Assembly (NCBI GenBank): GCA_965248715.1
Contig: CBDFKB010000006.1
Coordinates: 87,871-151,870, forward strand
Length of the DNA: 64,000 bases
Direction: 5' to 3'
From: Rhizobiaceae bacterium
Lineage (GTDB): Bacteria; Pseudomonadota; Alphaproteobacteria; Rhizobiales; Rhizobiaceae
Shown: positions 1-64,000 of the stretch, one piece after another
Numbering within the stretch: position 1 is the first letter of the stretch
Layout of the letters: every line of letters begins with the position of its first letter
Made by a program: the position numbers and the translations under genes
The notes under the pieces: generated by a model
What the model was told of the DNA's origin: nothing
The model's database searches: none
The model's input: the letters and a program-made list of their open reading frames with translations, nothing else

Positions 1-1135
1 CAACCTTGCTGCCATACCAAGCCAGCATGTTGTCACCTTTGCGAGGCGAGAAAAATGCGCTTACCGAATTCTGCGGCAATTGGCCAACCGGGCGCGGCGT
101 GTGCTGCATGTTGAATGTCTTTAGCGGCGCACGAAGCGTGTCGTCAGCAATCATTTGCCAGAATTCTAGATATTTTCGGGCGATCTGTTCGTCGCGGATG
201 ATGTGGCCGACATTCGATTGGCCAAGAAAGCCAGACGCGGTGATGTTGGTCGATCCAGTCCACACCTCGATCGGCCGGTCGCGGTCCATCAAAATGATGA
301 ATTTGTTGTGGGGAATGGCGATATGACGGGTGCGATCATGAAATCTCAGCCGCTCCCTGCCGACAAATGGCGCGATCACCGCCTTGTTGCGCTTGCCTTG
401 ATCCGAGGCTGCAAGTTGGTCGTTCCTGGCTGCGCGATGTCCGGCTTCATAGCAAATTTGCACGTCGGCGCCGTTTTGCGCCGCCTTCGCCAATGCGTCT
501 AATATCGGGGTGTAGGTTAATTCGTAAAAGTTACATCGCAGGGAAAACCGGTGATCCTTGGCCTGGCCGATGAACGCCAGTGCGCCTTCCAGAAGGCCGC
601 GCGAAAGCCATTTCGTCTGTTCGTTGTCAGGATCGCTGAGTTGTGCGGTGCGTGCGGCCTGGTCTAGTTCCAAATCACCAAATCGGTCGGCGAACGCTTG
701 GCTGACGATCGCGCCCCGGTTAAACAGGATCGAATGCTTGCCACTGTCTTCGGCTTCAGTGCGGATCGATACATTCAGATCATTGCCAGGGACCAGATTG
801 GCCGGATTGCCATTTGGCGGGAAGAACATTGGTCGAATGGTGTAGTGAAATTCGCGGTCAGGATCGGCTGTATAATGCCCCCACAGAAAGGTCTGGACCG
901 GATGCTTGAAGGTGGAACGGCGTTCTCCAGGATGAGGATCGGGTACAACATCTTCAAAAAATTTAAAGCCGCGCAGCCAGCGGATTTCGCCTGGTTGGAC
1001 GCTTTGCCTGGTGCCGATGGCAAATCCAGCAAAGCGCTCAAGCGCGGTTTCACGGCAGTTCATTGCCAGCAACACTGCCCTGGTGCCGGAAATAGCGTGA
1101 ACCGAAAACCCGCTTTTTCTTGCCTCTGCGCGCAT
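1..1135 (-). CDS. phospholipase D-like (HKD motif) protein; 5' end complete, 3' end runs off the window start
   Basis: Not in the supplied ORF track because it has no stop inside the window. Reverse-strand ATG at 1135-1133 is preceded by GGAGGC, and the frame stays open to position 1. My translation MRAEARKSGFSVHAISG...HNKFIILMDRDRPIEVWTGSTNIT carries the HxK(x4)D(x6)GSxN phospholipase-D signature. Confidence 0.7.
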   Translation of the reverse strand, partial: MRAEARKSGFSVHAISGTRAVLLAMNCRETALERFAGFAIGTRQSVQPGEIRWLRGFKFFEDVVPDPHPGERRSTFKHPVQTFLWGHYTADPDREFHYTIRPMFFPPNGNPANLVPGNDLNVSIRTEAEDSGKHSILFNRGAIVSQAFADRFGDLELDQAARTAQLSDPDNEQTKWLSRGLLEGALAFIGQAKDHRFSLRCNFYELTYTPILDALAKAAQNGADVQICYEAGHRAARNDQLAASDQGKRNKAVIAPFVGRERLRFHDRTRHIAIPHNKFIILMDRDRPIEVWTGSTNITASGFLGQSNVGHIIRDEQIARKYLEFWQMIADDTLRAPLKTFNMQHTPRPVGQLPQNSVSAFFSPRKGDNMLAWYGSKV

Positions 1136-1398
1136 GAAAGCCTCCCGATATCTATTTTTCCAACCATTTCTATGTTATTGTAATATATTACAGTACATAT
1201 CCCGCAAGTGTATGTAAATAATAATTACTACGCCAATATTCCAGTTTACTGCGAAAAGATGACCCCGCGCGGTGTTGGATTTTTGGCGGCGGCGCTGACA
1301 TCAAACCAAAATCACGTGATTGGCATGGTTCCATTTGCTGCCCACCTGCTCTAAAAGGCGGCGCGGAATTCAACTGACAATAGGGCGATACACCATCC

Positions 1399-3054
1399 AT
1401 GGCACGGCAATTCATCTATTTCATGCAAGGGCTTTCCAAGACCTATCAGGGCGGCAAGAAGGTGCTCGACAATGTGCACCTGTCATTTTACCCGGACGCC
1501 AAGATCGGTGTGCTGGGACCGAACGGCGCCGGCAAGTCGACCTTGTTGAAAATCATGGCCGGGCTGGAAGGCGAATATACCGGCGAGGCGTGGGCGGCCG
1601 AGGGCGCCAAGGTCGGTTATCTGTCCCAGGAACCGAAATTAAACGAGGCGCTGAGCGTCAAAGATAATGTCATGCTCGGGGTGGCGCAAAAACAGGCGGT
1701 GCTGGAGCGCTACAACGAACTGATGATGAACTACTCCGACGAGACCGCGGCCGAAGCGTCTGAGTTGCAGGATCGAATTGACGCCGAGGATTTATGGGAT
1801 CTGGATTCCAAGATAGAAATGGCGATGGAGGCGCTCCGGTGCCCACCCGGCGAGGCCGAGGTCGGGCAGCTTTCCGGCGGCGAGCGGCGGCGGGTAGCGC
1901 TTTGCCAGTTGCTGTTGTCGGAACCGGATCTGTTATTGCTCGACGAGCCGACCAACCATCTCGACGCCGAGACCGTGGCCTGGCTGGAAAAACATTTGCG
2001 CGAGTTCAAAGGTGCGGTGCTGATTGTCACCCACGATCGCTATTTTCTCGACAATGTTACCGGCTGGATCCTCGAACTCGACCGGGGGCGCGGCATTCCT
2101 TACGAGGGCAATTATTCCGCTTACCTTGGCCAAAAGGCCAAGCGCTTGCACCAAGAAGGGCGCGAGGATGCAGCCCGCCAGCGCGCGCTTTCGCGTGAGC
2201 GCGAATGGATTGCCGCCAGCCCGCGCGCGCGCCAGGCAAAATCAAAGGCGCGCATCAAGGCCTATGACGAGTTGCTGAAAACCAATGAGGCGCGCAAACC
2301 CGGTGAAGCCCAGATTATTGTACCGCCCGGCCGCCGCCTCGGCCAAACCGTGATTGATGCCGAAGGACTTTGCAAAGGGTTTGGCGACCGGCTGTTGATC
2401 GACAACCTGTCGTTCAAATTGCCCGCCGGCGGCATTGTCGGTGTCATTGGACCAAACGGCGCCGGCAAGACCACCTTGTTTCGCATGATTACCGGCCAGG
2501 AACAGCCCGACAGCGGGGAAATTCAGCTCGGTGACACGGTTGATCTTGGCTATGTGGACCAAAGCCGTGACACTCTGGACGGCGCCAAGACGGTTTGGCA
2601 GGAGATTTCTGGCGGCAGCGATGTCATCAAACTTGGCAAGCACGAGATGAATTCGCGCGCCTATGTCGGCGCGTTCAATTTTCGCAAGGGCGACCAGCAG
2701 CAAAAGGTCGGCACCCTTTCCGGTGGCCAGCGCAACCGGGTGCACCTGGCCAAGATGCTGAAATCCGGTGCCAATGTATTGCTGCTCGATGAACCGACCA
2801 ATGACCTAGATACCGAGACCCTTGGCGCGCTCGAAGACGCGCTGGAGGAATTCGCCGGTTGCGTGGTGATCATCAGCCATGACCGGATGTTTCTAGACCG
2901 GCTCGCGACCCACATTTTGGCGTTCGAGGGTGACAGCCATGTGGAATGGTTCGAGGGCAATTTCGAAGATTACGAGGAAGATAAAAAGCGCCGCCTTGGC
3001 GCCAACGCAGTGCTGCCGAAACGGATCCAGTATAAGCCGTTTACCCGAAGATAG
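1399..3054 (+). CDS. ettA: ABC-F ATPase, energy-dependent translational throttle protein EttA
   Basis: 551 aa with two ABC cassettes (GPNGAGKST twice; LSGGERRRVAL and LSGGQRNRVHL signatures). N-terminus MARQFIYFMQGLSKTY and the length are typical of EttA/YjjK. Confidence 0.95.
   Translation: MARQFIYFMQGLSKTYQGGKKVLDNVHLSFYPDAKIGVLGPNGAGKSTLLKIMAGLEGEYTGEAWAAEGAKVGYLSQEPKLNEALSVKDNVMLGVAQKQAVLERYNELMMNYSDETAAEASELQDRIDAEDLWDLDSKIEMAMEALRCPPGEAEVGQLSGGERRRVALCQLLLSEPDLLLLDEPTNHLDAETVAWLEKHLREFKGAVLIVTHDRYFLDNVTGWILELDRGRGIPYEGNYSAYLGQKAKRLHQEGREDAARQRALSREREWIAASPRARQAKSKARIKAYDELLKTNEARKPGEAQIIVPPGRRLGQTVIDAEGLCKGFGDRLLIDNLSFKLPAGGIVGVIGPNGAGKTTLFRMITGQEQPDSGEIQLGDTVDLGYVDQSRDTLDGAKTVWQEISGGSDVIKLGKHEMNSRAYVGAFNFRKGDQQQKVGTLSGGQRNRVHLAKMLKSGANVLLLDEPTNDLDTETLGALEDALEEFAGCVVIISHDRMFLDRLATHILAFEGDSHVEWFEGNFEDYEEDKKRRLGANAVLPKRIQYKPFTRR
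2951..3054 (+). repeat. direct repeat copy 1: the 3' end of ettA in current use (last 34 codons plus stop)
   Basis: 104 bp, 92/104 identical to 4567-4670 in the same orientation by my base-by-base comparison. Confidence 0.9.
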
Positions 3055-3063
3055 TAGGGAACA

Positions 3064-3837
3064 ATGTTCAAAAAATTACAAGATTGCGGTTTTGATGTTC
3101 TTTCGCTCCATCATGCGGAAGCAATTGTAAAAATTGATTTTCCTGAAGCGCTTATTGAACTTGAAACCGTACTCCAAAACCTCGAATTGCCCATAGTAGA
3201 GATTGTCAGCGGCGGCGGAGGTGAATCAAAGCTAACCCAGCGATTGAGACGCAATCTTGTTGAACATGGATGGCAGAAACGAAACATAGAGGTGCATAAG
3301 ACCGTTCGCTGGGGCGCTGACCAACCAGAGATAGCCGTTGCGGCAATTTCCCACGAAATTGATCATGTTAATGCATTCGGCCCAAATGCGAATGTTTTTG
3401 CTCTGGAAATTGAGTGGAACAATAAGGACCCGTTTTTTGACCGCGATCTGGAAAACTTCAAACGATTGCACGCGGAAGGTGCAATTTCGGTCGGCGGCAT
3501 AATTACCCGTGGCGAATCGCTTCATGCCAATATGCGATCCCTAGTTGCACGGTTCGCCGACGACAACGAAATAGAAGACTTTGTTACCTTGGGCCAATTT
3601 GGGTACTCACCTACCGGTCGGCAAAGAAGCAATATTTTCTCACGTGCGGAAAAACTCGGTGATTTTAGGCAAGCATGGGTTGAGTGGTTTGTTTCTGACA
3701 AGTTTGGCGAAGCAACCACACATTGGCAGAAATTGCATGACCGCGTTCTACGCGGAGTAGGAAACCCATGCCCGCTTGTCCTAATAGGAATTCCAGACAG
3801 CGTTGTCAGTTTCGACTATTCGGTGGCCGAATTATAG
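3064..3837 (+). CDS. type II restriction endonuclease, BglII/BstYI(BamHI)-like fold
   Basis: 257 aa. IDHVNAFGPNANVFALEIEWNN fits the D-x(n)-E-x-E catalytic arrangement of BamHI/BglII-type enzymes. GW..R motif and C-terminal PLVLIG resemble BstYI as I recall it. Convergent with, and overlapping by 22 bp, a DNA methyltransferase gene. Confidence 0.7.
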   Translation: MFKKLQDCGFDVLSLHHAEAIVKIDFPEALIELETVLQNLELPIVEIVSGGGGESKLTQRLRRNLVEHGWQKRNIEVHKTVRWGADQPEIAVAAISHEIDHVNAFGPNANVFALEIEWNNKDPFFDRDLENFKRLHAEGAISVGGIITRGESLHANMRSLVARFADDNEIEDFVTLGQFGYSPTGRQRSNIFSRAEKLGDFRQAWVEWFVSDKFGEATTHWQKLHDRVLRGVGNPCPLVLIGIPDSVVSFDYSVAEL

Positions 3838-4481
3838 GCGTAGGTATTCCAATTTGGACGGTAGTTTTCGTCGGCTTCATCGCCCCAATAGGTCCAACCG
3901 GGTCTGGTGCCGCGTGCGAACAATTCGAGGTAAGGCCCGGGAGAACAATCTTCGATCAGATCATACTGTTCGTCTGGTTTGCGAGAATGCTCGCGCTTGC
4001 GCGACTGAATCATGTTGACCTGGCTTCGACCGGGCGCAAGCGTGCGAGCATTTTTACCCCGGACACCAAACAGTAGAATTTCAGTCACATTTCGAAAATA
4101 AAATCCAACTCCACGTCCATCTGAGCCACCATCCTTGCGGATCTTGTGCCAGACGATATTCGATTTATACTCGAATCCCCATGCCTTAATGACTTTCAGC
4201 CCTTCAGGGAGCAAAGCATTGGGTACCCACAAATAAAGGTGCGACGGGTTTGCAACCAGCGCATTTACTGGCAACTCGCAAATTTCTTCGGTGCTCAACG
4301 TTTGATAACGAGACAATCGTTTGTGCTCGGGAGCAATCTTTCCTGTCCTATTGGTAAATCTCCAAGGTGGATCGGCTAATATAGTATGAAACGCTTCATC
4401 ACCGGCGGCGTCAAGAAGCTCGAATGCTGTATCGAACATCTCGGTAACCATTTCATTCTCCGTATCAGCCGCAAGGAACAA
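3816..4481 (-). CDS. MT-A70 family DNA methyltransferase (DPPW motif)
   Basis: 221 aa with ILADPPWRF catalytic motif IV, characteristic of MT-A70/N6-adenine (or N4-C) methyltransferases. Paired with the endonuclease gene. Confidence 0.85.
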   Translation of the reverse strand: MFLAADTENEMVTEMFDTAFELLDAAGDEAFHTILADPPWRFTNRTGKIAPEHKRLSRYQTLSTEEICELPVNALVANPSHLYLWVPNALLPEGLKVIKAWGFEYKSNIVWHKIRKDGGSDGRGVGFYFRNVTEILLFGVRGKNARTLAPGRSQVNMIQSRKREHSRKPDEQYDLIEDCSPGPYLELFARGTRPGWTYWGDEADENYRPNWNTYAYNSATE

Positions 4482-4566
4482 AAACAGAACAAATATCGAT
4501 TGTCAATTGCCTAATCCACGCGGGATTGAGATATTCATCACCTCTTATTGCTGATTCGTAAATGCC

Positions 4567-4670
4567 TCGAGGGCAATTTCGAAGACTATAAGGAAGATAA
4601 AAAGCGTCGCCTTGGTGCCGACGCGGTGCTGCCAAAACCGATCCGGTATAAGCCGTTTACGAGAAGATAG
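4567..4670 (+). repeat. direct repeat copy 2: displaced, non-functional copy of the ettA 3' end
   Basis: Would encode LEGNFEDYKEDKKRRLGADAVLPKPIRYKPFTRR*, versus FEGNFEDYEEDKKRRLGANAVLPKRIQYKPFTRR* in ettA. 12 mismatches in 104 bp. Confidence 0.9.
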
Positions 4671-5487
4671 TGGGGAACACGAGGTCCAGGATACTGTTCA
4701 CGATAAATCTCACATAGTCTAGCCAGCCCAGCTCGGTCTCAGGAATTGGTTCCGGCTTTGGCAGCAATTGCGGACAAGGCTCGGTGGTTGCCAGCACCGC
4801 GCGGTAATCGCCGCGTTCGAACGCATCATCGACAAAGCGGCGGCGCTCGGGCGATAACGCTTGGCCCATGTCAGGCGGAAAATGCTGGGCCAGTAATTCT
4901 CGCCAACTATCTTGCGGTGGCACTAGGCGATTGAGAACCTGCTGAAGATAGTAGCGGACGTCTGGATTAAGCGCGACGACGGATTCCTCGCTTCCAAGAA
5001 TCAGTGCCTTATGGGCAGCCTGGTAGATTCCGATCGAGGCATATTCGGTCAACTCATGCGCCGCCTCGGCGATGCGAAGCTCGTTTTTGTCCAGGTTTGG
5101 CGCAATGATCCCGCAATGCAAAACCCGATCGTACTTTTTACTGAACATGCCTGACATGACGATGCGGAACAGCTTCTCAAAAAAGCAGAAACCGAGTATC
5201 CCGCTATCGCCATTGTTATGAATGATGCTGCTGCGGCGCCATCGCGCGCGCATTCCCGGTTCGTTCATGATCGGGCGAAATTTTGGATGTAGGGTTGCGT
5301 AGGCCTCGTACGTCGCGTCCAACCATTGTGGGCAGCGGCCATCATTTGTTGGCCTGAACTGGTCGTATGTTGGCTGGCGCGGGCCGGAAAAATCCCATAT
5401 CGGCGGTGCGGTTTCCTGTGCCGTAACCGCGCCTGCCACCTGCATGCAAGATGCAAATACGATGAATAAAATTGCGAATTTCCCCAT
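4657..5487 (-). CDS. secreted hypothetical protein
   Basis: 276-aa ORF with N-terminal signal-like segment MGKFAILFIVFASCMQVAGAVTA. I recognise no family. Confidence 0.55.
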   Translation of the reverse strand: MGKFAILFIVFASCMQVAGAVTAQETAPPIWDFSGPRQPTYDQFRPTNDGRCPQWLDATYEAYATLHPKFRPIMNEPGMRARWRRSSIIHNNGDSGILGFCFFEKLFRIVMSGMFSKKYDRVLHCGIIAPNLDKNELRIAEAAHELTEYASIGIYQAAHKALILGSEESVVALNPDVRYYLQQVLNRLVPPQDSWRELLAQHFPPDMGQALSPERRRFVDDAFERGDYRAVLATTEPCPQLLPKPEPIPETELGWLDYVRFIVNSILDLVFPTIFS

Positions 5488-5952
5488 AACATTCCACAGA
5501 TTGAAAATAACTTATTCACATCATGTAGAACTGGCTCATTTTGTCTAGCCGTTTTGTAAGAAAGGCTAGAAGCAATGGGCGAGCATCCAAAATGCGAATT
5601 TTATAGAGATCTGTACCAACATCAGAAAAATTCATAAAATAGTTATAGGGTAAAATTAAATACTATTAATACCAAAATAAGAAATAGTAGTACAAAAATT
5701 TCCGATATTAAAAGACAGATAAATATTACTAATCATGATATTAATGACTTAATAGCAACAAGCCGGTTAAATAAAATCACAATTGTTGCAACTGCGATAT
5801 TAATAAGACAGGCGAAAATTCGACTCGCGCGTCTTGAAGGCAATCTTACAGAAGAGCAATCAAAATTAGCTGGACGGTTCTATTAACCGGAGAATTAGCG
5901 ATGACGGCTTGATTTACTGGTTTTTGGAATTATCGTTTCCCTACGGGGCAAA

Positions 5953-7147
5953 GGAGTTTGCCCAAACCCTGTCGGTTTGAGCCATTTTGGTAGATTTTGG
6001 ACACACTTATGCTGCGTTCAGTCTTTCGTGATAGATCAGGCGACGCATGTTATAGGCGATATTGATCATGCCGATTTTGACTTTCGCACGAGCTATACCG
6101 ATGGTTCTGACAAACAGGCCCATGCGGGTTTTCTGATCGCCAAACACATGCTCGACTTTGGAACGAACGCTTGAGCGTTTTGCATTGGCTATTCTTGTCC
6201 GCTGTGGCATGGGGCGACCCTTTGGTTTCTTTTGGTGGATGCGGGATTTGAACCCATTGTTTACCAGCCATGTTTCATTCTTCTTTGAGCGATAAGCACT
6301 GTCAGCCCACACATCTGATGCCGTATTATCTTTGCTGAGAACATCACGCAAATACCGGCCGTCATAAGCAGAGGCCCCGGTGACTTCAAAGCCACGGATA
6401 AAACCAAAGCGCCGATCTGTGGCGATGTGATTTTTAAAACCAAATGCGGGAATGGCAATATCCACATGCCCGGCCTTCTTGCTGCCATCGGCGGCAGTTT
6501 TGGCCCTGGAATATTTGATCGACCAGCGCGCATCGGTGTCTTTGTGACGTGCCTTGTGGGAGTTGCCCCAAATCTCGTCAGCACTTTTGCCTTCTTTGAT
6601 CTGAGCCTTCTCTTCATCCTTCAATCGCTGTTTGGGAGCAGGTACAATTGTGGCATCCGCGATCTGGCCACCCATTGCCAAATAGCCCTTTTCAGTAATC
6701 ATCGCGTCACATTTTTGGAACAAGGTATCAATCGCATCGGCCCGGGTCAGAAGATCGCGGTAGAGCCATATGGTGCGTGCGTCCGGCATCCGCTGGCCAG
6801 GTTCAAACCCCAAAAACCGCATGAACGACAGCCGATCATTGATCAGGAATTCAAGACGCTCATCAGACAAATCATTCATCGCCTGTATGACCAGTATTTT
6901 GAACATCGTGACAACGTCATAGGGTGGACGACCATCACTGCGATGCAAAGCCATGATCAAATCCGGTCGAAAGACCTCAAAGTCAACGACCGTATCCAAA
7001 GTTTCCAGTTGATCACCCAAATCACTCAGGCGTTTCAGTTGATTGTCTATTCCAAATAAATTCTTTTGAGCCATACGCCCAGTGAATCATAGAACAGGTG
7101 ATTTGCATAGGTACTTAGAAGGGTCCAGCTGGACACCCGCAAAAACC
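5953..7147 (-). mobile_element. IS5-family insertion sequence (IS5 group); left boundary ambiguous (5919 or 5953)
   Basis: Single 355-aa DDE transposase. The end at 7147 reads GGTTTTTGCGGGTGTCC on the reverse complement. Candidate partner ends are GGAGTTTGCCCAAACCC at 5953 or GGTTTTTGGAATTATCG at 5919. 5953-7147 is 1195 bp, which is the size of IS5. TTAG follows the right end, but no matching duplication occurs on the left. Confidence 0.65.
6007..7074 (-). CDS. IS5 family transposase (DDE_Tnp_1)
   Basis: 355 aa. MAQKNLFGIDNQLKRLSDLGDQLE...DARTIWLYRDLL...ADATIVPAPKQR is typical of IS5-group transposases. Confidence 0.9.
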   Translation of the reverse strand: MAQKNLFGIDNQLKRLSDLGDQLETLDTVVDFEVFRPDLIMALHRSDGRPPYDVVTMFKILVIQAMNDLSDERLEFLINDRLSFMRFLGFEPGQRMPDARTIWLYRDLLTRADAIDTLFQKCDAMITEKGYLAMGGQIADATIVPAPKQRLKDEEKAQIKEGKSADEIWGNSHKARHKDTDARWSIKYSRAKTAADGSKKAGHVDIAIPAFGFKNHIATDRRFGFIRGFEVTGASAYDGRYLRDVLSKDNTASDVWADSAYRSKKNETWLVNNGFKSRIHQKKPKGRPMPQRTRIANAKRSSVRSKVEHVFGDQKTRMGLFVRTIGIARAKVKIGMINIAYNMRRLIYHERLNAA

Positions 7148-7276
7148 TTAGCGGTCGTTCTGATGGTTGTCTGACAAAGAGAACATTCCAGAAACAAGCA
7201 ATGAACAAACAGGAATCAAACGTATCTCCACATCCGGCTAAATATTTGGACTGGAGGTTTTTGCGGGTGTCCAGCT
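7127..7276. repeat. perfect 22-bp inverted repeat pair (7127-7148 / 7255-7276) around a 106-bp spacer; the first arm is the IS5 terminal repeat
   Basis: AGCTGGACACCCGCAAAAACCT at 7127-7148 is the exact reverse complement of AGGTTTTTGCGGGTGTCCAGCT at 7255-7276. Confidence 0.85.
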
Positions 7277-7362
7277 TCGGCAGAAAACGAATATTGCTCT
7301 ACCCTGACGGGAGCCAATAACCACCCCTTCCCCTCCATCCATGTTCATGCTATGTTCCTCGC

Positions 7363-7905
7363 ATGAGTGATTCGCAATTGATCTATTGCTGGTGTGACAG
7401 TCCGGTTGGGCGGTTGTTGCTGGTCGCCGACGCGCGGCGGTTGCGGATATTGAGTTTCGCCTCCGGGTGCGGCCGGGTAACCCCTGAGCCAAACTGGCGG
7501 CACGATGCGGAGCGCTGCTCGCCGATACTCAACAATGCGGCACGCCAGTTGGACGAATATTTCGCCGGCGCGCGGACCGAGTTCGAATTGCCGCTGGCGA
7601 TGGACGGCTCACACTTTCAACAGGCGGTGTGGCGCGCGCTCACTGACATTCCGTTCGGCGAAACCAAATCCTACGGCGCGGTGGCTGAGGCGATCGGCGA
7701 AACCGTCGTGGCCAGCCGCGCGGTTGGTGTTGCCAATGCGCAAAACCCGATCGCCATCATTGTGCCCTGCCACCGGGTAAACGGTGCTGACGGCTCGCTC
7801 ACCGGTTTTGGCGGCGGGCTTGAAAGGAAGGAAATTCTGCTTGCCCACGAGCGCCGGGTGCGACCCCTGCCCGGCCAGCAATTGGGCCTGTTCGAGGCGG
7901 TATAA
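7363..7905 (+). CDS. ogt: methylated-DNA--protein-cysteine methyltransferase
   Basis: 180 aa with active-site IVPCHRV and the upstream FQQAVWRAL..IPFGET motif. Confidence 0.9.
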   Translation: MSDSQLIYCWCDSPVGRLLLVADARRLRILSFASGCGRVTPEPNWRHDAERCSPILNNAARQLDEYFAGARTEFELPLAMDGSHFQQAVWRALTDIPFGETKSYGAVAEAIGETVVASRAVGVANAQNPIAIIVPCHRVNGADGSLTGFGGGLERKEILLAHERRVRPLPGQQLGLFEAV

Positions 7906-8279
7906 CCGTTACACCGGAAAGCGCCGGGCCGGATTTGCCAGACTTCTCCTGGTCCATTGTGAGGCCAAGCCCAGTCGCAAATTCAGTGTATGCCGGCATC
8001 GAAAAACCTTAAGGAAACCCCAAAGCGCTAACCCCAAATGACCGTTAGCGGGGAGCATCCAACGAATGGGTCGCCTGTGAAGCGGACGTTTCAAACGTTA
8101 CATCTGGCAAAACGATTAGACGAATATTGGCTCACTTCGAACCGTCCTTTCTCCCATCAAAGTCCGGGCCGGAGGAAATATTCGGGGGTGCGATTGTTAG
8201 TCAAACAAACTCAATCATTTTGTTGAATTTCTGTAGCAAATCAGATTCAGATTGAACGATCAAAGGATTGGAGATCTGG

Positions 8280-8681
8280 ATGGCTCATTTGTTTTGGCTT
8301 TCTGACGCCCAATGGGCGGTGATTGAACCCCATTTACCCATGAACCAGCCCGGAGCACGTCGGGTGGATGACCGCCGGGTGATCTCGGGCATTATTCATG
8401 TGCTCAAAACAGGATGCCGATGGTGTGACTGCCCTGGCGAATACGGCCCTTCGACAACGATCTACAACCGCTTCAACCGCTGGTCCCGCCGTCGGTTCTG
8501 GGTCGATCTGGTGGAGGCATTGGCTACCTCAGGTGCGGTGACGAAGAGCACGTCCATCGACTCAACCTATATCAAGGCGCATCGTTCGGCACATGGCGGT
8601 AAAGGGGGGCGAAAATCCAGGCCATTGGCCCCTCGCGCGGTGGCCAAACCACCAAAATCCATGCCCTCACAGACGTCATAG
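8280..8681 (+). CDS. IS5/IS427-group transposase OrfA (zero frame)
   Basis: MAHLFWLSDAQWAVIEPHLP...RRVISGIIHVLKTGCRWCDCPGEYGPSTTIYNRFNRW is the typical DUF4096 N-terminal module. GGAG lies 6 nt upstream of the ATG at 8280. Confidence 0.85.
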   Translation: MAHLFWLSDAQWAVIEPHLPMNQPGARRVDDRRVISGIIHVLKTGCRWCDCPGEYGPSTTIYNRFNRWSRRRFWVDLVEALATSGAVTKSTSIDSTYIKAHRSAHGGKGGRKSRPLAPRAVAKPPKSMPSQTS

Positions 8682-9034
8682 GCCGCCCCTTTGCCTTCAT
8701 GCTCACAGCAGGCAATGTATCGGACACCAAAGCCGCACCCACTTTGCTGACAGGTTTGAGGGGCGCACGATATGTTCTGGGCGACAAGGGATACGATGCG
8801 GATGCGCTTCGAAAAGCTTTGCGCAATGCGGCCATGGTTCCTGTGATCCCCGGCCGCTGCAATCGAAAACGCAAAATCATCTACGACAAAGCCCGCTACA
8901 AAGAACGCCACCTCATCGAAAATGCATTCTGCCGTCTCAAGGACTTTCGAAGAGTGGCAACCCGCTACGACAAACTCGCAAGAAACTTCCTGTCCGCCGT
9001 AGCGCTGGCAACACTCGTCGCCTTCTGGTTATGA
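8603..9034 (+). CDS. IS5/IS427-group transposase OrfB frame (DDE domain), reached by -1 frameshift at A3G6 run 8601-8609
   Basis: The -1 frame is open from 8603 and reads GAKIQAIGPSRGGQTTKIHALTDVIGRPFAFMLTAGNVSD...YKERHLIENAFCRLKDFRRVATRYDK, the canonical catalytic half. OrfA is in frame 0 (mod 3) and OrfB in frame 2, a -1 relation. Confidence 0.8.
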   Translation, partial: RGAKIQAIGPSRGGQTTKIHALTDVIGRPFAFMLTAGNVSDTKAAPTLLTGLRGARYVLGDKGYDADALRKALRNAAMVPVIPGRCNRKRKIIYDKARYKERHLIENAFCRLKDFRRVATRYDKLARNFLSAVALATLVAFWL

Positions 9035-9047
9035 TTGAGTCTGGACC

Positions 9048-9230
9048 CTAGTCAAACAAACTCAACACCGATTGCTCAAGAGCGGTCCGCCTTATGGCTT
9101 CTCCTATTAACTCGGCTACAGACAGAATTCGAATATTTTCTGCCTCATTGATTGATGTTGTAACTGCAATAGAATCTGTGATCACCAGCTCCTCCAGCTT
9201 GGATTCAGAAATCCAGTTGGAGGGTTCTAT
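9048..9230 (-). pseudogene. C-terminal remnant of a ribose-phosphate pyrophosphokinase (prs-like) gene
   Basis: [11 protein letters not shown]...[28 protein letters not shown] matches the conserved Prs C-terminus (..VVVTNTIP...LSVAPLLAEAIRRIHNEESVSSLF). The upstream in-frame sequence is not Prs-like and hits a stop, so only about 60 codons survive. Confidence 0.5.
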
Positions 9231-9348
9231 TAACCGGCGAATTAGCGGCAACGAGTGTCGGGCAACATCGACCACGACGGAAAAACTTTTGAGAAAATAT
9301 CGAATGGAAAGCCGCAGATGAAATTGCAGCTATAGGCATTGTGAATAC

Positions 9349-9378
9349 AAAAAGCCCGCCGATCCAATCGGCTGTTTT
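9349..9378. terminator. bidirectional intrinsic-terminator-like hairpin downstream of cspA
   Basis: AAAAA-GCCCGCCGAT-CCA-ATCGGCTG-TTTT: a stem flanked by an A-run and a T-run, about 100 nt past the cspA stop on the minus strand. Confidence 0.5.
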
Positions 9379-9479
9379 CGATCCATTCAGACCCTAATAT
9401 CAACGGTATTTGCTATTGTTTGGATCCTAACCCTAAATCGGTCCCTGCCCAGCGATGAAACCGGGCAGGGGCCAAATTG

Positions 9480-9695
9480 TTAGGACGCCATTTGAACGTT
9501 GGTCGCCTGTTTGCCACGGCCGCGCGGATCATCTTCGATCTCAAACGTTACCGCATCGCCATCATTTAATGCCGGCAGGCCGGAGCGTTCAACGGCAGTA
9601 GCATGAACGAATACGTCCTTGCCGCCATCTTCCGGCGAAATGAAGCCGAAGCCACGGGTGTGATTGAAGAATTTTACAGTTCCGTTAACTCGCAT
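9480..9695 (-). CDS. cspA: cold-shock protein (CSD family)
   Basis: MRVNGTVKFFNHTRGFGFISPEDGGKDVFVHATAVE carries the RNP1/RNP2 motifs. I chose the internal ATG at 9695, with AAGGA upstream, over the 89-aa track ORF. Confidence 0.9.
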   Translation of the reverse strand: MRVNGTVKFFNHTRGFGFISPEDGGKDVFVHATAVERSGLPALNDGDAVTFEIEDDPRGRGKQATNVQMAS

Positions 9696-9910
9696 TTGGG
9701 GGTCCTTTCCCGATTTAGTTTGCAAGTGTTGCTTGGAGTTTGAATCCACGTCGGCGCCTTTATTGGCGAGGTGTGGGTCACAGATCGTCGGGAAGGGGCG
9801 GCAAAATGCAAACGGTGGACGTAGCGGCCAGGTTCCAGTATCATTTTCGCTAGAACGCGGCTCTAATGCTGGCAGACGGGGGTTTTCTTGGTATCTGGCG
9901 TAAACGGCAC

Positions 9911-9994
9911 TGTCGGTTCTCGGACAAGAATACGCGACAAAACAAATAGATAGAGCACTATTTGCGATTCACAAATGGCGAAAAGTGCGCTAGC
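9911..9994. repeat. mosaic palindromic intergenic repeat (partial module A, spacer, hairpin module B')
   Basis: GCGACAAAACAAATAGATAGAGCACTATTTGCGATTCACAAATGGCGAAAAGTGC is nearly identical to 58218-58275. It ends at GCTAGC. Confidence 0.85.
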
Positions 9995-10628
9995 TTGTTT
10001 TGGCCTTGGTTAGAACCAGAAATGTCATCATACCAAGCGGCGGCAAAGTTTTTTGTTCTTCGACCACCAGTGTCTGCTCGTGTAGGACCATCTCGATCTT
10101 GAAATCCGAATGCCAACCGATGATGTTGGCGAAAGGTGCAGATACCCGTTCGAGAAATGCTAATACCCCCTGCGTGCGCACAAAGTGATTTGTAATTACC
10201 ACTTTGCCGCCCGGTTTCAGCACCCGTGCAATTTCGGCCATCACTTTTTCCGACTCCGGCACCACCGACAGCACATGCATAGCGGCAATGGTGTCAAAGG
10301 AGTTATCCGGGAAATCGAGCATTCGGGCGTCCATCTGCAGCAGTGCCACCACCTGCTTCAGTTTCATGCGCAGCACCTTGCTCCGGGCCTTTGCCAGCAT
10401 CTTTGTGCTGAAATCAATCCCTGTAACCTGCAGGTCGGGTTTGTAGTGTTGCAGGGAAAGTCCGGTGCCAACGCCAACTTCAAGCACGGTACCTGTCAGG
10501 TTATTGATATACTCGACCGCCCGGCACCTGCCGACATTGGTCACCACACCAAAGGTTTTGTCATAGACTGGGGCCCAGCGGGCATAGGAGGTTTGAACTG
10601 CTTCGATATCCACTCTATTTTCCTTCAT
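9990..10628 (-). CDS. class I SAM-dependent methyltransferase; probable phospholipid (phosphatidylethanolamine) N-methyltransferase, judged from context
   Basis: VLEVGVGTGLSL SAM motif I and a UbiE-like fold. Lies immediately downstream of, and overlapping, pssA in a psd-pssA-MT operon. I prefer the start at ATG 10628. Confidence 0.55.
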   Translation of the reverse strand: MKENRVDIEAVQTSYARWAPVYDKTFGVVTNVGRCRAVEYINNLTGTVLEVGVGTGLSLQHYKPDLQVTGIDFSTKMLAKARSKVLRMKLKQVVALLQMDARMLDFPDNSFDTIAAMHVLSVVPESEKVMAEIARVLKPGGKVVITNHFVRTQGVLAFLERVSAPFANIIGWHSDFKIEMVLHEQTLVVEEQKTLPPLGMMTFLVLTKAKTS

Positions 10629-11379
10629 TAAATTTAGGCGGTTGCTTCGAAAGCAAGTACCAAGCCACCATTCCAATATATCCAAGACAAAGGACAATCA
10701 GGGTGATCCAAGCATAGGTCAGCACGGCGGCCCCAACAAACGCAAAGCCAACCAAGAGGAATTTTACATTCGTGCGCGATACTCGGGTGGTTTTGAACGA
10801 CCAAGTGGGTATGGGGCTGATCATCGCCAAACCAACTACAACCATGTAGGCGCAAATGATGAAACCGGGCAGCAGGGGTGTTTGGGAAAAAGCAAAGGAC
10901 ACGTACATCGGCAACATAACCAGCAGCGCACCTGCTGGTGAGGGAACGCCAACAAAATGGGCGCTTGGTTCGGCCTGGTCACTGTCATGGTCGGTTTTGC
11001 TGTCGACGTTGAACCGAGCCAGTCGCAAAACGCAGCACACTGCATAGATCAGAACCGAAATCCATGCGGCACTGCGCATGTCCTGCAAGGCCCAGAAATA
11101 GACCACCATCGGCGGGGCAACCCCAAAATTCACAAAATCCGCCAGCGAATCTAGTTCGGCACCCATTTTGCTGTCACTGCTCAGCATTCGTGCCAATCTT
11201 CCATCGAGCCCATCGAGAATACAGGCCGCCACGATCAACTGCACCGCCAGCACGTAGTTGCCCTGAACCCCGAAGCGGATTGCCGTCAGGCCCGCACAAA
11301 TAGCCGTGATTGTCAGCATATTCGGGATTAACTGAACCAGTGCAAAGTCGCTTATGGTTTTTTGTGGGGCTTGGGTCAT
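10615..11379 (-). CDS. pssA: CDP-diacylglycerol--serine O-phosphatidyltransferase
   Basis: DGLDGRLARMLSSDSKMGAELDSLAD is the CDP-alcohol phosphatidyltransferase motif. A multi-TM 254-aa protein next to psd. Confidence 0.9.
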   Translation of the reverse strand: MTQAPQKTISDFALVQLIPNMLTITAICAGLTAIRFGVQGNYVLAVQLIVAACILDGLDGRLARMLSSDSKMGAELDSLADFVNFGVAPPMVVYFWALQDMRSAAWISVLIYAVCCVLRLARFNVDSKTDHDSDQAEPSAHFVGVPSPAGALLVMLPMYVSFAFSQTPLLPGFIICAYMVVVGLAMISPIPTWSFKTTRVSRTNVKFLLVGFAFVGAAVLTYAWITLIVLCLGYIGMVAWYLLSKQPPKFNEGK

Positions 11380-11391
11380 TGATCTGTCACT

Positions 11392-12066
11392 CTAGCTGCC
11401 ACCGGAAGCGTTCAGGTCAGCCAGCACTGTTTCGCCTGCAACCATTGTCTGCCCGATGCTGACCACAGGCACCACGCCGGGTGGCAGAAATACATCAAGA
11501 CGAGAGCCGAACCGGATCAGGCCAAACCGGTCGCCGGTTTGCAACTGCTGGCCCGGTTTCGCGAAACAGATAATGCGCCGGGCAACCAATCCGGCTATCT
11601 GCACAACTGCCAGCTCGCTGCCATCGGACATCCGCACACAAAGGCTGTTGCGCTCATTATCTGCGCTGGCCTTGTCCAAAGAAGCATTAAAGAACTTTCC
11701 CGGGCGATAGGCCACCGAAGTGATTTCACCCGCAATTGGAGCTCGGTTCACGTGGCAGTTAAAAACACTCATGAACACGCTCACACGAATTAGGGCAATA
11801 TCTGCCATACCCAACTCAGCCGGGGGAACAGCCGGTTCGATCAGCGACACAATGCCATCCGCCGGGCTTACAATCAGCCCTGGGCGCAAAGGTGTTACCC
11901 GTTCTGGATCGCGGAAGAAGTAATAGCACCAGATGGTCAGGCCAACACCGCTCCAACCCAAAACCGATGAGATCAGGAACAAGCCAACGGTGACGGTGGC
12001 AAAGATGGCGACGAATTTGATGCCTTCCGGATGCATCGGCTTGATGAATGTGGCAAGCATATTCAT
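11392..12066 (-). CDS. psd: phosphatidylserine decarboxylase proenzyme (short alphaproteobacterial form)
   Basis: 224 aa with the FGSRLDV self-cleavage region and an N-terminal membrane anchor. Operon partner of pssA. Confidence 0.9.
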
Positions 12067-12192
12067 TATGGCTTCCCCGAGCGGTAAGTTGAGCCACTCT
12101 CATAAGGTGGTCTGGGCTGAACGCAAGAGTATTCTTGGATGCGTACCAAGGCAGTGCGATAGTTCTATAGGTGGTTGGAGGTTTTGGGTTCA

Positions 12193-12268
12193 CTTCGTCG
12201 CGCTATCTCTTAGTTTATGCGTGTCATTTTTCCCAAAACCGGTGCCCACTTTTGGGTGACACGCTCTA
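12193..12268. repeat. mosaic palindromic intergenic repeat (half module B, spacer, module A in reverse orientation)
   Basis: CTTCGTCGCGCTATCTCTTAGTTTATGCGTGTCATTTTTCCCAAAACCGGTGCCCACTTTTGGGTGACACGCTCTA matches 33400-33484 and 55296-55367. Confidence 0.85.
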
Positions 12269-12362
12269 TCCTGCGCCGAAATAGATCACGACCCACCGAC
12301 CCCGCCCGGTATCGCGATAGCGACCGTCTCATGCTTGCCGCAAAGCGGGGATGGTATGTGGC

Positions 12363-12404
12363 CGGTCTCGTCATTTGTTGGGAGCGCAGCAAATGACGAG
12401 ACCG
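12363..12404 (+). other. orphan perfect 15-bp-stem hairpin (terminator-like on the plus strand)
   Basis: CGGTCTCGTCATTTG (12363-12377), a 12-nt loop, then CAAATGACGAGACCG (12390-12404), followed by AGCCCTTTTCAG. No plus-strand gene lies upstream. Confidence 0.4.
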
Positions 12405-12562
12405 AGCCCTTTTCAGTCCTTGGGATGATGTTGCGAGTAGAAAGTGTTGGCCAATCACCGCACCCAATCATGGCCCGAAGCAGCCCAATTTGCATTCGGC
12501 CTCCTGATATGGGTTTGTTATAGGAGGCCTCTTGCAATTTTTGCAATTATGCCAAGGCGTTG

Positions 12563-13012
12563 TTATTCGATTGGCATGAAATCAAACTTTGAATCAGCGA
12601 AAAAGAAAAACTCGCACGGTATGTCGGAGACACAAGCGGTCGAGTGAACAGAGTTAGCGGGCACGTACCAATATGATCCAGCCGCCATTTTTGGCGGATC
12701 TTTTTGGTCTTTGAACGGATTGGTCATTATCCCTTTCAATACAACTCCATGATAGGCGCCTGAATGGGTGTGAATCCCGGAATCAAAGTTTGCGGGAAAC
12801 TTGCCAAATGTTCCGTGCATCCCCTTCGACATGTCACCAAAGGCGTCAGCCATCTGAATGGCTGGGTTGATGTTCACGTATTTGAGTTGAGCTTTTGGCA
12901 GAGCGACATCTTTCGATGGGTCAAACTGCGAGCCCGCAAGTGCCGAGCCATTGGCAAGCGCTAGAGAGCAGGCAGCGGAGATTGTGAGAATTTTGAGATG
13001 TGAGAGTTTCAT
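12563..13012 (-). CDS. secreted cupin-like protein of unknown function
   Basis: Signal peptide MKLSHLKILTISAACSLALANGSALA. SGIHTHSGAYHGVVLKG resembles cupin motif 1. Confidence 0.6.
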   Translation of the reverse strand: MKLSHLKILTISAACSLALANGSALAGSQFDPSKDVALPKAQLKYVNINPAIQMADAFGDMSKGMHGTFGKFPANFDSGIHTHSGAYHGVVLKGIMTNPFKDQKDPPKMAAGSYWYVPANSVHSTACVSDIPCEFFFFADSKFDFMPIE

Positions 13013-13191
13013 CGGTTTCTTCCTTGTGGTTTCAAATACACCACAGAAAGCATATCGACAGTTATTTGGATGATGAATTACAGATAGTCCGGAAAAACAA
13101 ACTCAAAGTCCATTTGATCCACCGAATTTGTTGATTCATGCTGTGTTGAGGTGGTAAGTATTCGATCCAAGTGAATTGCGAGAACAGCGAC

Positions 13192-14109
13192 ATGCCAGAC
13201 GCTCTAAGCGAGGTCATGCAGCGAATTAGATTGAAAAGCTGCGTATACTTTCAGCGAGATTTCCATTCACCCTGGGCTATGAAAATCGAAGGTACTGGCT
13301 ATGCACAGTTTCACGTCATCACGCGTGGCAGCTGCGTTGTAATAACCGATGGTCAATCCTACGAATGTTCAACCGGAGACGTGTTGCTTTTTCCGCATGG
13401 GCTCAGTCACGTTCTTGCAGATCATCCTGATAGCAAGCCCTTGTCGGGCGCTGAAGTGATGAACTCTTTCGATGGAGAGAGCCCGTGTTTTGCCAAGGGT
13501 GGGTCCCCAACCCGCGTCATTTGTGGCCATTTTGAATATCGGACCGACATTCACCACCCGCTGATAGATGACCTGCCGGAACTGGTTCATGTCAAAACCA
13601 TGGAAATTCTCGGCGAAAATCCCAATACAACCGTATTACCATTGATCATGGGAGAGCTTTCCAAGCGCAGACCGGGCCAATCGCTGATTGTTGAACGATA
13701 TGCTGAAATACTGCTCATTCACACGCTCCGTCTACATTACGCCGAAACGAAGCATCCGACGGGTTTTTATACAGCACTGGCAGATGAACGGCTTGAGCGG
13801 GCAATATCCCTAATACACTCGGACTTCGCATCGCCAATCGGCTTGGCTGACTTGGCCGGCAGCGCGGCCATGTCGAGGTCAGCATTTGCCCAACAATTTA
13901 AGCACAAAGTGCGTATTTCTCCGATCGAATATCTGTCGAAGTGGCGGATGCTGGTGGCGGAGGAGTTGTTGAAAACCACTGAGTTGACCGTTGTCCGAGT
14001 AGCTGAAAAAGTTGGGTACGAATCCGACATCTCCTTCGCGCGAGCGTTTAAGCGCGAATACGGCGTCACACCATCATCATTTCGCAAATGGCAGTTCGAG
14101 CGAGAATGA
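13192..14109 (+). CDS. AraC family transcriptional regulator with N-terminal cupin domain
   Basis: C-terminal HTH_18 region: LADLAGSAAMSRSAFAQQFKHKVRISPIEYLSKWRMLVAEELL...VGYESDISFARAFKREYGVTPSSFR. Confidence 0.85.
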   Translation: MPDALSEVMQRIRLKSCVYFQRDFHSPWAMKIEGTGYAQFHVITRGSCVVITDGQSYECSTGDVLLFPHGLSHVLADHPDSKPLSGAEVMNSFDGESPCFAKGGSPTRVICGHFEYRTDIHHPLIDDLPELVHVKTMEILGENPNTTVLPLIMGELSKRRPGQSLIVERYAEILLIHTLRLHYAETKHPTGFYTALADERLERAISLIHSDFASPIGLADLAGSAAMSRSAFAQQFKHKVRISPIEYLSKWRMLVAEELLKTTELTVVRVAEKVGYESDISFARAFKREYGVTPSSFRKWQFERE

Positions 14110-14152
14110 TTTGGAAGATAACTATCAGAAATTTAGGCGGCGCAGTTGGCCT

Positions 14153-14189
14153 TAATACCAAGGGAAATTACTATTACGCCTTGGTCTGG
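14153..14189. repeat. collapsed copy of the 26-bp TIR family (full left arm plus short inverted right arm)
   Basis: TAATACCAAGGGAAATTACTATTACG matches TTATACCAAGGGAATTTACTATTGAC at 21/26 positions, followed directly by CCTTGGTCTGG. Sits in a convergent intergenic region. Confidence 0.6.
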
Positions 14190-14288
14190 CCGACCAACAG
14201 AAAAGCCCAACAAAGTCCACAGGGCGCAAAAGATCGGCCTGCGGTGGGTCAAACCTTGCGCCGAAACAGGTCACGCCCACCGGCCTGC

Positions 14289-15170
14289 TCACCGCTCGGC
14301 CAGCAGCATCAACAGCGCTGCGACCGTCGCCGCCGCCCCGAGCCAGACCGCCGGCGCTACCCAGCCATGGCCAAACACGCCTTCCTGTATGATCACGAAG
14401 CTCGGCACCAAATAGCCATAAGCCATTACCTTGGCCGACGGCAGGCGCAGCGTCGCATATTGCACCAGGAAAAAGGTAAACGCGGTGGTAGCCACGCCAA
14501 GATAGACAATCGCCGCCCAGGCAACCCACGGCAGGGTTGACCACCAGGTGTCCACCACGTCGCCGGCGCCATAAATTGCGGTCACCACCAAGCCACCAAC
14601 CAAGGTCGCAAATGTGTAGACCAGCACCGGTTCGTCGCGCCGGGTCATGCGCACAAGCGGGGTATAGAGCGCATGCATGGCGCACCCGGTCAGGAAGATC
14701 GCCTCACCACGACCAAGTGCCAGACCAAGGATCGCTGCCACATCAGCGCGAAAGATTACCCAGATTGCGCCGAGCGCCGCCAACAACAACGAAATAGCCA
14801 TCACCGGGGTGGTGATCTGGCGCATCAAGAGGAAGGCAAAGCCGGCACTCATAACCGGGGTCAAGGTGAATACCGCGCCGGTGGAAATCGGATCGGTGAT
14901 TTGCAGCGCCTCGAACATGGTGATGAAATAGCCGGCCATCAAACCGCCGAGCAGCGGGAAACGCCACAGCGCGGTAAAATGGCTCGCTCGCATTTTCGGC
15001 CAGGCGATCACGCCGATAACGCAAACCGCAAGCGCGAACCGCGCCGCCGTCAGCGCCGCCGGGTCGATGTGCGGTGCCGCCAGATCGCCCAGCGTAAACG
15101 AGATCGAAATTAGCACCGCGAACAACAACATCGCCGCGTGACCGCGCAGCGCTTCTGAGCGTTCATTCAT
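14289..15170 (-). CDS. DMT superfamily (EamA-like) transporter
   Basis: 293 aa, about 10 hydrophobic segments, two EamA-type halves. Confidence 0.85.
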   Translation of the reverse strand: MNERSEALRGHAAMLLFAVLISISFTLGDLAAPHIDPAALTAARFALAVCVIGVIAWPKMRASHFTALWRFPLLGGLMAGYFITMFEALQITDPISTGAVFTLTPVMSAGFAFLLMRQITTPVMAISLLLAALGAIWVIFRADVAAILGLALGRGEAIFLTGCAMHALYTPLVRMTRRDEPVLVYTFATLVGGLVVTAIYGAGDVVDTWWSTLPWVAWAAIVYLGVATTAFTFFLVQYATLRLPSAKVMAYGYLVPSFVIIQEGVFGHGWVAPAVWLGAAATVAALLMLLAER

Positions 15171-15272
15171 GGTATGTCTGCTGCTCTAACGATGATTGCC
15201 GAACAAATTCGTCCGCTGGTCTGATCAATTCCCAGTAACTTCGGTTTCGCCGCTGACCGGTAAATTCGCGCA

Positions 15273-15527
15273 CTATGCGCCCTTGGCAGGAGCTACACCG
15301 GCAGTATCCGCCGCTGCCTCGATCGGCTCCGCCAGGTTGCCCAATTCTTGTTGGATGTCCTTCTCCAATCTGCGCAGCAAGGTTTGGCGGGCTTCTTCGC
15401 GCTCTTCGAGCAAACGAAGCCCGGCGCGCATTACTTCAGACACGCCGCTAAAGCGTCCGCTTGCAATCAGATCAGCAATGAATTTCTGCTGATGTTCCGT
15501 TAGCGAGATACTTGGATTTCTCGACAT
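15273..15527 (-). CDS. parD: ParD-family (ribbon-helix-helix) type II antitoxin with no adjacent toxin
   Basis: MSRNPSISLTEHQQKFIADLIASGRFSGVSEVMRAGLRLLEEREE is the ParD/COG3609 signature. Confidence 0.8.
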   Translation of the reverse strand: MSRNPSISLTEHQQKFIADLIASGRFSGVSEVMRAGLRLLEEREEARQTLLRRLEKDIQQELGNLAEPIEAAADTAGVAPAKGA

Positions 15528-15577
15528 GCCGACCTCCGTAACCTATGTCGCTATAATAGCGACAATTACCAAAATTC

Positions 15578-16213
15578 TCAATCGCGAAGAATATTGGCTT
15601 GCGCCTGTTTGGCACCTTCCGTTTCCATCAACGCCCAATCGATCGCGTTTTCCAGCCGGTCGTCACCCCAAAACAATTCGTCGCCGACGGTAAAAGACGG
15701 CGCACCGAAAATGCCAAGGGTTTCGGCCCGCTCGGTCTGAGCACGCAACGCCAGTTTGTTGTTGTCTGCAAGTGCCATTGCCAGCACCTGATCCGGGTCA
15801 TGGCTACATTCCCTAATGGTTTGGCGCAAATTATCTTCGCTGCCGATCGCCGGCCCACCGCTCCAGTGGCGGCCAAACACCCCACGGCTGAACCCGCCGC
15901 ACCAACCTTCGCGCGCCGCCACCATCGCCACTCTTGCTGTCATCAGCGAATTGGGTGGAAATACGCTCGGCTTGACGAATGGGATGCCATGTTTGGATGC
16001 TTGGCGTTCAATGTCGCGCCACATATAGGCGAGTTTGTCGGCGAAAGGCAGGAATGGGCCCTGGTCCATGCCTTTCTTTACGAAGATCGGCATCAGCAAA
16101 AACGGCCGCCAGATGATCTCAACGCCCTTTTTGCGCGCAACTTCCTCGACCCGCATCACCGACAAATAGGCGTACGAACTGCCATATTCGAGCCAGAAAT
16201 CGACTTGTGTCAT
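15578..16213 (-). CDS. 2-hydroxychromene-2-carboxylate isomerase (DsbA-like)
   Basis: 211 aa. N-terminal VDFWLEYGSSYAYLS and C-terminal GIFGAPSFTVGDELFWGDDRLE are typical of the family. Confidence 0.85.
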   Translation of the reverse strand: MTQVDFWLEYGSSYAYLSVMRVEEVARKKGVEIIWRPFLLMPIFVKKGMDQGPFLPFADKLAYMWRDIERQASKHGIPFVKPSVFPPNSLMTARVAMVAAREGWCGGFSRGVFGRHWSGGPAIGSEDNLRQTIRECSHDPDQVLAMALADNNKLALRAQTERAETLGIFGAPSFTVGDELFWGDDRLENAIDWALMETEGAKQAQANILRD

Positions 16214-16239
16214 GACCGCAGCCCATTCGGTTTTGTCAC

Positions 16240-17553
16240 CTACTCCGCCGGCTCCCGCACGCTTGGATTGTTCGGATGCATGGTCCAGTTGGCGTAGTTC
16301 GGGTCGACCTTTTTACCGGTGCGTTTGTCTAGTGCGCCGGGGGCAAGCGGGTCCAAGGAGATGCAATTTTCCACCGGACAGACATTGGCGCACAAATTGC
16401 AACCGACGCATTCTTCTTCGATCACCGTAAATTTGCGTTCCCCATTGCTGTTCATCGAAATTGCCTGGTGCGAGGTATCTTCACAGGCGGCAAAACAGCG
16501 CCCGCACTGGATGCACAGTTCCTGATCGATACTGGCCTTGGCGATGTAATTGAGGTTGAGATATTGCCAGTCGCTGACGTTGGGCACCGCGCGGCCGATG
16601 AAATCGTCCAAGCTATTGTGGCCCTGCTCGTCCATCCAGTTGGAAAGCCCGTCGGTCATTTCGGTCACGATCCTGAAGCCATAGGTCATGGCGGCGGTGC
16701 AAACCTGCACATTGCCGGCACCAAGGGCCATGAATTCGGCCGCATCGCGCCAGGTGGTAACCCCGCCGATGCCGGAGATCGGCAGGCCGGCGGTTTCGGA
16801 ATCACGGGCGATATCGGCCACCATATTGAGCGCAATCGGCTTGACCGCCGGGCCGCAATAGCCGCCATGGGAACCCTTGCCGTCGATCGACGGTTCGGGC
16901 GAAAAATTATCCAGATTGACCGAGGTGATCGATGAGACCGTGTTAATCAGCGATACCGCATCAGCACCACCCGCCTTGGCGGCACGGGCCGGATAGCGGA
17001 TGTCGGTGATATTCGGTGTCAGTTTAACGATCACCGGCATACGAGTGTAGGCCTTGCACCAGCGCGCGACCATCTCGATATATTCCGGCACCTGGCCAAC
17101 CGCCGAACCCATGCCGCGCTCGCTCATGCCATGCGGGCAACCGAAATTAAGTTCGATGCCGTCGGCGCCAGTATCTTCGACCAACGGCAATATCTTTTTC
17201 CACGCCCCCTCCTCACACGGCACCATGATCGAAACTATCATTGCCCGGTCTGGCCAGTCGCGTTTGACCTGCTTGATTTCGCGTAAATTTACATGCAGAT
17301 CGCGGTCGGTGATCAGTTCGATATTGTTGAGGCCCAGCAAACGACGGTCAGCGCCCCAAACCGCGCCGTAGCGCGGGCCGTTGACATTTACTACCGGCGG
17401 ACCCTCCTCGCCAAGGGTCTTCCAAACCACACCGCCCCACCCGGCCTTAAAGGCGCGCACCACATTGTATTCTTTGTCGGTCGGCGGCGCGGACGCGAGC
17501 CAGAACGGGTTCGGCGATTTGATGCCGAGGAAGTTCGAAGCGATATTGGCCAT
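16240..17553 (-). CDS. preA: NAD-dependent dihydropyrimidine dehydrogenase subunit PreA
   Basis: 437 aa. A DHOD-like TIM barrel plus C-terminal 2x[4Fe-4S] motifs (CIQCGRCFAACED..., CVGCNLCANVCPV). Confidence 0.9.
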   Translation of the reverse strand: MANIASNFLGIKSPNPFWLASAPPTDKEYNVVRAFKAGWGGVVWKTLGEEGPPVVNVNGPRYGAVWGADRRLLGLNNIELITDRDLHVNLREIKQVKRDWPDRAMIVSIMVPCEEGAWKKILPLVEDTGADGIELNFGCPHGMSERGMGSAVGQVPEYIEMVARWCKAYTRMPVIVKLTPNITDIRYPARAAKAGGADAVSLINTVSSITSVNLDNFSPEPSIDGKGSHGGYCGPAVKPIALNMVADIARDSETAGLPISGIGGVTTWRDAAEFMALGAGNVQVCTAAMTYGFRIVTEMTDGLSNWMDEQGHNSLDDFIGRAVPNVSDWQYLNLNYIAKASIDQELCIQCGRCFAACEDTSHQAISMNSNGERKFTVIEEECVGCNLCANVCPVENCISLDPLAPGALDKRTGKKVDPNYANWTMHPNNPSVREPAE

Positions 17554-17564
17554 TTGGTCCTCCT

Positions 17565-18030
17565 ATTCCTCATCCGTCATCCTTGGGCTCCGGCCCAAGG
17601 ATCCAGTCTGATGCCTATTTCATACTCGCCACTTGGCCATCCTCAAAACGTTTGACGAAGGTCGGCTGAAACAAATTGTCATGTTCATAGCAGGTCGGGA
17701 AAAGGTCAGCCCAACCGGGATTGAAGTTCTCAATTAGGTTGAGTTTCCATTTTCTTCGATAGAGCTTCAGCGGTTTTTCCCGCTGAATTGCTGTTTCAAT
17801 ATCGTAGTGGCGCTCATACCACACAAGCGTCTTGCAGCCATACTGGCGGGTAAACCCTGGAATATCGCCCTGTTTATGTTCTTGCGCCCGGCGCCAAAGA
17901 TCAGAGGTAACGCCGATATATAGTGTCCCGTTTCGCTTTGAAGCCATAATGTAGACCCAACCCCCCATTTCAAAGCCGCCCGATTACTGGATCCTTGGGC
18001 CGGAGCCCAAGGATGACGGCCGAAATAGGT
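17565..18030 (-). mobile_element. GIY-YIG nuclease cassette 1, bounded by 34-bp hairpin-containing terminal inverted repeats
   Basis: TIRs CCGTCATCCTTGGGCTCCGGCCCAAGGATCCAGT at 17574-17607 and its exact reverse complement at 17986-18019. Each contains the ATCCTTGGGC-N4-GCCCAAGGAT hairpin. Confidence 0.7.
17615..17968 (-). CDS. GIY-YIG nuclease family protein (small stand-alone, COG2827/YhbQ-like)
   Basis: MGGWVYIMASKRNGTLYIGVTSDLWRRAQEHK...KTLVWYERH..IETAIQREKPLKLYRRKWKLNLIE contains the GIY...YIG and catalytic R/E motifs. Confidence 0.9.
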   Translation of the reverse strand: MGGWVYIMASKRNGTLYIGVTSDLWRRAQEHKQGDIPGFTRQYGCKTLVWYERHYDIETAIQREKPLKLYRRKWKLNLIENFNPGWADLFPTCYEHDNLFQPTFVKRFEDGQVASMK

Positions 18031-18111
18031 GTGGCGCGGACGCGAGCCAGAACGGGTTCGGCGATTTGATGCCGAGGAAGTTCGAAGCGATATTGGCCAT
18101 TTGGTCCTCCT

Positions 18112-18577
18112 ATTCCTCATCCGTCATCCTTGGGCTCCGGCCCAAGGATCCAGTCTGATGCCTATTTCATACTTGCCGCTTGGCCATCCTCAAAACGTTT
18201 GACGAAGGTCGGCTGAAACAAATTGTCATGTTCATAGCAGGTCGGGAAAAGGTCAGCCCAACCGGGATTGAAGTTCTCGATTAGGGTGAGTTTCCATTTT
18301 CTTCGATAGAGCTTCAGCGATTTTTCCCGCTGAATTGCTATTTCAATATCGTAGTGGCGCTCATACCACACAAGCGTCTTGCAGCCATATTGGCGGGTAA
18401 ACCCTGGAATATCGCCCTGTTGATGTTCTTGCGCCCGGCGCCAAAGATCAGAGGTAACGCCGATATATAGTGTCCCGTTTCGCTTTGAAGCCATAATGTA
18501 GACCCAGCCCCCCATTTCAAAGCCGCCCGATTAATGGATCCTTGGGCCGGAGCCCAAGGATGACGGCTGAAATAGGT
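18112..18577 (-). mobile_element. GIY-YIG nuclease cassette 2 (same architecture)
   Basis: TIRs at 18121-18154 and 18533-18566 (33/34 match). 547 bp from cassette 1. Confidence 0.7.
18162..18515 (-). CDS. GIY-YIG nuclease family protein, second copy
   Basis: 117 aa with 5 aa differences from copy 1 (K33Q, T58I, P65S, N76T, V113A) and about 9 nt differences in 354 by my count. Confidence 0.9.
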   Translation of the reverse strand: MGGWVYIMASKRNGTLYIGVTSDLWRRAQEHQQGDIPGFTRQYGCKTLVWYERHYDIEIAIQREKSLKLYRRKWKLTLIENFNPGWADLFPTCYEHDNLFQPTFVKRFEDGQAASMK

Positions 18578-18667
18578 GCGGCGCGGACGCGAGCCAGAAC
18601 GGGTTCGGCGATTTGATGCCGAGGAAGTTCGAAGCGATATTGGCCATTTGGTCCTCCTGCGTAAAAC

Positions 18668-19498
18668 TCAACCGAGGCGAAAAATCATTTCGACCGGAGC
18701 GATTGTTTTTGAATTGACGCTCGTCACCATGTTGGCAATCTTTTCAACCGCGTGCTCGCCAACTATCAACGGTATTCCCAAAGGCGACTGACCGCTATTG
18801 GCGATAGTGGCACCGAGCTTGACAAAGAATTCACGGGCAAAATCACCGCGATCGCGCTCGGCGATCAGCGCAAAGCCAGCGTTTTTGGCTGCGTCGCGAT
18901 AGCCTTGCGGGTGGCCCACGTGCGACTGGTCCACGGTCGTTGCCCACGGTACCGGATACGACACCGCGCCATCGCCGGTTAGCATAACATCGTAAACCGC
19001 GAAACTGCCGCCATTTTTCAGTACCCGCGCCACTTCGGTAAATAGGCGTTGCTTGTCAGGGATATTCATGCCGACGTGAATTAAGGTCGCAACATCAAAA
19101 CTGTTGTCTGGTTCAGGAATATCCAGGACCGAGCCGGTTTTGAAAGTGGCCGCAATGCCCACCGCGACGCTCAGCTTTTGTGCGGTCTCGACAAATTCAG
19201 CAGTTAGATCGATGCCGGTAACATCGGCCCCATATCGTTCTGCGATGTATCGTGCGGTGCCGCCAATGCCACTGCCGAGATCGACTACCCGGCTGTGTTC
19301 GGTAATCGGCACCTGTGCCAGCAATGCTTCGGTGGCTCCAAGGCCGCCGATGTGGAATTCATCCACCGGTTTTAAGTCTTTAGCGGTGGCGCTCGTTAAT
19401 TCTTTGCCGGTCTTGGCCAGTCCTTGTGCGATGCGGGCCAACAGCGAACCGGTGGTGTAATGGCCCGCGACTTGGGTTTCCAAATCCGACAAATTCAT
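18668..19498 (-). CDS. class I SAM-dependent methyltransferase (Methyltransf_11-like), located between preT and preA
   Basis: VVDLGSGIGGTARYIA motif I, and DVATLIHVGMNIPDKQRLFTEVARVLKNGGSFAVYD. Confidence 0.8.
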   Translation of the reverse strand: MNLSDLETQVAGHYTTGSLLARIAQGLAKTGKELTSATAKDLKPVDEFHIGGLGATEALLAQVPITEHSRVVDLGSGIGGTARYIAERYGADVTGIDLTAEFVETAQKLSVAVGIAATFKTGSVLDIPEPDNSFDVATLIHVGMNIPDKQRLFTEVARVLKNGGSFAVYDVMLTGDGAVSYPVPWATTVDQSHVGHPQGYRDAAKNAGFALIAERDRGDFAREFFVKLGATIANSGQSPLGIPLIVGEHAVEKIANMVTSVNSKTIAPVEMIFRLG

Positions 19499-19527
19499 CC
19501 GCTCCTTTTGTTGACCGCCGGTTTCAA

Positions 19528-20934
19528 CTATTCGCTCAGCGTTTGATGCATGCTTTCGGCCGCATCGCGACCCTGGGCGACGGCGAAAACGGTTAGATCA
19601 TCGCCGCCGTTAACGCAGTCGCCGCCGGCCCATACATTTTCAAGCGAGGTGCGGCCTTCAGCGTCGATACGAATGCGGTCTTTGGCCATTGCTGGCCCAC
19701 CATCTGCAAAACTCGCACCCGCCAGTTTCTGGCCGATCGCCACCAGCACCTGGTCTGCTGCGAGTACCAGCTTGCGTCCGGTGCCAGCAAGTTTACCGTT
19801 TTCGTGTGCAGTATATTCCAATTCGATTTGGTTTGCCGCGCCATTGTCGCCGCGAACCGCGACCGGTTGCAGCCAATGGCGGATCGTTACTCCTTTTGCG
19901 GCGGCCAATTCCTGCTCAAGTGCTGACGCATTCATACGGTCCTGGCCGCGGCGATAGCAGATCGTCACGTCCTCGGCGCCAAGCAGCTTCGACTGTATAG
20001 CCGCGTCGATAGCGGTCATACCGCCGCCGATTACCACCACCCGGCGGCCAACCGGTATGGTCGCCATATCTCCTGCCTGGCGCAAATCGGCGATGAAATC
20101 GATGGCATCGACCACACCGGCCAATTCCTGGCCATCAATACCGAGATCGTTGCTATCGCCCAACCCGGCGCCAATAAACACCGCATCGAAATCCTTACGC
20201 AGCGCTGCCAATTCAATTTCGTCGCCAAGCCGTTTGCCATGTTTGATAGAAATGCCACCAATCGCAGTCACGTAATCGACTTCGGCCTGGGCGAAATCTT
20301 GCACGGTTTTGTAGGCGGCGATGCCATACTCATTAAGACCACCTGATTTTTCGCGCGCGTCGAAGATCGTAACGTTGTGGCCAAAGCTGGCCAGCCGGTG
20401 GGCGCAGGCAAGACCGGCCGGTCCCGCCCCAACCACCGCCACCTGCTTGCCGGATGTTTCCGGTCGACTATAAAACTGACGGCCCATCGACATTGCGAGA
20501 TCTGTTGCATAACGCTGTAGCCGGCCGATTTCCACCGGCTTACCCTCGGCGGTTTCACGCACACAAACCTCTTCGCACAAGGTCTCGGTCGGGCATACCC
20601 GGGCACACATGCCGCCGAGAATATTCTGGTCGAAGATGGTTTTGGCCGAACCGACCGGGTTGCCGGTGGCAATCTGGCGAATGAACATTGGGATATCGAT
20701 CGTGGTCGGGCAAGCAGTCACACACGGCGCGTCGTGACAAAAATAGCACCGGTCGGCGGCGACCAGCGCCTCATGCGCTTCAAACGGCGGATGGAGGTCG
20801 GAAAAATTCTCCGCATAATCTTCCTCACCCAAACGTCCGGGGACGATGCCCTCATCATAAATTCCTGCAGCCATGAAACGCTCCCTCGTTTCCCATTGCG
20901 GTTCAAAGATAGACGCGATCGATTTTTTGATCAA
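19528..20934 (-). CDS. preT: NAD-dependent dihydropyrimidine dehydrogenase subunit PreT (GltD-like)
   Basis: 468 aa. N-terminal Fe-S cysteines (CYFCHDAPCVTACP, CARVCP), then VAVVGAGPAGLACA and VVVIGGGMTAIDAA dinucleotide folds. Confidence 0.9.
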   Translation of the reverse strand: MIKKSIASIFEPQWETRERFMAAGIYDEGIVPGRLGEEDYAENFSDLHPPFEAHEALVAADRCYFCHDAPCVTACPTTIDIPMFIRQIATGNPVGSAKTIFDQNILGGMCARVCPTETLCEEVCVRETAEGKPVEIGRLQRYATDLAMSMGRQFYSRPETSGKQVAVVGAGPAGLACAHRLASFGHNVTIFDAREKSGGLNEYGIAAYKTVQDFAQAEVDYVTAIGGISIKHGKRLGDEIELAALRKDFDAVFIGAGLGDSNDLGIDGQELAGVVDAIDFIADLRQAGDMATIPVGRRVVVIGGGMTAIDAAIQSKLLGAEDVTICYRRGQDRMNASALEQELAAAKGVTIRHWLQPVAVRGDNGAANQIELEYTAHENGKLAGTGRKLVLAADQVLVAIGQKLAGASFADGGPAMAKDRIRIDAEGRTSLENVWAGGDCVNGGDDLTVFAVAQGRDAAESMHQTLSE

Positions 20935-20974
20935 TTGGTAAAAAAACGCAATTACCGCATTTTTTCACCGGCAG

Positions 20975-21370
20975 TTGCCGAACCCTGTCGAATTCAGCTA
21001 CCGAGGAGCGGTGTCCGGGCTGGTCGCGACGGCCCATAGTGTGGCATTGTCACCAGATAGGACGAACAAATTGGATATTGAATTCAAAACCCTTGCTATC
21101 CTTGCCGGGCTAACAATTGCCGCAGCCGGCGCGGTTGGTTTTGTCGGCGCTAAGATCGCGATCGGCGCCCGCATGGCCAAAACCCGCGATCCACGGTTAT
21201 TTTCGCCGCAGGTCGAGGTCATGACCCGTTCGCAAAAACGCACCCATTATCACAAGGTCACCCGCGAAGAGTTGATGGCCACTAACGGCAAGCGTTTTGT
21301 TGCCATTGTCGCCGTCGGTCTGGCGTTGATGGCGGCGGCGGCGTTGTTATTGGAGAACAACAATGTCTGA
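20975..21370 (+). CDS. hypothetical small membrane protein (start uncertain)
   Basis: Two hydrophobic segments. Its stop overlaps the start of the next gene (ATGTCTGA), suggesting translational coupling. No recognisable family. Confidence 0.4.
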   Translation: MPNPVEFSYRGAVSGLVATAHSVALSPDRTNKLDIEFKTLAILAGLTIAAAGAVGFVGAKIAIGARMAKTRDPRLFSPQVEVMTRSQKRTHYHKVTREELMATNGKRFVAIVAVGLALMAAAALLLENNNV

Positions 21371-21899
21371 TCTCGTTGAGCATTTGCGCGCCATGGCCCG
21401 CAACAATCGCTGGGCCAACCACCGGCTGCATGGTGCTTGCGCCGAACTTTCGCCGGCACAATTGAGCGCGCCGCGCATCGGCTTTTTCCCGTCAATCGCA
21501 GCAACCTTGGAGCATATTTTGGTCGTCGACGATTATTATATCGACGCGGTCAAGGAAGCCGGGGTCGGTAAAGCAGTTTACGACAATTTCGAAACTGGCC
21601 GCGCCACCGCTGAACTCAGCGATGCACAACGCCAATCCGACCTGCGGTTGATCCGCTTTTGCGACTGTTTGAGTGACAACGACCCAGCTCGTGTGGTCAC
21701 CACCGACCGCGCTATCGAGGGGAAGGTCAACGAAACCATCGGCGCGCTACTTGCCCATTTGTTCCAGCACCAAATCCACCATCGTGGGCAAGTCCATGCG
21801 ATGTTATCTGGCACCTCCGTCAAGCCTCCGCAGCTCGACGACTTCTTCTTAAACCATGCTCGCGCGCAAGATATCGAGGTAGCCCTGGCGGATTTCTAG
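21363..21899 (+). CDS. DinB family (damage-inducible, four-helix-bundle) protein
   Basis: NNRWANHRL..., LEHILVVDDYY and HLFQHQIHHRGQVHAML provide the His triad typical of DinB_2. Confidence 0.85.
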   Translation: MSDLVEHLRAMARNNRWANHRLHGACAELSPAQLSAPRIGFFPSIAATLEHILVVDDYYIDAVKEAGVGKAVYDNFETGRATAELSDAQRQSDLRLIRFCDCLSDNDPARVVTTDRAIEGKVNETIGALLAHLFQHQIHHRGQVHAMLSGTSVKPPQLDDFFLNHARAQDIEVALADF

Positions 21900-21960
21900 A
21901 GCGTGTCACCCAAAAGTTGGTGCCAGTTTTGGAAAAAGGACACGCATAAACAAAGAGATG
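21896..21960. repeat. mosaic repeat module A (forward), starting at the CTAG that overlaps the dinB stop
   Basis: CTAGAGCGTGTCACCCAAAAGTTGGTGCCAGTTTTGGAAAAAGGACACGCATAAACAAAGAG. Confidence 0.85.
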
Positions 21961-22103
21961 AGTACCTCTAAGAACCCTCGATTTTGTTGGGCTGGGTGTG
22001 ATTTCGAAGTTTTGAGTACCGGATAATATGTTGAAATGTTTGAGGAACGCAGAAACGAAAAATTGCTCCCAGGACCCAAAAGAAGGGTTTTTGGCAGGTG
22101 CTC

Positions 22104-22149
22104 AGATAGCGCGACGAAGCTATTCCAACGCTTGGTGACAAGCGCTAGC
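22104..22149. repeat. mosaic repeat module B, separated from its module A by about 140 bp of unrelated sequence
   Basis: AGATAGCGCGACGAAGCTATTCCAACGCTTGGTGACAAGCGCTAGC. In other copies, modules A and B are only about 15 bp apart. Confidence 0.8.
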
Positions 22150-22978
22150 TAGCGATGGCGCTCCAGAAAAACCGCATTGCCACCAGCAACAGGAAAATTC
22201 CAAACGCCAATTCAACCGTGCGTCGCGGCAGCGCATGCACAGTGCGCACCCCGTATGGCGCGACCAAGATGGTTAGTGGAACGACCAGCGCCACCATCAG
22301 CAAATTGACAAAGCCAATCGAAAACGGTGGCAGGTTGGCGACCCCCCAACCGGCAATCACATAACCGATCAATCCGGGGATCGAGATCAGTATGCCAACC
22401 CCCGAGGAGGTAGCAATTGCCTGGTGCATAGGTCGACCATAAAGGGTCATAAACGTATTGTTGAGCACCCCGCCACCAATACCCATGAAGGTCGACAAAA
22501 ATCCGATCGCCGCACCGGTAACCGATCGCAGCGGGTTGCTGGGAATATCGGTGCCGAGTTGCCAGTTTTCGCGTCCAAGCAGCAATCGGGCAGCTACCGT
22601 AAGCGCCACGCAGGCGAAGATCACCCTTAGCCCCGCGCCCGATACATAGGCGGCAATTGCAGAGGCGACGATGACGCCGATTGGTACCGCAAACATCCAC
22701 TGCTTCAGCAATTGCAGATCGACCGCGCCTTTCGCCTTGTGGGACAAAAATGAACGGATCGATGTGGGTACGATGATCGCCAGGGAAGTGCCGACCGACA
22801 CATGCATGCACACTTCGGTGTCGACCTTGAGACTGATCAACATTTGATAGAATACCGGCACTAATACCGCACCGCCGCCAATACCAAACAGGCCGGCGAG
22901 AAATCCAGCGACAATGCCAGCAATGATGATGCCGATAAGATAGGGCCATAACTCGGCTATCGAGGGCAGGAATTCCAT
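22145..22978 (-). CDS. TauE/SafE family sulfite/anion exporter (TSUP)
   Basis: 277-aa polytopic membrane protein with repeated G-rich TM motifs (GLFGIGGGAVLVP, FMGIGGGVL). Confidence 0.85.
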   Translation of the reverse strand: MEFLPSIAELWPYLIGIIIAGIVAGFLAGLFGIGGGAVLVPVFYQMLISLKVDTEVCMHVSVGTSLAIIVPTSIRSFLSHKAKGAVDLQLLKQWMFAVPIGVIVASAIAAYVSGAGLRVIFACVALTVAARLLLGRENWQLGTDIPSNPLRSVTGAAIGFLSTFMGIGGGVLNNTFMTLYGRPMHQAIATSSGVGILISIPGLIGYVIAGWGVANLPPFSIGFVNLLMVALVVPLTILVAPYGVRTVHALPRRTVELAFGIFLLLVAMRFFWSAIAS

Positions 22979-23017
22979 CCGCTTTCCCTGCCTTAACGCG
23001 GACGTTCGATCAAGGCT

Positions 23018-24040
23018 TCAAGCCGCAATTGTGGTGGGCAGGTCGATCGCGCGAAATGCTTTCGACACAATTTCGGGGCCAGCGCCCTGGCCCACCGCCT
23101 CGGTAGCCAAGATTTGCCGAAAGCGCCTGGCCCCGGCAATTCCGTGAAAAAGCCCGGTCATATGGCGGGTAATTTGGTTGAGCCGGCCACCGGCAGCAAG
23201 ATGTGCCTCGCAATAGTCGACCATGCAATGCTCGAACTCCTGCCAACCAATGTGTGGGCTTTCGCCGCCAAACACCAGCCGGTCGACCTGGCGCAGCATT
23301 GCCGGATTGCGATAAGCGGCGCGGCCAAGCATAACCCCATCGACCAACGCCAATTGCTGCAACGCCTGTTCGAGGGTCTCAAGGCCGCCATTAATGCCGA
23401 TAAAGCGGTCTGGATTTTCTGCTTTCAACCGGTGCACCAAGGCGTAGTTGAGCGGCGGTACGGTGCGGTTGTCCTTTGGGCTGAGCCCATGCAGCCAAGC
23501 CTTGCGCGCATGCACCCACAACCGGTCAGCCCCTGCCGCCCAAACCGCGTGCGCCAGCGCCGGCAGGGCGATCGCCGGGTCCTGGTCGTCGACGCCAATG
23601 CGGCACTTAACCGTTACTGGTACCGATACCTTTTCCTTGATTGCCGCGACCGAACGCCCGACCAGTTGCGGTTCGACCATCAAGCAGGCGCCAAACCGCC
23701 CGGCCCGCACCCGGTTAGACGGGCAACCGACGTTTAAATTGATCTCGTCATAGCCGAATGCGGCACCGATCGCCGCCGCCGCGGCCAGTTTCGCTGGATC
23801 CGAACCGCCAAGCTGCAACGCCAGGGGATGTTCGGCGGCGCTAAAGCCGATTAGCCGCTCCTGGTCGCCGCGCAAAACCGCGTCGGCCACCACCATTTCG
23901 CTAAACAATTGCGCATGCCGGGTCAGCAACCGGTGCATGAAGCGGCAATGGCGGTCGGTCCACTCCATCATCGGGGCGATGGCGAGGCGAGCGGCGGCAT
24001 TCGATAAAGGATACGAAACGGCATTCATGGCCGGTTCCAT
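23018..24040 (-). CDS. dusA: tRNA dihydrouridine(20/20a) synthase
   Basis: APMMEWTDRHCRFMHRLL, INLNVGCPS and VKCRIG motifs. 340 aa. Confidence 0.9.
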   Translation of the reverse strand: MEPAMNAVSYPLSNAAARLAIAPMMEWTDRHCRFMHRLLTRHAQLFSEMVVADAVLRGDQERLIGFSAAEHPLALQLGGSDPAKLAAAAAIGAAFGYDEINLNVGCPSNRVRAGRFGACLMVEPQLVGRSVAAIKEKVSVPVTVKCRIGVDDQDPAIALPALAHAVWAAGADRLWVHARKAWLHGLSPKDNRTVPPLNYALVHRLKAENPDRFIGINGGLETLEQALQQLALVDGVMLGRAAYRNPAMLRQVDRLVFGGESPHIGWQEFEHCMVDYCEAHLAAGGRLNQITRHMTGLFHGIAGARRFRQILATEAVGQGAGPEIVSKAFRAIDLPTTIAA

Positions 24041-24092
24041 AGCGCCAGCGCCAAGCCGCTGTCAAAAATCGCACAACCGCTGGTAATCACAA

Positions 24093-24275
24093 TTATCCTG
24101 AATGCGGGTCGCTCACAGCGCCGGGGGCATAACGCACGATCGAAGTCGCGCGGGCCACCTCATCGCCGAGCCGGTCCAGCATGCGCCGCTCGACGCCTGC
24201 CATCGGCGACGCGTTCCACGGCAATTGTGCCGCGTGCACAGCGACCCGCTGATCAAAGTTTGCGTTCAGTTCCAT
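24093..24275 (-). pseudogene. N-terminal fragment of a ChrR-like cupin protein
   Basis: [52 protein letters not shown] matches the start of the cupin proteins as I recall them, but the ORF stops after 60 codons with no continuation in any frame. Confidence 0.4.
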
Positions 24276-24290
24276 GTTTAAAGTTCGGTA

Positions 24291-25655
24291 TTATGTCATT
24301 TCGCAAATCGCTGTTTCAACAATCGTCAGCGCCTTGTCCAGCTCGCCTCGCGTGATTGTTAGCGGCGGTGACAAGGTTAGCACCGAGCCTTGCGAGATCT
24401 TAAAACTAAGCCCAGCCACCAGGCATTTGTAATAGATCGCCTCGGCCAGATCAGTGGCCGGCTCCTTGGTCTCCCGGTCTAAAACGATCTCAATGCCGAA
24501 CATCAGCCCGCGCCCGCGCACATCGCCGACAATAGACAAAGAACCGATGTTTTCCCGCAACCTTGCCAACCCATGCTCGCCCAGCGTGGCGGCATTTTCC
24601 ACCAGCCCTTCGTCCTCGATGATCGCCAAAGTTGTAAGGGCTGCACGAGCGGTGACCGGGTTTTTCTCATGGGTGTAATGGCCGATTGCAAAATCGCCGG
24701 CGACGTTTAACTCGTCACGCGCAACTGCCGCCGCGATCGGCAACACACCACCGCCGAGTGCCTTGCCAACCACCACAATGTCTGCTGCTACATGGTCGTG
24801 TTCATGAGCAAACAAGCGTCCGGTTTTACCGAGCCCGGTCGGGATTTCATCGAAGATCAACAACGCGCCATGGGCGTCACAGGCCTTGCGCACCACTTGC
24901 CAATAGCCCGGCGGCGGTAATTGCGGTACTGCGCGCATCGGTTCAGCGATCACCGCAGCGATATCGCCCTCGCGCGCCAGCACATATTCCACCATGCGCG
25001 CGCAGGCCAGATCGCACACATCCGGACCTCGGTGGCCATAGGGGCAGCGATAGCAGGCAAACGGCGCCACATGCTCGGCCCCAGGCACCAGCGGCCCGGC
25101 GATACCGGAACGAAAAGTCGCTTCACCGCCAACCGCCGACGCGCCAAAACCGGCGCCGTGAAACCCATCCCAAAATGACAATGTCTTGAAACGCCCGGTG
25201 GCAGCGCGAGCGATTTTAAGCGCCACCTCAACCGCATCGGACCCGCCGGTGGTAAACAACACCCGGCCGGGTTCGGCAAAGGCGAGGGCAGCGAGTTTTT
25301 CCGCCAGTTCGACCGATACTTCATTGGTGTAACGGCGCGGCGAGAAACTGAGTGTGTCGAGTTGATCTTTGATCGCCGCTAACAGGCGCGGATGGCCGTA
25401 GCCGATATGATGGACGCTGTTGCCATGGAAATCCATGGTTCGGCGCCCATCAAAATCCTCGATCCAAATCCCTTCGGCCTTGGCAATGGTATTGAGGCAC
25501 GGGGTGGAAAGGCTTTGGTGCAGGAAGGCGTCGCCATCACGTTCCAATAAGGGGCGAGAGCGTTCGCCAACCTGCTGCGCGCGCCAGTTTGCACGCGCGG
25601 CGGTGCGGTTGCCCTCGCCCTCGGTATGTATCGCCGGTGTTTCCTTATCCGCCAT
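24291..25655 (-). CDS. class-III (omega) aminotransferase-fold PLP enzyme; candidate (R)-1-hydroxy-2-aminoethylphosphonate ammonia-lyase (PbfA-like), judged from context
   Basis: 454 aa with FTTGGSDAVEVALKIAR, LIFDEIPTGLGKTG and VVGKALGGG (PLP lysine). Lies directly downstream of phnW-phnX. Confidence 0.8.
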   Translation of the reverse strand: MADKETPAIHTEGEGNRTAARANWRAQQVGERSRPLLERDGDAFLHQSLSTPCLNTIAKAEGIWIEDFDGRRTMDFHGNSVHHIGYGHPRLLAAIKDQLDTLSFSPRRYTNEVSVELAEKLAALAFAEPGRVLFTTGGSDAVEVALKIARAATGRFKTLSFWDGFHGAGFGASAVGGEATFRSGIAGPLVPGAEHVAPFACYRCPYGHRGPDVCDLACARMVEYVLAREGDIAAVIAEPMRAVPQLPPPGYWQVVRKACDAHGALLIFDEIPTGLGKTGRLFAHEHDHVAADIVVVGKALGGGVLPIAAAVARDELNVAGDFAIGHYTHEKNPVTARAALTTLAIIEDEGLVENAATLGEHGLARLRENIGSLSIVGDVRGRGLMFGIEIVLDRETKEPATDLAEAIYYKCLVAGLSFKISQGSVLTLSPPLTITRGELDKALTIVETAICEMT

Positions 25656-25673
25656 TTCGTGTGGCCCGTGGCC

Positions 25674-26513
25674 TTATGGTCGTTCGCCTCGCGCAAGCCG
25701 CCCGTTGATATCTTCAATTACCGGCTCGATGTCGGCAAGGCTGTCGATAACATAGTGGGCACCGGCCTTTTGCAAAATATCGCGGGTCTGGGCCATGCGC
25801 CGGGTGATCTCTTCTTGCGATAATTGCGCGCCCTGCTCGGGCGTGTCCACGTTCATGTAATTGGAATAGCGCACCACACCGACGCCCCAGCACCCGGCAT
25901 TAAGCGCTTCGCCGATGCCGGACGTGGTGTCGTCGATCTTGACCACGGACTGGATCGGCGTAACGCCCATCAAGTCAAGGTTCCTGTAGACCATGAACGG
26001 GCCGGGACGAGCGCCGTGGATGACTTCGTCGCCGGCCACCGATGCGTCCGGCTTATAGCCCTGTTTGGCGGCTTCTTCTTCCAAGATATCGACCATCGGC
26101 CGGATAAAGCCGGTGGACGAACCGATTTTGATGCCCTTGGCCTGCAAGCGTTGGGTCACTTCGGCGACGCCTGGCAACAGGTCAGTGTATTGGCGCAGGC
26201 AAGCAAGCTGCATCGGCACGAAATCGGTAAACATGGCGTCAACTTCCGCCTGGCCCGGATAGCTGCCGTGTACGGATTTCCAACGTTCGCGGATTTCCGG
26301 CACTTCGGTCAACGCCTTGATGTGCAAATCCTTGCGCAGGCCCATCGGCCCGCGTGCCTCAAGCATCGAAATCTCGACGCCATGTTTCTTAAACACTTCG
26401 ACGAAGACCACTGCGGGGGCCACCACATAGGCGTCGGCGGTAGTGCCGCTCCAGTCGAGGACCAGTGCTTTGACTTTGCCGCGATAAGAGCGGGTGAAAA
26501 CGAAGTCGGACAT
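25674..26513 (-). CDS. phnX: phosphonoacetaldehyde hydrolase
   Basis: HAD motif I in LVLDWSGTTADAY, ARGPMGLRKDLHI, 279 aa. Adjacent to phnW. Confidence 0.9.
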   Translation of the reverse strand: MSDFVFTRSYRGKVKALVLDWSGTTADAYVVAPAVVFVEVFKKHGVEISMLEARGPMGLRKDLHIKALTEVPEIRERWKSVHGSYPGQAEVDAMFTDFVPMQLACLRQYTDLLPGVAEVTQRLQAKGIKIGSSTGFIRPMVDILEEEAAKQGYKPDASVAGDEVIHGARPGPFMVYRNLDLMGVTPIQSVVKIDDTTSGIGEALNAGCWGVGVVRYSNYMNVDTPEQGAQLSQEEITRRMAQTRDILQKAGAHYVIDSLADIEPVIEDINGRLARGERP

Positions 26514-26569
26514 GGATAGTATCTCCTGTTTTGATTTGGTTGTTTGAAATTCTGTTTACGAATTTGAGG

Positions 26570-27736
26570 TCACGCAGCAGCCGATCGGTCGGTAACGCTG
26601 ATCTCGACCAAGGTATTGGCAACCGCATCCAATAAGCCGTTGATTTGCTCCGCGCCGATTGCGCCAATGCAGCCGATACGAAACGTGTCCGCGACGGTTA
26701 ATTTACCCGGGTAGATCACGTAACCCTTGGCACGCAAATGATCGTAAAACGCCTCGAACTCGAAGTGCGGATCGCGCGGGCAGTGGAAGGTAACGATGAT
26801 CGGTGCCTGCAAATTGTCCGGTAGCAGGGTCTGGAAACCGAGCCCGCGCATGCCTTCGATCAGCAATCGGCAATTGGCACGATAGCGTGCATTGCGGCCG
26901 GCGACACCGCCCTCTTCGGTAAAGATTTCAAGCGCCTTGTCGAAGGCTGCAATGACCTGGACCGGCGGGGTAAATCGCCATTGATTGTTTTTCTCCATCG
27001 CGGTCCATTGTTCGAACAGATCAAGCGTCAGCGCCGGCGCATTGCCTTTGGTTTCGCTGAGCGCCTGTTTTCGTGCGATGCAAAAGCCCATGCCCGGCAC
27101 CCCTTCCAAACATTTGTTGGAGGAAGCGACCACCGCATCAAATGTTATGGTGCCGGCATCAAGCGGCAATGCGCCAAACGCGCTCATCGCGTCGATCAAA
27201 TAACGCCGGCCATGCCGGGCGACCAATTCGCCAACCTCAACAATCGGGTTAAGGATGCCCGTTGTGGTCTCGCAGTGAACGATCGCCACATGAGTGATTG
27301 CGGCATCTAAAGCCAAGGCTTCATCCACCGCTGCCGGGTCGACCGGCTGGTCTTCCGGCACTTCGATGATTTTCACCGCGCAGCCACGATAGTCGGCAAT
27401 TTTCGCGATGCGGTGGCCATAGGCGCCATTAACCAGCACCAACAGTTTACCGTCGCGCGGCACGAAGGTGCCGATCATCGCTTCGACCACGAAAGTTCCG
27501 CTTCCTTGCAGCGGCACGGTGGTGAAATCATCGCCTCCTGCAATGATCTCGACCAGTCGCTCGCGAACCCGGGCATTGACGGCGATGAAGTGGCCATCAC
27601 GCGACCCGTAATCGTGCAGCATCGCTTGTTTGACTTGGGGCGACGTGGTCAACGGTCCTGGGGTCATCAGCCATGGATCACCAGTCGGTGTGGCTGCGAT
27701 TTTACCGGTTTCATGACGATAGGTTGGTGCGGTCAT
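26570..27736 (-). CDS. phnW: 2-aminoethylphosphonate--pyruvate transaminase
   Basis: 388 aa, class-V aminotransferase fold (LMTPGPLTTS..., SSNKCLEGVPGMGF with the PLP lysine). Confidence 0.9.
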   Translation of the reverse strand: MTAPTYRHETGKIAATPTGDPWLMTPGPLTTSPQVKQAMLHDYGSRDGHFIAVNARVRERLVEIIAGGDDFTTVPLQGSGTFVVEAMIGTFVPRDGKLLVLVNGAYGHRIAKIADYRGCAVKIIEVPEDQPVDPAAVDEALALDAAITHVAIVHCETTTGILNPIVEVGELVARHGRRYLIDAMSAFGALPLDAGTITFDAVVASSNKCLEGVPGMGFCIARKQALSETKGNAPALTLDLFEQWTAMEKNNQWRFTPPVQVIAAFDKALEIFTEEGGVAGRNARYRANCRLLIEGMRGLGFQTLLPDNLQAPIIVTFHCPRDPHFEFEAFYDHLRAKGYVIYPGKLTVADTFRIGCIGAIGAEQINGLLDAVANTLVEISVTDRSAAA

Positions 27737-27861
27737 TGCTCACTCACTGCTGGGTTAAATTGGATTGGGCCAGGTTCGATTGAGATTGTGCTGGGTTTGG
27801 GCAGATCGGGCTGGGTGGTCTTATCACCCGCTTTTTTGCATCCATGACGCCAATTTGTAAA

Positions 27862-27876
27862 ATCTATAATTTAGAT
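27862..27876. promoter_or_regulatory. candidate LysR-type binding box (T-N11-A palindrome) in the phnW / lysR divergent region
   Basis: ATCTATAATTTAGAT is a perfect ATCTA-N5-TAGAT palindrome, 37 nt upstream of the proposed TTG start of the LysR gene. Confidence 0.4.
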
Positions 27877-27912
27877 GTTACTATCAGAATTTCATATGAA
27901 AGGGGAAAGCCG

Positions 27913-28782
27913 TTGCGTTACACCCAATTACGCGCTTTTCACCATGTCGCGGTAGAAGGCGGTTTCTCGCGTGCCGCGCAGGTTTTGCGCCTGACCCAAC
28001 CAGCGATTTCCGACCAGGTGCGCCGGCTCGAGGTTGACCATGACGTGCGGTTGTTCGACCGCGGGCATCGCCAGGTGAGGCTTACCAATGCCGGAAGACA
28101 ATTGCTGGAAATCACCCACCGGTTATTCGATGCCGAGTTGCAGGCGCGAGAATTATTATCGGAGGCCCAGGTGACCGCCGCAGGCCGATTGCGCATCATT
28201 GCCGATTCAGCCCTGCACCTGCGCGCCATCCTGCCCGCCTTCGGCAAGCGTTTTCCAGCAGTGCGGATCGAGATCAGGTCCGGCAATTCACGCGAAGTAA
28301 TCGCCGCGCTTGGAGCCTACACCGCCGATCTTGGGGTTACCGGCGATGAGCCAGAAACCGGCAGTTTGATGAAGGTTAGCCTGGGCCGGTCGCCGTTGGT
28401 CGCCTATTCATCGGTGGATCACCCGGCCGCTAGAGCAAAATCCACCACCTTGAAACATTTGGCCGGGCTGTCGCTGGTGCTGCGCGAAACCGGTTCCCGC
28501 ACAAGACGGTTGATTGAGCAGGCGGCGAATAAACATAAGGTGGCGTTGACACCGGCGATCGAGGCCGAAGGCCGCGAGGCGGTTACCGAAATCGTGGCCG
28601 CCGGTTTCGGCGTCGGCCTGATTTCCGAGGCCGAATTTCCTCGCGATCCGCGCTTGGCGATGATCCCGCTTGCCGGTACACCACCGGTGATGGAAGAAAC
28701 TTTGGTGTGTTTAAAGGAACGCCGCAATAACCGGTTGATCGCCGGGTTTATGGGTCTGGCCGGCGAAATCGCTTCGCGCTAA
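27913..28782 (+). CDS. LysR family transcriptional regulator (probable phosphonate-cluster regulator)
   Basis: LRYTQLRAFHHVAVEGGFSRAAQVLRLTQPAISDQVRRLE is the HTH. I prefer the TTG at 27913, preceded by AGGGGAAAG. The track ORF start at 27844 would run through the operator-like palindrome. Confidence 0.85.
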   Translation: MRYTQLRAFHHVAVEGGFSRAAQVLRLTQPAISDQVRRLEVDHDVRLFDRGHRQVRLTNAGRQLLEITHRLFDAELQARELLSEAQVTAAGRLRIIADSALHLRAILPAFGKRFPAVRIEIRSGNSREVIAALGAYTADLGVTGDEPETGSLMKVSLGRSPLVAYSSVDHPAARAKSTTLKHLAGLSLVLRETGSRTRRLIEQAANKHKVALTPAIEAEGREAVTEIVAAGFGVGLISEAEFPRDPRLAMIPLAGTPPVMEETLVCLKERRNNRLIAGFMGLAGEIASR

Positions 28783-29090
28783 GCGTATTCCCGAAAAGTG
28801 GAAACCGGTTTTCGGATAAGAATGCGCGCATAAACTAAGAGCTAGCGCTACGAAGCGTATCCAACGCTTGGTGACAAGCGCTAAGCGTATTCCCGAAAAG
28901 TGTGTAGCGGTTTTCGGATAAGAATGCGCGACAAAACAAACAGATAGCGCTACGAAGCGTATCCAACGCTTGGTGACATGCGCTATCGCGTATTCCCGAA
29001 AAGTGTGTAGCGGTTTTCGGATAAGAATGCGCGACAAAACAAACAGATAGCGCGACGAAGCTACTCTAACGCTTCGTGACAAGCGCTAGC
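28776..29090. repeat. three tandem units (102, 102 and 111 bp) of the mosaic A-spacer-B palindromic repeat
   Basis: Units start at 28776, 28878 and 28980. Each reads GCGCTAAGCGTATTCCCGAAAAGTG..CGGTTTTCGGATAAGAATGCGCG..AGCGCTACGAAGCGTATCCAACGCTTGGTGACA. Confidence 0.9.
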
Positions 29091-29126
29091 CAGCCAAAAA
29101 GCCTTTCAATCCGGTCGAAAACCGCC

Positions 29127-30149
29127 CTATGCGTCTTCTGGCTGATCGGCTGTGGTGTCGACTAATTCTTCCCAGCGGTGGCAAGCGACATCGTGCTCGC
29201 CGCCAGCGTGGCTAAGCTTGGGCTCTTCGGCCCGACAAATGTCGATCGCAAACGGGCATCTGGTGTTAAATTTGCACCCGGGCGGCGGGTTGGTCGGCGA
29301 GGGAATTTCCCCTTCCAGCTTTTGTGCGTGGCCGCGATGGTCAGGGTCAAGCGACGGGATCGCCGACAACAACGCCTTGGTATAGGGATGGCGCGGCGCG
29401 GCGAATAATTCTCGCGTCGGCGCGGTTTCCACCAACCGTCCCAGATACATCACCGCCACATGGTCGCAGGTATGCGCCACCACCGATAGATCATGGCTAA
29501 TGAACAAGAAGGTCAGTCCCATTTCTTCCTGCAACGAAATCAGCAAATTGAGGATATCGGCCTGGATCGACACATCAAGCGCGGCAACGCTTTCGTCGGC
29601 AACCACGAACCTTGGTTCCGATACCAAGGCGCGGGCAATCGAGATACGCTGGCGTTGACCGCCGGAAAATGCGTGCGGAAAGCGCCGCAGATGCTCCAAA
29701 TTAAGCCGGCATTTCGCCGCCATTTCGCGCACCCGTTGATCGGTCTCCTCGCGGGACTTGGTAATGCCCATTACCTCCAGCGGTTCGGCGATAATGTCAC
29801 GCACAGTCATGCGCGGGCTTAAAGCCGCATAGGGATCTTGAAAAATTAGTTGCACCCGGTGGCGATAATCCTTCAACTCGGCCTTGGACAAAGAGCCAAC
29901 GTCATATTCGACCTCGCCATCATTGTAGACGACGGTGCCGCGCGAGATTGTCAGCGCGCGCAGAAACGAACGGCCAAGCGTGGTCTTGCCGGACCCACTT
30001 TCGCCAACCAAACCGAAGAACGATCCGCGTGGGATGTCGAGATTGACGCTTTCGACCGCTTTCAGGACAGGTTTTTCGCCGAACAAAGTCCCGCGAAGTG
30101 GGAAATGTACACATAGATCGCGGGCGGAAATGACCGGTTTGTCGCTCAT
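29127..30149 (-). CDS. ABC transporter ATP-binding protein (Opp/Dpp family, OppF-like)
   Basis: GESGSGKTT Walker A, FSGGQRQRISIARAL signature, C-terminal oligopeptide-type extension. Confidence 0.9.
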   Translation of the reverse strand: MSDKPVISARDLCVHFPLRGTLFGEKPVLKAVESVNLDIPRGSFFGLVGESGSGKTTLGRSFLRALTISRGTVVYNDGEVEYDVGSLSKAELKDYRHRVQLIFQDPYAALSPRMTVRDIIAEPLEVMGITKSREETDQRVREMAAKCRLNLEHLRRFPHAFSGGQRQRISIARALVSEPRFVVADESVAALDVSIQADILNLLISLQEEMGLTFLFISHDLSVVAHTCDHVAVMYLGRLVETAPTRELFAAPRHPYTKALLSAIPSLDPDHRGHAQKLEGEIPSPTNPPPGCKFNTRCPFAIDICRAEEPKLSHAGGEHDVACHRWEELVDTTADQPEDA

Positions 30150-31147
30150 GTCGCCCCACCATTTTCAGCCGCCACCAGACAGGCCGCCATATGTGCACCG
30201 CCAAAACTGCTCATCTGCGGCACCGTTAGCCGGCAGGCGTCGATGGCGTGGGCGCAACGGGTGTGAAAAACACAGCCGTCTGGTCTTTCCAGTGGACTTG
30301 GAATATCGCCCGGCACCGGGGTTAACTCCGAATCCAGGTCTTCCAGATCAGGCAAGGCGTTGAGCAGGCCCTGGGTATAGGGATGGACCGGCTTGCGGAT
30401 CACATCGCGCACCGGCCCCTGCTCCACCAGTCGGCCAAGATACATCACCGCCACCCGGTCTGCGGTCTGCGCAATTACTCCGAGATCATGGGTGATGAAG
30501 ATAATGCCCATACCGTAATCAGCCACCAGGTCTTTCATCAGTTCGATCACCTGCGCCTGGATCGTCACATCAAGCGCTGTGGTCGGCTCGTCAGCAATCA
30601 GTAATTTCGGGTTGGTCGACAGTGCCATCGCGATCATCGCCCGTTGCCGCATGCCGCCAGACATTTCGAACGCATATTGGTCGACCCGTTTGTCGGCGTC
30701 GGAGATACCGACCCGCGCAAGCATTTCAATCGAAATGTCGCGGGCCTCGGTTTTGTTGAGATTACGGTGCAGCATCAATTGTTCGACCATCTGTTCACCG
30801 ATGCGGATCGCCGGCGCGAAACTGGCCATCGGTTCCTGAAAAATCATCGAAATCGCACCGCCACGCACCACCAGCATGTCTTTTGGCCGCTTCAGGCTCA
30901 GTACATCGACGGTCTCTTCACCGGTATTGAGCACAATGCTGCTTTGTTCGCCGTAGGCCGCGTTATCGGGATTAAGATGCATCAAGGATTTTGCCGTTAC
31001 CGACTTACCGGAGCCACTCTCGCCGACCAGGCCCAGCACCTCGCCGGGTGCAACATCGAACGACACGCTGTCGACCGCCTTTACCAGGCCCTCGTCGGTC
31101 CTGAAACTGAGGGTCAAATCCTTGACCGAAATCAGCGGCGCGCTCAT
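30146..31147 (-). CDS. ABC transporter ATP-binding protein (Opp/Dpp family, OppD-like)
   Basis: GESGSGKSV Walker A and MSGGMRQRAMIAMAL signature. 4-bp overlaps with both neighbouring genes. Confidence 0.9.
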   Translation of the reverse strand: MSAPLISVKDLTLSFRTDEGLVKAVDSVSFDVAPGEVLGLVGESGSGKSVTAKSLMHLNPDNAAYGEQSSIVLNTGEETVDVLSLKRPKDMLVVRGGAISMIFQEPMASFAPAIRIGEQMVEQLMLHRNLNKTEARDISIEMLARVGISDADKRVDQYAFEMSGGMRQRAMIAMALSTNPKLLIADEPTTALDVTIQAQVIELMKDLVADYGMGIIFITHDLGVIAQTADRVAVMYLGRLVEQGPVRDVIRKPVHPYTQGLLNALPDLEDLDSELTPVPGDIPSPLERPDGCVFHTRCAHAIDACRLTVPQMSSFGGAHMAACLVAAENGGAT

Positions 31148-32310
31148 TTCTTTACTCCCCCATATGGATCGGCTGCATCGCGCAATCCGTCACCAACGAA
31201 CACGAACGCCAGCACCAGGGCAATGAAGAAAATGACCGGAATGAAATACCACTGATAGTTCAGCAATACGTCTGCGCTGGTAACGTTTTGCAGCATCACG
31301 CCGAGCGAATTGACCGGGTCTTTGAGGCCAAGGCCGATGAACGAAAGCGCGGTTTCCGACAACACGATATAGGGGAACGAAATCACCAGATCGACGATGA
31401 TGTAGGAGGTAAAACTCGGCAATAAATGACGGCGGATAATGTGGCCGGCCGGTGCGCCGCACAATTGCGCCGCAAGCACATAATCTTGGGTGCGCTCGGT
31501 CAACAAATGGGTGCGCACCCGACGCGCCAAGGTCGGCCAATTAATAAAGCCGATGATGATCGAGATGAAGAAGAACCTGGTCTCCGAACTCCATGTGTCG
31601 GGGATGAACGCCGCCATCGCCATGAACAGGGGAATTATTGGTATGGTGCGCACAGCGTCGGTGATCATCTGGATAATACCGTCCAAGATACCGCCGAAAT
31701 AGCCCGACACGCCGCCGATAATCAGCGCCAGCACGAAGCTGATCAAAACCCCCAGGGTGCCGACCGCGAGCGAGGTGTAAATCGCGTGCAAGGTGCGCGA
31801 ATAAATATCCTTGCCAGATGCATCGGTGCCAAACAGGTGAACTTTGCCTTTGTCGACCCCGAACAGATGAGTATCGAATTTCAAACCGATATGGTCGGAA
31901 GCAAACAGGCCGTATTCCCAATCTTCGACAAAGAACTGAACATAACGCCGGTCTTCAGTGTCGATCGTCGTAACCCACCTGAAATTGGTCTTAAACGAGC
32001 GCTCGCGCGCAACTCCGTAGATGAACGGGCGGGCCGAACATCCATTGTCATCGCAAAATCGCGGGATTTGCGGCGCGCCATTTTGGTATTCGGTATCGCG
32101 GCCGGCGATATTGGGATTGTAGGGCGACAGGAATGGCGCAAACAGGCCGAGCAATATCAGGCCAACTAACACAGAAGCGGCGATCATCGCCGTGCGGTTA
32201 CGCTTGAACCTGGCCCAGATCAACTGGCCTTGCGAGGCGGTGAAATATGCTTCCTTGGCTTTTTGGCTCGACGCGGCGGCCTTGGCAATCTTGGCGCTTG
32301 TATCAGCCAT
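31144..32310 (-). CDS. ABC transporter permease (DppC/OppC-like, long N-terminal extension)
   Basis: 388 aa, BPD_transp_1 type membrane protein. Confidence 0.85.
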   Translation of the reverse strand: MADTSAKIAKAAASSQKAKEAYFTASQGQLIWARFKRNRTAMIAASVLVGLILLGLFAPFLSPYNPNIAGRDTEYQNGAPQIPRFCDDNGCSARPFIYGVARERSFKTNFRWVTTIDTEDRRYVQFFVEDWEYGLFASDHIGLKFDTHLFGVDKGKVHLFGTDASGKDIYSRTLHAIYTSLAVGTLGVLISFVLALIIGGVSGYFGGILDGIIQMITDAVRTIPIIPLFMAMAAFIPDTWSSETRFFFISIIIGFINWPTLARRVRTHLLTERTQDYVLAAQLCGAPAGHIIRRHLLPSFTSYIIVDLVISFPYIVLSETALSFIGLGLKDPVNSLGVMLQNVTSADVLLNYQWYFIPVIFFIALVLAFVFVGDGLRDAADPYGGVKK

Positions 32311-32314
32311 CGCC

Positions 32315-33334
32315 CTAACCCCCCATTACCGAGCGGCGAACCCTTGGGTCGACCAGTGCGAGACCGATATCGGTCAGGAAATTGAGGGTGACAATCGAGG
32401 CGGTTAAAAGAAAAATAATCGCACCAGCAAGCTGCTGGTCGTTGGATCGTGCTAGCGATTCCAGCAGTAGCGCCCCGGATTCGGTCAGCGTCAATATCAA
32501 TGCCACAATTGGCAGTTCGTTGAAGATGCGGTTAAGATCGAAACCGAGCGAATTGATGATCGGACCGAGCGCGTGCCGCGCCGGATAACGCCACAACAAT
32601 TTGCGGCCGAACAGGCCTCGCGCCGAGGCCGCGGTGACATAAAGTTTGCCGATTTCGTCCAGCATCAATGCGCGCACGGTCTGCAGTGCGAAGGCGGTTG
32701 CCGACCAACCGAGAATAAACACGGGTAGCCAAGCCCGCGACAAAAAATCCAACAGCTTGGCAAGGCTCCAATCGGCATCGCGGTATTCCTTGGAGAACAG
32801 ACCGGTTAGCGAATCGCCGAACACCACGGTGGAAAACAGCATGATCATCAGCGCCAGCAGGAAATTCGGCATCGCCAGGCCGAGATAGGAAACAAAGCGC
32901 AAGCTGCTGTTGAGCCACGGGTTTTTCGATGCCGCGGCTATGATGCCAACTGGTACCGCGATCAGATAAGCTAATAATAGCGAGGTCAGACAGATCGCCA
33001 GACTGATCAGGAACTTGTCGCCGAGAAGCTGGTTGATGTTGAGACGAAGAATGCAGCTATCGCCGAACTCGCCCTTAAACATCACATTGCCAACCCAACT
33101 GCCCCAGCGCACCACAAAAGGCCGGTCGAGGCCAAGGCGCCGCTCTTCGGCCTTGATGTCGTCAATGGTGATCTGGGAGCCCTGGGTATTCTTGAAAGCC
33201 AGGTAGCGCTCGGCGCAGGTGCCAGGCACCAGTTCCATCAGCGTAAATACAATCAGCGAAACGGTCAGCAGGGTAAACATCGCCATAAAGGCGCGAACCA
33301 GTGCAAACTGTGCAAATTGTGCAAATTGTGCCAT
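32315..33334 (-). CDS. ABC transporter permease (DppB/OppB-like)
   Basis: 339 aa. The N-terminus carries an (AQF)x3 repeat encoded by a 9-bp tandem repeat. Confidence 0.85.
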   Translation of the reverse strand: MAQFAQFAQFALVRAFMAMFTLLTVSLIVFTLMELVPGTCAERYLAFKNTQGSQITIDDIKAEERRLGLDRPFVVRWGSWVGNVMFKGEFGDSCILRLNINQLLGDKFLISLAICLTSLLLAYLIAVPVGIIAAASKNPWLNSSLRFVSYLGLAMPNFLLALMIMLFSTVVFGDSLTGLFSKEYRDADWSLAKLLDFLSRAWLPVFILGWSATAFALQTVRALMLDEIGKLYVTAASARGLFGRKLLWRYPARHALGPIINSLGFDLNRIFNELPIVALILTLTESGALLLESLARSNDQQLAGAIIFLLTASIVTLNFLTDIGLALVDPRVRRSVMGG

Positions 33335-33377
33335 TCAAGCCGTCCCGCATCCCGCCGATCTGCGAATTTTAAGATTT

Positions 33378-33484
33378 GCTAGCGCTTGTCACGAAGCGTT
33401 GGAATAGCTTCGTCGCGCCATCTCTTTATTTATGCCTGTCATTTTCCCCAAAACCGGTGCCCACTTTTGGGTGACACGCTCTAG
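33378..33484. repeat. mosaic palindromic repeat (B-spacer-A, reverse orientation), bounded by CTAG
   Basis: GCTAGCGCTTGTCACGAAGCGTTGGAATAGCTTCGTCGCGCC...CCCAAAACCGGTGCCCACTTTTGGGTGACACGCTCTAG. Confidence 0.9.
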
Positions 33485-33559
33485 ACCGCGCCATCTCGAT
33501 CATTCCGGGGGCCGCGATTGATGCGGCCCCCGAGATTTCTCATTCGAAGTGGTTGCGCC

Positions 33560-35641
33560 TTACTCGTCGAAGTACCACTGCTGGGCACGGTAAGGGAAGG
33601 TCCGATAATACTCGTAGGATGCGGTCTTAAACTCGAAAAAATTCTTGAGCGCATTGCGGCGGTAAATCGGATCAGGGGTCAGTGCGGTGCCAATAAACAG
33701 CAGATTGCCGGTCATGTTATCGACCAAACGGGCGCCAAGCATGTTGGACTGTTCGGTACCCGCCGGAGCCGACTGGAATGCGTCGATATCGGCAAGCAGC
33801 TGCTTGGCGTAGTCCGGAGGTTCAACGCCGCTGGCGCCATCGGAATCGACCCATTCGGCCCACAACATACCGGTGCGGTGGCCGAAATAGTTTTCAAATG
33901 GCGGCACCCACAATTCGTTGTTGCCGAGCACGATACCAAGCGGCTGGCCTTTTTCCCAGGCACCGACATCAAGCTGGTTCGACGACTGCGCCGAGCGGTA
34001 CTCGTCTGGGGTGACCTCTTTGACCGTGGTTTGAACGCCAACATCCGACCAATATTGCCCGACCAGTTCAACCACCTGTCCGGCGATACCCTGGGTGGCG
34101 AATTGCACGTTAAGAACGATCTTTTCGCCACTTGGCAGTTCGCGGAAACCGTCACCATCAGTGTCGGCCATGCCGATTTCGTCCAACAATGCGTTGGCAC
34201 CAGCGGTATCAAATTCGGTTGCAAACGTTGCCCACTTCGGATCGACGAAATCCGGCACCGGCGAAAATCCGGTATATTGCGCCGGTGTTCCTTGGCCGAA
34301 ATAGGCGACTTCGTTCAGTTCATCGCGGTTGATCGCAATCGACATCGCCTTGCGGAACCTGAAATCGCTAAATACTTTACGTTTTTCCGGGTCGTCCGAC
34401 GTAAGGTTGAAGGAAAACGCATGCATGGCGATTTTCGGCTTCAGATAAAGCGAGTAATCGCCCTTTTCCTGGTTCTCCAACAGCAGCGGCGCATCCGACA
34501 ATTGCAACGACTGGGTTTTATAGTCGGCCTCCGCATTGATCAGTTTCAATATCCGCACTTCTTTGTCGTTGGCGTAAAGCTCATCCTGCTCGCTAATATA
34601 GGGAAGCTGGTTGCCGGCGGTATCGACCATGAAGAAATACGGGTTAGCCACATAGTGGCGGCCTTCCGTTGTGTCGGAAATCGTCAGGAAGCTTTCCAGG
34701 GTCGGCACCACTGCATGGGGCAGATTGGCAACAATGTCCGGGCTGTTCAGCAGCGGCGACGGGGTATCGGTCCAATCCGAATTGCCGAAATAGTTCTTGA
34801 TCGCGTCCAGGCCATTTTCAAACCCGAGACCTTGGGCGTAGGCATCCGCATCCGCGTTGATGTCGGGATGGAACTTGCCAAGGAAGTGTTTTGGCTGGAA
34901 ACCTTGCGCAAACGATGTGGCAAAGTGAGCAAGCAAGCCAGGCTTTGGTGCTGGCAGGTTAAATCGCACGGTCTGAGGATCGATCACGTCGATCGTCATC
35001 CGTTCGCCGCCAACCAACACATAGTCTTTCGGCTTTTCGATTACTTTGGAATCAAGCGCTAGATTATCGTACCAGAACTTGACATCCTCGGCGGTAAACG
35101 GGGCGCCATCCGACCATTTGTGGCCTGCGCGCAGGAAGAAGGTCAATTGGGTGAAATCAGCGTTCCATTCCCAATCCTTAGCCACCATCGGCACGATGGT
35201 TTGCAGATCGTCCGAATAACGCACCAGATTAACGTGCCTGGTCGACAAGAAATCCGACGTGCCGGCTTCGGTGGCGTTGGAAAGCGCATCGAGCGTGCCG
35301 CCATATTTGCCGATCGAATCGTATGGGGTAACAACCAGCGGCTCGGAAGGCAGCCGGTCGGCTAGTCCTGGCAGTTCCGGATTGCCCTGAATTCTGCCGT
35401 TAAGAGCGCCAATTTCCGGGTTTTGTTGGAATGACATGGTGCAGTTGGACAGTGACTGGTACTGTGACAGTTCGTATTGCTGACGGTATTTGCCGGCGGC
35501 AACACCTTGCATGTCGGCGACGGTTGCCGCCGGACAATCGGCAGCGTGAGCGCTGGTTGCCAAGGCTAACGCCCCCGCCCCCAACAGCGCGCTGGCGCTA
35601 GCTAGAAATTTCGTGATATTTCGCGGCATATTTTCCTCCAC
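33560..35641 (-). CDS. ABC transporter substrate-binding protein, family 5 (peptide/opine/nickel type), large form
   Basis: 693 aa, signal peptide ...LALATSAHA, SBP_bac_5-like sequence throughout. Confidence 0.9.
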   Translation of the reverse strand: MEENMPRNITKFLASASALLGAGALALATSAHAADCPAATVADMQGVAAGKYRQQYELSQYQSLSNCTMSFQQNPEIGALNGRIQGNPELPGLADRLPSEPLVVTPYDSIGKYGGTLDALSNATEAGTSDFLSTRHVNLVRYSDDLQTIVPMVAKDWEWNADFTQLTFFLRAGHKWSDGAPFTAEDVKFWYDNLALDSKVIEKPKDYVLVGGERMTIDVIDPQTVRFNLPAPKPGLLAHFATSFAQGFQPKHFLGKFHPDINADADAYAQGLGFENGLDAIKNYFGNSDWTDTPSPLLNSPDIVANLPHAVVPTLESFLTISDTTEGRHYVANPYFFMVDTAGNQLPYISEQDELYANDKEVRILKLINAEADYKTQSLQLSDAPLLLENQEKGDYSLYLKPKIAMHAFSFNLTSDDPEKRKVFSDFRFRKAMSIAINRDELNEVAYFGQGTPAQYTGFSPVPDFVDPKWATFATEFDTAGANALLDEIGMADTDGDGFRELPSGEKIVLNVQFATQGIAGQVVELVGQYWSDVGVQTTVKEVTPDEYRSAQSSNQLDVGAWEKGQPLGIVLGNNELWVPPFENYFGHRTGMLWAEWVDSDGASGVEPPDYAKQLLADIDAFQSAPAGTEQSNMLGARLVDNMTGNLLFIGTALTPDPIYRRNALKNFFEFKTASYEYYRTFPYRAQQWYFDE

Positions 35642-35848
35642 TGTTGCACTCTAATTGTCCGACAATCGATTGTATCGGCAGCGATCAATTTCGTTAGGTC
35701 CAAATTGACCAGCCCGATAGTGCCAAACCGCTTATCCCCTTAACCAATAACCAATTCGCACTGGTCGGCCAAGCAAGACGCCGGCTAAAATCCAGACCTG
35801 GCATTCAATTGCTTCAAATTTGTCCCAAGATTAACACCCACTTGGTGA

Positions 35849-37096
35849 TTATGTGCAAGCGCTAATTTGCTTAGCATGGGTCAGTGGCCGTGAGTGAGTG
35901 GCATTGCGACCAAGCTGCCCAAATAGGCGCTTCTTGCTTTTCTCCTTTGTCTGGCGTGTAGAGAATTGCAAAATCGAATAGCTTTTCAATCGCCGGTCGG
36001 TATCAGCTTCAAGGCCGGTAGCAATTTTTTCGGCAATTTCGCGATAGATGCGGGCATGCCGGCCGTCCGGTTGCGAGGTCACCACCGGAGTGCCAGCATC
36101 GGAATTGACGCGGATGTCGATATCAAGTGGCACCGCACCAAGAAATGGTAGGTCACGTTTTTCCGCTTCTTTGCGAGCACCACCATGGCCGAAAATATCA
36201 GTCTGCTCTCCGCATTTGGGGCAAATGAAGGTGCTCATATTTTCGACGATACCGAGCACCGGCACGTCGACCTGGGAAAACATGGCGATCCCGCGCCTGG
36301 CATCAATCAACGCCAAATCCTGCGGTGTCGACACGATCACAGCGCCGGCCAACGGCACGCTTTGCGCCATTGTCAGTTGTGCATCACCGGTACCAGGCGG
36401 CATGTCGGTCACCAAGATATCGATTTCGCCCCATTCGACCTCGCGCATCATTTGCGTGAGCGCCGACATTACCATCGGCCCGCGCCAGATCACCGGCGTG
36501 TCCTCATCGACCAGGAACCCGATCGACATCACCTTCAAGCCATGGCGCATGATCGGTTTCATACCGCCTTGCTCTCCCGGCTGCGGCCGTTCGGTGATGT
36601 TTAATAGCCGCGGCATAGACGGGCCGTAGATATCGGCGTCGAGCACCCCGACCCGCAACCCAAGCCCGGACAATGCCAGGGCCAGATTGACCGACGTTGT
36701 GGATTTTCCCACCCCGCCTTTGCCGGATGCCACGGCGATAATCTTTTTGATGCCTTCGACCGGCGCTTTGCGCGGCAGGCCGCCATGGGGTTTTCGGCCG
36801 GGTTCGACTTGCGGTGGACGTTGCGGTGCCGGGCTTTGACCGGGTTTGCGCTCTGCTGTCAACGCCACCATGACCGACGAAACCCCATCAAGTGCCATGA
36901 CCGCGTCTTGCGCCGCCTTTCTCAGCGATTCCATCGCCTGCGCCTTGTCGGCGGCAACGGTAATCGAGAACATGGCCTTGCCATCGGCGAGAAAAATATC
37001 CGACACCATGCCGGCGGCGACGATATCGGTTTCCCGATCCGGGCCGACCAGCTTCGAAAGCTGCTTGAGTATGTCGTCTTTATTGGCCGGCGCCAT
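35849..37096 (-). CDS. apbC: Mrp/NBP35 family iron-sulfur cluster carrier ATPase
   Basis: N-terminal DUF59-like domain, IIAVASGKGGVGKSTTSVNLALAL P-loop, CPKCG motif. About 50 aa of unusual basic C-terminal tail. Confidence 0.85.
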   Translation of the reverse strand: MAPANKDDILKQLSKLVGPDRETDIVAAGMVSDIFLADGKAMFSITVAADKAQAMESLRKAAQDAVMALDGVSSVMVALTAERKPGQSPAPQRPPQVEPGRKPHGGLPRKAPVEGIKKIIAVASGKGGVGKSTTSVNLALALSGLGLRVGVLDADIYGPSMPRLLNITERPQPGEQGGMKPIMRHGLKVMSIGFLVDEDTPVIWRGPMVMSALTQMMREVEWGEIDILVTDMPPGTGDAQLTMAQSVPLAGAVIVSTPQDLALIDARRGIAMFSQVDVPVLGIVENMSTFICPKCGEQTDIFGHGGARKEAEKRDLPFLGAVPLDIDIRVNSDAGTPVVTSQPDGRHARIYREIAEKIATGLEADTDRRLKSYSILQFSTRQTKEKSKKRLFGQLGRNATHSRPLTHAKQISACT

Positions 37097-37407
37097 GCCT
37101 TATTCCCAATCATGCCGCTTAGGGTGGCTTTCGACAAATATGAGCCTAAGCGCCGTAGACAAGGCGCGACGATACCGATTTGCCACCATGTGCGCCATTG
37201 CCGCATTAATCATCAACGAGTTGTTGTATCATTTGCGCGCAGACATTATGGACAAGTGCTTCTTGCGGCTGTAAAAGCCCGCGAGCCGAGCTGGCGTTGG
37301 TGCGCCCAAATAGGCGATGGCACGCAAGCGCTGTTCACGAACAAATCGGAAAATGTAGCCAGCCCGCGTTTCCCGAAAACCCGAACAAATTACATTGAGG
37401 TGCGATT

Positions 37408-37686
37408 GTGTCTACCACATTCGACAAAGTCGCGGATATCATTTCCGAGACAAGTGAAATTCCGCGTGAAGAGATTGGCCTCGAAAGCCATACCATCGAC
37501 GATCTGGGCATCGACAGCCTCGACTTCCTGGATATCGTGTTCGCAGTCGACAAGGAATTTTCGATCAAAATTCCGCTCGAAGCCTGGACCCAGGAAGTCA
37601 ATGATGGCAAAGCCTCGACAGAAGAATATTTTGTCATGAAAAATCTGTGCGCAAAAATCGACGAACTCGTAAAAGCCGCAGCTTGA
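37408..37686 (+). CDS. acpXL: specialised acyl carrier protein AcpXL
   Basis: 92 aa with the [21 protein letters not shown] phosphopantetheine site. First gene of the conserved acpXL-lpxXL cluster. Confidence 0.85.
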
Positions 37687-37727
37687 TCGTCTGATGGCGT
37701 TTGGGGCATTCGGCGCTGCAGGCATCC

Positions 37728-38192
37728 ATGCGGCTTGAATATTTTTTGATGATCGACCGGGTCGAGGAATTGGACTTGGACAACGGTTTTTTGCGGACAT
37801 CTTCCACGGTGCCGCAAGAAAGTACTGTTTTTGAGGGGCACTTTCCCGATTATCCGTTGGTGCCAGGGGTTTTGTTGATCGAGACCATGGCCCAGGCTTC
37901 GGGCATCTTGATGCTTTACCACAAAGACTATCGACGCATGCCCTTATTGGCCGGCGTCAAAGATGCCAAGATCCGCGATTTCATCCGCCCCAACGCCCGC
38001 CTTGCGGTCGAGGTTCGTTTAGAACACGACGGATCCGGTTTTGCGATTGTAAAGACCATCATGCGTTGCGATGGCAAGCGGGTCGCCAATGCGCTATTGA
38101 CCATGACCGAGATCGAATGGCCGTTTCCTCAGTTCAAGCAGGACATCCGCGACAAGGTCGAAGGGTTGTTCGACGGCATACCAATCGCATAG
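37728..38192 (+). CDS. fabZXL: 3-hydroxyacyl-ACP dehydratase (FabZ-like, FabZXL)
   Basis: FEGHFPDYPLVPGVLLIETMAQ hotdog active-site motif. Confidence 0.8.
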   Translation: MRLEYFLMIDRVEELDLDNGFLRTSSTVPQESTVFEGHFPDYPLVPGVLLIETMAQASGILMLYHKDYRRMPLLAGVKDAKIRDFIRPNARLAVEVRLEHDGSGFAIVKTIMRCDGKRVANALLTMTEIEWPFPQFKQDIRDKVEGLFDGIPIA

Positions 38193-38266
38193 ACATGCGC
38201 CATGGCCGCGATTAACACAAACATTTGCCTGCCACATGGTGTGGTAATTGGAATTTTGGAGCCCGC

Positions 38267-39466
38267 ATGTCCACTGCGATAGAAGTTTGGATCACCGGCA
38301 TTGGCCTCGTGTCATCGCACGGCGAGGGCGTGGAAGCCAATTGGCAGGCGTTAACCGCGATTGATCCGCAACCGGTGCTCGACCGCGAGAATTTCGCCCC
38401 CTACACCGTACACCCGATGCCGCAGATCGACTGGTCGGGACAGATCGCGCGTCGTGGCGACCAACGGCAGATGGAAAACTGGCAACGTCTGGGTACTTAT
38501 GCCGCCGGCCTGGCGCTGGACGATGCCGGTATGAAGGGCAACGCGGAAATTTGCGCCTCCATGGACCTGGTGGTAGCTGCCGGCAGCGGCGAGCGCGATG
38601 TCGAGACCGACGCCTCGATCCTCGAAGAAGCCAAGACCAGAAACGACCGCGACCAATTAATCAATGACCGGTTGCAGAACGATCTGCGCCCGACCCTGTT
38701 TTTGGCCCAATTGTCCAACCTGCTGGCCGGCAATATTTCGATTGTCCACAAGGTCACCGGCTCTTCGCGCACCTATATGGGTGAGGAAAACGCCGGAACC
38801 TCGGCAATCGAAAACGCCCTGTCGCGGATCGCCAGTGGCCAGAGTGACCATTTGCTGGTCGGTTCGGCTTATAATTCGGAACGCTGGGATTTGCTGCTGC
38901 CGTTCGAACTCGGCCACTACATGATGCGCGGAGATTTCGCCGACGTGTGGTCGAGAAAAGGCGAAAATGAGGGCATGGCACTCGGTTGTGTCGGTGTGTT
39001 CCTGGTGCTGGAAAGCGCTGAACATGCCATGGAGCGCGGCGCAAAACCCTATGCCAAACTAACTTCCGCCGGCTCTAGTCTTGGTAGCCGCGAGCCGGGT
39101 GAGACCACGAAACGGGTTTCCCAGCTAATGGATCAGCAAAATGTTCCTAGCGCCAGCGACGGCCTGGCAGTGGTTTCTGGTGCCAGCGGTATGCAGGCGA
39201 TTTCCGCAGAAGAACGGCAATTATTGCAACAACGGTTCGGCGACAATGTGCCGGTCCGCGGATTTTGCACCATGACAGGACACACGATGGAAGGTAACTT
39301 CCCGTTGGGAATAGCCCTGGCCGCGATCGCGATCAGCAAAGGCGGATTTTATCCACCGTTCGCGTCCGGTCAAGAAATTCCCGCCACCGCCGCACCTACG
39401 TCAATATTGATCACCAATTTCAGCCATTGGAAGGGTGAAGGGGTGGGATTGGTCGAACAAGTTTAG
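38267..39466 (+). CDS. fabF2XL: beta-ketoacyl-ACP synthase-like protein lacking the active-site Cys (FabF2XL-type)
   Basis: KS fold. The position of the TACxSG motif reads MGEENAG, so no nucleophilic Cys is present. Position in the cluster also supports the call. Confidence 0.75.
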   Translation: MSTAIEVWITGIGLVSSHGEGVEANWQALTAIDPQPVLDRENFAPYTVHPMPQIDWSGQIARRGDQRQMENWQRLGTYAAGLALDDAGMKGNAEICASMDLVVAAGSGERDVETDASILEEAKTRNDRDQLINDRLQNDLRPTLFLAQLSNLLAGNISIVHKVTGSSRTYMGEENAGTSAIENALSRIASGQSDHLLVGSAYNSERWDLLLPFELGHYMMRGDFADVWSRKGENEGMALGCVGVFLVLESAEHAMERGAKPYAKLTSAGSSLGSREPGETTKRVSQLMDQQNVPSASDGLAVVSGASGMQAISAEERQLLQQRFGDNVPVRGFCTMTGHTMEGNFPLGIALAAIAISKGGFYPPFASGQEIPATAAPTSILITNFSHWKGEGVGLVEQV

Positions 39467-39506
39467 GCCGGATCGCCAACCGCTCGCACAAAATAGGAGA
39501 AACTGC

Positions 39507-40763
39507 ATGTCGAAACCGATCAGGGATCACATGAACCGCATTCCGGTAGCAATAACCGGCATGGGCGTGGTTTCGTCCTTGGGGCGGGGCAAACAAGACA
39601 ATTGGCGTGCGCTGACCCGTGGCCAGTCGGGGGTGCACCACATTACCCGCTTTGCGACCGACGGGTTGCGTACCCGCATTGCCGGCACTGTCGATTTCAT
39701 GGACGTGCCGGAACTGTCGGCGCCATGCATCTCCCACGCGATGGCGGACGCAACAACAGAAGAAGCGTTGGCCGAAGCCGGTTATGGACGGGACGGGTTT
39801 CCCGGGCCGCTGTTTTTCGCCGCGCCACCGGTTGAGGTCGAATGGCAGCACCGCTTTGCGCTTTCCGACCAGGAGACGCAAGATGGTTTTGAGGGCTACC
39901 CACGCATGCTGGCCGCTGCCCGCGCCAAGCGCGATGGCGATCTTTACGCCCGGGTTCAACTTGGCAACATCGCCTATCAGATCGCTGAGACCTATGGCAC
40001 CAAGGGTCTGCCGATTTCCCTGACCACAGCTTGTGCATCTGGTGCTACCGCGATCCAGCACGGCATCGAGGCAATCAGGCGTGGCGATACCGATGCCGCA
40101 CTTTGCGTCGCCTCGGACGGTTCGGTAAACGCGGAAGGGCTGATCCGGTTTTCGCTACTTTCAGCGCTGACCAGGCAAAACGACGCGCCGGAAAAAGCCT
40201 CGAAGCCATTTTCCAAAGACCGGGACGGTTTTGTTATGTCGGAAGGCTCGGCAGCGATCGTGTTGGAATCGCTTGACCACGCCAAGGCGCGCGGTGCCAA
40301 TATTCTCGGCATCGTACGTGGCGTCAGCGAGGCTGCCGATGATTTTCACCGTACCCGCTCGAAACCGGACGGTTCGCCGATCATCGCCGCGATCCGCCTG
40401 GCGATGGATGATGCCGGCATTTCGTGTGGCGATATCGACTATATCAATGCCCACGGCACCAGCACGCCGGAAAACGACCGCATGGAATATCACTCGCTGC
40501 ATGAAGTATTCGGCGATGCGATTTCCTCGATCCCGATTTCGTCGAACAAATCCATGGTCGGCCACACCTTGACCGCCGGTGGCATGATCGAGGCGGTATA
40601 TTCCACCATGACCATGCAGTCTGGCACGATCCCGCCGACGATCAACTATAACCATCCCGACCCGACATTCCGCTCGACGTTGTGCCCAATGTTAAACGGG
40701 ATGCGGAAGTTGGCACCATATTGTCGAATTCGTTCGGATTTGGCGGCCAAAACGCCTGTTTAA
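39507..40763 (+). CDS. fabF1XL: beta-ketoacyl-ACP synthase II (FabF1XL-type); C-terminal 40 codons out of frame because of an apparent 1-nt deletion near 40664
   Basis: [12 protein letters not shown] (Cys), [11 protein letters not shown] (His) and [14 protein letters not shown] (His) are present. After NYNHPDP the canonical end [40 protein letters not shown] appears only in the +1 frame, which ends at 40786. Confidence 0.8.
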
Positions 40764-40838
40764 TCATTGGCAATCAACCTGCCTGATCTACCGGTTCCCG
40801 CCGGGACGTTCCGGCCAGTTTAATTCTTGGAGGCAATC

Positions 40839-41867
40839 GTGCGCGCGCTTCAGCTTGTGTCCGAAAGACATGTGGAAGTCAGGGATGTGCCAGCCCCACC
40901 GCCACCCGGCGAAGGCGAGGTGCAGCTAAAAATACGCGTGGTCGCGCTCAACCACATCGATGTGTGGGGTTGGCGTGGCATGGCGTTTGCCAAACGTAAA
41001 TTACCGATGACCGTGGGTGCCGAAGCGAGCGGCGAGATTGCCGCCATCGGCCCCAATGTCACCGGGCTAAAGACCGGACAATTGGTTTCGATTTTTGGCG
41101 GTCCGACCTGCGGGCTGTGCCGGCAATGCCGCCAAGGTCATGACAATTTGTGCGAACAGCCGCTTGGTGTGCACGGATTTCACCTCGATGGGTATGCGCG
41201 CGACCTCGCCAACATGCCAGCTCGCAATTGCGTCCCGGCGCCGCCAGGGGTTGACGCGATCGGCGCGGCGCTGGCCCCGGTCACCTTTGGTACTGTCGAA
41301 CATATGTTGTTCGACAATGCTTTGCTGCAGCCTGGCGAAACCATTCTTATCCATGCTGGCGGCAGCGGTATTGGATCAGCCGCGATCCAGCTTGCCAAAC
41401 GCCATGGTTGTCGGGTGATCACCACCGTTGGCTCCGATGCCAAGATTGATGGCTGCATCGAACTCGGCGCCGACCACGTGATCAATTATCGCGACGACCG
41501 GTTTGAGGGGGTGACCCGCAAGCTGACCCGCAAGAAAGGGGTCGATGTGGTGTTCGAACATGTTGGCGCCGATACGTGGGCCGGTTCCATGCTGTGTATG
41601 AAAAAGGGCGGGCGGTTGGTCACCTGCGGCTCGACCAGTGGGGTTTCGGCCCAGATCAATTTGATGATGCTGTTCCAGCAGCAATTGCGCCTGATCGGCT
41701 CATTTGGCTGCAACCGTCGCAACATGGCCGACGCGATGGAAAAGATGGCACGCGGCCTGGTCAAACCGGTGGTCGACACTGAGCTTGAGTTTGGCGATCT
41801 GGCGAAGGCGCTGGAGCGCATGGAAAACCGTCAAGTGTTCGGCAAAATCGTCATGCACGTAGCGTAA
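40839..41867 (+). CDS. zinc-type alcohol dehydrogenase/quinone oxidoreductase family protein (acpXL-cluster ADH)
   Basis: GAEASGEIAAIGPNV..., HAGGSGIGSAAIQLAK Rossmann motif. I prefer the GTG at 40839, 5 nt after GGAGG. Confidence 0.85.
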   Translation: MRALQLVSERHVEVRDVPAPPPPGEGEVQLKIRVVALNHIDVWGWRGMAFAKRKLPMTVGAEASGEIAAIGPNVTGLKTGQLVSIFGGPTCGLCRQCRQGHDNLCEQPLGVHGFHLDGYARDLANMPARNCVPAPPGVDAIGAALAPVTFGTVEHMLFDNALLQPGETILIHAGGSGIGSAAIQLAKRHGCRVITTVGSDAKIDGCIELGADHVINYRDDRFEGVTRKLTRKKGVDVVFEHVGADTWAGSMLCMKKGGRLVTCGSTSGVSAQINLMMLFQQQLRLIGSFGCNRRNMADAMEKMARGLVKPVVDTELEFGDLAKALERMENRQVFGKIVMHVA

Positions 41868-41903
41868 TACCAAATCGGCCAATATCCAGGTCCTTTGGTA
41901 TAA
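41865..41903. repeat. collapsed copy of the 26-bp TIR family (short left arm plus degenerate full right arm)
   Basis: TAATACCAAA-N17-CCTTTGGTATAA. The right arm GCCAATATCCAGGTCCTTTGGTATAA matches the reverse-complement TIR at 18/26. Ends 18 nt before the lpxXL ATG. Confidence 0.5.
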
Positions 41904-41921
41904 CCGGAGAGTTTTTCGCCA

Positions 41922-42914
41922 ATGGCAACCGCCCGTTCGATCCTCACCCGCGCCTATGTGCTTGGCCGCAATGGCAAAGACTGGGTGATTGCAAAAATCG
42001 TCTTCGCCGTGCTCGATCTATTGAAGTTGTTGCCGGCCAATGCAGCAATTGATTTTACCGAAATGGCCGGGCGGCGGATCGGCATGTTGTTGCCGCGTAC
42101 CAAGCAGGCGCGGGTCAACATCAAAGCAAGTTTTCCCGAAAAGAGCGCCAGGGAAATTGACACGATCCTGCGCGAAATGTGGGGCAGTTTGAGCCGGACG
42201 GCGGCAGAATATAATTACCTCGACAAGATTTTTGACTTCGACTATCGCAACCCGGACCAGGGCCGATTCGAGATCGCCGGTTCCGATATTTTCGCCTCAC
42301 TTATCGATGACGGCAAACCGGCGGTGTTTTTTACCTCCCATACCGCGAACTGGGAAATCCTGCCCGTGGGCGCGATGGCGTATGGGGTAGAGATCACCGC
42401 ATTATTTCGCCCGCCCAACAATCGCTACATTGCAAAACGGCTGCTGGCGGCGCGGCGCACGAAAATGGGTCACCTGGTGCCGTCGAAGGCTGGCGCTTCG
42501 TGGGCGCTTGCAGATGTGTTGGAAAAGAACGGCAAGGTCGGGGTTCTGGTCGACCAATATTTCCACCGCAAACGCGGCACAAGAATCGATTTTCTCGGCC
42601 GTATTACCTACGCCAACCCGTTACTCGGAAAATTGGTGCGCCATTTCGATTGCCCGGTCTATCCAGCAAGATGTATTCGCTTACCCGGCGGGCGGTTTCG
42701 ACTGGAACTACAACCGGCGATCGACGTTCCACGTAAACCCGATGGCAGCGTTGACGCCAATGCACTAACGCAGAAAGTCAATGACGTCGTTGCCCAATGG
42801 GTTGCCGAATATCCAGGACAATGGCTATGGCTGCATAATCGCTGGCGCTACCGGCCGAGCGACCGGCCGGAAGACATCTACGCCAGCCCGGATCGCAGCA
42901 CCGTCAGTTTGTGA
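41922..42914 (+). CDS. lpxXL: lipid A very-long-chain acyltransferase (LpxXL; HtrB/MsbB family)
   Basis: 330 aa LpxL-family acyltransferase (FFTSHTANWE with catalytic His), terminal gene of the acpXL cluster. Confidence 0.8.
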   Translation: MATARSILTRAYVLGRNGKDWVIAKIVFAVLDLLKLLPANAAIDFTEMAGRRIGMLLPRTKQARVNIKASFPEKSAREIDTILREMWGSLSRTAAEYNYLDKIFDFDYRNPDQGRFEIAGSDIFASLIDDGKPAVFFTSHTANWEILPVGAMAYGVEITALFRPPNNRYIAKRLLAARRTKMGHLVPSKAGASWALADVLEKNGKVGVLVDQYFHRKRGTRIDFLGRITYANPLLGKLVRHFDCPVYPARCIRLPGGRFRLELQPAIDVPRKPDGSVDANALTQKVNDVVAQWVAEYPGQWLWLHNRWRYRPSDRPEDIYASPDRSTVSL

Positions 42915-43341
42915 TTTTGATCCGCACATTGCCCGGCCCGACCCGTTGGGCCAACTTGAATAATGTACGTGCATGGTTTGGATGCAACCGAACGCAGCCA
43001 TGGGACGCTGGCCGGCCAAGGTTCTTGATGTGGGGCGTGCCGTGGATGGCATAACCACCGTAGAAGAATATCGAGTGTGGCATCGGGGCCATATTGTATT
43101 TGCGTGAATACCACATTTGATGCATGCGGACCGGACGGTAACTGCCGCGCGGGGTGTGATATTTCCCGCGGCCGCTGGAAATTTTCCACACATGTTTTAA
43201 GCGGCCATTGCTGTAGATGCGCATTTTTTGTTCGGAAATATCGATCCGCGCTTCCACCGCCGCGGCAGCCGCGATCGATGGGGTTAATATCGAAAACGCA
43301 AATGCGAGAGAAAATCCCGCTATGGCAATAAAATTACGCAT
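42904..43341 (-). CDS. L,D-transpeptidase (YkuD) family protein
   Basis: Signal peptide, then YAIHGTP...SHGCVRL catalytic His/Cys motif. Confidence 0.85.
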   Translation of the reverse strand: MRNFIAIAGFSLAFAFSILTPSIAAAAAVEARIDISEQKMRIYSNGRLKHVWKISSGRGKYHTPRGSYRPVRMHQMWYSRKYNMAPMPHSIFFYGGYAIHGTPHIKNLGRPASHGCVRLHPNHARTLFKLAQRVGPGNVRIKITN

Positions 43342-44000
43342 TTCCTACTCCCAACCATACTGAACTCTCGCACCATCCAAGTGCTGTCGAAATTTACCGC
43401 TCCAGAAACTCATACAATATTGCCGTCCAACAATCCATCTCCATCACGGATCAGTATTCGGGCATCAAGGCATTGTGAATATGGCTCCTGTTAGGACCTG
43501 TGGATAAATCATCCGCAGGCACCGAACGCCGAACCACGAAATGCGACCGCCCCTGACAGCCTGGTGGCGCAGTTGTAATATCGCTTTGGGGGAGAGATCA
43601 TACCAATGGTGGGAACGGGCCAGCGGCCCCAACCAGGGCACCGGATATCGGCCAAAATACCCATGGCCGATACCCGGTGCGATACTGGAGGTCGATCCGT
43701 TCCCAATACGCAGGGAAATGTCCCGGTACGCAATACCTTTTCCGGGCCAGCCGGCGGTAGATCATTCCGCCGCGCCAGCAAGGTTTATGCCGATAACGTA
43801 AACAGGGCGCTAAGATTGGGTTTCCGTAGGGTTAATTTTGCGCTTTTTTTCAACGAGATGCGCGCCGATTTGATACACATGCATACGGCAAGCTCTGATT
43901 TCAAAAGTGTTTTGGCCCGCCCAATTGTGGAGCAGTAAATATTGTCCCGACCGTCGCTGATGCGACTGATAGAGAATTGACTGTATTTTTCCCCAGGCCC

Positions 44001-46799
44001 CTACTCGGCCGCCTGACGCGCTGGCACCTGCTCTACCCGTGCAGCACAATATTTGAACTCGGGTATTTTGCCGAAAGGATCAAGCTTGGGGTTGGTCAGT
44101 CGGTTGGCAGGAGCTTCATTAAAGCAAAATGGCACGAACACCATATTCTCGGCAACGTCGCGGTCTTCGCGCAGCACCGCATCGATCGCGCCACGGCGGG
44201 TGGTAACGCGCACCATCTGCCCGGCGGTAAAACCGTGCCTGTGTATGTCACGGCCATTCATCGCGGCAATGCCTTCCGGCTCGATTTCATCGAGCACAGC
44301 CGACCGGCGGGTCATGGCGCCGGTATGCCAATGTTCCAGCAACCTGCCGGTGGTCAAGACCAGCGGGTATTCCTGGTCCGGCACTTCATCTGGCGCCAAC
44401 AGATCGGCCGGCACGATTTTGCCGCGGCCGTCAGCGGTCGGAAACCCTTCACGAAAGATGATGGCATTGCCGGGCTTGTCCGGCGCATCTGCCGGGTAAG
44501 TTACCGATCCTTCCTTTTCCAAACGCTGCCAGTCGATATTGTTGAGGGATGGCATCACCTGCTGCATTTCGCGGTAGATGTCGCTTGGGTCCTGATAGTC
44601 CCACCCAAGGCCGAGGCCGTTGGCGATTTCCATCACCAATTGCCAATCCTGGCGCGCCTCGCCCGGTGGTGAAATCGCCGGCCGGCCGAGCTGCACCTGA
44701 CGGTTGGTGTTGGTGTAGGTGCCGGATTTTTCCGCATGGGCGGAGGCTGGAAACACCACGTCGGCATGCCAGGCGGTTTCGGTCAGGAAAATATCCTGCA
44801 CCACCAAATGGTCAAGTTTGGCCAGCGCGGCGCGAGCGTGGATCTGGTCCGGGTCCGACATCGCCGGGTTTTCGCCTAGAATATACATGCCGGTAATCTG
44901 GCCGTCATGGATCGCATCGATGATTTCGACCACGGTTAGCCCGCGTTTGGGATCAAGGGTGCGGCCCCACAGATCGACATAGCCGTCGCGGATGTCTGCG
45001 CTCTCGACCGATTTATAATCAGGGAAAAACATCGGGATCAGGCCGGCGTCGGAGGCGCCCTGGACATTGTTTTGCCCGCGCAGCGGATGCAGGCCGGTTC
45101 CATCGCGGCCGACCTGGCCGGTAATCAGCGCCAGCGCGATCAAACATCGGGCATTGTCGGTGCCGTGGGTGTGCTGGGAGATACCCATGCCCCAAAAGAT
45201 GATCGAGCGTTCCGAGGTCGCGTAGATGCGCGCCACCTCACGGATAATATCGCCATTAATGCCGCATACCGGCGCCATCGCTTCCGGCGAAAATTCAACC
45301 ACCTTTTCCTTCAGCGCTGCAAATCCGGAGACATTGGCCTGAATATATTGCTGATCGTAAAGTTCTTCCGCAATGATGACGTGCAGCATCGCATTTAACA
45401 AGGCAACGTCGCTACCGGGGGTAAAGCGCAGCGCATAGTCGGCATGGCGCATCAATTCCTGGCCGCGTGGGTCCATGACGATCAATTTAGCGCCGCGCTT
45501 GACAGCTTGTTTGAGATAGGTGGCCGCAACCGGATGATTTTGCGATGGCCGGGCGCCGATGACGATGATGCAATCGGCTTTGTCGGCGGCGGTAAACGGT
45601 GCCGAGACCGCACCTGAACCGATGCCTTCCAACAAGGCGGCAACCGATGAGGCATGGCACAGTCTTGTGCAGTGATCGACATTGTTGGTGCCAAAACCCT
45701 GGCGCACCAGTTTCTGGAATAAATAGGCCTCCTCGTTGGTGCACTTGGCGGAACCGAAACCGGCCAGCGCAGCACTTCCCTTTCCCTCCAGGATCGATTT
45801 GAACCCGCTAACCGCACGTTCAATCGCCTCGGCCCAACTGGCCTCGCGGAAATAGTTGGAAACATCATCTCGGCCAATCGCGACATCACCGCGTTTGGGC
45901 GCGTCGTGGCGCCGGATCAACGGCTTGGTCAAACGGTCGCGGTGGCGCACATAGTCAAAACCGAACCGGCCCTTGACGCAGAGCCGGTTTTCATTGGCCG
46001 GCCCGTCGCGCCCGTCGACCTGCACGATCACGTCATCCTTGACATAGACTTTGGTTAGACAGCCAACGCCGCAAAATGGGCACAAGCTATCGACTACATC
46101 GTCGAAATCAGTCACCGCGCGGGTTTTGAATTCCGCATCCATCAAGGCCTTTTCATAAAGCGCCCCGGTCGGGCAGGCCTGAACGCACTCGCCGCAGGTA
46201 ACGCAGGTCGAATGCCCCATCGGATCAGCCAGATCGAACACCGGCACCGAGCCCGCACCGCGTCCCGCCATGCCGATCACATCGTTGACCTGCACCTCGC
46301 GGCAAGCCCGCACACAGGCGCCACAAGCGATGCAGGCATCGAAATTGACCGCGATCGCCGGATTGGTGATGTCAAACCCGCAATCGGCTTGTGAAGCGGC
46401 AAATTTGGAGCCAAAGCATTCGCTGCCAGCAATCCCCATTTCGCCGGCCCAGTGCCAAAATTGCGACTGGTCGTCCGGGCTTTCCTTGGGTGCAGGCATA
46501 TCGGCGGCCAATAGTTCGAACACCATTTCGCGCGACTTTGCCGCCCGCTCGCTGGCGGTCTTGACCTTCATGCCGTCGGTGACCTTGCGCACGCAGGAAG
46601 CGGCCAGCACCCGCTCGCCTTCGATTTCGACCATGCAGGCGCGGCAATTGCCATCTGGCCGGTATCCGGGCGCATCGAGATGACACAGATGGGGTATCGA
46701 CGTTCCCTCACGCTTGGCGACCGACCAGATGGTCTCACCTTCGCTGGCCAGCACATTTCTGCCGTCGAGCGTGAACCTGATTGATTGGTCGTCGTTCAT
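44001..46799 (-). CDS. fdsA: NAD-dependent formate dehydrogenase alpha subunit
   Basis: NuoG-like N-terminal 2Fe-2S/4Fe-4S domains, then a molybdopterin oxidoreductase body. I prefer the ATG at 46799, with GAGGA 9 nt upstream. Confidence 0.9.
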   Translation of the reverse strand: MNDDQSIRFTLDGRNVLASEGETIWSVAKREGTSIPHLCHLDAPGYRPDGNCRACMVEIEGERVLAASCVRKVTDGMKVKTASERAAKSREMVFELLAADMPAPKESPDDQSQFWHWAGEMGIAGSECFGSKFAASQADCGFDITNPAIAVNFDACIACGACVRACREVQVNDVIGMAGRGAGSVPVFDLADPMGHSTCVTCGECVQACPTGALYEKALMDAEFKTRAVTDFDDVVDSLCPFCGVGCLTKVYVKDDVIVQVDGRDGPANENRLCVKGRFGFDYVRHRDRLTKPLIRRHDAPKRGDVAIGRDDVSNYFREASWAEAIERAVSGFKSILEGKGSAALAGFGSAKCTNEEAYLFQKLVRQGFGTNNVDHCTRLCHASSVAALLEGIGSGAVSAPFTAADKADCIIVIGARPSQNHPVAATYLKQAVKRGAKLIVMDPRGQELMRHADYALRFTPGSDVALLNAMLHVIIAEELYDQQYIQANVSGFAALKEKVVEFSPEAMAPVCGINGDIIREVARIYATSERSIIFWGMGISQHTHGTDNARCLIALALITGQVGRDGTGLHPLRGQNNVQGASDAGLIPMFFPDYKSVESADIRDGYVDLWGRTLDPKRGLTVVEIIDAIHDGQITGMYILGENPAMSDPDQIHARAALAKLDHLVVQDIFLTETAWHADVVFPASAHAEKSGTYTNTNRQVQLGRPAISPPGEARQDWQLVMEIANGLGLGWDYQDPSDIYREMQQVMPSLNNIDWQRLEKEGSVTYPADAPDKPGNAIIFREGFPTADGRGKIVPADLLAPDEVPDQEYPLVLTTGRLLEHWHTGAMTRRSAVLDEIEPEGIAAMNGRDIHRHGFTAGQMVRVTTRRGAIDAVLREDRDVAENMVFVPFCFNEAPANRLTNPKLDPFGKIPEFKYCAARVEQVPARQAAE

Positions 46800-46815
46800 C
46801 TTGTCAGTTCCTCGG

Positions 46816-47103
46816 TCAGCATCCCTCGACAATGAGGAATTTCCCCACCGCCGCTTCTTGTCTGATTTTCATTGCCGCCTGGTATTCTGGCGAATGGTAC
46901 CAATCGTGCGCTGCCTGGCGGTTGGGAAATTCGATCACCACCACACGAATGCCGTCGATATAATTTTCCAACACTTCCAGTTCACCGCCACGGGCGAGAT
47001 ATTTGCCGCCGAATTTATCGGTAATGGGGCCAGCAAGCGCTGCATATTCCTTGAAGCGATCTAGGTCAGTAACGTCGACCTGGGCGATCATGTAAGCGGT
47101 CAT
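46816..47103 (-). CDS. DUF1330 domain protein
   Basis: MTAYMIAQVDVTDLDRFKEYA...VVVIEFPNRQAAHDWYHSPEYQ is the typical DUF1330 sequence. Confidence 0.85.
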   Translation of the reverse strand: MTAYMIAQVDVTDLDRFKEYAALAGPITDKFGGKYLARGGELEVLENYIDGIRVVVIEFPNRQAAHDWYHSPEYQAAMKIRQEAAVGKFLIVEGC

Positions 47104-47107
47104 TGCC

Positions 47108-47758
47108 TCAACTCCTCTTTAGCGCCGCAAATAACAGGCCGAAGCCGAGCATACTTAGTAGCGCTCCGATTGTTGCATCGATCCGACGCTTAAACGATTG
47201 ATAAAAACGGGTCATGCCTGTTGTGGAAAATGAAAGCGCCCACGCGATATGGCCGGCGAATGACAAAAAACCATTGCCAACGACAATTGCTACCGCCACC
47301 CAAACGGGAGCATCCGGGCGGATGACCAGTGCCGCGATTGCCATCCAATGCATTGCTGCTTTGGGATTGGTCATTTGCAAGGTAAGCCCCTGGCAAAACA
47401 GCACAAAACTTGAAGCTGGAACGCGCGCTGGTGGTGCGGAGAAAGCGTTGTCATGCCACGCTGAGCGCAGATATTTGAAGGCCAGCCACAAAAGATATAG
47501 TCCGCCAACAATCTTCAGCGTGACGGCAAACCAAGCAAAACTGGCCAAAACCGCGGTCAGGCCGAACACCGCTAAAGATGCCCAGATCACTGAGCCGGTT
47601 GATATGCCACATGCGATCGCAACGCCCGTACCGCGCGAAACCCCCATGGAGGCGCCGACAATTGCCAGTATGTTCGGTCCCGGGCTAAGGAGACCAATCC
47701 CAAACGCAAAATAGGCCGTCAGCAAATAGGGACCGTATTCAAGCAATCCTGCGGTCAT
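47108..47758 (-). CDS. LysE/RhtB family amino-acid efflux translocator
   Basis: 216 aa, 6 TM, N-terminal GPN motif (GLLSPGPNILAIV). Confidence 0.85.
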   Translation of the reverse strand: MTAGLLEYGPYLLTAYFAFGIGLLSPGPNILAIVGASMGVSRGTGVAIACGISTGSVIWASLAVFGLTAVLASFAWFAVTLKIVGGLYLLWLAFKYLRSAWHDNAFSAPPARVPASSFVLFCQGLTLQMTNPKAAMHWMAIAALVIRPDAPVWVAVAIVVGNGFLSFAGHIAWALSFSTTGMTRFYQSFKRRIDATIGALLSMLGFGLLFAALKRS

Positions 47759-48036
47759 TTAAATTCCACCTCGACGAACGAATATTCGAAATCATTGGCG
47801 TTGATGACGTTATGGTGGACGCCCTTGTTGCGGAAATAGGAAACCCCCTGTTTCAGCTCCGCTAAGGTTTCGGCGCCATCCGGCGCGACGATTTTTAGGG
47901 TCCCGTCGGCGCCCGGCACCACCACATAATCATATTCGTGAATATGCACACCGGTTTCCGCACCCGGCGCAAAACGCCATTCGGTGACCCTGGTGCGTTC
48001 ATTGTCGATCTGGGTCGTGCCTGTTGCTTGTTTCAT
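47755..48036 (-). CDS. small cupin domain protein
   Basis: 93 aa. GAETGVHIHEYDYVVVP is cupin motif 1. Confidence 0.8.
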   Translation of the reverse strand: MKQATGTTQIDNERTRVTEWRFAPGAETGVHIHEYDYVVVPGADGTLKIVAPDGAETLAELKQGVSYFRNKGVHHNVINANDFEYSFVEVEFK

Positions 48037-48067
48037 TTGCCTCTCCTCACGCGGATAAAAATTGCCG

Positions 48068-49774
48068 CTATAAATCTTCCCTAAAATGCACCAGCAGATG
48101 GTTGACCGGATTGGGCGCCGCCTGGCCGAGGCCGCAAATCGACGCGTCGCGCATCACGGTTTCCAGATCGCGGATCGCGGTCTCATCGAGAGGCTCGCCG
48201 CTTGCCAACATGGTGAGCATTTTTTCCGTGCCGCCACGGCACGGGGTGCACTGACCGCAGCTTTCATGTTTGAAGAACCGCAACAAATTGAGCGTTACCG
48301 CCTTAATGCTGTCCTGGTCGGACAGGATCACAATCGCATGGCTGCCAACAAATGCATCGAACTCGGCCAGCCGGCCGCCGAAATCAAGCGGGATATCGTC
48401 AAGATGGGCCGGCAGAATGCCACCGGAAGCGCCACCGGGCAGATAGGCCTTAAATTCGTGCCCCTCAACCATGCCGCCGCAATAGTCATCGATCAGTTCA
48501 CGAACCGTAATGCCAGCCGGCGCCAGTTTGACACCCGGATCGTTTACCCGGCCCGATACTGACCAGGAACGCACCCCCGGGTGGCCATCGCGCCCCTTGG
48601 CGGCGAACCATTCCGGCCCGTTTTCGACGATATCGCGCAGCCACCACAGGGTCTCCACATTGTGGTTGAGGGTCGGTTTTGCGAACAGGCCAACCTCGGC
48701 AATATATGGCGGGCGATGGCGCGGCATGCCGCGCTTGCCCTCGATCGATTCCAGCATCGCGCTTTCCTCGCCGCAAATATAGGCCCCGGCGCCGCGTCTT
48801 AGTTCGATATAGCCCGGTGCAATCGTGCCCTGCGCTTCGAGCGCGGCAATCTCGCGCCTAAGGATTTCCAGCACCGCCGGATATTCGCCGCGCATATACA
48901 AATAGATCCGCTCCGCCTCCACCACATGGGCGGCGATCAACGCACCTTCGAACATGCGGTGCGGGTCGGATTCCAGGAAATAGCGATCCTTGAACGTGCC
49001 AGGTTCCCCCTCGTCGCCATTGACGGTCATCAGCCGTGGCCCGGTGAAACCACGCACAATCTTCCATTTGCTGCCGGCGGGAAACCCGGCCCCGCCCAAT
49101 CCGCGCAGCCCGGCATCGCCCACCATGGTGATCAGCTGATTGGCAGAATGGGCACCGGCCCGCACCTTCATCAGCGCGTCGTAGCCGCCATCGGCCAGAT
49201 AGGTTTCAAGATCGATATAAACCGGAACTTCAGTTTCGAGATCGCCAGCGCTTATCAGTTCGCCAATGCCGCCGGCCGTAGCGTGGTCGATCTCGCGGTT
49301 GCCCGCCCGTGCCGCCGGTGCGGTGGCGCAACGCCCCATGCAAGGCGCGCGCACGATGCGAACCTTTTGTGGGTCGTTACCGGCTTCCAGTTCGCCGATC
49401 AATGTCTCGGCGCCGGCCAGCATGCAGGAAAGGGAATCGCACACGCGCACCGTCACTGGCGGCGGCGGTGCCTCGCCCTCTTTGACGATATCGAAATGGT
49501 CGTAGAACGACGCCACCTCATAGATTTCCGCCTGAGACAGGCGCATCTCAAACGCCAGCGCGCGCAAATGGCGAGCGCTCAAATGTCCGCATCGGTCTTG
49601 AATTTTGTGCAAATGCTCGATCAATAAATCGCGGTCACCGGGCGCTGCACCAAGCATGGCCTGAACCTCCACAAGTGCCGCTTCATCAAGCTGGCGGCCC
49701 TTCACCTTGTGGGTATTGCGCCCCTTGCGCATCGGATTACCGGCCGTTTCTGCGGCCATATGCTTTGCGGACAT
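48068..49774 (-). CDS. fdsB: NAD-dependent formate dehydrogenase beta subunit with fused gamma (NuoE-like + NuoF-like)
   Basis: 568 aa. N-terminal NuoE-like region, then GLRGLGGAGFPAGSKW (FMN/NADH site) and C-terminal ESCGQCTPCR 4Fe-4S motif. Confidence 0.9.
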   Translation of the reverse strand: MSAKHMAAETAGNPMRKGRNTHKVKGRQLDEAALVEVQAMLGAAPGDRDLLIEHLHKIQDRCGHLSARHLRALAFEMRLSQAEIYEVASFYDHFDIVKEGEAPPPPVTVRVCDSLSCMLAGAETLIGELEAGNDPQKVRIVRAPCMGRCATAPAARAGNREIDHATAGGIGELISAGDLETEVPVYIDLETYLADGGYDALMKVRAGAHSANQLITMVGDAGLRGLGGAGFPAGSKWKIVRGFTGPRLMTVNGDEGEPGTFKDRYFLESDPHRMFEGALIAAHVVEAERIYLYMRGEYPAVLEILRREIAALEAQGTIAPGYIELRRGAGAYICGEESAMLESIEGKRGMPRHRPPYIAEVGLFAKPTLNHNVETLWWLRDIVENGPEWFAAKGRDGHPGVRSWSVSGRVNDPGVKLAPAGITVRELIDDYCGGMVEGHEFKAYLPGGASGGILPAHLDDIPLDFGGRLAEFDAFVGSHAIVILSDQDSIKAVTLNLLRFFKHESCGQCTPCRGGTEKMLTMLASGEPLDETAIRDLETVMRDASICGLGQAAPNPVNHLLVHFREDL

Positions 49775-50068
49775 GAGGTTGAGCTGTTCCTATCTCGTCG
49801 CCGACCGACCCATTGTCGCGGCTGTTCGAAAAATGACCAGCGACGACTGCATGCGGCTTACGGTTTGCACATGCGGCACCCAAGATGCCGGCCACCAACC
49901 CGGGAACCCTGTCCGGACACCCCTTCCTAATGACACATTGGGCGAGCATCAAGCCCCGATAGCACTGGTTGACCCATCTTGTTGGGTGTTGAGCACTCGA
50001 ATTTCCTCGACAATTACATAAAGAAATGCTTATATGATTATATTCACTCTAATTATGGAATTTGAACC

Positions 50069-51082
50069 ATGGCACGCGACAATCCCCTCGCCGAGCTGCT
50101 GATCGAAAGAGGCGTGCTGTTGGCTGACGGCGCCACCGGCACCAACTTGTTCGCGCTCGGCCTTACCTCGGGTGACGCGCCTGAATTGTGGAATGTCGAC
50201 AATCCCGACAAGGTTAGGCAATTGCATCGCGGATTTGTTGACGCCGGGGCCGACATCATTCTCACCAATTCCTTCGGTGGCACCCGCCACCGCTTAAAAC
50301 TACACCAGGCCGACCACCGGGTACATGAATTAAACCGCCACGCCGCCCTGCTGGCTCGCGAGGTCGCTGCAACCGCTAATCGGCGTGTAATCGTTGCCGG
50401 ATCGGTTGGCCCGACTGGCGAATTGATGGTGCCGCTTGGCGAATTGACCCCCGAACAGGCCGAGATTTCCTTTGGCGAACAGATCGACGGCTTAATCGAC
50501 GGCGGCGCCGATGTGATCTGGATCGAAACCATGTCAGCGGCCGAAGAAATGCGCGCCGCGGCCAATGCAGCGGCATCGCGCGGCATGCCCTACACCTTGA
50601 CCGCATCGTTTGACACTGCGGGACGCACCATGATGGGCCTGGCGCCAAGTGATATTCATGGGGTGTTACCGGGTGGTGAAAACGGCCCAACCGCGGTCGG
50701 CGCCAATTGCGGGGTTGGCGCGTCCGATCTGCTGGCGTCCCTGCTCGACATGACGGAAGCAAATGCCAGCGCAACCTTCATCGCCAAGGCCAATTGCGGC
50801 ATCCCGCAAATTCGCGGCGATAAGGTGGAATATACCGGCACGCCCGACTTGATGGCGAATTACGTGCACCTAGCGGTGGACGCCGGTGCCAGCATTATCG
50901 GCGGCTGCTGCGGTACTTCTTGCGATCATTTGGCGGCGATGCGCGATGCGCTAGACAATCATGTACGCGGACCACGGCCCAATATCGAGCAGATTACAGC
51001 GGGTATCGGCGATCTCGTCAATAAGACCGCTGCTGCTAATGATGACGCGCCAAAACGGCAGCGCCGCCGCCGGCGGGGGTAG
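50069..51082 (+). CDS. homocysteine S-methyltransferase domain protein (MetH N-terminal module / BhmT-like)
   Basis: LLADGATGTNLF, ILTNSFGG, GANCG and GGCCGTS zinc-ligand cysteines. Confidence 0.85.
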   Translation: MARDNPLAELLIERGVLLADGATGTNLFALGLTSGDAPELWNVDNPDKVRQLHRGFVDAGADIILTNSFGGTRHRLKLHQADHRVHELNRHAALLAREVAATANRRVIVAGSVGPTGELMVPLGELTPEQAEISFGEQIDGLIDGGADVIWIETMSAAEEMRAAANAAASRGMPYTLTASFDTAGRTMMGLAPSDIHGVLPGGENGPTAVGANCGVGASDLLASLLDMTEANASATFIAKANCGIPQIRGDKVEYTGTPDLMANYVHLAVDAGASIIGGCCGTSCDHLAAMRDALDNHVRGPRPNIEQITAGIGDLVNKTAAANDDAPKRQRRRRRG

Positions 51083-51118
51083 AACTTCGGGTCAAGACCC
51101 TAAACTTGGGAACACCGG

Positions 51119-51625
51119 CTAGGCAGATTTTTGTTCGGAGTGATTGTCCGGGGCGTGGCCGTTTATGCGGCCTTCCAAAATCCGTCGTTTGAAACCAGAT
51201 AGCAATACTGAAGCAGCCTTCGTTGCCAGTTGATTTTCAGTGTCGCAACGGACATCTGGCTCGCCTACGGCTTTCGGCCACACTTTAGCAAGATCGTATC
51301 CCACCATATCGAACTCATCATAATCGACAAAGCGGCCCGAAGACCGATCCAGGGCATACAAGCAAAGCGCTTCAGACAATAATTTTCTGCCTGCTGCACT
51401 ACGCGCTACACGTTTTGCCTTTTCCATGGAATCAGAATGGAAACTTCGAAACCGCGCCCGCCATTCGGACACGGCATCATCTAGTTCCGGTGGATTAGAA
51501 AATGCGACACTCAACGTACTAACCTCTGGCTGACGTACTCTAGTGCGATTTTTGCGTGCTGACGAGTCCTGATCCTGCTGCCTGGGCAAAATCACGCTAG
51601 TTTCTCTGCCGCTAATATTAGTCAT
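51119..51625 (-). CDS. hypothetical protein (second gene of the low-GC islet)
   Basis: 168-aa ORF. Its start overlaps the upstream ORF stop by 8 bp (ATGACTAA). I recognise no family. Confidence 0.5.
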   Translation of the reverse strand: MTNISGRETSVILPRQQDQDSSARKNRTRVRQPEVSTLSVAFSNPPELDDAVSEWRARFRSFHSDSMEKAKRVARSAAGRKLLSEALCLYALDRSSGRFVDYDEFDMVGYDLAKVWPKAVGEPDVRCDTENQLATKAASVLLSGFKRRILEGRINGHAPDNHSEQKSA

Positions 51626-52256
51626 AGAAGGTTATCCTCGTGTTAATGCCGTATTTCTCCAACTCCTTTGCAACATTCACCAAATTTTCGCGTTTCCGGC
51701 CCGGCACACGTCCATATCTTCCCGATTTATTGTTTAGCTCCCATTGGTACGAATCTTCGAATTCTCGAAGTACTAGCTCGCCGGAGATACGCCCTTTGCC
51801 ACATTTTACCATTGAAGGATGGCCCAACTTGAAGTCCGATTTCTGATTGTGCCTATTGTACAGCACAAGCGGACCTTCTTCCCTGCGGCCAGCCGGCCAG
51901 TCAACCACTTCTTCCAGGCAGGTCAACACTTCACCCTGCTGTGAGACAGTGAACAGTATCGTCGCCTGAAAGCATATTCTTGTGTAATAATCATTGGATA
52001 GGTCGTGCGAGATCAACTGGCTGATTTGTGAACCTGACTGGTTGAGGTTAGAAAGCGTTAGAGGTGAAAACTTCTTTTCCCACTCTTCGAAGCCATACAA
52101 TCTCCGCCACTGGCTTCCGACCAGACTCCGCACCGGCTCACGTGCTTTGCCGAACAATTCGTCCAAATCGGTCAATTCCAGCCCCGAATCAATCTGCCGT
52201 AATAATGATTCGGTAACACGAACAAGTATTTCCAGCAAACACCTGAATTTAAGCAA
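51618..52256 (-). CDS. hypothetical protein (first gene of the low-GC islet; start unresolved)
   Basis: Open frame 51618-52394, but the first 106 nt overlap the upstream ferredoxin-like gene. There is no ATG and no convincing SD between 52289 and the late internal ATG at codon 194 (HPSM). TTG at 52256 or 52238 is possible. The C-terminal region GKGRISGELVLREFEDSYQWELNNKSGRYGRVPGRKRENL looks like a compact basic domain. Confidence 0.45.
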   Translation of the reverse strand: MLKFRCLLEILVRVTESLLRQIDSGLELTDLDELFGKAREPVRSLVGSQWRRLYGFEEWEKKFSPLTLSNLNQSGSQISQLISHDLSNDYYTRICFQATILFTVSQQGEVLTCLEEVVDWPAGRREEGPLVLYNRHNQKSDFKLGHPSMVKCGKGRISGELVLREFEDSYQWELNNKSGRYGRVPGRKRENLVNVAKELEKYGINTRITFYD

Positions 52257-52288
52257 GATTGAGGTTGAGCAGGTGTTCGCAAAATTTG

Positions 52289-52975
52289 CTATCCGACAAA
52301 AGCATCCATATGAAACCCTATTTGTTCTTGGATATACCGGTGATTGGTGCCGATTGGGCAGGCATCGCGCGCGCGGCATCCTAATGTTGCGCATACCGGT
52401 TCACTGCCACCTGCGATCCATTGCCGACATGCCGGCACATCATATCCCAGTTCAGAAAATGCATGGACCGGGCAAGCCGTAAGGCACGGTTTTTCGGCGC
52501 AGGTCATACATGGATGTGCGCTTTTGGGCCGGCGCACCGGCGGTTCCGCATCGCTAAACACCAGGACCGCGCGAAACCCCAGCCATAGCCCATAACGCGG
52601 GTGAATGAGGATACCGAGTGGCGAAGGTTGGATGCCGCTTGCCCGCATTGCCCAACGCTGAAACGGCCTGATCGGTTTGCCAAACGGATAGAGCGCGATG
52701 GCACCATATTTGTTGGCGATTTCATCGATTGTCCGGCTGGTCCAGCGGTTCAAGGGGTCGCTTTGGCGGTCGGCAAATTCAGCCGATGCGCGAAAGATCG
52801 GCCATAGTTCGCCGCCGACATTGGCGATCAACAGCGCGGAACGGCCGGCCATTTCCCGATCCTGTTGCCGGTCAAAATCACCCGCTTCGGTTAAAAACCA
52901 ACCCAACGTGCGCAGGCCGGCCCGCTCCAGCGTGTCTTCCAACCGAACTTCGATTTTCATTGCAGAACGGGTCAT
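52289..52975 (-). CDS. 4Fe-4S ferredoxin-type protein (QueG/reductive-dehalogenase-like fold), partner of the MttB homologue
   Basis: CMTCAEKPCLTACP cluster motif plus a second Cys group (CRQW...CATLGCRARDACP). Confidence 0.6.
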   Translation of the reverse strand: MTRSAMKIEVRLEDTLERAGLRTLGWFLTEAGDFDRQQDREMAGRSALLIANVGGELWPIFRASAEFADRQSDPLNRWTSRTIDEIANKYGAIALYPFGKPIRPFQRWAMRASGIQPSPLGILIHPRYGLWLGFRAVLVFSDAEPPVRRPKSAHPCMTCAEKPCLTACPVHAFSELGYDVPACRQWIAGGSEPVCATLGCRARDACPIGTNHRYIQEQIGFHMDAFVG

Positions 52976-53168
52976 TTCTTACCAATTACGGCCTTACCAA
53001 CTACCACCTTGCTAACTACGAGCCTTAGGCCGTGGGCCTTACCGATCACCGGCGGCACAAGCCCCAGACGCCTCAAGCGCTTACTCAAAGGTTCAGTCGC
53101 CACACATCCTTCATGATGATATCGTGGATCTTTTCCTGGCTGCGAATTTCGGCTGCCAACGGCCCCCT

Positions 53169-54725
53169 TCAGGTAAACGCATCCGGCATCGCTTCCTTTT
53201 TGTGGGCGATATAGGCGGTCAGCGCTTCATCGATCGCTGGATCTAAATCGGGTGCCTGATAGCTGTTTAACCATTCACGGGCGATCCCATTGGCCTTCGC
53301 GGCGGCATTCTTTTCGCCGTCGAGATGCCATTGTTCGAAGGAATTATTGTCCGCAACCTTGGAGACAAAAAACGCGTCCTGGAAATTTGCCTGGGTATGG
53401 GCACAGCCGAGAAAATGGCTGCCCGGCCCGACCTCGCGGATCGCGTCCATGGCCTGGCCGTTTTCCGATAGATCAATGCCTTCGCTTATTTTTTGGTGCG
53501 CCGCCAACTGATCACAATCCATAATGAATTTATCATACGACGACACTAGACCGCCTTCCAGCCAGCCAGCCGAATGCAACATGAAATTGACCCCGCCAAG
53601 CATTGCTGGCCACAGGGTATTTGCGCTTTCATAGGCAGCCTGGGCGTCCGCTACTTTAGAGCCGGTCAGTGAGCCGCCGGACCTAAACGGCAGATTGTAT
53701 CTTCGCGCAAACTGCGCCGCCCCCATCAGCAATTGTCCGGGCTCCGGGGTACCGAACGAGGGTGCGCCGCTTTGCATTGAAATTGCGGTGCCAAAACAAC
53801 CAAGGATCACCGGCGCGCCTGGACGGCACAATTGTGAAAACGCGACTGCTGCCTGTGCTTCCGCTACTACCTGGGTCAAGGTGCCGGCAACGGTCACCGG
53901 CGACATTGCCCCGCCGACGATAAACGGCGACAAGATGCAGGCCTGGCCGGCACGGGCATAAACCTTCATCGCCCCCAGCATGGTCCCATCCATCACCAGG
54001 GGCGAATTGATGTTGATCAAATTGGTAACAACGCAATTGTCGGCGACGAAATCCTTGCCGAACAAAATTTCCGCCATTTCTACTGTGTCAGCGGCGCGCT
54101 CCGGCGCGGTTACCGATCCCATGAATGGTTTGTCGGAATAACGAATGTGCGAATACACCATGTCGAGGTGGCGCTTGTTGACTGCAACGTCGACCGGCTC
54201 GCAAACCGTGCCACCGGAATGGTGCATCGCCGGCGCCATGTAGGCCAGCTTCACGAAATTACGGAAATCCTCAATGGTCGCATAGCGCCGTTCACCTTCC
54301 AGATCGCGCACGAAGGGCGGACCGTAAACCGGCGCGAACACGGTCGCCTTGCCGCCGATTTCGACAGACCGCTGCGGATTGCGCGCATGCTGGGTAAAGG
54401 TTGGTGGCGCGGTTTTCATCAATTCACGGCAAAGACCCTTGGAAAAACGCACCCGCTCGCCTTGGACATCAGCGCCGGCAGCCTTCCACATCTCGAGCGC
54501 TTCCGCATCGTCACGAAATTCGATGCCGATTTCCTCAAGCAAAATATCAGCATTTGCCTCAATCAATCCCATACCTTCCTCATCCAACACATTGGTTGGC
54601 TCCACCTTGCGGCGGATATAGGTAAAAACATTGAGCTTTTGACTGGCCCGGTTTTGCCTGCGCGCCTCGGCACCGCCGCCGCCACGTCGCCCCCGGCGAC
54701 CTGTTTCTGCTTCTTGTTCGCTCAT
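53169..54725 (-). CDS. trimethylamine methyltransferase (MttB) superfamily protein, non-pyrrolysine type (quaternary-amine:corrinoid methyltransferase)
   Basis: MttB-family sequence throughout with no in-frame TAG. I prefer the second ATG of ATGATG at 54725, with GGAG 6 nt upstream. The track ORF extends to 54920. Confidence 0.85.
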   Translation of the reverse strand: MSEQEAETGRRGRRGGGGAEARRQNRASQKLNVFTYIRRKVEPTNVLDEEGMGLIEANADILLEEIGIEFRDDAEALEMWKAAGADVQGERVRFSKGLCRELMKTAPPTFTQHARNPQRSVEIGGKATVFAPVYGPPFVRDLEGERRYATIEDFRNFVKLAYMAPAMHHSGGTVCEPVDVAVNKRHLDMVYSHIRYSDKPFMGSVTAPERAADTVEMAEILFGKDFVADNCVVTNLININSPLVMDGTMLGAMKVYARAGQACILSPFIVGGAMSPVTVAGTLTQVVAEAQAAVAFSQLCRPGAPVILGCFGTAISMQSGAPSFGTPEPGQLLMGAAQFARRYNLPFRSGGSLTGSKVADAQAAYESANTLWPAMLGGVNFMLHSAGWLEGGLVSSYDKFIMDCDQLAAHQKISEGIDLSENGQAMDAIREVGPGSHFLGCAHTQANFQDAFFVSKVADNNSFEQWHLDGEKNAAAKANGIAREWLNSYQAPDLDPAIDEALTAYIAHKKEAMPDAFT

Positions 54726-55176
54726 CATCTGCTCCAACAATATCACCGGCGCACCCTGATCGGGCATACAATAATCTGTAAGTATATTTGTACTCGCCGA
54801 CCGGTACGGACTATCACCACAGGCAATGGGCAACGGACTGCCTGCTTGCGTCCCACGTTGACGCAATTCCGACAAGCACGGCTTGTGGCCGAACCCCGGG
54901 CCACCAACAATGTGGATCAAATTTATCTTGGGCCAGCAATATCACGAATTTGGGTCGCAATTATACCAAGGGAATTTACTATTGACTTTATTGACCGCCG
55001 CGATTTTTCAACGCACTCCAACCTCTCGTGGTGGAGCAAACCGGCCGACTAAAGGCGCTTTTCCACCCGATTTCGGGCACCGAAAAGCGCCCTGTGCGTG
55101 GGTTTTAAACCGGTGATTATCGCAAAACCACGGTGCTGGTTTTTGCCCATACGTTTCCAACGTCGTTGCAAGATTT

Positions 55177-55241
55177 GCCCAATACCCGGACCCGATACCC
55201 TGGCCCAATACCCTGGCCCAATACCCTGGCCCAATACCCGG
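55177..55241. repeat. 13-bp tandem repeat x5 (GCCCAATACCCTG)
   Basis: GCCCAATACCCGG ACCCGATACCCTG GCCCAATACCCTG GCCCAATACCCTG GCCCAATACCCGG. The paralogous element at 60.6 kb has a single unit. Confidence 0.9.
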
Positions 55242-55262
55242 GCATCGCGCTGGGTTTTGCAC

Positions 55263-55367
55263 CTAGCGCTTGTCACGAAGCGTTGGGATAGCTTCGTCGC
55301 GCGATCTCTTTGTTTATGTGTGTCATTTTTCCCAAAACCGGTACCCACTTTTCGGGAATACACGCTC
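55263..55367. repeat. mosaic palindromic repeat (B-spacer-A, reverse) nested inside MITE-like element 1 at a CTAG
   Basis: CTAGCGCTTGTCACGAAGCGTTGGGATAGCTTCGTCGCGCG...CCCAAAACCGGTACCCACTTTTCGGGAATACACGCTC. Absent from the homologous position (CTAG at 60578-60581) of element 2. Confidence 0.85.
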
Positions 55368-55591
55368 TCGCCGGATCAACCGGTTTGCCTCCATCAAATA
55401 GGTCAATAGTAAATTCCCTTGGTATAAGTACAATCCCACACCAAAGCCGGTCATTTGCGGCTGCATCAGGTGTGCTGCCAATTTCTGCACGAGATCAGCC
55501 CAATTTTCATAAAATCATAACCAATTATAGCGATTACTTATTAATGCTGGTGAATTTGCCTATATTTTGGATTTTGTGGACCTCTTGAAAA

Positions 55592-58177
<2,586 letters not shown>

Positions 58178-58180
<3 letters not shown>

Positions 58181-58280
58181 AGCACAATCTGAAAAGTGGT
58201 GGCCTGCTTTCAGAAAAATTGTGCGACAAAACAAATAGATAGAGCACTATTTGCGATTCACAAATCGCGAAAAGTGCTTG
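58178..58280. repeat. mosaic repeat (variant module A', spacer, hairpin B') abutting the IS110 left end
   Basis: CTAGAGCACAATCTGAAAAGTGGTGGCCTGCTTTCAGAAAAATTGTGCGACAAAACAAATAGATAGAGCACTATTTGCGATTCACAAATCGCGAAAAGTGC. The B' hairpin lacks the terminal CTAGC seen in the copy at 9990. Confidence 0.85.
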
Positions 58281-58289
58281 TCTTATGAT

Positions 58290-58480
58290 TTTCCGTGTTG
58301 TTCGGGCATACTTGGTTCCGCCGCGGGGAGGCCCACCTCCCTTGCGGCGGCGAGGGATGGATCGTGAAAGTGCTGGCCGTTTTACGGGCCGAGCTAGAGT
58401 ATGATCACCCTCGTCTTTTCCAATGGCCTGAATGGATACCAGGGCATGAAGGCCCGCATGACAAGCAAAGGCGCGGAAAA
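58290..58480 (+). ncRNA. candidate IS110 bridge (seeker) RNA in the 5' non-coding end
   Basis: Position upstream of the recombinase, as in IS110-group elements. Strong hairpin CCGCCGC-GGGGAGG-CCCA-CCTCCC-TT-GCGGCGG at 58318-58350 and a second stem GGCCGTTTTACGGGCC. No covariance model was run. Confidence 0.35.
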
Positions 58481-58481
58481 G

Positions 58482-59420
58482 ATGACACAATCTACCATCG
58501 GCGTGGACATTTCGAAAGAGACTTTGGACGTTCATCGCCATCCCGAAGGCAAGCATCGCCAGTTCACCAACAATCCACAAGGTTTTCGATGCCTGGTCAA
58601 ATGGCTGGGCAAGGAGCCTGTCTCCCGAATTGTTTTCGAGGCAACCGGTCCTTATCACCGCGCCTTTGAGCGTGCGTTGAGCCGGGCTGACCTGCCTCTG
58701 GCCAAGATCAATCCTCTCCATGCCAAGCGGTTTGGCCAGGCGCTTGGTCAACTGGCCAAGACGGATAAGATGGATGCCGCCCTGTTGGCACGCTTCGGCG
58801 TTGCCATCGAACCCCGGACACGCCCGGCTGTGCCGCAGATCCTGTGTAATCTCAAGGATATGCATGTCGCCCGCATAGCTCTCATCAAGGACCGGACCGC
58901 CGCCAAGAACCGTCAGAAAAACCTTTGCGTGACGATCCTCAAACGTCAAGTCGAACAGCGCTTGAAGCAGATCGAAGAACACTTGGCCCAGATCGAGAAG
59001 GCAATCATGGACATCATCAAAAACGACCCCACACTAGCCGCAAGGTTCACTATCTTGACAAGCATTCCCGGTGTCGCTGAGCGTTCCGCGATGGCGTTGC
59101 TCATCGACATGCCCGAGCTCGGCACCTTGAACAGCCAGACTGCGGCCGGTCTGTCCGGCACGGCCCCAATGCTACGACAGTCCGGAAAACGAAAAGGACA
59201 GGCCTTCGTTCAAGGTGGTCGTTCGCACGTGCGCCAGGCGCTCTATATGCCGGCGCTCGTGGCAACCCGGTTCAATCCAGATATGAAGGCCAAATATGAT
59301 CAGCTCAAAGCAGCAGGAAAACCGTCAAAAGTCGCCATAACCGCTGTCATGCGAAAACTCATCGTACTCGCAAACGCCCTCCTAAGGGATCAACGAATGT
59401 GGAGCAAAAACATCGCTTGA
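58482..59420 (+). CDS. IS110 family transposase/recombinase (DEDD_Tnp_IS110 + Transposase_20)
   Basis: MTQSTIGVDISKETLDVH...IVFEATGPYH...AKTDKMDAALLARF...LTSIPGVAERSAMALL...RQALYMPALVA. Confidence 0.9.
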   Translation: MTQSTIGVDISKETLDVHRHPEGKHRQFTNNPQGFRCLVKWLGKEPVSRIVFEATGPYHRAFERALSRADLPLAKINPLHAKRFGQALGQLAKTDKMDAALLARFGVAIEPRTRPAVPQILCNLKDMHVARIALIKDRTAAKNRQKNLCVTILKRQVEQRLKQIEEHLAQIEKAIMDIIKNDPTLAARFTILTSIPGVAERSAMALLIDMPELGTLNSQTAAGLSGTAPMLRQSGKRKGQAFVQGGRSHVRQALYMPALVATRFNPDMKAKYDQLKAAGKPSKVAITAVMRKLIVLANALLRDQRMWSKNIA

Positions 59421-59463
59421 TTAATACGGATACTCTAAGCCTGTGGGCAATTAAGTTTGATTT

Positions 59464-59517
59464 GGCGCATCTTCTTATCCGAAAACCGCACCACACTTTC
59501 CGGGAATACACTCTAGC
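59464..59517. repeat. mosaic repeat module A (reverse) abutting the IS110 right end
   Basis: GGCGCATCTTCTTATCCGAAAACCGCACCACACTTTCCGGGAATACACTCTAGC. Confidence 0.85.
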
Positions 59518-59527
59518 GATCCATCAT

Positions 59528-60022
59528 TCAGTCGGCGTCAACGAAACTGATGAATACCGCATTGGTAAAGCCAACTACCGGCTTTCCATCTTGATTTTCG
59601 CCGCCCGCCGATCCGCTCATGATATGCCAACCGGTCTTTGATTGCGACGCCCGTACCGCGCCGACCTGATACCAATAACTGATCGTATCTCCGGCATAGA
59701 CCGGGCGGAACCATTTCAAGTCACGAATGCCCGGTGCAGGGCCAAATTCGACCGGTATTTCGCCGGCAGCGCGCGCCGCCTCTTGTAATCGAACCAATTC
59801 GGCCGCCTGCAACCCCATCCACACCGCCGTGGTGTGCCAGCCGGATGCGCACAGCGCCCCATAAAGGCTGTTTCTTGCTGCCTCGGCATCGAGGTGAAAG
59901 GGCTGCGGATCAAACTTTTCGGCGAAGCAAATAATCTCTTCGGCGGTGAAATCGTGGGAACCAAGTTCCTGGCGCGCTCCAGGTTTGAGTGCATCACGCA
60001 TCGGGGTTGGTGAGCGGTTCAT
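59528..60022 (-). CDS. MaoC-like (hotdog fold) dehydratase
   Basis: FAEKFDPQPFHLDAEAA motif. 164 aa. Confidence 0.8.
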   Translation of the reverse strand: MNRSPTPMRDALKPGARQELGSHDFTAEEIICFAEKFDPQPFHLDAEAARNSLYGALCASGWHTTAVWMGLQAAELVRLQEAARAAGEIPVEFGPAPGIRDLKWFRPVYAGDTISYWYQVGAVRASQSKTGWHIMSGSAGGENQDGKPVVGFTNAVFISFVDAD

Positions 60023-60489
60023 CGCGAAATTTCCCCGGCGCTCGCATCCAAAATACGGTAGTAACCGGAGCCACGGGATCCGTAGACCTGATTGCCGTGC
60101 TGGTTAAACACCTCGTGACGCATGCCAACAATGCCAAGTTCGGGTCTGGAACGCGACACCCGTTTAGATTCGACAATGGTATGGCCGACCAACACATCAC
60201 CAGGCCGCACCGGATAAAGCCAATTCATTTCGTCGAGACCGGGCGCGCCCTGAGAACTCGATCCGGAAATGAAAGCATCGCACAGCATGCGCATGACGAT
60301 CGCTGCAACATGCCACCCGGACGCCGCCAGGCCGCCAAGCATGGTAGCCTTTGCAGCCTGGTCGTCGAGATGAAAGGGTTGCGGATCAAATTCGCGGGCA
60401 AACTCAAGGATTGCTTCGCGGCTGACCGTGTAGGGCCCGAGCACAATGCGGTGGCCGACTTCGAGTTGGTATATATCCATCATTACCAC
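60019..60489 (-). CDS. MaoC-like (hotdog fold) dehydratase, tandem paralogue
   Basis: FAREFDPQPFHLDDQAA motif. 4-bp overlap with the downstream paralogue. Confidence 0.8.
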   Translation of the reverse strand: MVMMDIYQLEVGHRIVLGPYTVSREAILEFAREFDPQPFHLDDQAAKATMLGGLAASGWHVAAIVMRMLCDAFISGSSSQGAPGLDEMNWLYPVRPGDVLVGHTIVESKRVSRSRPELGIVGMRHEVFNQHGNQVYGSRGSGYYRILDASAGEISR

Positions 60490-60520
60490 AGCCCCAAACG
60501 GTTTTTCCTAACCCAATTCC

Positions 60521-60825
60521 TTATACCAAGGGAATTTAATATTGACTCATTTGATGGATGCAAACCGGTTCATCCGGCTAGACGCAAAGCGCGGCGCGAT
60601 GCCGGGGTATCGGGCAAGCTTTGTAACGACGCCCGGTGGGCCGGTTTGCTCCACCATGAAAGGTTGGAGTACGTTGAAAAAGCCACAATATGGCCGCGCG
60701 ATTTTGGCCCCTGACGTTGTTGGAACCCGCTTATGGTGGGGTCCGTACCATGGCGCGGTCTTCGCCTAGTCAGCGAACAAAATCGCGGTGGTCAAATGGG
60801 TCAATATTAAGTTCCCTTGGTATTA
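60521..60825. mobile_element. MITE-like element copy 2 (305 bp), 24/26 TIRs, inverted relative to copy 1
   Basis: TTATACCAAGGGAATTTAATATTGAC at 60521-60546 versus GTCAATATTAAGTTCCCTTGGTATTA at 60800-60825. Internal blocks (e.g. GGCCGGTTTGCTCCACCATGAAAGGTTGGAGTACGTTGAAAAA) match the reverse complement of 55003-55050. Confidence 0.7.
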
Positions 60826-61036
60826 CACCAACGGTGGCTGATATCGACCTATTGAGCCACTGTTGGTATTATCCTTTTGATCAAGCCATCAAAAGCAAAA
60901 TGCCTCAAGCGTTAACCATGCTGACAACCGATCAATGCCCGACCATTGAGTTGTGGTTAATATGAAGTTACGAATTTCCGTCCGCGACCAGGGAGATGCT
61001 TGCCTAACAGTCTTGCAACCTGGGGCTACGGTGACA

Positions 61037-62212
61037 ATGGGTATATTTGCCAAACCATTAGCAAAAACTGGAGCAGTACGGGCGGCATTATCGATCACGA
61101 TGGCGTCGGCATTGATAGCCGGTTGTGTCAGTCGGCCGCAGGAAAGTCGGGAAATCCGTACTTTGTTGCCGATGGAAGCGGTCGACATCAAAGCAGATGC
61201 CAACGAAGCGTTGGGCCGCAACCATGCCTCGGCAAAAGCGGAAATCGCCGACGACGGTGCCTATACGGTTTTGGCACTATCGTCTGGAGGCGCCGACGGC
61301 GCATTTGGCGCCGGGGTGATGAAAGGCTGGACCCAAAGTGGCCAGCGGCCTGAATTCGATGTCGTTACTGGAGTATCGACCGGTGCACTAATGTCTGTTC
61401 TGGTGTTTTTAGGACCAAGATACGACCAAACCCTGGAGCAATTATATACCACGATCTCCAATCAGGATTTGTTTAAGAAACGAGGTCTGGCGGCGGTGTT
61501 TTCCGATTCACTTTATGATTACGAGCCATTGAAGCGGCAAATCGCGGAAATAATAACCGAGCAAATACTCGACGATATTGCCACCGAACACGATAAGGGG
61601 CGCAGGTTGTTCGTCGCCACTACCAATTTGGATGCTGGCGAATTGGTGGTTTGGGACATGGGAGAAATCGCCAAGGGAGGACGCTCCGATTCGCTGCTGC
61701 ATTTCCGCAAAGTATTGCGTGCTTCAGCCGCTGTGCCGGGCTTTTTTACACCGGTCTACATCAAGCCGCGACGGGGGGTTCAGTTGCGCCAGGCCCATGT
61801 CGATGGTGGTGTAAAAGCGCCGATCCTAATCGAGAGCTTCATGCTGCCGGCCGACGAACCAAACAAAATGGTCTATGCGATCATCAATGCCAACCAAACC
61901 CGCCGCAACGCCTCGGTGCCAATCAATGCCGACCTAGCATCGATTGCGCAAAAGTCGATCGCCGAACTGATGCGGGAATTGATGAACGACACGGTATTTC
62001 GCGGCTATGTCACCTCGGTAAACGCCGGCGCGATCTATCGCCAAGCCGCAATCCCGGACGAAATTCCGATCAGCCAAGAATCGCTGGATTTTGATCCGGT
62101 TCGCATGCGTGAACTCTACCAGGCCGGATATCAGATCGGCCTCAAGGGGCAAAAAAACTGGCCGGATCAACCAAATAATCTCAGTAATTACGAGAAACTC
62201 GTTCGTCGCTGA
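61037..62212 (+). CDS. patatin-like phospholipase family lipoprotein
   Basis: Lipobox LIAGC, oxyanion SSGGADGAFGAG, GVSTG nucleophile elbow, HVDGG catalytic Asp region. I prefer the ATG at 61037. Confidence 0.85.
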   Translation: MGIFAKPLAKTGAVRAALSITMASALIAGCVSRPQESREIRTLLPMEAVDIKADANEALGRNHASAKAEIADDGAYTVLALSSGGADGAFGAGVMKGWTQSGQRPEFDVVTGVSTGALMSVLVFLGPRYDQTLEQLYTTISNQDLFKKRGLAAVFSDSLYDYEPLKRQIAEIITEQILDDIATEHDKGRRLFVATTNLDAGELVVWDMGEIAKGGRSDSLLHFRKVLRASAAVPGFFTPVYIKPRRGVQLRQAHVDGGVKAPILIESFMLPADEPNKMVYAIINANQTRRNASVPINADLASIAQKSIAELMRELMNDTVFRGYVTSVNAGAIYRQAAIPDEIPISQESLDFDPVRMRELYQAGYQIGLKGQKNWPDQPNNLSNYEKLVRR

Positions 62213-62235
62213 GCAAACCATACGGAGACAAAATA

Positions 62236-62916
62236 ATGACCGAACGCACCCTTTTGATCACTGGCGCTTCGACCGGCATTGGAGCAGCCACCGCCCGAGC
62301 CGCTGTAGAGGCGGGATGGAAGGTGGCACTCGCCGCACGCACGGCTGAGCGTTTGCAGGCTTTGGTGGCCGAGATCGGCAATAAACGGGCGCTGGCAATC
62401 CAATGCGATGTTTCGAATGAGAGCCAAGTGCGCGAAATGACGGCAAAGGCGGCCAAATTCGGCACTTTGTCGGCGGTTTTTGCCAATGCCGGCCTTGGCG
62501 CTGCTAGTGCTGGGACCGAAAATGGCGAGACGGACAATTGGCGCGAGATGATCGACGTCAATATTTGGGGCCTATGTTTGACTGCGAAATACGCCCTGCC
62601 CCATCTGCGCCAGATCGAAGGCGGGCACATGCTGCTGACCGGCAGCCGCGCCGGCCGCAGCATTATTCGCGGCTCGATCTACGGCGCGACCAAATGGTTT
62701 GTGCACGGTTTTGGCCAGAATTTGGCGATCGAAATGGCCGAATGGGGCGGCCGTTGCACGGTGATTGCCCCTGGCATGGTCGACACCCCGTTTTTCGACG
62801 ATCCGAAACCGCAAGCACTGACCGCCGAAGATGTCGCCACCGCAGCGATCTACGCAATCGAGCAGCCGGCGCGGGTCAATGTGCGAGAAATTTTGCTGAC
62901 CCCCGGCGGGGTGTAA
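62236..62916 (+). CDS. SDR family oxidoreductase
   Basis: TGASTGIGAATA cofactor motif and YGATKWFV catalytic YxxxK. Confidence 0.9.
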   Translation: MTERTLLITGASTGIGAATARAAVEAGWKVALAARTAERLQALVAEIGNKRALAIQCDVSNESQVREMTAKAAKFGTLSAVFANAGLGAASAGTENGETDNWREMIDVNIWGLCLTAKYALPHLRQIEGGHMLLTGSRAGRSIIRGSIYGATKWFVHGFGQNLAIEMAEWGGRCTVIAPGMVDTPFFDDPKPQALTAEDVATAAIYAIEQPARVNVREILLTPGGV

Positions 62917-62924
62917 AGTCGGGC

Positions 62925-63572
62925 CTACAAATCTGCCAACACGTTATTCAAATCCCCATAACCGGTGAACCGTTTTTCATAGGTTAACCCAAGGAATTCA
63001 GCCGCTTTTTCAGCTGCCGCGTCGAGCGCCGGGTCTTCGCGTTGCGCCAAATAGACCAAGGTTTGGTAATTGCCAAAGTACATGTCGCGCAATTCAGGGT
63101 GCCGGTCGAGGCCGAGTGGTCGGGTGATGAAGGCATCAAACTGCCGGGCCAGAAAATCGGTCAGGAAAAAGCTGCGGATATCGTCTTCGTCACGGGCGGC
63201 AAATCCATCATTGCCCCAAAAAAACGAATAGCAATGCGGGCCGGCAATCCGTTCAACACCGTGCCGCTGGCATACGTTGTCGAGCAGCCCGCCAGTGCCG
63301 CAATCCGCATAAGCGATAAAGACGTTTTCAAACCCGCCAGCGCGCGCTTCGACAATTTCGCGCTCGACCTCAGCGGGGATCTTTTCCGGGTGGTGGTGCA
63401 AAATAGCCGGCAAGCAGGCCAGATCGATATGATCGAGCCCGTTGGCTTGGCAAACCGCAAGGATTTCACGCGCAATCGCGCCACAGGCAATAACCCTTAA
63501 GGATTTGCCGCTGCGAGCTGGAAAGTGTTGGTTCTGTGCCACCAACCCATCGGTTTCTACCGGCTGTTTCAC
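62925..63572 (-). CDS. DUF1638 domain protein (accessory protein of corrinoid methyltransferase systems)
   Basis: 215 aa. Typical DUF1638 layout (..VIACGAIAREI..., YADCGTGG) directly downstream of a corrinoid protein gene. Confidence 0.75.
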   Translation of the reverse strand: MKQPVETDGLVAQNQHFPARSGKSLRVIACGAIAREILAVCQANGLDHIDLACLPAILHHHPEKIPAEVEREIVEARAGGFENVFIAYADCGTGGLLDNVCQRHGVERIAGPHCYSFFWGNDGFAARDEDDIRSFFLTDFLARQFDAFITRPLGLDRHPELRDMYFGNYQTLVYLAQREDPALDAAAEKAAEFLGLTYEKRFTGYGDLNNVLADL

Positions 63573-63654
63573 CGATGTTATCCTTCGCTTCCAACAAAAA
63601 CGGCGGACATTGCTGCCCGCCCGAAACCTGTGTCACCCTGGCGAAACCGGACGG

Positions 63655-64000
63655 TCAGGCGGTAGCCGCTTGATTGTGGCGCCTAGCCATGATCGCCTTT
63701 GCGGTTTCGACCGCCACCGCAGCGTCGCGGCAATACGCGTCCGCCCCGATCGCCTTGCCGAACTCCTCGTTCAACGGCGCACCGCCAACGATCACGTCTA
63801 ACTGATCGCGCAAGCCCTTTTCCACCAACGTGTCGATCACAACCTTCATATAAGGCATAGTGGTGGTGAGCAGCGCCGACATGCCCAAAATTTCTGGATT
63901 ATGCTCTTCGATCGCTGCCAGATAGGCGTCCACATCATTGTTGATACCGATGTTGAAGACATCGAAGCCGGCGCCTTCCATCATCATCGCCACTAAATTT
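63655..64000 (-). CDS. cobalamin-binding corrinoid protein, C-terminal part (5' end beyond window end)
   Basis: VAMMMEGAGFDVFNIGINNDVDAYLAAIEEHNPEILGMSALLTTTMPYMK...VIVGGAPL is the B12-binding Rossmann domain. The frame is open to the window edge. Confidence 0.8.
   Translation of the reverse strand, partial: NLVAMMMEGAGFDVFNIGINNDVDAYLAAIEEHNPEILGMSALLTTTMPYMKVVIDTLVEKGLRDQLDVIVGGAPLNEEFGKAIGADAYCRDAAVAVETAKAIMARRHNQAATA

Follow-up and report, generated by a model that had tools for sequence, protein, structure and literature searches.

The 3' flank of ettA in this Rhizobiaceae bacterium carries a two-gene cassette, predicted to be a Type II restriction-modification (R-M) system, between two diverged copies of the ettA tail. 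We see an even chance that the cassette is an intact R-M pair of an ettA-docked lineage, with the endonuclease expressed by read-through from ettA, the methyltransferase under a LexA (SOS) box, and the repeats derived from two alleles of the locus that became joined. The locus lies in a 64,000-nucleotide stretch of DNA (the window), to which all positions refer.

The ettA gene (1399 to 3054, plus strand) is intact and encodes a 551-aa energy-dependent translational throttle of the ABC-F type, which matches the EttA equivalog NF008775 (927 bits) and contains two Pfam ABC_tran domains and ABC_tran_Xtn. Nine bases separate its stop codon from the ATG of the endonuclease gene R (3064 to 3837, plus strand). 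R is intact, encodes 257 aa and matches PF09195 (Endonuc-BglII; E-value, 1.2e-19), and its protein has 6,894 full-length homologues. A Foldseek search with the AlphaFold model of R (pLDDT of 87) returned BstYI structures as the top PDB matches (1vrr, 2p0j, and 1sdo; E-values of 1e-6 to 1e-5), followed by BamHI; the best E-values were 1.2e-6 for BstYI 1vrr and 5e-3 for BamHI. In an alignment of 24 R homologues, D100, E115, and E117 are invariant and are candidate active-site acidic residues. The modelled PD-(D/E)XK fold type of BstYI, BglII, and BamHI and the conserved acidic residues place R in the BglII/BstYI family of Type IIP restriction endonucleases as a predicted member. An earlier note on this DNA had proposed a BglII/BstYI-like endonuclease at this position, in agreement with the PF09195 match, the full-length homologues, and the BstYI/BamHI fold.

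R shares with BstYI (RGATCY), BglII (AGATCT), and BamHI (GGATCC) the Pfam BglII family, the predicted fold, and the avoidance of the four RGATCY words by the host. It differs from the solved enzymes in having no similarity to them that HMMER detects (no significant match in the PDB with either a single sequence or a profile) and a structural-alignment identity of only 10 to 16%. The methylase paired with R also sets it apart, being an N6-adenine enzyme of the MT-A70 family. Among the 4096 hexamers, AGATCT, AGATCC, GGATCT, and GGATCC rank 2, 7, 8, and 13 for under-representation, with observed-to-expected ratios of 0.47 to 0.64; the ratios of the remaining NGATCN hexamers are 0.74 to 1.32. Since the four RGATCY words are avoided genome-wide, a BstYI-like specificity, RGATCY, is predicted for the R-M pair. 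Raw counts of AGATCT, which are not composition-normalized, show no clear difference between relatives with and without the cassette.

The methyltransferase gene M (3816 to 4451, minus strand) encodes a predicted N6-adenine DNA methyltransferase of the MT-A70 (DPPW) family. PF05063 (MT-A70) matches with an E-value of 6.5e-30 over 172 of its 172 profile positions, and the translation contains ILADPPW. The closest solved relatives are MT-A70 6mA/m6A methyltransferases and METTL3. The M reading frame extends as far as a TTG at 4481 (3816 to 4481), and homologues align from the ATG at 4451, which is the more likely true start. R and M are convergent and their 3' ends overlap by 22 bp (3816 to 3837); the earlier note had described this arrangement with an MT-A70 (DPPW) gene, and the PF05063 match and the DPPW motif bear it out. 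The two are the only genes of the 1,503-bp insert (3064 to 4566), and its description as an integrase-less cassette also stands: there is no recombinase gene between the repeats and no tRNA in the whole window. The G+C content of the cassette (44 to 50%) is below that of its surroundings (55 to 61%). Pairing of R and M is kept in more than 70 of 80 loci. As adjacent genes of these two families, R and M constitute a Type II R-M pair whose cleavage and methylation activities are predicted.

No promoter-like or terminator-like site was found on the plus strand between ettA and R. With its start 9 nt past the ettA stop and no promoter-like site in between, R is probably transcribed by read-through, with ettA supplying the transcription of the downstream endonuclease gene. 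The M promoter carries a putative LexA operator, GTTCTGTTTTTGTTC (4476 to 4490, minus strand), of the form GTTC-N7-GTTC, just downstream of a TTGACA -35 hexamer (4501 to 4506, minus strand). GTTCN7GTTC is the alphaproteobacterial SOS box (PMC9578287). The genome has the same 15-mer ahead of recA and a perfect box, GAACATTAATCGAAC, at lexA, and LexA-type boxes also precede comM-like and radical-SAM genes. The bare GTTC-N7-GTTC motif occurs at chance level genome-wide (117 found versus 107 expected); a subset with a T-rich spacer (n = 15) includes the sites of recA, the comM-like gene, and the radical-SAM gene. All ettA-linked cassettes examined have GTTC-N7-GTTC at the same place. In four cassettes with Burkholderiales, Rhizobacter, or unclassified proteobacterium labels, boxes of the CTGT-N8-ACAG type (beta/gamma type) lie upstream of M, perfect in L126 and with one mismatch in L131, L143, and L157. 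With an operator as found at recA and lexA that is conserved in orthologous promoters, the M promoter is a candidate member of the LexA regulon. A full-text literature search found no LexA-controlled R-M system, and a review (PMC3874152) has none among its examples.

About 20 Hyphomicrobiales genomes, from at least six families, have a homologous cassette in the corresponding position. R starts 5 to 60 nt past the ettA stop in Oricola, Nitratireductor, Phyllobacterium, Propylenella, Bauldia, Hyphomicrobiaceae, and TARA and Logan contigs; Afifella and a few others also have ettA upstream, with an insert of 0.6 to 1.4 kb ahead of R. Tail duplication was found neither by sensitive blastn at 13 other ettA-linked loci nor by a repeat search at 4. 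Because about 20 genomes share this position and junction without a tail duplication, the cassette family appears to have resided at the ettA 3' flank for a long time, with horizontal exchange, and the ettA-R junction appears to be an inherited or exchanged linkage rather than a fresh insertion junction. The duplication, being absent from the other ettA-linked loci examined, is not the normal seating of the family, and by this sequence comparison the repeat pair is peculiar to this genome.

M proteins from all the ettA-linked cassettes group in a single clade (98/94), and the R homologue is patchily distributed (13 of 401 genomes of the order; 21 of 401 of the family). Horizontal exchange at the locus is supported by the R proteins of Bauldia and of a Rhizobiaceae MAG, which pair as sisters outside the R clade expected from their M proteins, the latter remaining inside the ettA-linked clade, and by a conflict between the R and M trees for locus L095. 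One genome (G599) retains a truncated R remnant behind ettA, a decayed cassette. Within genus g40, the cassette alternates at the site with an unrelated 162-aa gene, and the comparison reveals a substitution, not a clean insertion. Across genera, the left (ettA) junction is constant and the right junctions are variable.

At the right flank of the cassette studied here, cross-cassette homology ends near 4520. A stretch of 46 bp (4521 to 4566), without any other match in the genome, separates the conserved cassette promoter block from the second repeat copy, and the novel joint lies at 4566/4567. An AATG at 4561 to 4564, matching the AATG at 2945 to 2948, is a possible microhomology. Beyond the joint, a convergent open reading frame (4657 to 5487, minus strand) encodes a 276-aa protein with a signal-peptide-like N terminus and no Pfam or NCBIfam match. 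Only 3 homologues were found in 5.8 billion proteins, none of them close; one, a 49% paralogue from the same contig, has a C terminus of similar length. Because the last 8 codons of this gene lie inside the second repeat copy, both it and ettA are intact despite the duplication. An IS5-family transposase gene (6007 to 7074) is located 1.3 kb further right, outside the repeats, and there is also an AT-rich patch near the cassette.

The earlier note had reported a 104-bp imperfect direct repeat of the ettA end with 92 identical positions; this was confirmed, and the true repeat is longer, at 113 to 114 bp. In a comparison of the windows 2951 to 3064 and 4567 to 4680, 100 of 114 positions are identical; the repeat proper ends at 3063 and 4679, the last compared position being an A/C mismatch. 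It takes in the final 34 codons of ettA and their TAG stop, together with the 9-nt spacer (TAGGGAACA versus TGGGGAACA; 8 of 9 identical), and a genome-wide search found only these two copies in 3.65 Mb. Copy A (2951 to 3063, plus strand) is the functional ettA end and stop with the spacer that carries the R ribosome-binding site, and its right end falls exactly at the R ATG. It contains a GGATCC (RGATCY) site at 3023 to 3028 and, on the minus strand, a hairpin with a T-run (3003 to 2987). Copy B (4567 to 4679, plus strand) is a relic ettA tail whose frame is open and whose stop is retained, with no indel or premature stop despite a dS of 0.5. Two residues that are otherwise invariant in EttA are altered in it (E to K and R to P), the second substitution abolishing the GGATCC site. 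On its minus strand, a 6-bp GC hairpin (4594 to 4614) with a T-run is the likely terminator of the convergent 276-aa gene; the folding energy of the hairpins in both tails is no better than that of shuffled sequences.

As for the substitutions, several of which had been noted as nonsynonymous, 4 of the 12 coding differences between the copies are, and the other 8 are synonymous (dN/dS of 0.11; dS of 0.50). Such a bias toward synonymous changes points to divergence of the tails while each was a functional allele in a lineage of its own, although the test against a model with one neutral copy is only borderline (P of 0.03 at kappa 1 and 0.12 at kappa 6). Part of the divergence would be post-event decay, because copy B is altered at two invariant EttA positions. 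The G+C content is uninformative as to which copy is foreign, with A being G/C-richer at 6 of the 12 differences and B at 4. To search for an empty site, EttA was compared with 40 relatives, its C-terminal region was compared separately, and the 276-aa gene was queried against the 5.8 billion proteins. These searches revealed neither an empty site nor a donor allele, the closest sequences being at about 80% (whole EttA) and 88% (C-terminal region); the nearest EttA among the relatives, which include no congeneric genome, has 80% amino-acid identity. Searches with an exact or degenerate tail pattern gave no ettA tail of this type in genome contigs and 41 matches in metagenome contigs, all of them chance matches and 0 in ettA. 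Sliding 60-aa identity comparison with family-type and other sequences gave no signal of a mosaic structure in EttA.

The origin of the repeats, which we infer, is the least certain step of the proposed history. According to the earlier note, the locus is an insertion with long target duplication, a class defined by R and M lying inside an insert of <20 kb, a direct repeat of >30 bp, and, decisively, a related genome with a single-copy target (Furuta et al. 2010, PMC2853133). The first three features are all present, and to that extent the claim stands; what speaks against it is that about 20 genomes share the ettA-R junction without duplication. A free R-M unit (3064 to 4566) would have entered the overlap of ettA and the 276-aa gene and duplicated a 114-bp target, after which the copies diverged in place. 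We consider this rather unlikely and are equally doubtful of its corollary, that copy A was under purifying selection and copy B mostly neutral. Target duplication is the simplest account of a repeat that ends exactly at the R start with the 9-nt spacer included; moreover, the radical changes at invariant positions in copy B look relic-like, the duplication neatly spares two overlapping convergent genes, and the same genome has another insertion with rebuilt target copies. However, a mechanism is needed to put R beside the ettA stop, just as in the genomes without duplication, and a one-off blind insertion would need a chance re-creation of this junction. Synonymous differences are also 2 to 4 times above the prediction of the model, the lack of any indel or stop in copy B is difficult to reconcile with its dS, and the repeats are 88% identical, compared to 93 to 100% in published cases (PMC2853133). 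The parallel that had been drawn to the 81-bp repeats of the Ssn/GIY-YIG cassette proved weak, as those copies are 99 to 100% identical. R-M units with long target duplication (Nobusato et al. 2000; Furuta, Abe & Kobayashi 2010, PMC2853133) do resemble the cassette in being small Type II pairs without a recombinase gene, in their flanking direct repeats of tens to hundreds of bp copied from the host, and in a G+C content lower than the surroundings. They differ in that the repeats here are synonymous-biased as well as more diverged, and in that the same site is occupied in many genera without duplication, which the published model did not foresee.

A purely intragenomic origin, in which ettA tail and cassette were tandemly duplicated and the second cassette was then deleted to leave a stray tail, strikes us as very improbable. 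Direct repeats around R-M units can drive amplification (PMC2853133), and the IS5 element and AT-rich patch are nearby, but two events are needed, one with its end point exactly at the R start codon, and the genome holds no trace of a second cassette copy. Neither the synonymous bias nor the natural read of the 276-aa gene C terminus through copy B would be explained. Scarcely credible is a homing-like spread, whereby R cuts RGATCY at the end of ettA in cells without the cassette, which is then copied in during repair from a cassette-bearing template. The GGATCC site present in copy A and lost from copy B would fit, yet the enzyme would cut hundreds of other sites too, and this route was rejected for want of enrichment: RGATCY occurs in the last 150 nt of ettA in 7 of 20 cassette-bearing and 10 of 28 cassette-free genomes. 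The mostly synonymous differences are mildly in favor of a recombinational joining of two diverged ettA alleles rather than of duplication in situ.

In this preferred history of joined alleles, a single homologous exchange inside ettA and a single illegitimate joint at 4566/4567 would have fused two alleles of the locus, one with and one without the R-M pair, that stemmed from two reasonably closely related lineages. Tail A of one allele would have been left in ettA, and tail B of the other would have stayed with the convergent 276-aa gene; both genes would be intact because the 3' end of the latter overlaps the tail kept beside it. A possible route is homology-facilitated illegitimate recombination, reportedly described by de Vries and Wackernagel in 2002, or single-crossover entry of a circularised fragment. 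The former resembles the proposed event in combining one conserved anchor (ettA) with one non-homologous joint, and would therefore yield constant left and variable right junctions across genera. Such recombination usually deletes recipient DNA beyond the anchor, whereas the joint here would lie upstream of the anchor's end, giving a duplication instead of a deletion. The repeats would permit RecA-mediated precise loss of the cassette.

The regulatory layout suggests how the pair might operate. M would be transcribed convergently from its own promoter, with the putative LexA operator in the -35/-10 interval, and basal M would protect RGATCY sites. Were methylation to lag, R would nick or cut the chromosome, and LexA cleavage would lead to more M and to antisense transcription into R, so that damage itself would restrain self-restriction. 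In a newly entered, naive cell, M would come first, immediate and SOS-boosted, and R only once joined to a complete, transcribed ettA. As in known R-M control circuits (C proteins, methylase autorepression, and antisense RNAs), a toxic partner must be delayed or limited, and the convergent layout of R and M, overlapping at the 3' ends, leaves room for antisense interference; unlike in those circuits, the toxic partner borrows the transcription of a housekeeping gene. The putative LexA operator overlaps the promoter, as in symE, one of the LexA-repressed toxin genes along with tisB (PMC3874152), but in this R-M pair the gene that carries it is the antidote, the methylase. The change from GTTC-N7-GTTC in Alphaproteobacteria to CTGT-N8-ACAG in Burkholderiales-labelled cassettes would be an operator swap, with the circuit apparently kept through host changes.

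Taken further, and with somewhat less than even confidence, we propose an SOS-wired R-M module in which a promoterless R depends on ettA transcription, M is held by LexA, the operator type is swapped by host, and homology-assisted recombination at the ettA anchor carries the module from genus to genus with no recombinase, the repeats being the one visible entry scar. If so, self-restriction or damage from DNA entry would raise methylation and antisense transcription against R, and an SOS-repressed methylase with a housekeeping-fed endonuclease would be a simple added solution for establishment and for avoiding self-restriction. The RGATCY prediction, with its clear genome-wide avoidance, is checkable in any methylome. 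The fixed docking at ettA in many genera is a concrete case of recombinase-less defence genes returning to one site, for which conserved-flank anchoring and vertical retention with loss are the leading candidates, and the diverged repeat pair may represent an intermediate of one such return that has, unusually, been preserved.

The gene ettA (1399 to 3054, plus strand; NF008775, 927 bits) is followed by a restriction-modification (R-M) cassette enclosed by two direct repeats of the ettA tail. Copy A (2951 to 3063) consists of the last 34 ettA codons, the TAG stop, and the next 9 bases, and copy B (4567 to 4679) repeats it in the same orientation. The copies are identical at 100 of 114 positions (2951 to 3064 versus 4567 to 4680), or 92 of 104 in the coding part, and these are the only two in the whole 3.65-Mb genome. 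Only two open reading frames (ORFs) lie between them, with a 22-bp overlap of their 3' ends: an endonuclease gene (R; 3064 to 3837, plus strand; PF09195 Endonuc-BglII, E 1.2e-19) and a convergent, DPPW-containing methyltransferase gene (M; 3816 to 4481, minus strand; PF05063 MT-A70, E 6.5e-30). The Pfam matches, the repeat alignment, and this overlap confirm an earlier note that described an R-M pair between ettA-tail direct repeats. The repeat itself exceeds the length claimed there by 10 bp and runs right up to the R start codon. The statement that no integrase, transposase, or tRNA is associated also holds, as the 64-kb window has no tRNA and no recombinase gene is present between the copies; an IS5-family transposase gene lies 1.3 kb to the right of the repeats. 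The cassette has a G+C content of 44 to 50%, versus 55 to 61% in its flanks. Upstream of and divergent from ettA is a gene for a PLD-like (PF13091) protein (2 to 1135, minus strand), which extends past the window edge.

R has 6,894 homologues, with a top identity of 74%, and no similarity to solved structures was found by HMMER. In a PDB fold search, its AlphaFold model (24 homologues, pLDDT of 87) matched BstYI best (1vrr, E 1.2e-6), followed by BamHI; D100, E115, and E117 are invariant across the family alignment. Among proteins of known structure, M is closest to MT-A70 6mA methyltransferases and METTL3. Under a maximal-order Markov model of this genome, AGATCT, AGATCC, GGATCT, and GGATCC rank 2, 7, 8, and 13 among 4096 hexamers for under-representation (observed/expected ratio, 0.47 to 0.64; 0.74 to 1.32 for the remaining twelve NGATCN words). 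From family membership, fold, and this depletion, we predict a BstYI-like RGATCY specificity with adenine methylation. AGATCT counts compared across genomes were raw and un-normalised, and are uninformative.

An R homologue was found in 13 of 401 genomes sampled from the order and in 21 of 401 sampled from the family, the latter spread over 19 of 135 genera. About ten of the 21 family genomes carry it downstream of ettA (ettA-linked). Among the closest R homologues, ettA ends 8 to 17 nt before R in an Oricola chromosome and in TARA and Logan contigs. A scan of species-representative genomes added cases in which R starts 5 to 60 nt past the ettA stop, including Phyllobacterium pellucidum, two Nitratireductor genomes, Propylenella binzhouense, and metagenome-assembled genomes (MAGs) of a Hyphomicrobiaceae bacterium and of Bauldia. 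In Afifella pfennigii and a few others, 0.6 to 1.4 kb of additional genes intervene. One of these family genomes, G599 (locus L192, 1501 to 1746), retains only the first 82 R codons after ettA and no M, the remnant of a cassette that decayed in place. The ettA 3' flank behaves as an insertion hot spot. The intervening genes, judged by eye, are an RHH antitoxin-like 81-aa ORF and a 259-aa methyltransferase-like ORF in L095 (2100 to 3403), a membrane-protein-like ORF in L098 (2919 to 3488), and a 395-aa ORF in L117 (2296 to 3483). A second ettA tail is absent from all other ettA-linked loci compared; in each, the ettA tail resembles those of its own lineage, and the short spacers between ettA and R show no conservation.

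The ettA-linked M proteins form a single clade (support, 98/94), and the R and M trees match the EttA tree in part. In contrast, Bauldia (Kaistiaceae) and a Rhizobiaceae MAG have R proteins that pair as sisters in another R clade, although their M proteins belong to the ettA-linked M clade. L110 (the Bauldia MAG), L117/L182, L180, and L183 all pair an M of this clade with an R just 53 to 56% identical to that of the window; the R proteins of L110 and L117, those placed in the tree, fall in a different clade from the window's R. R has thus been swapped at one and the same locus across families. Placement of L095 also differs between the R and M trees, and the window's R and M cluster with Oricola and Nitratireductor cassettes, whereas its EttA falls outside the EttA clade of these genera. 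In one surveyed genus (g40), a cassette-free genome has an unrelated 162-aa gene at the cassette position, a substitution whose left break lies precisely at the ettA stop. Taken together, the agreement and conflicts among trees and the g40 substitution show a history of long residence, loss, and horizontal exchange, with the left junction always at the ettA end. In the most economical reading, ettA would serve as the homologous anchor for cassette exchange.

The 12 coding differences between copies A and B comprise 8 synonymous and 4 nonsynonymous changes (dS 0.50, dN 0.054, dN/dS 0.11). So many synonymous changes have a probability of 0.001 to 0.009 if both copies drifted freely. This silent surplus suggests that the copies had largely diverged before they were joined, as alleles of two lineages, one cassette-bearing and one cassette-free. 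We give such a two-allele origin about an even chance. The present structure would follow from a single homologous exchange within ettA together with illegitimate joining at 4566|4567, where an AATG microhomology lying 2 nt from the joint may have helped; both ettA and the convergent gene for a 276-aa protein would stay intact. The last 8 codons of the latter lie inside copy B, and the C-terminus of its paralogue is similar in length. What argues against two alleles is that the repeat takes in the 9-nt spacer up to the very start of R, an extent most simply explained by a genuine duplication of the target, with the copies diverging in place. Such an in situ duplication, in which one copy drifted and the other stayed under selection, gives the observed synonymous excess a probability of 0.03 to 0.12, depending on the transition bias assumed, and we regard it as rather unlikely; other routes take up the remainder.

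Polarization of the replacements against 119 EttA homologues showed that copy B departs from two otherwise invariant residues, with K for E and, in the PKR[IV] motif, P for R, so copy B has decayed somewhat as a relic. The R-to-P change also abolishes a GGATCC site found in copy A, which has one derived change, D to N. No close relative was found in any collection searched. Whichever origin applies, the repeats would offer a route for precise RecA-mediated cassette loss. Each copy also has a minus-strand hairpin followed by a T-run, with folding energies no better than those of shuffled sequences; copy A could terminate the M transcript and copy B that of the 276-aa gene. The 276-aa protein (4657 to 5487, minus strand) has a signal-peptide-like start, conserved cysteines, and a hydrophobic C-terminal tail, and only three homologues among 5.8 billion proteins, one being the paralogue (49%) on the same contig. 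Elsewhere in the window, Ssn-type nuclease cassettes (17484 to 18658) are associated with three 81-bp target copies that are 99 to 100% identical (88% for the ettA-tail pair); that event is either far more recent than the one at ettA or differs from it in kind.

The earlier reading, insertion with long target duplication (Furuta et al. 2010, PMC2853133), is partly supported in form, with an R-M unit between direct repeats, but is incomplete in substance. R-M units that lack a recombinase and lie between long direct repeats are already known; new are the fixed docking behind ettA across families, the apparently promoterless R, and the predicted LexA control of M.

No promoter-like or terminator-like site is present between ettA and R, and R is probably transcribed by read-through from ettA. 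When the sequences upstream of M were aligned for 15 linked cassettes, they shared a conserved block in the order GANTC, TTGACA, and GTTC-N7-GTTC, the last about 20 nt ahead of the Shine-Dalgarno sequence and ATG of M. This last motif is the alphaproteobacterial SOS box, as in Caulobacter (PMC9578287). Several observations support the box at M as a genuine LexA operator. The candidate LexA box of M (4476 to 4490), GTTCTGTTTTTGTTC, is letter-for-letter the same as the box upstream of recA in this genome, where lexA has one perfect box and another with one mismatch, and where a comM-like gene and a radical-SAM gene have upstream boxes as well. All ettA-linked cassettes examined have the box at this position, as do several unlinked cassettes from Alphaproteobacteria. 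Four cassettes labeled Burkholderiales, Rhizobacter, or unclassified proteobacterium have a CTGT-N8-ACAG-type box at the corresponding place (CTGTATACATATACAG in L126; CTGT-N8-CCAG in L131, L143, and L157), whereas three other beta-type cassettes (L124, L165, and L171) have none or only a partial one. That the operator type partly switches with the host label is an argument for LexA control of M as a selected trait. No LexA-controlled system is listed in a review of how R-M systems are regulated (PMC3874152), nor was one found in the full-text literature searched, an absence bound to that scope rather than proof of novelty.

Two further words accompany these promoters. GANTC is the CcrM methylation site of Alphaproteobacteria, and GAATC or GATTC lies about 8 nt upstream of the M -35 hexamer in most ettA-linked cassettes (seen in the aligned promoters of L036, L093 to L099, L033, L041, L042, and L117); the window has GGATTAG at this position (about 4510 to 4516). 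Its conservation may reflect cell-cycle or methylation-dependent control. AGATCC, an RGATCY word, lies within or adjoining the beta/gamma-type LexA-like boxes of L131, L143, L157, and L126, and the operator may in this way be linked to methylation by the system itself; no RGATCY word is present at the M box in the window. Finally, GTTC-N7-GTTC boxes with T-rich spacers lie ahead of four other genes on contigs C4, C5, and C7 of this genome (C7:619270, C5:250472, C7:798131, and C4:121720), namely, a 326-aa ORF without a Pfam match (possibly imuA-like), the radical-SAM gene, the comM-like Mg-chelatase gene, and, judged by eye, a DUF2235-like ORF. Together they begin to outline the SOS regulon of the organism.

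Follow-up and report, generated by a model that had tools for sequence, protein, structure and literature searches.

How does a small nuclease gene come to stand twice inside an operon, each time between copies of the start of the operon's own pyrimidine-breakdown gene, preA? The question is raised by a locus in a 64,000-nucleotide stretch of a Rhizobiaceae contig (the window, in what follows), where two cassettes, each carrying one GIY-YIG nuclease gene (ssn), separate a methyltransferase gene from preA. The locus is a clean example of a cassette type already described in 2025 and of an insertion pattern described in 2000 and 2010, and it joins two literatures: that on Ssn nucleases and CGTC-tagged hairpin repeats, and that on the insertion of nuclease genes with long target duplications. 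The cassette probably entered the methyltransferase-preA junction by such an "insertion with long target duplication", followed by tandem amplification.

Anatomy of the array

The array consists of three direct copies of an 81-bp segment that alternate with two 466-bp cassettes. Every gene of the locus lies on the minus strand, in support of an earlier reading of the letters alone (the sequence-only reading), which placed the cassettes in sense orientation inside the operon. The hairpins are labelled SRM after the Ssn-related hairpin motifs that flank the genes of the site-specific single-stranded DNA nucleases (Ssn) of Chenal et al. 2025 (PMC11893778). The features are, in the direction of transcription:

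19528..20934, minus strand: preT, dihydropyrimidine dehydrogenase subunit, the operon's first gene (ORF; Pfam Fer4_20 and Pyr_redox_2)
18668..19498, minus strand: class-I methyltransferase, 276 aa, between preT and preA (Pfam Methyltransf_11)
18578..18658, minus strand: 81-bp direct repeat copy 3, first in transcription (repeat search)
18531..18647, minus strand: truncated preA' leader ORF B, 38 codons (23 of preA and 15 through the upstream hairpin)
18112..18577, minus strand: cassette B, 466 bp (hairpin, ssn, inverted hairpin)
18533..18566: cassette B upstream hairpin (SRM), CGTC-tagged form on the sense strand
18162..18515, minus strand: ssn copy B, 117 aa, intact (ORF and Pfam)
18121..18154: cassette B downstream hairpin (SRM), CGTC-tagged form on the antisense strand
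18031..18111, minus strand: 81-bp direct repeat copy 2, one mismatch (position 80)
17984..18100, minus strand: truncated preA' leader ORF A, 38 codons (ORF)
17565..18030, minus strand: cassette A, 466 bp
17986..18019: cassette A upstream hairpin (SRM)
17615..17968, minus strand: ssn copy A, 117 aa, Ssn-family GIY-YIG ssDNA nuclease homologue (Pfam and SsnA match)
17574..17607: cassette A downstream hairpin (SRM)
17484..17564, minus strand: 81-bp direct repeat copy 1, functional preA start
16240..17553, minus strand: preA, 437 aa, intact (ORF and Pfam)

A repeat search recovered the three direct copies at the period that had been reported (spacing 547/547, identities 100/99/100%). The duplicated segment is AGGAGGACCAA followed by ATG and 70 nt of coding sequence; copy 3, which begins 9 nt past the methyltransferase stop codon, thus holds the preA ribosome binding site AGGAGG, the ATG, 23 codons and 1 nt. 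Between the two outer repeats there is no difference; the sole mismatch falls in the middle copy, beside a cassette end. It had been claimed that only the first copy continues into preA. Full-length preA (16240-17553) indeed continues from the copy at 17484-17564 only, but this copy is the last in the direction of transcription. The 38-codon leader ORFs A and B were also found as described, each closed by a TAA that precedes the start codon of the 117-aa ORF by 15 nt.

The 466-bp inserts and their 34-bp inverted hairpin ends were confirmed as well. The 34-nt arms of cassette A (17574-17607 and 17986-18019) are 100% complementary, and those of cassette B (18121-18154 and 18533-18566) carry one change in the left arm (CCATT for CCAGT); an extension check gave no convincing inverted ends beyond 34 nt. 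The hairpin folds with a 10-bp stem and a 4-nt loop (-11.3 kcal/mol, z = -5), with the CGTC tag immediately 5' of the palindrome and a C immediately 3'; the cassettes extend 12 and 10 nt 5' of their CGTC tags. Within the 64-kb window the hairpin is restricted to the four copies that flank the cassettes, where none is expected by chance. An Rfam search of region 17300-18800 gave zero matches at E <= 1, and an exact-match metagenome scan with the hairpin as query gave 0 matches. A role of the hairpins as intrinsic terminators was rejected, as the T tract is absent.

The two 547-bp units have diverged by 2.2%, through substitutions only. There are 12 differences, more than the earlier count of about 9 nt: one falls in the 81-bp repeat, two affect the left end and nine are in the ORF. 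The earlier figure of five amino-acid changes stands, with 5 non-synonymous and 4 synonymous changes in the ORF that spare all of the invariant residues (see below). Both ssn copies are intact, and dN/dS is roughly 0.4. A synonymous divergence of about 5% between the copies is hard to square with the instability expected of a 547-bp tandem repeat (TRF is blind to a period of 547 nt).

This unexpected stability is one argument for a partial assembly artefact, in which the true locus would be repeat-cassette-repeat and two strain variants, 2.2% apart, would have been threaded serially through the 81-bp repeat. The differences are all substitutions, at a level typical of co-existing strains, and the source is one 262,866-nt contig for which the assembly method is unrecorded. 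Against this, the draft of a Rhizobium isolate and a complete S. meliloti replicon each independently contain tandem ssn units. Furthermore, a distant lineage (L094) has the same repeat-insert-repeat-insert-repeat layout, placed 2 nt away in preA and lacking a nuclease gene, and its array recurs in five independent assemblies. We consider an artefact very unlikely, and since an assembly loop of this kind requires 81-bp repeats around a cassette, the core finding would survive it.

A nuclease of the Ssn family

Both ssn ORFs match the Pfam GIY-YIG domain (PF01541, residues 3-77, no other domain) at E = 6.5e-15 and 3.8e-14. Alignment to the 94-aa SsnA orthologue of N. gonorrhoeae is ungapped, with 57% identity (BLASTP, E = 5e-33; E = 2e-22 by tblastn), and these values fall well within the limit of E < 1e-10 used for Ssn homology in PMC11893778. 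Residues Y6, Y17 and E64, the catalytic residues mutated by Chenal et al. 2025 (PMC11893778), are invariant in alignment A1 and have the same numbering as in SsnA. By its sequence, then, the protein belongs to the Ssn family, with a GIY-YIG domain of the cd10448 type. Other searches were less informative: a PDB sequence search returned only the distant UPF0213 proteins 1zg2 and 1ywl, NCBIfam gave a single sub-threshold match, to an intron-endonuclease model (TIGR01453, 17.8 bits vs a cut-off of 56, residues 5-33 only), and exact-protein look-ups of both ssn copies, the cluster representative and PreA found no record.

The sequence-only reading knew of no mobility link for this small GIY-YIG family. 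However, the layout of hairpin, ssn and hairpin was published in 2025 by authors who described the architecture as identical to that of an insertion sequence and proposed mobility, with no demonstration (PMC11893778). The CGTC tag and the 3' C are the reported determinants of Ssn cutting and binding, SsnA leaves double-stranded DNA uncut, and the cut site of N. meningitidis SsnA, as we read it, lies 3-4 nt 5' of the tag (PMC11893778). The distances here are 12 and 10 nt, so that ends defined by the nuclease are not established; the cassette ends offer concrete oligonucleotide substrates with which to ask whether the nuclease defines them.

The locus resembles the Ssn/SRM systems of Neisseria in its single-domain GIY-YIG protein with the same catalytic residues and in the placement of the gene between inverted CGTC-tagged hairpins. 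It differs in the length of the protein (117 aa here and 94 there, with a C-terminal extension of about 22 aa here) and in the number of hairpins, four in 64 kb here and hundreds per genome there. The hairpin also lies outside the published degenerate SRM pattern, HGTCWYN(0-2)YYVSBRHN(0-5)WNVSBRGN(0-2)RNCYNB, which as a regular expression has no match in the window because the 10-bp stem exceeds the length that the pattern allows; the same expression matches the NTS control and 51/80 ssn loci. Finally, the cassettes here lie within the start of a coding sequence, in tandem and between duplicated host flanks, a footprint unreported for the ssn loci of PMC11893778.

Evidence for insertion, and the other ssn loci

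In a relative, L083, the methyltransferase gene and preA are adjacent and 11 nt apart; PreA is 86% identical there, and the methyltransferase directly upstream is 58% identical and also has 276 aa. The best homologues of PreA are full length and likewise 86% identical. L083, L081 and L082 each have the 81-bp segment once and uninterrupted. Because the two genes adjoin in L083, the array is an insertion into a pre-existing junction, as had been proposed, with the qualification that this empty site belongs to a relative at 86% PreA identity and not to a conspecific. The closest ssn relatives (72-75% identical) occupy another operon, in the gap between ureA and ureB, which also speaks for insertion. 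A search for a same-species empty or single-unit allele found none, the best relative being the one 86% identical in PreA, and an exact-match metagenome scan with the preA start gave 0 matches. With a single locus and no conspecific comparison, the case is a lead rather than a demonstration. The earlier claim that the 81-bp duplication restores the host ORF is borne out by the intact preA: the duplicated stretch runs from the ribosome binding site to codon 24, so that the preA start is preserved and the insertion is tolerated.

Domestication is the view favoured in PMC11893778, and an old fixed arrangement of that kind, with ssn as a resident operon gene that was never mobile and repeats made by local tandem duplication, would agree with the intact copies and their dN/dS. 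It would also agree with the urease lineage, where ssn has held its place between ureA and ureB although its proteins share only about 75% identity with one another. We nevertheless give this explanation hardly any credence. The sequence-only reading had noted that an identical arrangement in all relatives would speak for a fixed gene order, and L083 and L081/L082 are without the cassette. The base composition of ssn is unlike that of its neighbours (GC 48% and GC3 54% vs 55-58% and 60-72%), and simple tandem duplication of an intergenic cassette is rejected by the junctions, which show a preA fragment upstream of the first cassette.

The comparison set comprised 85 other ssn genes in 80 other loci. 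The commonest layout, seen at 26/85 genes, is hairpin, gene and inverted hairpin, and a duplicated host-gene fragment flanks 0/85 genes. The question whether other copies also have long flanking host duplications was therefore answered in the negative for these genes, and long duplication is not a hallmark of the family, an idea that was dropped; the other long flanking repeats (L051, L053, L023) are hairpin doublets or mosaic repeats and never host coding sequence. Tandem ssn units are also present in L002 and in the gltA-lpxB spacer of S. meliloti. A Sinorhizobium relative at 94% identity lacks ssn units at the gltA-lpxB site, which indicates that ssn units are gained and lost. A hot spot at preA codon 24 was considered and dropped: 4/60 short ORFs with a PreA N-terminus break at codons 22-25, close to an even spread, and many of the remaining short ORFs in that set are adaptor or frameshift artefacts.

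The cassette holds ssn alone. No recombinase, transposase or integrase was found near it, the neighbours being housekeeping genes, and an integron-like or integrase-driven cassette was rejected on this ground. The sequence-only reading had instead favoured a compact autonomous element. As a transposon, such an element would have its GIY-YIG enzyme nick the target 81 nt apart and join the cassette there, making the 81 bp an enzyme-made target-site duplication. Terminal inverted repeats around an internal nuclease gene suit this idea, as do cassette ends on the Ssn-cut side of each hairpin and the gene-less hairpin-spacer-hairpin doublets beside full cassettes in L002 and S. meliloti, which resemble miniature derivatives. 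However, GIY-YIG nucleases are hydrolytic and have no known strand-transfer chemistry, so that such an enzyme alone would be incapable of joining the cassette to its target; SsnA moreover leaves double-stranded DNA uncut. Neither target boundary has a hairpin or CGTC motif, host sequence is duplicated at none of the other ssn genes, and L094 has the same layout with no nuclease gene. The near-identical copies on record are the two at this locus: the protein cluster at 90% identity consists of these two, both from this contig, and the window holds no further ssn. An autonomous transposon is thus unsupported, and we regard it as a very doubtful explanation.

The features of a classical IS are absent, in that no copies at unrelated sites are on record, the only encoded domain is GIY-YIG and not a DDE, HUH, serine or tyrosine transposase, and the duplication is 81 bp and not short and of fixed length. 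The comparison with REP/RAYT units made earlier is apt, since RAYT/REPIN systems (REPtrons) also place a single-copy nuclease-type gene between inverted copies of the hairpin repeat that it recognises in ssDNA, with further hairpins elsewhere as doublets, as in L053, L002 and S. meliloti among the loci examined here. RAYT is an HUH-Y1 transposase that acts through a covalent intermediate, and its repeats are GTAG-tagged; the present locus has a hydrolytic GIY-YIG nuclease and CGTC-tagged hairpins. The small IS200/IS605 elements share subterminal hairpins recognised in ssDNA, but have both end hairpins on the same strand, an HUH transposase, no target duplication and dispersed copies, whereas here the hairpins are inverted, the enzyme is of the GIY-YIG type and 81 bp are duplicated. 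Free-standing GIY-YIG homing genes (Seg, I-TevI type) also lie in or beside conserved host genes and spread by host repair. Homing leaves the flanks unduplicated and relies on enzymes that have DNA-binding domains and cleave double-stranded DNA; neither DNA-binding modules nor membership in the group I intron endonuclease subfamily was found for ssn. Phage and island attP elements in tRNA or icd genes share long flanking direct repeats, one of which enters an intact gene, and form tandem multimers. Such elements depend on a tyrosine or serine integrase, absent here, and it is usually the 3' end of a gene that they restore. Finally, the hairpins here are palindromes tagged at one end, like the CGTC-tagged REPs, a class common in Alphaproteobacteria. 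No dedicated enzyme was found for those repeats by Di Nocera et al. 2013 (PMC3733652), whereas the Ssn work, together with the present loci, links them to a GIY-YIG gene.

A probable insertion with long target duplication

The long duplication matches a pattern already described. Furuta et al. 2010 (PMC2853133) documented insertions flanked by repeats of >30 bp, often across a start or stop codon and in operons as well, and their cases include the solitary HNH nuclease gene mcrA and orphan methylases; the pattern had been described by Nobusato et al. 2000, as cited in PMC2853133. The fit is established: the flanking direct repeats derive from the target, span its translation start, measure 81 bp and are single in the empty site; no transposase, integrase or mobile element lies in or beside the insert; the target gene survives within its operon; and the insert is amplified in tandem, as units can be via their flanking repeats (PMC2853133). 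The difference lies in the cargo, which here is not a restriction-modification system but a lone GIY-YIG gene in an Ssn/hairpin cassette with its own inverted ends. Chenal et al. proposed present or past mobility without an insertion footprint, and this locus supplies one. Judged against a related genome the insertion is clean, its exact ends fall 10-12 nt outside the CGTC tags, the 81-bp duplication preserves the host gene, and the unit is amplified in tandem.

The probable course of events would start from an Ssn-type gene bracketed by two cognate hairpins, whose small GIY-YIG product would cut ssDNA beside the CGTC-tagged hairpin. An event initiated by a break or nick, and reliant on host recombination or replication, could then have copied the 81-bp target stretch onto both flanks of the insert. 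The second unit may have arisen by unequal homologous recombination between 81-bp repeats or whole units, with 2.2% divergence later. No convincing promoter or Shine-Dalgarno sequence of its own was found for ssn, and a candidate internal promoter was rejected as a chance-level match with its start downstream of the ATG. Most likely ssn is transcribed from the preT operon and translated through the 38-codon preA' leader. The coupling to the leader peptide is plausible, and ribosomes reading through the leader would open the upstream hairpin. Transcription from the operon agrees with the lack of terminator features in the hairpins and with the urease lineage, where the ssn ATG lies 7 nt past the ureA stop codon.

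In an alternative that is unlikely as a whole, the homology would have been carried by the incoming DNA. The mobile unit, cassette plus 81 bp, would be a 547-bp circle or a linear form cut open inside the homology, and would integrate singly or as a dimer at the preA start by homologous "ends-in" (Campbell-type) recombination; Ssn cuts 5' of the sense-strand hairpins would free unit-length single strands from an existing array. Wherever in the 81 bp it is opened, the array, being a circular permutation, gives the same product, and n inserts with n+1 repeats are seen both here and in L094. The lone mismatch in the middle repeat, beside a cassette end, would also fit, as would the invasion, amplification and release proposed for units flanked by long repeats (PMC2853133). 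However, the origin of the first unit of cassette plus 81 bp is left unexplained, neither a circular form nor a donor allele was seen, and the outer repeats are identical, as duplication in place predicts.

Ssn nucleases might actively drive insertion with long target duplication, with the codon-24 region of preA as a preferred landing site common to L094, a proposal that we regard as decidedly unlikely. Cuts 5' of both inverted hairpins, one per strand, would set the cassette ends; the freed unit-length strands (cassette plus repeat) would anneal to a duplex with long complementary 3' tails; and the tailed duplex would re-enter a homologous or micro-homologous target. If true, long-target-duplication insertions would gain the mechanism that they lack, and CGTC-tagged REPs their missing mobilising enzyme.

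Elsewhere in the window there is a second example of the pattern, in which 119-nt copies of the 3' end of an ABC-F gene flank a BglII-like restriction-modification pair (GC 47%).

Structure and setting of the preA-start array

Repeat searching and ORF analysis confirmed, with small corrections, the arrangement proposed in the sequence-only reading, in which three 81-bp repeats alternate with two hairpin-ended GIY-YIG cassettes (A and B) in the start of preA. All of the genes around the array lie on the minus strand.

Features of the array, in transcription order
19528-20934, minus strand, preT, first in transcription order
18668-19498, minus strand, class-I methyltransferase (276 aa), after preT
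18578-18658, minus strand, 81-bp repeat copy 3, after the methyltransferase
18112-18577, minus strand, cassette B, between repeat copies 3 and 2
18031-18111, minus strand, 81-bp repeat copy 2, between cassettes B and A
17565-18030, minus strand, cassette A, between repeat copies 2 and 1
17484-17564, minus strand, 81-bp repeat copy 1, running on into full-length preA
16240-17553, minus strand, full-length preA, last in transcription order

Each repeat consists of AGGAGGACCAA, the ATG and 70 nt of coding sequence, and the repeat search gave identities of 100, 99 and 100% with a period of 547 nt. The cassettes terminate in 34-nt inverted ends (CCGTCATCCTTGGGCTCCGGCCCAAGGATCCAGT), perfect in A and with one change in B. 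Each end folds into a hairpin with a 10-bp stem and a 4-nt loop (-11.3 kcal/mol, z = -5); the window has four copies of this hairpin, where none is expected. Both truncated preA starts open a 38-codon ORF (the preA' leader, 23 preA codons followed by 15 cassette codons) that reads through the upstream hairpin and stops 15 nt 5' of the ATG of a 117-aa GIY-YIG ORF.

Between the two 547-bp units there are 12 differences, one in the repeat, two in the left end and nine in the ORF, where five changes are non-synonymous, four are synonymous and none falls at a conserved residue. At about 5%, the synonymous divergence of the tandem units is surprisingly large, given that recombination should collapse such a structure. 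The assembly may have joined two strain variants of a single cassette one after the other by way of the 81-bp repeat, in which case the tandem would be lost but a repeat-cassette-repeat core would stay.

On sequence comparison, the array is an insertion at the start of preA. In L083, the locus with the closest PreA, a 276-aa methyltransferase (58% identical) is followed after 11 nt by preA, and the PreA N-terminus runs on as ...WLASAPPTDK; in two further loci (L081 and L082), preA directly follows preT. The ssn gene is absent from all three loci. The ssn ORF has a GC content of 48% and a GC3 of 54%, both below those of the neighbouring genes. The neighbourhood in the window is made up of housekeeping genes, and no recombinase was found in it. 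Conspecific sequence was not found, the best PreA being only 86% identical (that of L083), and exact metagenome scans with the hairpin and the preA start as queries returned no matches. A second Methyltransf_11 gene (235 aa, 9990-10697), which lies about 8 kb away beside phospholipid-synthesis genes, shares its Pfam families with the methyltransferase between preT and preA.

Family membership of the nuclease and its hairpins

CGTC-tagged REPs were described in 2013 by Di Nocera et al., whose study linked no enzyme to them (PMC3733652), and the pairing of hairpin and gene was described by Chenal et al. 2025 as the Ssn family of GIY-YIG single-stranded DNA nucleases (PMC11893778). The SsnA protein of N. 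meningitidis (94 aa) binds the hairpin CGTCATTCCCGCG...GCGGGAATCYRG solely as single-stranded DNA, cuts a few nucleotides 5' of it, and limits transformation by repeat-carrying DNA (PMC11893778). A hairpin is present on both sides of 42% of Ssn homologues, and the authors noted that this layout resembles an insertion sequence and suggested domestication, without demonstrating mobility (PMC11893778).

Judging from its sequence, the cassette consists of an Ssn gene and its Ssn-related motifs. The alignment of the window protein with the N. gonorrhoeae orthologue is ungapped (57% identity, E = 5e-33), and the mutated catalytic residues Y6, Y17 and E64 occupy identical positions in both. In the window hairpin, a CGTC tag stands immediately before the palindrome and a C immediately behind it; cutting and binding are reported to depend on these features. 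The literal degenerate search pattern of PMC11893778 misses the window hairpin, whose stem is too long for it.

Among 5.8 billion proteins searched, 3,514 relatives were recovered. The cluster at 90% has no members other than the two window copies, which come from a single contig of 262,866 nt, and the closest match beyond them is 76% identical. Many relatives have ORFs that extend into the downstream hairpin, giving C-termini such as ...GPRIQ, ...LDPRDGARG or ...SPRMT. A comparison set of 80 loci was drawn from Alpha-, Beta-, Gamma- and Deltaproteobacteria, Dehalococcoidia, candidate-phyla bacteria and cyanobacteria. In this set, ssn genes are recurrently bracketed by inverted hairpins with the structure GTCAT-stem-loop-stem-ATCCAG, and the commonest layout recovered by a simple detector was forward hairpin-gene-reverse hairpin (26 of 85 genes). 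The hairpins of these relatives are the same CGTC-tagged REPs that Di Nocera et al. 2013 reported. Four records labelled as plasmids (NZ_CP119140.1, NZ_CP119142.1, CP090106.1 and NZ_CP104131.1; Neisseria gonorrhoeae and Sinorhizobium) are chromosome-sized, at 2.2-3.7 Mb, which is a labelling problem.

ssn units in other genomes

In the closest relatives, which are 72-75% identical, ssn lies between ureA and ureB of a urease operon (L084 2691-3834; also L085, L086, L087 and L088), in sense orientation and 7-26 nt after ureA. These genes have a forward-reverse hairpin doublet downstream and none upstream, and the called ORFs run into the hairpin. This tight spacing bears on how ssn is expressed in the window. 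The cassette hairpins are devoid of T tracts and are not terminator-like, promoter-like matches at the array occur only at chance level, and no good Shine-Dalgarno sequence was found before the ssn ATG. Because of these features and the spacing in the urease lineage, we infer that the likeliest route of ssn expression is read-through transcription with translational coupling to the preA' leader.

Tandem ssn units also occur elsewhere. Rhizobium bangladeshense (L002) carries two at 2186-3340, 93% identical and with a 653-nt period, and these are adjoined at 3500-3980 by gene-less hairpin-71 nt-hairpin doublets that have the same 44-nt inverted ends and look like miniature derivatives. The same locus contains a 428-nt tandem repeat (3938-4992; 2.5 copies at 100% identity) that may be an assembly effect. 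The gltA-lpxB spacer of S. meliloti Ak57 (L091 1630-2480) holds two tandem units, the first internally deleted and the second full, with a spacer of about 120 nt after each. In Sinorhizobium sp. K101 (L092 470-570), where the flanks are 94% identical, there is only a solo palindrome, the halves of which look like a hybrid of the forward and reverse hairpins. The S. meliloti and K101 loci represent a gain/loss polymorphism, and together with L002 they show ssn units being acquired, lost and multiplied in place.

Long target duplications and other repeats

The array follows the formula of n inserts and n+1 repeats. Plain tandem duplication of an intergenic cassette would leave no preA fragment upstream of the first cassette; given that fragment and the n/n+1 layout, the first event must have made repeat-cassette-repeat, and the second unit could then have arisen by unequal recombination.

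The 81-bp flanks match the pattern of "insertion with long target duplication" (Furuta et al. 2010, PMC2853133, citing Nobusato et al. 2000). Units inserted with direct repeats of more than 30 bp include restriction-modification systems of all types, orphan methylases and a solitary HNH mcrA gene, and carry no other mobility gene (PMC2853133). The repeats often cross a translation start or stop, so that the target gene survives; insertion within operons occurs, the units multiply in tandem, and the authors suspect that DNA breakage by the nuclease plays a part (PMC2853133). A BglII-like/MT-A70 gene pair is a second such insertion in the window.

Features of the second insertion
1399-3054, ABC-F ATPase gene, its 3' end repeated
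2945-3063 and 4561-4679, 119-nt direct repeats flanking 3064-4560 (104 of 119 positions identical)
3064-3837, plus strand, BglII-like restriction endonuclease gene
3816-4481, minus strand, MT-A70 methylase gene

The 119-nt repeats correspond to the 3' end of the ABC-F ATPase gene, comprising its final 36 codons, the stop codon and 9 nt. The gene pair has a GC content of 47% versus 58% for the neighbour.

No host-gene duplication abuts the hairpins of 85 other ssn genes, and the long hairpin-abutting repeats at L051, L053 and L023 are hairpin-doublet copies or mosaic repeats. The long duplication is not a property of Ssn cassettes in this sample, and the host duplication is so far a single case.

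A 46-aa leader ORF used as search query led to the protein P0243, whose array was found in five independent assemblies (L094, also L093, L095 and L096). The L094 lineage is distant, with a GC content of 44% and a PreA 56% identical to that of the window, and the array has the same repeat-insert-repeat-insert-repeat architecture. At L094 4818-5255, the first 72 nt of preA occur in three copies with a 183-nt period, separated by two identical 111-nt inserts with the hairpin CCTTCCCCTAAAAATAGGGGAAGG, and the third copy runs on into preA. Neither insert contains a nuclease gene, and the case shows that none has to be resident for the pattern to occur. The break follows coding nt 72 in L094 and nt 70 in the window, a likeness that is possibly a coincidence. 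A hot spot at preA codons 22-25 was considered and rejected; 4 of the 60 short ORFs carrying a PreA N-terminus depart from it there, about as expected from an even spread, in a sample where many of the other short ORFs are adaptor or frameshift artefacts. In a marine metagenome contig of 1,054 nt (L097 725-946), preA is broken after codon 22 (…WLASA) by GC-richer sequence, with a direct repeat of about 50 nt near the contig end.

The cassette belongs to the published Ssn/hairpin kind, and its flanks add an example of the published long-target-duplication pattern, accompanied here by tandem amplification. The earlier interpretation is supported in part, as regards insertion with a long duplication; the element class is not new, and autonomous transposition is not supported. 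The combination is the first insertion footprint of an Ssn cassette that we came across, and makes the locus a test bed for the question of whether the nuclease defines the cassette ends. These ends lie 5' of the CGTC tags by 12 nt on the sense strand and 10 nt on the antisense strand; SsnA cuts on the same side, but closer in, 3-4 nt from the tag according to our reading of PMC11893778.

A second, unrelated dispersed hairpin repeat with the core CTAGCGCTTGTCACGAAGCGTTGGAATAGCTTCGTCGCGC has four intergenic copies in the window, where 0 are expected.

Copies of the CTAGCGCTTGTCACGAAGCGTTGGAATAGCTTCGTCGCGC-core hairpin repeat
22110-22139
29051-29080
33388-33417
55272-55301

One of these copies ends a three-unit tandem array (28783-29088, period about 102 nt) that begins right behind the stop of a LysR-type gene.

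Follow-up and report, generated by a model that had tools for sequence, protein, structure and literature searches.

A probable MITE family with conserved terminal inverted repeats in intergenic regions of a Rhizobiaceae bacterium

Elements at five loci of the window

The window, by which we mean the whole 64-kb stretch of DNA analysed, contains two full-length and three mini copies of a repeated element, distributed over five loci (Table 1). The basic unit of the element is about 265–305 bp and gene-less. Copy 1 is located between mttB (minus strand) and a hybrid histidine kinase gene (plus strand), while copy 2 is located between maoC (minus strand, start at 60483) and a patatin gene (plus strand). 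Of the small copies, one adjoins copy 2. Another is followed by the gene for an lpxXL-type acyltransferase, and its left TAA terminates the reading frame of a Zn-ADH gene. The remaining one sits between convergent AraC-type and EamA genes. The last two had been described in the sequence-only reading as collapsed versions, one in a convergent gene pair and one ahead of lpxXL, and both exist.

Table 1. Coordinates of the elements and their parts in the window.
Feature	Position	Strand	Remarks
Element copy 1, 467 bp	54961–55427	+	Perfect 26-bp inverted ends; flanks TTA and TAA
Copy 1 left terminal inverted repeat	54961–54986	+	Subterminal ..ATTGACC next, 'A'-type end
Copy 1 right terminal inverted repeat	55402–55427	-	Inward ..ATTTGATGG, 'B'-type end
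Private sequence of copy 1, ~110 bp	55050–55160		Unique in window; hairpin GGCGCTTTTC...GAAAAGCGCC
Tandem expansion of 13-mer GCCCAATACCCTG, 5.2 copies	55177–55243		Single-copy in copy 2
Nested mosaic intergenic repeat, 104 nt	55263–55366		Unrelated family; families D3, I2, I6, I11, I15
Element copy 2, 305 bp	60521–60825	-	Inverted relative to copy 1; flanks TTA and TTA
Copy 2 terminal inverted repeat, 25/26	60521–60546	+	38 bp from maoC ATG
Copy 2 terminal inverted repeat, 23/26	60800–60825	-	3 mismatches to 26-mer
Mini-element TTA-CACCAACGGTGGCT...AGCCACTGTTGGTA-TTA	60823–60871		Adjoins copy 2; terminal TTA common to both
Collapsed element TAA-TACCAAA...TTTGGTA-TAA	41865–41903		Repeat family D14; lpxXL start 18 nt further on
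Collapsed remnant, 21/26 of one arm and short inverted arm CCTTGGT	14153–14189		nhmmer E = 4.5e-5

Copies 1 and 2 were proposed earlier to be homologous yet opposite in orientation, and blastn agrees, aligning copy 1 (plus) with copy 2 (minus) in five colinear blocks of 81–91% identity. The matched blocks include TTGACCGCCGCGATTTT / TTGACCACCGCGATTTT and CTCCAACCT...GCAAACCGGCC. Decay in place is evident in the window. In copy 1 the 13-mer has expanded, a mosaic repeat has become nested and about 110 bp absent from copy 2 have been added, all three of which had been recognized from the sequence; three further loci have each been reduced to a single arm and a short inverted one. The nested repeat begins at a CTAG; the equivalent CTAG of copy 2 (60578–60581) is empty and coincides with a gap in the blastn alignment. 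Further copies of this 104-nt mosaic repeat are present in the window at 12164, 33379, 28783–29088 and 22103. Copy 2 has about 98 bp of private sequence of its own (blastn), which the earlier reading had missed. The single ORF examined that begins within copy 2 (60690–60965) has no Pfam match.

Terminal inverted repeats and flanking triplets

Copy 1 is bounded by the 26-mer TTATACCAAGGGAATTTACTATTGAC at 54961–54986 and its exact reverse complement at 55402–55427 (26/26, no mismatch at either end), confirming the 467-bp arrangement read previously. For the second pair, around 305 bp, matches of 25/26 and 24/26 had been given; the plus-strand arm indeed has one mismatch to the 26-mer, but the minus-strand arm has three and matches at 23/26. 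Four matches to the 26-mer are thus observed, against a chance expectation of 0.00 from shuffles, and the shorter motif TWATACCAA occurs nine times in the window where 0.29 occurrences are expected. Two further end-like sites, at 5667 and 9395, were dismissed as chance, one being an AT-rich stretch and the other a 65% match.

The consensus of the ends is T-N-A followed by TACCAAGGGAAnTTAaTATTGACynATwTGA, which extends the 26-bp inverted repeat to about 35 bp. Within an element the ends are consistently of two types, 'A' continuing as ..TGACC and 'B' as ..TGATGG. The outermost 12 bp, ATACCAAGGGAA, are identical in 14 of 14 termini from the window and a Rhizobiaceae MAG. The claim that every terminus ends in GGTATAA does not hold for the right end of copy 2, which reads GGTATTA. 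Direct reading of the 26-mer also reveals a weak internal dyad, ATAcCAA-N6-TTaaTAT.

All eight paired elements fit the pattern TNA-[T/C]ACCAA...TTGGTA-TNA, and no such pair was found in shuffles. The flanking triplet is a direct repeat in six of the eight, in contrast to the positions next to it, which are perfectly inverted. This suggests that the T-N-A flanks represent a 3-bp target duplication. However, identity in 6/8 has a p of about 0.14 when N is restricted to A or T, and is not significant alone. Alternatively, it is possible that TA is duplicated and that T-N-A reflects a target preference.

The same ends in a second genome

Ends of the same kind bound elements of 267, 275 and 263 bp in one Rhizobiaceae MAG, CBDFIN01, which in addition has one collapsed copy of 55 bp along with ends that are solitary or truncated (seven stretches, with about eight ends known). 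The neighbours of the MAG elements (LysE / choline kinase, ClpP / serine hydrolase, Lon, DctM, SBP) bear no relation to the genes flanking the window copies. When 56 kb of MAG sequence was compared with the window using blastn, the termini alone matched, over 24–45 bp at 86–96% identity. A first multiple alignment had indicated that the interiors are unrelated between the genomes, but more sensitive pairwise blastn reveals weak homology: the interiors are 80–85% similar among the MAG copies and about 62–70% similar between the two genomes.

The combination of invariant ends and diverged interiors is as predicted for recognition by a trans-acting protein. It had been reasoned that a 26-mer confined to these loci and fixed in position across distant relatives would indicate a regulator operator rather than a mobile repeat. 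Our comparison favours the MITE-like reading, as the family is found at unrelated loci of the second genome and its ends are much more conserved than its interiors; the operator was rejected because the neighbouring genes differ every time and the interiors are homologous. So far the family is known only from this bacterium and a single related genome, and its known copy number is low. Copies have diverged by 15–20%, which may mean that the family has ceased to be active.

Gene spacers in relatives and search for an autonomous partner

Where relatives share the flanking gene order (62–68% protein identity), their spacers are shorter by about the length of the element. The maoC–patatin spacer measures about 565 bp here, against 262 and 308 bp where relatives are syntenic. 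Between the ADH gene and lpxXL lie 54 nt here, while three relatives have 14, 27 and 16 nt; subtracting 36 nt from the 54 nt leaves 18 nt. The nearest sampled relatives have protein identities of 45–68%, and neither an exact empty site nor a presence/absence difference between strains was found. Look-ups of exact matches to two proteins of the window gave no record of a close strain. For the kinase, no homologue exceeds 45% identity apart from one 53% match that covers less than half of the query.

No autonomous parent with the same ends was found in the window, the MAG stretches, plasmids, or metagenome and viral contigs. A scan of metagenome contigs for the ends gave six matches, all of them single sites in low-GC contigs, five of which fall within unbroken sequence and have no second end close by; these are taken as chance. 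The viral contig scan returned no match, and plasmid searches returned chance matches only. Many accepted bacterial MITEs likewise have no known autonomous partner. Among the flanking ORFs scanned against Pfam, the only transposase is of the IS110 family (58401–59420). A tie between this transposase and the elements was rejected, as it is flanked by halves of another mosaic repeat, which bear no resemblance to the 26-mer. A composite transposon spanning 54961–60825, with the kinase, IS110 element and maoC genes inside, was also discarded, because the order maoC–maoC followed by patatin is ancestral in element-free relatives.

Identity of the family and alternative explanations

We consider the family to be a non-autonomous terminal-inverted-repeat transposable element, that is a MITE, with a probability of roughly three in four. 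The elements have terminal inverted repeats, are 263–305 bp long (467 bp with secondary insertions), carry no transposase gene, and are dispersed over five loci of the window and seven stretches of the second genome; the T-N-A flanks and the shorter spacers of relatives may reflect target duplication and mobility, and the sequences searched held no autonomous partner with the same ends. A putative transposase encoded elsewhere in the genome would bind both ends, excise the element and insert it at a T-N-A triplet, which would be duplicated in the process. The target triplet would often coincide with a stop codon (TAA or TGA) or lie between genes. As side effects, the element might form a long hairpin upon transcription, and neighbouring promoters might be displaced or replaced.

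Read outward, the termini give TGGTAT-N-A-x, and it is possible, though unlikely, that this acts as an extended -10 in a portable promoter or regulatory cassette whose ends are under host selection. This is the Correia-like idea of the sequence-only reading; a -10 is indeed completed where Correia elements join the flanking DNA (PMC2649163). The motif TGGTATAAT arises on the mttB side of copy 1 and at the right end of one MAG stretch (L003). Four of the five full-length elements lie between divergent genes according to our classification, so that 8/10 termini face gene starts, and the 38 bp between the end of copy 2 and the maoC ATG leave little space for a native promoter. At the mini-element terminus facing the patatin gene, a promoter scan also predicted TCGACC-17-TATTAT together with an upstream TG. 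However, the last base x of the hexamer TAT-N-A-x comes from the flank and is T in 5/15 termini, about what base composition predicts, and its central base is the variable N; the full TATAAT is present at only two of the 15. The termini are without a -35, and the consensus promoter scan made no call at any of the four 26-mer termini of copies 1 and 2. One full copy, the truncated copy in the MAG stretch L001 and the collapsed copy at 14153 are in convergent-gene settings, the copy in L007 adjoins the 3' end of a gene, and at lpxXL a start 7 nt past the box would land inside the Shine-Dalgarno sequence. Recognition by a transposase explains the invariant ends equally well. Outward promoters at the termini are a conjecture from the sequence, and an influence of copy 2 on maoC expression would be plausible given the 38-bp distance. 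With rather low probability, the 12 invariant end bases might be kept for a host function too, as a portable extended -10 or as protein-binding sites controlling maoC, mttB, the kinase gene and the patatin gene, or the ends TACCAAGGGAA together with the TNA target might mark an undescribed transposase group, since these ends match no IS end type compared.

The strong self-complementarity of the elements (fold z = -8, with -8.1 for the single strand of copy 2, and -10) invites two other explanations. Non-mobile host palindromes, such as REP/REPIN-like sequences, protein-binding architecture sites or substrates of a REP-associated tyrosine transposase, would account for the intergenic location, the short hairpin versions and the weak dyad within the 26-mer. 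We regard this as improbable, because the ends are without the GTAG or CGTC tag (a criterion taken from PMC3733652), each element shows the consistent A versus B difference between its ends, the TNA flanks act like duplications, units of 260–470 bp are far longer than REP doublets, and no consistent association with particular genes is seen. That the elements are structured non-coding RNA genes or cis-regulatory leaders duplicated in the genome seems highly improbable, even though the predicted folds are very stable and the majority of copies lie upstream of genes. Rfam gave no match to a known RNA family, even at E <= 1. Of the 103 pairs predicted among the three MAG copies, just one shows a compensatory change and many are disrupted; the covariation term, too, is unfavourable. 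Moreover, copies occur in either orientation relative to adjacent genes, no promoter or terminator was called inside the elements, and conservation sits at the DNA ends rather than in the interior.

As a kind of feature, the MITE proposed here is ordinary; the family itself is new, previously undescribed, and belongs to a poorly sampled Rhizobiaceae-like lineage. It documents probable insertion at stop-codon TNA triplets and stepwise decay through nesting, minisatellite growth and collapse to hairpins. For annotation, it accounts for long intergenic regions, spurious ORFs and hairpins beside stop codons, and the family might be used as a strain marker.

Comparison with known systems

Literature searches returned no description of such a Rhizobiaceae MITE, and those with the terminal 12-mer returned unrelated eukaryotic primers only. 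REPs measure 20–40 bp and have one end tagged with GTAG or CGTC (PMC3733652). The present elements resemble REPs and REPINs as intergenic palindromic repeats in inverted doublets, but they are untagged and TNA-flanked and have a long asymmetric interior. REPs and REPINs are also associated with a RAYT gene. The IS1031 group of IS5 inserts in 5'-TNA-3' with an exclusive 3-bp direct repeat, and its ends start with GA or GAG, for example GAACCTG in ISLrh (PMC12016507). The TNA target agrees with the T-N-A flanks of the elements in the window and the MAG; however, the present ends start with TACCAAGGG and not with GA or GAG. The IS1031 group further has a DDE transposase produced through frameshifting. 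The BrickBuilt MITE of Porphyromonas gingivalis holds an internal minisatellite (PMC4596501), as copy 1 holds its 13-mer in 5.2 copies. BrickBuilt is unrelated in sequence and host, and the expansion here is found in just one copy.

Correia elements duplicate TA, whereas T-N-A triplets flank the elements described here, and the -35 is missing from the end of the latter. The two families have no sequence similarity; the elements here are 265–305 bp long compared with 105–157 bp in Correia, and a handful of copies are known compared with 100–250. The Correia repeat with its characteristic core is confined to Neisseria (PMC2649163), while the 26-bp end sequence found here differs from it and the host is a Rhizobiaceae-like alphaproteobacterium. 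The likeness between this family and the Correia elements (CREE / NEMIS) of Neisseria lies in their architecture: both lack genes and sit between genes, end in 26-bp inverted repeats that contain a directional core, occur in short and long length classes, would form a hairpin if transcribed, and carry at the tip a partial -10 that is completed by some insertions (PMC2649163, PMC10969869). Functional junction promoters, an IHF site and RNase III cleavage also characterize Correia elements; the comparison made here covers sequence resemblance to a -10. If the termini of the present elements initiate transcription, they would represent a second case of Correia-like promoter delivery, in an alphaproteobacterium, which would bear on regulatory evolution.

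Ends and structure of the elements

The 26-mer TTATACCAAGGGAATTTACTATTGAC bounds two elements in the window, copy 1 and copy 2, as inverted pairs. The mismatch counts of our window search (see table) confirm this claim of the sequence-only reading, as no match to the 26-mer is expected in shuffles. However, the end of copy 2 at 60800-60825 matches at 23 and not 24 of the 26 positions, and its tip reads GGTATTA instead of the GGTATAA ascribed earlier to every terminus. The core TWATACCAA occurs nine times in the window against 0.29 expected. Pairwise blastn aligns copy 1 (+) and copy 2 (-) colinearly in five blocks of 81-91% identity, in agreement with the earlier description of two homologous, mutually inverted copies. 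Other peculiarities ascribed to copy 1 are also present, namely a 13-mer expanded to 5.2 copies, a nested mosaic repeat of 104 nt belonging to an unrelated family, inserted at a CTAG whose counterpart in copy 2 (60578-60581) is unoccupied, and ~110 bp of private sequence; ~98 bp are private to copy 2. Both collapsed versions described before lie in the gene contexts given for them, and a third mini-element adjoins copy 2.

Positions of the repeats and associated features (window coordinates unless a stretch is named)
Feature	Position	Remarks
Copy 1	54961-55427	467 bp; mttB / hybrid histidine kinase gene
26-mer ends of copy 1	54961-54986 (+), 55402-55427 (-)	0 mismatches
Copy 2	60521-60825	305 bp; maoC / patatin gene
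26-mer ends of copy 2	60521-60546 (+), 60800-60825 (-)	1 and 3 mismatches
Mini-element	14153-14189	AraC / EamA
Mini-element	41865-41903	Zn-ADH / lpxXL
Mini-element	60823-60871	beside copy 2
MAG full elements (n=3)		267, 275, 263 bp
MAG collapsed copies (n=2)		one 55 bp, one degenerate
MAG partial copies		one 5'-truncated; one solo end; one incomplete at stretch edge
Mosaic repeat family	9934-9988, 12164-12267, 21895-22153, 28783-29088, 33379-33485, 55263-55366, 59455-59518	28783-29088: three tandem copies
IS110-family (DEDD) transposase ORF	58401-59420	within region 58180-59520
Split mosaic repeat	58180-58277, 59455-59518	left and right parts
547-bp tandem unit	17484-18658	98-100% identity; perfect 34-36-bp inverted repeats (CCGTCATCCTTGGGCTCCGGCCCAAGGATCCAGT)
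PYLIS_3 match	53570-53669 (-)	39.2 bits; gathering score 38
Hybrid PAS histidine kinase / response regulator	55592-58180	
GTTAACCATG(GTTAAC)-like palindrome	60911-60920; L014 ~3893-3910; L016 ~3891-3906	upstream of patatin gene; L014 and L016 from relatives

The consensus of 14 good termini is TnATACCAAGGGAAnTTAaTATTGACynATwTGA, within which the 12 bases ATACCAAGGGAA are invariant (14/14). Each element has one end continuing ..TGACC and another continuing ..TGATGG, in both genomes that carry the family, which makes the element polar, much as a transposon has distinct left and right ends. Identity of the interiors is 80-85% among the copies of the second genome but only ~62-70% between the two genomes, so that constraint falls on the ends. 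The elements show strong self-complementarity (fold scores z = -8.1 and -10.0). The copies of the second genome, however, show a compensatory change at only 1 of 103 predicted pairs, with many pairs broken and an unfavourable covariation term; a search of Rfam with the elements matched no family. The fold seems to follow from the palindromic nature of the DNA rather than from selection on an RNA.

Distribution

An exact end-motif scan of 185,579 species, one genome each, found the motif in only one other genome, the Rhizobiaceae MAG CBDFIN01 (seven stretches). Its elements lie beside genes for LysE, a choline kinase-like protein, ClpP, a serine hydrolase, Lon, DctM and solute-binding proteins, unrelated to the neighbours in the window, and blastn of 56 kb of MAG sequence against the window gave matches confined to element termini (24-45 bp, 86-96%). 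Each metagenome match is a lone site in a low-GC contig that lacks a second end in its vicinity, and is taken as chance; viral contigs yielded no match and plasmids only chance ones. This distribution indicates that the family is real, dispersed and lineage-restricted. The lineage of the window is poorly sampled, with best protein identities of 45% (kinase), 64% (patatin) and 68% (LpxXL).

On MAG contig_10, two copies in the adjacent stretches L006 (2972-3234) and L005 (605-879) stand in direct orientation 5.4 kb apart and bracket a lon-clpX-clpP cluster, the ClpP ORF spanning the junction of the stretches. Copy 1 and copy 2 are 5.1 kb apart. Local hopping may be the reason.

Flanking triplets and insertion

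All eight paired elements read TNA-[T/C]ACCAA...TTGGTA-TNA, a pairing that shuffles do not yield. The triplet is identical on both sides in six of them (TTA/TTA four times, TAA/TAA twice), giving a direct repeat although the positions next to it are perfectly inverted; a 3-bp target duplication would look like this, whereas an outer portion of the inverted repeat would not. If N can only be A or T, however, identity in six of eight has p ~ 0.14 and is alone not significant; duplication of TA inside a target preferring T-N-A is a possible alternative. Two insertions make use of a stop codon: the Zn-ADH gene terminates in the left-hand TAA of the 41865 element, and the end TTA of a MAG copy (L007) is the reverse-strand stop of DctM. 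The 60823 mini-element and copy 2 have a terminal TTA in common, as if the former had inserted into it.

Relatives support insertion by length, not by aligned empty sites. The ADH-lpxXL junction (acpXL cluster) measures 14, 27 and 16 nt in three relatives against 54 nt in the window, where 18 nt, including an intact GGAGAG ribosome-binding site, remain once the 33-bp element and one TAA are taken out. In two relatives that keep the maoC-maoC | patatin order, the spacer measures 262 and 308 bp; in the window it is ~565 bp (patatin start placed by homologue alignment), an excess roughly equal to copy 2 plus the mini-element. The GTTAACCATG(GTTAAC)-like palindrome, conserved in the window and two relatives outside the inserted element, is probably a native operator or promoter element.

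Nature of the family

[quoted passage not shown] Its ends and their polarity, the dispersed copies, the flanks and the products of decay are all seen directly. Movement in trans by a DDE-type transposase is most likely: such an enzyme would recognise the conserved ends and act by cut-and-paste chemistry, presumably duplicating exactly TNA at insertion. A transposase-encoding parent with the same ends was found in neither the window, the MAG stretches, plasmids, metagenome nor viral contigs. Because maoC and patatin were already adjacent ancestrally, a composite transposon with copy 1 and copy 2 as its ends is rejected. The IS110-family transposase located between them lies within another repeat and has nothing in common with the 26-mer. 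The neighbouring genes are too varied for an operator.

The termini had also been read as putative Correia-like junction promoters pointing outward. In favour of this, four of the five full-length elements separate divergently oriented genes, and only 38 bp lie between copy 2 and the maoC start codon, which means that transcription of maoC must begin in the element or pass through it. Read outward, a terminus gives TGGTAT-N-A-x, where x is supplied by the flank. A sigma-70 -10 box cannot do without the last base of the hexamer, but x is T at only 5 of 15 termini, and full TATAAT appears at just two, where copy 1 faces mttB and where the L003 element of the MAG has its right end. No -35 accompanies the termini; in a consensus promoter scan all four 26-mer termini went uncalled, and the sole terminus it did call was the one of the mini-element that faces the patatin gene. 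At lpxXL, a start from the terminus would land in the ribosome-binding site. Junction promoters of this kind have a precedent in Correia elements (PMC2649163, PMC10969869); in the present family they are hypothetical, with weak backing from the sequence.

Other repeats and neighbouring genes

The mosaic intergenic repeats, ~100 nt long and assembled from modules such as ...GCGCTTGTCACGAAGCG... and ...CCGAAAAGTGGGTACCGGTTTTGGGAAA..., form a family separate from that of the 26-mer, and one of them has entered copy 1. Another copy is split, with the IS110-family ORF inside it, which fits the habit of that IS family of targeting repeated palindromic sequences; both halves give weak Rfam matches to the Brucella sRNA CI408. 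The mttB ORF that contains the PYLIS_3 (pyrrolysine insertion sequence, mttB) match runs through 583 codons without an in-frame stop, so the match is probably coding-sequence homology and not recoding. Among 5.8 billion proteins, the closest homologue covering most of the hybrid kinase is 45% identical. The segment of copy 1, kinase and IS110 element interrupts the MTHFR / Virulence_fact / maoC order of relatives.

Comparison with known systems

REP/REPIN sequences carry a GTAG or CGTC tag, which is absent from the ends here, and the interior of our elements is polar; we therefore reject that reading (PMC3733652). Because the ends here start with TACC, whereas those of the IS1031 group of IS5 start with GA/GAG (PMC12016507), the family is not assigned to this group. 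That group is characterised by duplication of TNA (PMC12016507), with which the T-N-A flanks of the elements described here are consistent.
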